NCBI GenBank assembly: GCA_048941265.1
Contig: JBHLNT010000139.1
Coordinates: forward strand, 1-11,024
Direction of reading: 5' to 3'
DNA length: 11,024 bases
From: Promethearchaeota archaeon
GTDB lineage: Archaea; Asgardarchaeota; Lokiarchaeia; Sigyniarchaeales; SOKP01
Both the position numbers and the translations under genes were made by a program. Every line of letters begins with the position of its first letter. The first letter of the stretch is position 1. The notes below the pieces were generated by a model. It saw only the letters and a list, made by a program, of their open reading frames with translations. It made no database searches and was not told the DNA's origin. Shown here one piece after another: positions 1 to 11,024 of the stretch.

Positions 1-1
1 G

Positions 2-205
2 ATGCAGAATGTTAAATATCAAGCTTCAAAATATTCAAACATCTTAGAAAGTTCGATAGGTTTAACCTTCCTAATTACTCCTATACTTGCTGCTTATTTA
101 GCGAGTAATGACTTAACTCTTGCGTTTTACATAATTTCATTGGGATTCACCGTATTTTTAGTTAGTAGTCTAATACTGCTAAGAAATTTACAAACAGAAG
201 AATAA
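2..205 (+). CDS. C-terminal fragment of a membrane protein, probably an MFS-type transporter (likely 5'-truncated by the window edge)
   Basis: The frame is open from the window start. It has two hydrophobic helices (IGLTFLITPILAAYLA; LAFYIISLGFTVFLVSSLILL) resembling MFS TM11-TM12, ends in TAATAA and is followed by a T-tract. Confidence 0.55.
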   Translation: MQNVKYQASKYSNILESSIGLTFLITPILAAYLASNDLTLAFYIISLGFTVFLVSSLILLRNLQTEE

Positions 206-249
206 TAAAAATTTTTTTTTTTAATAATATAATGGCGCCCACAGCGGGA

Positions 250-282
250 TTTTCATCATGTGTGGAGTGCACACAGCTTGAC
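250..282 (-). other. tRNA intron 2 (33 nt) at position 59/60 in the T-loop, canonical BHB motif
   Basis: The T-stem GCGGG/CCCGC encloses a 4-bp helix TTCA/TGAA with 3-nt bulges AA|G and AA|T. Inside are the stems TCA/TGA and TGTGTG/CACACA. Splicing restores the TTCAAAT loop. Confidence 0.92.
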
Positions 283-297
283 TTTGAACCCGCGTCG

Positions 298-325
298 TTC
301 TCCTCGATTGGTTTACCAGATCAAA
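298..325 (-). other. tRNA intron 1 (28 nt) at position 43/44, relaxed BHB (BHL-like) motif
   Basis: The 4-bp helix CTCC/GGAG is flanked by TG|T and AA|C, and the intron forms the hairpin TTGAT..TGG TAAA CCA..ATCGA. Cleaving after the second bulge nucleotide on each side restores TCCTG-CGAC exactly. Confidence 0.85.
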
Positions 326-555
326 CAGGAGTGACAGTCCCGAATGCTAGACCGAGCTACACTATGTGGGCGGAAAAGTGAAAGATCAAAAAATTATGTA
401 ACAAAAGGAGTAATTAAAAACTTAAAAATTTTATTCTAACTCGAAAATTTAAGCAAGTTTTAAAGTAAAAGTTTAATTCTTTTTTAGTTTTAATTTATAA
501 TGACATATTTATTTGATACATACTTTAAATTAATCTTTTAAAAGACGTAAAGAAA

Positions 556-996
556 TTGTCCAAAAATAAGATTTTTGATTCAATCGTAGAACAACTAACT
601 GATCCTAAACAGAATACAGCTGATATAATAGACAGATTTATAAAATTTGTAGTAAAATTGGTAAATAGTGCTGAAGAATTTCAAGTAGAACTAATAAATA
701 AGGATATTATCTATCAGATGAGTATAACCGATATTCGATTTACCTTCTGTTTGACGGTTGATAATGGGAAGGTAATTTATAAAAGAGGATTCAATGAGAG
801 AGCAACTCTACAAGCTGAAATTTCATTAGATCAAGTGATAAGAATGCTTAAAGGTGAATTAAAGGCAATGGATGATTATATGAAAGGAAAGATTAAAGCA
901 TATGGGACTCTTGACCATGGATTATTATTTATCAGGATATTTAGATTATTTATTGAGTATCTTAATGCAACAACTGAAAAGAACCTAAAAGATTAA
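556..996 (+). CDS. SCP2 sterol/lipid-binding domain protein
   Basis: It carries an SCP2-type C-terminal pattern (LTVDNGKV...ATLQAEISLDQVIRMLKGELKAMDDYMKGKIKAYG). The TTG start is uncertain. Confidence 0.85.
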   Translation: MSKNKIFDSIVEQLTDPKQNTADIIDRFIKFVVKLVNSAEEFQVELINKDIIYQMSITDIRFTFCLTVDNGKVIYKRGFNERATLQAEISLDQVIRMLKGELKAMDDYMKGKIKAYGTLDHGLLFIRIFRLFIEYLNATTEKNLKD

Positions 997-1123
997 AAAA
1001 CTTGTTAAAAACTTCCAAAAACTTAAAAATTTTTAGAGTCAATTAGTTAACAATTTATTAACCCCATAAATCCATTTTAACATACTTATAATAGAAAACT
1101 ATAAATATTTTAAAAAGTACAAT

Positions 1124-1630
1124 TTGTTTATAGAGAAACCTTATTTATCTAATATTGAATCAGTAAACAGAGAACTTGCAGTGTTAAGTACATATTCCAT
1201 TGACACAATCATAAATAAATTAAACGAAAGCGATCAAGACGTAGTGGGAATCCTTGATAAGTTTATTCATTTTGGAATTGAATTAATTCAAACTACTGAT
1301 GAGTTATTGGAAGAAATTATTGATATTGATGCAATATATCAATTCCATATTACTGATTTAAGATTTAATTTTTGGATAGGTGTTTCTAAAGGAAAAATCA
1401 CATACAAAAAAGGATTTAAGAATGATACTTCAATCCGAATTTTTTTCACCCGGGATTTGATATTAAAAATATTTAAGGGGGATATTTCGGGAACTGAAGC
1501 ATATATGAAAGGATGGATGAAAGTGAATGGAAATCTTTCTCATGCGTTTAAAGTTAAAAATTTTCTGAGACTTTTAATAGATTATATGAATGTAATCTCG
1601 AAAGGCAAGAAAAATATTCTTCGTTCTTAA
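1124..1630 (+). CDS. SCP2 sterol/lipid-binding domain protein, tandem paralog of 556..996
   Basis: It has the same pattern (IGVSKGKITYKKG...KIFKGDISGTEAYMKGWMKVNG) and aligns with the neighbour (IYQMSITDIRFTF vs IYQFHITDLRFNF). The TTG start is uncertain. Confidence 0.85.
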   Translation: MFIEKPYLSNIESVNRELAVLSTYSIDTIINKLNESDQDVVGILDKFIHFGIELIQTTDELLEEIIDIDAIYQFHITDLRFNFWIGVSKGKITYKKGFKNDTSIRIFFTRDLILKIFKGDISGTEAYMKGWMKVNGNLSHAFKVKNFLRLLIDYMNVISKGKKNILRS

Positions 1631-1774
1631 AATTGATATGTGCTTGAGGAAAATTATCTTTTTAAAGTTCTTTAATGGTTTATAAAAATGTTTTTTAGAA
1701 ATACTAGATAAAAATATTATAATAAAACTAATTTTCTTAATATTATCCTTCCAGATTATAGGGTTATTAAATTA

Positions 1775-1849
1775 GGGCCTGTAATCTAGTCTGGATAGGG
1801 TACCCGGCTTCGGACTGGGATGTCGCAGGTTCGAATCCTGCCAGGCCCG
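1775..1849 (+). tRNA. tRNA-Arg(TCG), intronless, CCA not encoded
   Basis: GGGCCTG TA ATCT AGTCTGGATA GGGT A CCCGG CT-TCG-GA CTGGG ATGTC GCAGG TTCGAAT CCTGC CAGGCCC G. The anticodon is at 1810-1812, the A20 Arg identity base follows GG, and a T-tract follows the gene. Confidence 0.96.
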
Positions 1850-2160
1850 TTTTTTATCTTTTCAACGTATGAAAAGTGAATAATTTGTTGTTAATCTTAG
1901 CTTTTATTCCTATTGCTTCAATACCAAAAATAATTTATACACATTTATGTAGAAGAATTTGTAAAAAATCATATATTTTCCATAGAATTATAAAAAATCT
2001 GAAACATATCTCTCTTTATACAAATCTTTTACATTGAATTATAATTTATATTAAATAGAATGTTATACGTGCCTATAAAACATACAATAACTTATCAAGG
2101 AAAGCTTAAGTAAGAATTTTAGTATTAACTATAAAACACATTTATATCATAACACAAGAA

Positions 2161-2166
2161 AGGTGA
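2161..2166 (+). promoter_or_regulatory. Shine-Dalgarno site (AGGTGA) of the 104-aa ORF
   Basis: An archaeal-type GGTGA ends 6 nt before ATG 2173. Confidence 0.7.
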
Positions 2167-2172
2167 CAATTA

Positions 2173-2487
2173 ATGCCGGAATTAGAAGTTGGCGAAATGA
2201 TAATCTTAATAATAGCAATTTTTCCTATGACATTTTCTTATTTTGTTGTTAAAGCGAGAAGAGACATTTTAAAATGGTTACCAGGTTATTTCTGTTTTTA
2301 CTTAAATTTCTTATGCACAAATTTGGAAGCATTGGCACTTCCTGATGTATTTAATTTCTTAGAACATTTTTTCCTTATGTTAGCAGGAATTTTCCTAGCT
2401 TCTGCGGTTTTTCATGAGTTCTATACGAAAGTTTTGAATGAAAGAAAAAATCCAATTAAACAACAACGAGGGTTGGTGAGAGAATAA
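2173..2487 (+). CDS. Small 3-TM membrane protein of unknown function, putative partner of the downstream MCP-like protein
   Basis: It has three hydrophobic segments, a basic loop (KARR), a TNLE...FNFLEH motif and a good SD. Its stop codon abuts the next ATG (TAAATG). Confidence 0.8.
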   Translation: MPELEVGEMIILIIAIFPMTFSYFVVKARRDILKWLPGYFCFYLNFLCTNLEALALPDVFNFLEHFFLMLAGIFLASAVFHEFYTKVLNERKNPIKQQRGLVRE

Positions 2488-3303
2488 ATGACTGATTTTG
2501 TTGATGGGGTGTTTAATTTTATTGGAATGCTATTCCTTATAGTATCAATACCTTTAGCAGGTATTTTATATTATAAGAAGCGAACACCAACTAATGCGAT
2601 TTATCTTTTCACTTTGATAGCGGGGACTTTATACCTCCTTGGCAATGTGCTTGATAAATGGGCTCTATGGGACTCTGACTCAGCCGATAAGTTTGCTGAG
2701 CAATTTGCTATGTTTATTGCTGTTGTGGCGTTGTTTTTTGGAGTTATTCCATTTCTTGAGACAAAAATGGAACATCAAACAAAAAAATTGACAAATGTTA
2801 TTGAAACTGCTTCAAATGCGAGTATAAATGTAGCTAATATGGCAACTGAATTAGCAGCAAGCGCTAGCGAGGTCAATGCTTCTTCCGAAGAGATCGCCAG
2901 CACTGCTCAAATAATATCTGCCAATGCTCAAGAAGTTACTTCTTCAACTAATGAATTAAATAATATAATGCATCTGATTAGGAATGTTTCTGAACAAACC
3001 AACCTTTTAGCGCTAAATGCAAGTATAGAAGCAGGGAGAGCGGGGGAATATGGAAGAGGATTTGCTGTCGTAGCTGATGAGGTAAGAAAATTGGCAGAAG
3101 AATCAAAAAAAGCCGTAGCTGAGACAAGCAATAAAATAGATGATATCGTTAGGAAAATTCAAATAACCTCTGGTTCGATGGAGGGGATAAGTGCCTCTAC
3201 AGAGGAGCAGACAGCTTCAATGGAAGAGATTACTGCTACTGCGAATAGGTTGGGTAACTTGGCAGAAGAATTAAAGGGTTCATTATTAAGTACTAAAGAT
3301 TAA
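2488..3303 (+). CDS. Methyl-accepting chemotaxis-like protein (3 TM plus a short MCPsignal domain, no HAMP)
   Basis: It has the hairpin-tip motif [36 protein letters not shown], methylation-like motifs ([23 protein letters not shown]), three N-terminal TM helices, and a GGTGA SD upstream. Confidence 0.93.
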
Positions 3304-3316
3304 AAAGTAAACAATA

Positions 3317-3326
3317 TTTTTTTTTT
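3317..3326 (+). terminator. Oligo-T archaeal terminator candidate
   Basis: A T10 run lies just after the MCP stop, between convergent genes. Confidence 0.45.
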
Positions 3327-3353
3327 AAACTTTCATTTTTTCTCAAACTATAT

Positions 3354-4205
3354 TTAAATACTTTGACGTTCTTTTAAGATTTGGTTTTCAACATTCTTTA
3401 GATTCTTTAATCCTTGAGTAATTAATTGTTCAGGTGAATCTGCTAGTGGTTTCCAAATATTCCCGAAACCAATATAAAAAGATTCGATAACTAACCATCC
3501 ACTATAATCTATTTTTTTTAAGGCTCTATATACATTTAACCAATCGACTTGTCCTGTTCCCGGAATCCCCCTATTATTTTCAGAAGTATGAAAATGACCC
3601 AAACGTTTCCCTGCCATTATAATCGCATCATATAAATTCAGCTCTTCTAAAATTAAGTGATGAGTGTCAAGAAGAATAAGCATATTTGGTTCTCCTACAT
3701 CTAAGCAGTATTGTAAGGCATCTTTAGTTGTATTAATGAAATATGTCTCATACCTATTAATTTGCTCCACACATATAGAAATATTAAATTGATTTGCATA
3801 TTTAGCTAATTTTTTCATTGAATTAACTGAATGGTTCCATTCTTTTTCAGTAGGAGAAATTCCTGTAAAAATTCCTCCCGCTTTATATACAACACCTCCA
3901 ATTTTGTTTGCTCCCAAAATGTAAGCGTGATCTATAGCTTGTTTAAATCTCTCAATTCCTCTCTTTCTTATATTCCTATCTAAAGATGCGATATCAGAAT
4001 CAATTTCACATCCATAGCATACACATGCTTTTAAATCATACTTCTCAAGTTTATTTTTAACTAATTCAGAAGGAAATTCTTCGGGATTAAAAATTGGTAT
4101 TTCAACCACATCACACCCGAGTTCTTTTACTTTCTTAAATAAATACAAATCCTTTTCGGTAATACGACTTGTCCATAATAACAAATTAACCCCATAGCTG
4201 TACAT
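3354..4205 (-). CDS. D-tagatose/D-psicose 3-epimerase-family (xylose isomerase-like TIM barrel) sugar epimerase
   Basis: The metal and catalytic motifs VEQINRYE, LDTHH, HFHTSENNRGIPGTG and VIESF are present, along with VEIP and GGVVY in the N-terminal half. Confidence 0.88.
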   Translation of the reverse strand: MYSYGVNLLLWTSRITEKDLYLFKKVKELGCDVVEIPIFNPEEFPSELVKNKLEKYDLKACVCYGCEIDSDIASLDRNIRKRGIERFKQAIDHAYILGANKIGGVVYKAGGIFTGISPTEKEWNHSVNSMKKLAKYANQFNISICVEQINRYETYFINTTKDALQYCLDVGEPNMLILLDTHHLILEELNLYDAIIMAGKRLGHFHTSENNRGIPGTGQVDWLNVYRALKKIDYSGWLVIESFYIGFGNIWKPLADSPEQLITQGLKNLKNVENQILKERQSI

Positions 4206-4338
4206 AATTTAAAACCATAGAATAAATTTTTAAATAGTTAAGATATTTAGATTTAAATAATTAGGTTTAAACTAAAATTATTTATAAATTTAAATTTATA
4301 ATTATAAATAATAAACGTTTTTCTAATTTTGTAAGATT

Positions 4339-4695
4339 ATGACTATGTCGATAGATCTTGATTCCATTTTAAATAATTTAATACAAGAATTAGGCTCAAG
4401 CGTCTATTTTATTATAATCAGTTCAGAGAACGGAGTTGTGAGAAAATCGTATATAAATGATGATGAGTTCAATAAAGCATCGATTTCTTTAAATATATCT
4501 CAACTTTACGAATTAGCTGAAGATATAACTGAGGAAATCGGAATTCACAATCCTGATTTTAATATTATCCACTCTGCCAATTATTATATCGTATCAATCA
4601 AGATACTTGAACATATAATCATGCTTCTAACAGAAGATCAAGTGGAAGTTAGACAAATCTTTAACATGATTAATAAAACTGTTAAACCTGACTAA
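4339..4695 (+). CDS. Roadblock/LC7 (MglB-like) domain protein
   Basis: The 118-aa protein follows an alpha-beta-beta-alpha-beta-beta-beta-alpha pattern (LDSILNNL / YFIIISSENGVV / ISQLYELAEDITEEIG / FNIIHS / YIVSIKI / IIMLLT / IFNMINKTV). Confidence 0.72.
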   Translation: MTMSIDLDSILNNLIQELGSSVYFIIISSENGVVRKSYINDDEFNKASISLNISQLYELAEDITEEIGIHNPDFNIIHSANYYIVSIKILEHIIMLLTEDQVEVRQIFNMINKTVKPD

Positions 4696-4737
4696 TACAC
4701 TATTTTATAATAAGAAAGGAAAAAAATTAAAATTATT

Positions 4738-5706
4738 TTACGGAGGGTATCTCAATTCGTAAATACTTTTGCCTCCATTTAGGGGTCCTTTAATGTAGGG
4801 TTCAATTACCTTAGGATCTCTCTGAGTTATACCTTCGATAGGAGGTAATTTACCTGGTGGAAATGTCTTTAAAATATCATTTACTAATTTTTCAAGATAA
4901 TCTAAAAAGGCCTCCATACCAGGTTTACCTTTCTCAAAAGAACCTTTGCTAGGACAGCCAACATGCCCTTCAGGATATGCCGCTACTTCTATTGGTCCGA
5001 AACCAACTTGTCCATACCATCGAATGGGTTTTTGATATACATTTCCTGCTTTATCGACATGCCCCTCTGGCATCCATCCCACTACCTCATTATCTTCACA
5101 GGCATCTATTTTTCTTATCATTTCTGGGAATAAAGTCAATGAAAATGAAGTCTCAGCCTCATCTGCGTGAATAAAAGGAGTCTCAAAGGGTCCTCCATGC
5201 TCCTGATCCTTACAATATTCTGGAATTGCATGATACCAATTAACATTGCAAACAACCATTGGCAATTGATAATTTTTTGCAAACTCATGGATAGCAGAGG
5301 GAATTACATATTCGTGTCCATGTCCATTCAATAAAATCATTTTTCTAAAACCCATATTCCAACAACCAGCCATTACTGAGCGTAAAAGGCTCTTAAAGGT
5401 TTCTTCGGGGACTATGATGGTACCTGGCATTCCTACATGATGATATGGGTGAGAACCATACCAAGTAGGTTGGGCTACTGTACATCCAGTTTTTTGCGCA
5501 ACTAATTCTGCCATTCTTGTTACAAGAAATGTATCTTCACCTATGCATGCCGCGGGACCGTGATTTTCCGTTGAACCTACTGGAATGATTATAACATCGT
5601 TTTCTTTTACTCTTTCTTTAATCTTATCTATGCTCATGGTCTGTAGATATATTCCATCAGGTAAATCCATGTGACCGCCCTTTGGGGGCAAATTCCAATC
5701 AGTCAT
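4738..5706 (-). CDS. iolN: 3-dehydro-scyllo-inosose (diketo-inositol) hydrolase, creatininase family
   Basis: It has the creatininase metal motifs PVGSTENHG..ED, NGHG and HADEAETS. Long segments (GIYLQTM, EDTFLVTRMAE, HPYHHVGMPGT, EGHVDKAGN, GPIEVAAYPEG, LDYLEKLV) match Thermotoga maritima IolN as I recall it. Confidence 0.88.
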   Translation of the reverse strand: MTDWNLPPKGGHMDLPDGIYLQTMSIDKIKERVKENDVIIIPVGSTENHGPAACIGEDTFLVTRMAELVAQKTGCTVAQPTWYGSHPYHHVGMPGTIIVPEETFKSLLRSVMAGCWNMGFRKMILLNGHGHEYVIPSAIHEFAKNYQLPMVVCNVNWYHAIPEYCKDQEHGGPFETPFIHADEAETSFSLTLFPEMIRKIDACEDNEVVGWMPEGHVDKAGNVYQKPIRWYGQVGFGPIEVAAYPEGHVGCPSKGSFEKGKPGMEAFLDYLEKLVNDILKTFPPGKLPPIEGITQRDPKVIEPYIKGPLNGGKSIYELRYPP

Positions 5707-5833
5707 ATTTTACATTTCACTTCCAAAATTTTGTGATATTAATTAATTAAATCTCAAATTAATGTTAAAGTTTTTAATCTTTCAAACAAAGAAAATGAAA
5801 ATATGAATAGAATTAGAAAGTTAAAAAAAAATT

Positions 5834-8827
5834 TTATTTATTTTTCTTTATACCAATTTTATCTTGAACTTGTTTTAAATGGCGTTCATAGTGTTGACGT
5901 AAAAGAATTTCATCCTCGAGTCTTTTCTGTAATTCTCTAATTTCACTATGTAAATAAGTCACAACATCTTTTTTAAAAGGATCAAATACTGTTACTTTTC
6001 CTAAGAACTCTTTAGCGGCTTCACCATATTCCTCGTTGAATTTAGAGTTAACTGCTTCTAATACCTCGGAAATTTCCATAGTTCCCCTTACCGAAATAAA
6101 TGCCATGAAATAACTTGTGCCCTCTAAAATTCTTCTATGGACTTCTTTATCATTTACAACTGTACTATAATCTGTCTGACTATTGAATATGGGCTGATAT
6201 TCGTGTGAAGTTCCGGATGTTTCTCTTGCAAAATTCCTTATTGCAGTTAGGAAACCGCCAATGAGAGCAGAATCCCTTATCATGCCCTCTTCAACGAAAA
6301 TTTTGAATTCATTCCCCAACACTTCATTAAATCTAAAATCTGTAACCTCTACCATTGTAGTTCCCTGTTCAGAGTGTATAACTAGTATCCAATAAATTCC
6401 AGCAATTTCAGAGATCTGTTTTTGGATGAGGGAGATATTTTCTTCTGTAGCTGCTAACCTCGTTTTAAGTGCTACGAGTTCCGAATCTAATGCTCTTTGA
6501 GCCCTTACTCGCCTTCTCGATAAGGTCATATATACCCCAAAAATACTCATAGCGACTATAGCAAGAATAAGTAATAGCAGTAACGGCCAATTTTCTTCTA
6601 ACCATGAAAGTTCTTTCTTTTCGGATTTCGCTCCTACGGCTTTAATGGTTATTATTCGTTCCACTTCATAGAAAGGACTTACTAAACGATAAGTCACAAT
6701 ATGATCCCCTTCATCAAGCTTAAGCGTAATTATACCAGAAGATATATCATTTGCTGTTAAATTTACAGTTCTGAATAGTTGGCCATCTTTAAAGATTTCT
6801 AATGTCATGTTTTCGCGATTTCCTGTAAAGTTCCCATTTTCTAATGACCAACTGATATCGAAATTCTCATCCTCATCTACTTCATCATTATAATCTAATC
6901 CTATATCAAGTTGTTTTTTCTCAACTACGACATCGAAGGAAGTACTGCCATTATAATATTCAGAATCTATGGTTAAGTTAATATTATAATTACCTGGTAA
7001 AGTTGTATTACTCATCGGACCTGAAATCGTGAGTGATTGAACAACTGGTAAAGGTTTACCATCTGGACCTGGCCAAGGCATGTCTACTTCTATTTCCCCG
7101 GTATCTAAATTTGTAAATGTGACATTTACAAAAACTGGATGTCTTAAAAAAAGTTCATAGTAAGGCGGTTCACTTATAGCTACGACAAAATTAATAGTAA
7201 TAGAAAAAGTTTCTTCTATAGTAAAAACTTTATCCGGTGGTGTGATTTGGGGATAAAAATAAACATTTCTTTTAAATAAATTAAATTGAGTTATATTTGT
7301 CGATAAAGTATAGCCTTGCTTTTCTGCCCTAAAAGTAATATTATATCTTCCAGGCGTTATTAAAACCTCTGTTAAATCTATCATAGTATAGTATAGAGGT
7401 ATAAAGGATCCAATATCTGCAACATATAAAGGCCCATAACCTAATTCTCCACCATACACATCAAATTCATAAGTTACACTTGCATCCGGTATAACTGATT
7501 TGTTTAGAATTTCGCCTGGTGATAAACCATCTGGATGAGCTGAATACCATTCGTTAAGATCGATATCAACAAAACCAGTAAGTACAAATAGTTCAGAAAA
7601 TGCCGATGTATCCATAGAAAATCCCACGAGTACTGCCCGTTTATGAAATAAAATTTGCCGAGATCTTATACCAAATTGAGTAAGAGAATTATTCGTCAAT
7701 GTGATATTAAGGATTCCAATTCCACCTGTAGCATTCTTTTCCATGATATAATTGAAGAATACCATCTCATCTTTAATCACATTCAATGTCTTGTTCGATA
7801 CATTACCATCAACATCCCTTATTCGAATATCCAATTTCCCAGTCATTCTACACTTAACATATAGTTGTAGTTCATTGGAACCTGTTGCGTACGTTAAGTT
7901 ATCATTATAGGATATGATAGAAACGAGATTAGGTGTTTGAAGTTCAATTTTATACTCCCAAAATGATTCATTTATAAAAATATTAGTGTTATCTTTGGTA
8001 TAATTTAAAGGTGCCCAATACTGCCCATCATAACCTTGGACACTTCTTATAGTAAAATTTTCTAACTCTTCTATTGTAACACTTGCATTATAGTAGCCTA
8101 AAATATACCAAGAGAGGGAATTCAATCTGAAATAATTTATTTCCCATATAATCTCGTCTGATTGAGTATTCTCGTTGGTAGGTTTAAAATAAGTTATAAG
8201 ATCACGTTGTAATATTCTTCTAAATCTTATTGTCGCATTATATATAAGATCTCTTCCATCATAACTATATGCTATTTTAAAAGCGCCTGGTAATGATTTG
8301 TTTATATAAAGATATTGGTAGCAAGTTCCTTCTCCTAAAATTCCCGTATCTTTCACTGGTGCAACATTAACCCATCCTTGGGGAGTACCATTATATACCT
8401 GTAGATACATCCAACTAAAATCACTCGGATTTAATTTAATTTTCGTATCCCGATTTGACAGATCTGTAATATTTAATTCCACTAATACATAATAACCATA
8501 GACATCCCACTGCAACATATTATTTGCTAAAGCCCCTCCTAAAGTGGAATTATAATTTTCATAAAACCACTCTCGATTCCATTCTTCATTTAAATTAGCT
8601 TCACAAGAAAAATTATGATTTTGATGTTCTTCTGATATATCAGCTGTTTTTGGTCCCTCACGATCAGTGGATATTTCCTTAGTTAGATCTTTTTTTGATT
8701 GATTATCTATTTTTATTTGATCATCTTTTAGATTATAATTGTTGTTAGCTACTGGAATATGAATAAGAAATGAAGTAAATATGATAATCAATAATATCGA
8801 AAATAGTAGTTTGTTTTTTTCATTCAA
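5834..8827 (-). CDS. Large single-pass membrane (glyco)protein: signal anchor, beta-rich ectodomain, TM, coiled coil, longin-like domain, coiled coil
   Basis: An N-terminal hydrophobic segment follows KNK. The TM at about aa 747-769 is followed by RRRVR. I counted about 27 N-x-S/T sequons before the TM and 1 after it. The cytoplasmic part contains IYWILVIHSEQG...DSALIGGFLTAIRNFARE. The start is TTG with GGAG upstream. Confidence 0.8.
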   Translation of the reverse strand: MNEKNKLLFSILLIIIFTSFLIHIPVANNNYNLKDDQIKIDNQSKKDLTKEISTDREGPKTADISEEHQNHNFSCEANLNEEWNREWFYENYNSTLGGALANNMLQWDVYGYYVLVELNITDLSNRDTKIKLNPSDFSWMYLQVYNGTPQGWVNVAPVKDTGILGEGTCYQYLYINKSLPGAFKIAYSYDGRDLIYNATIRFRRILQRDLITYFKPTNENTQSDEIIWEINYFRLNSLSWYILGYYNASVTIEELENFTIRSVQGYDGQYWAPLNYTKDNTNIFINESFWEYKIELQTPNLVSIISYNDNLTYATGSNELQLYVKCRMTGKLDIRIRDVDGNVSNKTLNVIKDEMVFFNYIMEKNATGGIGILNITLTNNSLTQFGIRSRQILFHKRAVLVGFSMDTSAFSELFVLTGFVDIDLNEWYSAHPDGLSPGEILNKSVIPDASVTYEFDVYGGELGYGPLYVADIGSFIPLYYTMIDLTEVLITPGRYNITFRAEKQGYTLSTNITQFNLFKRNVYFYPQITPPDKVFTIEETFSITINFVVAISEPPYYELFLRHPVFVNVTFTNLDTGEIEVDMPWPGPDGKPLPVVQSLTISGPMSNTTLPGNYNINLTIDSEYYNGSTSFDVVVEKKQLDIGLDYNDEVDEDENFDISWSLENGNFTGNRENMTLEIFKDGQLFRTVNLTANDISSGIITLKLDEGDHIVTYRLVSPFYEVERIITIKAVGAKSEKKELSWLEENWPLLLLLILAIVAMSIFGVYMTLSRRRVRAQRALDSELVALKTRLAATEENISLIQKQISEIAGIYWILVIHSEQGTTMVEVTDFRFNEVLGNEFKIFVEEGMIRDSALIGGFLTAIRNFARETSGTSHEYQPIFNSQTDYSTVVNDKEVHRRILEGTSYFMAFISVRGTMEISEVLEAVNSKFNEEYGEAAKEFLGKVTVFDPFKKDVVTYLHSEIRELQKRLEDEILLRQHYERHLKQVQDKIGIKKNK

Positions 8828-8849
8828 CTTTTTAGTACTCCATTTTTTT

Positions 8850-8924
8850 AAAAAAACAGGGAAATCTCAAAAGATTTCATGCTAAAAAGCCTCATAAGTT
8901 AGTTACAGAGGCTTATTTCCCCGC
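8850..8924 (-). promoter_or_regulatory. Candidate structured 5' leader or small RNA ending in a U7 tract
   Basis: It contains the stems AAGCCTC/GAGGCTT and GAAATCT/AGATTTC, plus a competing closing stem GCGGGGAAAT/ATTTCCCTGT. TATA-like sequence lies about 25 nt upstream. Confidence 0.4.
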
Positions 8925-9057
8925 AAATAAATCATTTTTATTTATATATATAACTTAATATTTATATAAACTTCTCGACCGAGAGAAAATATTTACCATA
9001 TATCTTATTTTGAAAATATATTAAATTTTTTAAAACAAGGAAAATACTTAGATTATT

Positions 9058-9870
9058 ATGAAACTAAGTATAGTTTCTGGGTTGAAGGAATCCAAAAGCA
9101 ATCAGGAACAAATACTTAAAAAATTCTCCTCTTTATGTGAATTTTTGAAGCCATTGAGTTATGACGGTATTGAGCTAAGCTTATTAGAACCGGAAAAAAT
9201 AGATGTAAAAAAAATTAATGAAATTAAGGAGTCTTATGAATTAGAGATTCCTGCATTAGGTACGGGTGGGACGTATATCAGATTTGGGTATTCTTTAGGT
9301 CATCATGAAGAGATCATGAGAAAAAAGGCAATCGGGAGGATTAATAAATATATCGAATTTGCTCGTGAGACTCAATCCAAGGTAATAATCGGGCTAATTA
9401 GAGGTCGATATAATTTCGAAAGCAGTTCCAAAAAGGAAAAATTAAACATCATCTCATCGCTAAAAGAGTGTTGCCGATTAGCTGAACTTAATGATGTTAT
9501 CTTACTATTTGAACCTATTAATCAATTTGAAATAGATTCTTACAATACTATTTCAGAATCAGTAGAATTACTAGAAGAGATAGGATCTTCTCATTTAAAA
9601 TTACTAGTTGATTCATTTCACACGTATTTAGAGGAAGATCCATTATATATTTGGGAATACATGAAAGAGAATATTCATCATGTAGCTCATCTCCATTTGG
9701 CAGATGATAATAGACGAGCGCCTGGCACGGGGCATTTTGATTTTAGATCTTTTTTAAATACTTTTAAAGAATCGGGTTATACTGGTTTTGCATCTATTGA
9801 GACGATTATGAAACCATCATTTGAGGATGTTGCCAAAGACGCTTCAGAATATCTAAGAATAATTTTATAA
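9058..9870 (+). CDS. iolO: 5-keto-L-gluconate epimerase-like TIM-barrel protein
   Basis: The segments MKLSIV, ALGTGGTY, VIIGLIRGR, EPINQFE, DSFH, HLHLADDNRRAPGTGHFDFRS and SIE resemble T. maritima IolO (TM0416) as I recall it. An iolN gene lies nearby. Confidence 0.75.
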   Translation: MKLSIVSGLKESKSNQEQILKKFSSLCEFLKPLSYDGIELSLLEPEKIDVKKINEIKESYELEIPALGTGGTYIRFGYSLGHHEEIMRKKAIGRINKYIEFARETQSKVIIGLIRGRYNFESSSKKEKLNIISSLKECCRLAELNDVILLFEPINQFEIDSYNTISESVELLEEIGSSHLKLLVDSFHTYLEEDPLYIWEYMKENIHHVAHLHLADDNRRAPGTGHFDFRSFLNTFKESGYTGFASIETIMKPSFEDVAKDASEYLRIIL

Positions 9871-10024
9871 GAGATACTTTTAAAAAAAATCTTTTTCAAT
9901 CAAAGCTGAGTTTTTTTATATAACCTTAGATATAGTAAAAATCTTAAATTTAGAATTAATTTTATATAAATTAAAGATATGTAGGAAATTAAGGGAAAAA
10001 AATAATAGAATGTGGAACTGATAT

Positions 10025-11024
10025 ATGCCTGAAAGCCGAAAAAGACCACTTTTATTTGAAGAGTATCCAGATCTCGAGGGAAATATCCCTTGGATAAATC
10101 TGGCACCTCTAAGAACTCCTGTCAAAAAATTAACTAGACTTGAAGAAGAATTAGGGATTAACTCGCTTTGGGTAAAATGTGATGATCTCTCTTCCCCCCT
10201 TTATGGAGGAAATAAGCCCCGAAAGCTAGAATTTGTGCTAGCAGAGGTGTTGAACCAAGGATGCGAGAGAGTAATGACTGCAGGATATATAGGCTCTAAT
10301 CATTGCGTAGCGAATGCAATATTTTGCAATCAATTAAAATTGAAACCTATTGCAGTCCTGATTGACCAACCAGTTACTACTTATGTCAGAAATAATCTAC
10401 TCCTTGACTTGTATTTTAAAAATGAGATTGTCTATTCTCAAAATGAAATTCCTAAAGATAATAACACTTATCACATGGTACCCGGAGCTAGTGTACCTTT
10501 AGGGATTTTAGGATTTGTAAATGCAATGCTTGAATTAAGAAATCAAGTGAATAATGGAGAAATGCCTGAGCCGGATTATATTTTTGTAGCCAGTGGGACC
10601 GCGGGTACAGCAGCGGGTTTAGCGTTGGGTATTAAATTAGTGGAATTAAAAACATGTATTCATGCTGTGCAAGTTTCCGATCCTGTTAATAGCAGCATAA
10701 AGATTATACGTAGATTGGCAAAAAAAACTAATAAATTAATGGCTAATTATGATAACTTAGTACCCGAAACCACATATGAGCATTTGTTTTTTAACGGAGA
10801 TTATTTCGGAGGTCAATATGGATTACCTACGCGAGAGGGTCTTGATGCTATTAATCTAATTAAAGAAGCTGAGGATATTAAACTTGAACCAACTTATACG
10901 GGAAAAACATTTGCAGCATTGTTAGGATTCGTTCGGACAAACAAAAGTGATATAAAAGACAAGACAATATTATTCTGGAATACTTATAATAGCCGAGATT
11001 TTTCGGATATTTTAAAAAAAGTAG
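10025..11024 (+). CDS. PLP-dependent D-cysteine desulfhydrase / ACC deaminase family protein (3'-truncated by the window edge; not in the ORF track)
   Basis: Manual translation from ATG 10025 stays open to the end: MPESRKRPLLFEEYP..LWVKCDDLSSPLYGGNKPRKLEF..GSNH..VASGTAGTAAGL..LEPTYTGKTFAAL..LFWNTYNS. The PLP lysine is in GGNK. Confidence 0.9.
   Translation, partial: MPESRKRPLLFEEYPDLEGNIPWINLAPLRTPVKKLTRLEEELGINSLWVKCDDLSSPLYGGNKPRKLEFVLAEVLNQGCERVMTAGYIGSNHCVANAIFCNQLKLKPIAVLIDQPVTTYVRNNLLLDLYFKNEIVYSQNEIPKDNNTYHMVPGASVPLGILGFVNAMLELRNQVNNGEMPEPDYIFVASGTAGTAAGLALGIKLVELKTCIHAVQVSDPVNSSIKIIRRLAKKTNKLMANYDNLVPETTYEHLFFNGDYFGGQYGLPTREGLDAINLIKEAEDIKLEPTYTGKTFAALLGFVRTNKSDIKDKTILFWNTYNSRDFSDILKKV

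Follow-up and report, generated by a model that had tools for sequence, protein, structure and literature searches.

Introns at non-canonical positions, and several per gene, in the tRNA genes of Crenarchaeota, especially Thermoproteales, were reportedly described by Marck and Grosjean in 2003, by Sugahara in 2007 and 2008, and by Fujishima in 2010. The accessible part of a later review presents non-canonical and multiple introns of the bulge-helix-bulge (BHB) type as classic features of the Crenarchaeota and lists 59/60 among their sites; in the cut rule given there, a 4-bp helix lies between two 3-nt bulges on opposite strands, and in the canonical intron the first two anticodon bases form part of the helix, so that the cut falls after the second bulge base (Yoshihisa 2014, PMC4090602). 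Closer to the present case are the Asgard archaea, in which 92-95% of tRNA genes were found to be interrupted and over half to carry several introns, according to the available part of that report (Valentin-Alvarado et al. 2024, PMC11291895). A preprint surveying 90 Asgard genomes, likewise available in part, reported that in its three focal families 30% of the inserts escape tRNAscan-SE, inferred by reconstruction that gains had recurred, found BHB enrichment, counted two EndA paralogues in 44/60 genomes and, in the portion available, gave no general arrival route for the introns (Goswami et al. 2026, bioRxiv 10.64898/2026.10.13.758758). A two-subunit (alpha-beta)2 EndA has been reported for Asgard archaea, and the accessible text of the same work places relaxed motifs within reach of (alpha-beta)2 enzymes with an L1 loop (Kaneta/Hirata et al. 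2018, PMC5829648).

The locus considered here lies in the window, by which we mean the whole 11,024-nt stretch of DNA that was analysed. There, at 371-233 on the minus strand, lies a tRNA-Asp(GTC) gene of 139 nt whose three exons are separated by two introns. The gene is a reliable instance of a pattern known from Asgard archaea, not of a new one. We are confident that it is a real tRNA-Asp gene whose two archaeal introns are spliced by proteins of the ordinary EndA/RtcB pathway.

Gene structure and splice junctions

The features of the locus, in window coordinates, are as follows.

233..371, minus strand: whole tRNA-Asp(GTC) gene, with CCA encoded at 233-235; its spliced product is called by ARAGORN
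391..400, minus strand: TATA-like, A+T-rich sequence, read by eye, that precedes the mature 5' end by 20-29 nt; possibly an archaeal promoter element
326..371, minus strand: exon 1, tRNA positions 1-43, with the acceptor 5' strand, D arm and anticodon arm (ARAGORN and orthologue alignment)
333-335, minus strand: anticodon GTC, within exon 1
298..325, minus strand: intron 1, 28 nt, at site 43/44 between anticodon stem and variable region; lacking at exactly these bounds in L008 and many orthologues
283..297, minus strand: exon 2, positions 44-59, with the 4-nt variable region, T stem 5' strand and T loop 54-59
250..282, minus strand: intron 2, 33 nt, at site 59/60 in the T loop (spliced alignment, orthologue occupancy and covariation)
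233..249, minus strand: exon 3, positions 60-76, with T60, T stem 3' strand, acceptor 3' strand, G73 and CCA
297..331, minus strand: intron 1 motif, a relaxed BHB
244..293, minus strand: intron 2 motif, a canonical hBHBh' with the T stem (289-293/244-248) as outer helix

Removal of 298-325 (28 nt) and 250-282 (33 nt) by script left a 78-nt sequence that ARAGORN called as tRNA-Asp(gtc), with a 7-bp acceptor stem, a 4-bp D stem including G10-U25, 5-bp anticodon and T stems, a 7-nt anticodon loop, a 4-nt variable region, G73 and an encoded CCA. The product has what identifies a tRNA-Asp(GUC), namely the anticodon GUC in a loop of 7 nt closed by a 5-bp stem, G73 as discriminator base, and standard D and T arms. 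It also has both C38 and G10-U25, which we take to be Asp identity elements in yeast. The D loop contains three extra bases, so that gene positions 46 and 61 correspond to tRNA positions 43 and 59, respectively; because of these extra bases and the 4-nt variable region, the site labels 43/44 and 59/60 are correct. The CCA is encoded here and in many orthologues, though not in all (it is missing, for example, from L004, L005, L011 and L013), and its presence varies among close relatives.

The placement of the two junctions comes from related genes. A DNA search of 40 related genomes and the window's own gave matches in 25/41. Among these, the same-family genome L008 has an intronless gene that is identical at 77/78 bases to the predicted spliced product, is called as tRNA-Asp by ARAGORN, and scores 60.1 bits against the Rfam model RF00005, for which the cut-off is 29. 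Because this intronless gene matches the product at 77/78 bases, both junctions are fixed without use of the splicing motif; moreover, no slid boundary yields the same product as the intronless alleles with a 4-nt variable region. Spliced alignment showed the 43/44 intron alone in L003, both introns in L002, and the 59/60 intron alone in many genes, while other genes in this first set of relatives have introns at 15/16, 20b/21 or 53/54. Intronless, singly interrupted and doubly interrupted alleles in relatives therefore constitute motif-independent proof of two non-canonical junctions. A sequence-only reading of the window had proposed a minus-strand tRNA-Asp(GTC) with encoded CCA, interrupted by introns of 28 and 33 nt at 43/44 and 59/60, neither of them at the canonical 37/38; the identity, the bounds of both introns and the assignment of the sites are all borne out by the ARAGORN call on the spliced 78 nt, the intronless orthologue and the D-loop and variable-region count.

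A second sample came from a scan for the 19-nt anticodon arm, with degeneracy allowed at two positions, in a set that contained a single genome of each species; it gave 97 stretches; pooled, the two samples comprised 123 loci and 89 distinct gene sequences. After removal of the aligned inserts, 80/89 distinct sequences were called as tRNA-Asp(gtc) by ARAGORN, the 9/89 failures comprising sequences matched by chance in unrelated genomes, loci that were truncated, and a gene whose intron lies beyond the aligned range. The 80 distinct orthologues carry no intron in 6 cases, one in 54, two in 16 and three in 4; site 43/44 is occupied in 14/80 and 59/60 in 41/80, with both occupied in 7 genes, counts that describe this sample rather than frequencies, the sample having been selected for exact identity to the anticodon arm of this gene and consisting of relatives that are not independent of one another. 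Introns were aligned at 11 positions (15/16, 16/17, 17/17a, 20a/20b, 20b/21, 43/44, 48/49, 53/54, 56/57, 58/59 and 59/60), some of which are probably register variants of neighbouring sites, and a further intron lies at about 8/9 in the full-length alignment (L053, L058). The pattern differs from genome to genome even inside the window's own genus.

The interrupted gene is also present in independently obtained DNA. Four public DNA runs belonging to three studies supplied contigs for comparison with positions 100-520. In run X5, which belongs to a study other than that of the best-matching runs, a 214-nt contig spans 208-421 with two differences, and runs X1 and X2 contain error-free contigs over 100-353 and over 332-520 or 342-520. 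Both introns thus exist in the DNA of a second study. In runs X1-X3 the summed contig depth on exon 1 (326-371) reaches hundreds to thousands, as against 4-12 in the flanks, contigs of foreign populations break at the exon ends 326 and 365-371, and some contigs have about 31 other letters at 348/349, a D-loop intron. To judge from these contigs, many co-occurring relatives seem to share exon 1 but not the introns or the flanks.

The host was taken to be probably an Asgard archaeon in the sequence-only reading, and this agrees with the anticodon-arm matches, in which, among the 80 titles listed of 97, all but 7 are Asgard phyla or an uncultured archaeon. The Asgard matches are labelled Promethearchaeota or Promethearchaeia, with a few Thor-, Hermod-, Hod- or Odinarchaeota, and a same-genus relative has a tRNA-Asp gene identical to one from a Promethearchaeota archaeon. 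Promethearchaeota is a phylum of the kingdom Promethearchaeati, which we take to be the Asgard group. One genome labelled as an actinobacterium (L109) has a typical Asgard tRNA-Asp gene with a 59/60 intron, and its contig is probably mis-binned; other matches with bacterial labels (L034, L074, L077 and similar) are chance matches that give no tRNA.

Elsewhere in the window, which has a G+C content of 27-36%, there is an intronless tRNA-Arg(TCG) at 1775-1849. At E <= 0.001, Pfam assigned no family to a 997-aa open frame at 5834-8827 on the minus strand. The genes around it are of ordinary kinds: SCP2, an MCP signalling domain, two TIM barrels like xylose isomerase, a protein of the creatininase family and a PLP-dependent enzyme.

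Detection by standard tools and copy number

Standard scanners had been said to miss genes of this kind often, and the raw locus behaves in this way. ARAGORN made no call on the unspliced 139 nt and, when run over the whole genome with anticodon-loop introns allowed, again missed the gene; Rfam at gathering score gave no match to the locus in the raw sequence.

A separate, intact tRNA-Asp(GTC) was sought in the genome assembly (5.0 Mb, 361 contigs, 91% complete). Neither Rfam nor ARAGORN found a second tRNA-Asp in this 91%-complete assembly. With the spliced product as query, blastn-short hit nothing elsewhere in the genome except T-arm words held in common, and exon 1 had a 100% blastn-short match in its own genome only at 326..371. 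When the genome was scanned for GTC anticodon arms that have an intact T arm downstream, 0/38 arms qualified. The gene at 371-233 is the only tRNA-Asp(GUC) gene found in the 91%-complete assembly.

The locus is not alone in escaping these tools. On the whole genome Rfam gave only 22 tRNA matches, 13 of them 100-137 nt long, and tRNAs for Asp, Glu, Gln, His, Ile, Met, Pro, Tyr and Cys were all missing from the ARAGORN output, in which several genes had doubtful anticodons; much of this genome's tRNA set is probably hidden by introns. The tRNA-Asp gene is needed for the GAU and GAC codons yet is invisible to routine annotation, and annotation of the genome by the usual programs would list tRNA-Asp, in error, as missing.

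Splice motifs, enzymes and competing explanations

The bases around intron 2 form a complete motif, in which a central helix of TTCA (285-288) with TGAA (252-255), paired at 4/4 positions, separates the bulges AA^G (282-284) and AA^T (249-251); the outer helix is 5 bp long, and the 3-bp inner helix (279-281/256-258) is followed by a 6-bp hairpin. Around intron 1 the central helix is again complete, with CTCC (328-331, tRNA positions 38-41) paired to GGAG (300-303) at 4/4 positions, bulges TG^T (325-327) and AA^C (297-299), and a 5-bp inner helix (320-324/304-308). Its outer side has only a 3-bp pairing of GUC (333-335) with GAC (294-296), A37 (332) being unpaired opposite the 3' bulge, and the strict outer helix is 0 bp. 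The observed central and inner helices were reached by 0/20000 shuffled introns for intron 1 and by 7/20000 for intron 2. A BHB-class motif is by itself cheap in A+T-rich DNA (97/13442 boundary pairs qualify within 339 nt), and because the class alone is common, the weight rests on the coincidence of the motifs with independently fixed junctions. The two motifs use different bases and coexist in one fold, at -43.1 kcal/mol when enforced, against -52.0 kcal/mol for the unconstrained minimum-energy fold, which is without the central helices. Their absence there was not counted as evidence, because it is expected for bulged motifs that are recognised by proteins.

The motifs are conserved in the orthologues. 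All 14 orthologous 43/44 introns have 4/4 central pairs and the same bulge layout with unrelated inner sequences, and 13/14 fall in the canonical class; since the exon side of the motif never varies among the 14, covariation is uninformative for intron 1. Among the 41 introns at 59/60, 22 have 4/4 central pairs and 19 have 3/4. An ungapped alignment of 28/37 distinct 59/60 segments, those with a 30-nt intron, was scored against the motif and hairpin. In this alignment 87.7% of cells were paired, compared with 73.8% in shuffles (0/500 as high), there were 62 double-change cells, compared with 19.2 in shuffles, and compensatory changes occurred in 9/9 intron-hairpin pairs; slid-partner controls were 26-60% paired. 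The two inserts thus have the properties of BHB introns, in that their removal restores a cloverleaf, each junction has a 4-bp helix and 3-nt bulges with a flanking helix, and the structure, rather than the sequence, is conserved, the 43/44 site being only partly informative on this last point.

Group I or group II self-splicing introns were considered and rejected, as the inserts are 28 and 33 nt long and a ribozyme core takes hundreds of bases; an Rfam E-value scan of 150-450 gave the tRNA model only, with no ribozyme model. A split or permuted tRNA gene was likewise rejected, the three exons being collinear inside 139 nt.

The genome encodes enzymes suited to such introns. Two genes with an EndA domain are present, at L031 1453-2058 (minus strand) and L032 1219-1815 (plus strand). 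The closest match of the 201-aa protein is the Aeropyrum pernix catalytic subunit (3p1z_B, E 1.8e-37), to which it aligns without gaps across the KPR loop stretch and with the Tyr, His and Lys kept. For the 198-aa protein the best match is M. jannaschii EndA (1a79, E 7.5e-26), whose Tyr and His are replaced in it by Phe and Ser. Those Tyr and His positions of M. jannaschii EndA are presumably catalytic residues. On this comparison the 201-aa protein would be catalytic and the 198-aa protein a non-catalytic paralogue, which fits a two-subunit (alpha-beta)2 enzyme. RtcB is also present (569 bits). Judged from its genes, then, the genome encodes an RNA ligase and an EndA predicted to be able to cut relaxed or non-canonical motifs.

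From the gene structure, motifs and enzyme genes we infer how transcription, cleavage and ligation would proceed and in what order. Transcription of the minus strand would give a precursor of at least 139 nt containing both introns, each of which would form a bulge-helix-bulge motif with the adjoining exon bases. For intron 2, the outer helix would be the T stem, and T-loop bases 54-57 would supply a strand of the 4-bp central helix; for intron 1, bases 38-41 would pair with the 3' part of the intron, temporarily displacing part of the pairing of the anticodon stem 3' strand. The (alpha-beta)2 endonuclease would cut each 3-nt bulge behind its second base, at the bonds 325/326, 297/298, 282/283 and 249/250, and the three exons would then be joined by RtcB into a 78-nt tRNA with encoded CCA.

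Of the other ways to read the locus, one accepts both inserts as real and supposes that intron 1 is handled unlike a standard BHB intron, with shifted cuts, with dependence on a helper factor or on the earlier excision of intron 2, or with inefficient removal. The weak outer side of this intron, with its strict outer helix of 0 and unpaired A37, speaks for such an exception, as does the figure in the accessible part of the 2026 preprint that only about 20-21% of the anticodon-stem and variable-region insertions missed by tRNAscan-SE have the canonical motif (bioRxiv 10.64898/2026.10.13.758758). Against it are the 14/14 orthologous introns with complete central pairing and a shared bulge layout (13/14 of canonical class) and the intronless alleles, which hold the product to a 4-nt variable region that no slid boundary reproduces; relaxed motifs are, moreover, said in the available part of the 2018 work to be within reach of (alpha-beta)2 enzymes with an L1 loop (PMC5829648). 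We consider such special handling improbable. A more radical possibility, that the locus is a decaying pseudogene whose inserts are never removed while a working tRNA-Asp lies on unassembled DNA, draws on the state of the assembly (91% complete, in 361 contigs) and on a search for RNA runs that contain positions 1-2000 of the window, which gave none. It is difficult to reconcile with exons that form a perfect fold and agree with an intronless orthologue at 77/78 bases, with the same interrupted architecture kept in many genomes alongside compensatory intron changes, and with the failure of Rfam, ARAGORN, blastn-short and the arm scan to find another copy in the assembly; we hold it to be very improbable.

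A reading with a single intron must also be weighed, in which a variable-region insert is followed by a T arm and acceptor 3' strand taken from inside intron 2. Rfam in E-value mode does report such a tRNA on the minus strand at 268-371 (25.4 bits, E 0.0028), and ARAGORN gave a poorer, 77-nt tRNA-Asp when only intron 1 was removed (with only intron 2 removed, it found nothing). These false single-intron readings arise because intron 2 resembles its own 3' exon: bases 2-16 of the intron (250-282) are identical to the exon at 233-249 in 11/15 positions. The Rfam score is, however, below the 29-bit cut-off, the T and acceptor stems of the alternative contain non-standard pairs, and there is no CCA. 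The resemblance itself is not significant (p = 0.058 against the downstream sequence and 0.013 against the 3' exon alone, before correction for 37 tests) and is absent from orthologous introns, and it is the two-intron product that matches the intronless orthologue. The single-intron reading has next to no chance of being correct, and a gene with two introns processed by EndA and RtcB is the explanation that we adopt.

Origin of the introns and comparison with known systems

No copies of intron 1 or intron 2 were found elsewhere in the genome, where blastn-short gave only 12-15-nt chance-level matches, the best of them 14-15 nt long (E >= 0.06). Origin of intron 1 by local duplication was rejected, as it has no similarity to its flanks (p = 0.87 to 1.0). 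For intron 2 the same origin was not upheld either, the value of 0.013 cited above being the best of 37 and a reversed-exon control giving 5/37 at p < 0.05. In two other Asgard genomes (L064 and L090), on the other hand, the tRNA-Asp gene has a 30-nt T-loop intron that duplicates in tandem, in degenerate form, the 25-30 bases that come next, comprising the 3' part of the T loop, the T stem 3' strand, the acceptor 3' strand, CCA and the trailer. The local alignment scores are 32 and 28, with 0/2000 shuffles as high in each case. The intron was aligned at 56/57 and is slidable to 59/60; the copy has a hairpin, with compensatory differences between the two genomes, and its BHB is weak, with either all G-U central pairs or 3/4. 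From its sequence, this looks like the birth of an intron by local duplication. It is tempting to go further and to see the tRNA-Asp gene as a hotspot of intron turnover in which some T-loop introns come from tandem duplication of the 3' end, with intron 2 of the window as a faded product of this process, an idea that we put forward only tentatively and consider rather unlikely. If true, it would make duplication an arrival route for Asgard tRNA introns, a point left open in the accessible part of the 2026 preprint (bioRxiv 10.64898/2026.10.13.758758).

The sequence-only reading had described multi-intron, non-canonical tRNAs as best known from Thermoproteales. That they belong mainly there no longer holds, since they have been published for Asgard archaea, as the available parts of two sources show (PMC11291895; 10.64898/2026.10.13.758758). 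The likeness to the Crenarchaeota, especially the Thermoproteales, covers, in the accessible part of the review, a 4-bp helix with two 3-nt bulges, sites 53/54, 56/57 and 59/60, up to three introns per gene, and a broad-specificity heteromeric EndA (PMC4090602). Site 43/44 is not among the example positions in that part of the review, where the list ends in 'etc.' The Thermoproteales are another phylum, and intron families there are copied between tRNA genes ('intron transposition'), whereas no second copy was found here. Nucleomorphs and the red alga Cyanidioschyzon merolae are also similar in having D- and T-arm introns, several per gene, which are BHB-dependent in C. merolae, according to the same partial source (PMC4090602). 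Unlike the present locus, those are eukaryotic nuclear or nucleomorph genes served by a four-subunit endonuclease.

The closest counterparts are the Asgard genes. As far as the published cases are documented in the accessible text, they share with this locus several short introns per gene, non-canonical sites that include the T arm and the anticodon-stem/variable region, BHB-type boundaries, a tendency to be missed by standard annotators, a background of (alpha-beta)2 EndA, and presence or absence that varies between close relatives and points to repeated gain or loss (PMC11291895; 10.64898/2026.10.13.758758). They differ in that the published cases, in the parts available, centre on Atabeyarchaeia, Freyarchaeia/Jordiarchaeia and related families, whereas this genome is of a Promethearchaeota lineage, of the kind grouped in the preprint as 'other Asgard families' with fewer introns; Lokiarchaeia/Promethearchaeia are named 0 times in the main text of the preprint as accessed (bioRxiv 10.64898/2026.10.13.758758). 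The tRNA-Asp locus leaves the known mechanism of tRNA splicing unchanged, and with it the pattern published for Asgard archaea comes to include a Promethearchaeota (Loki-type) family.
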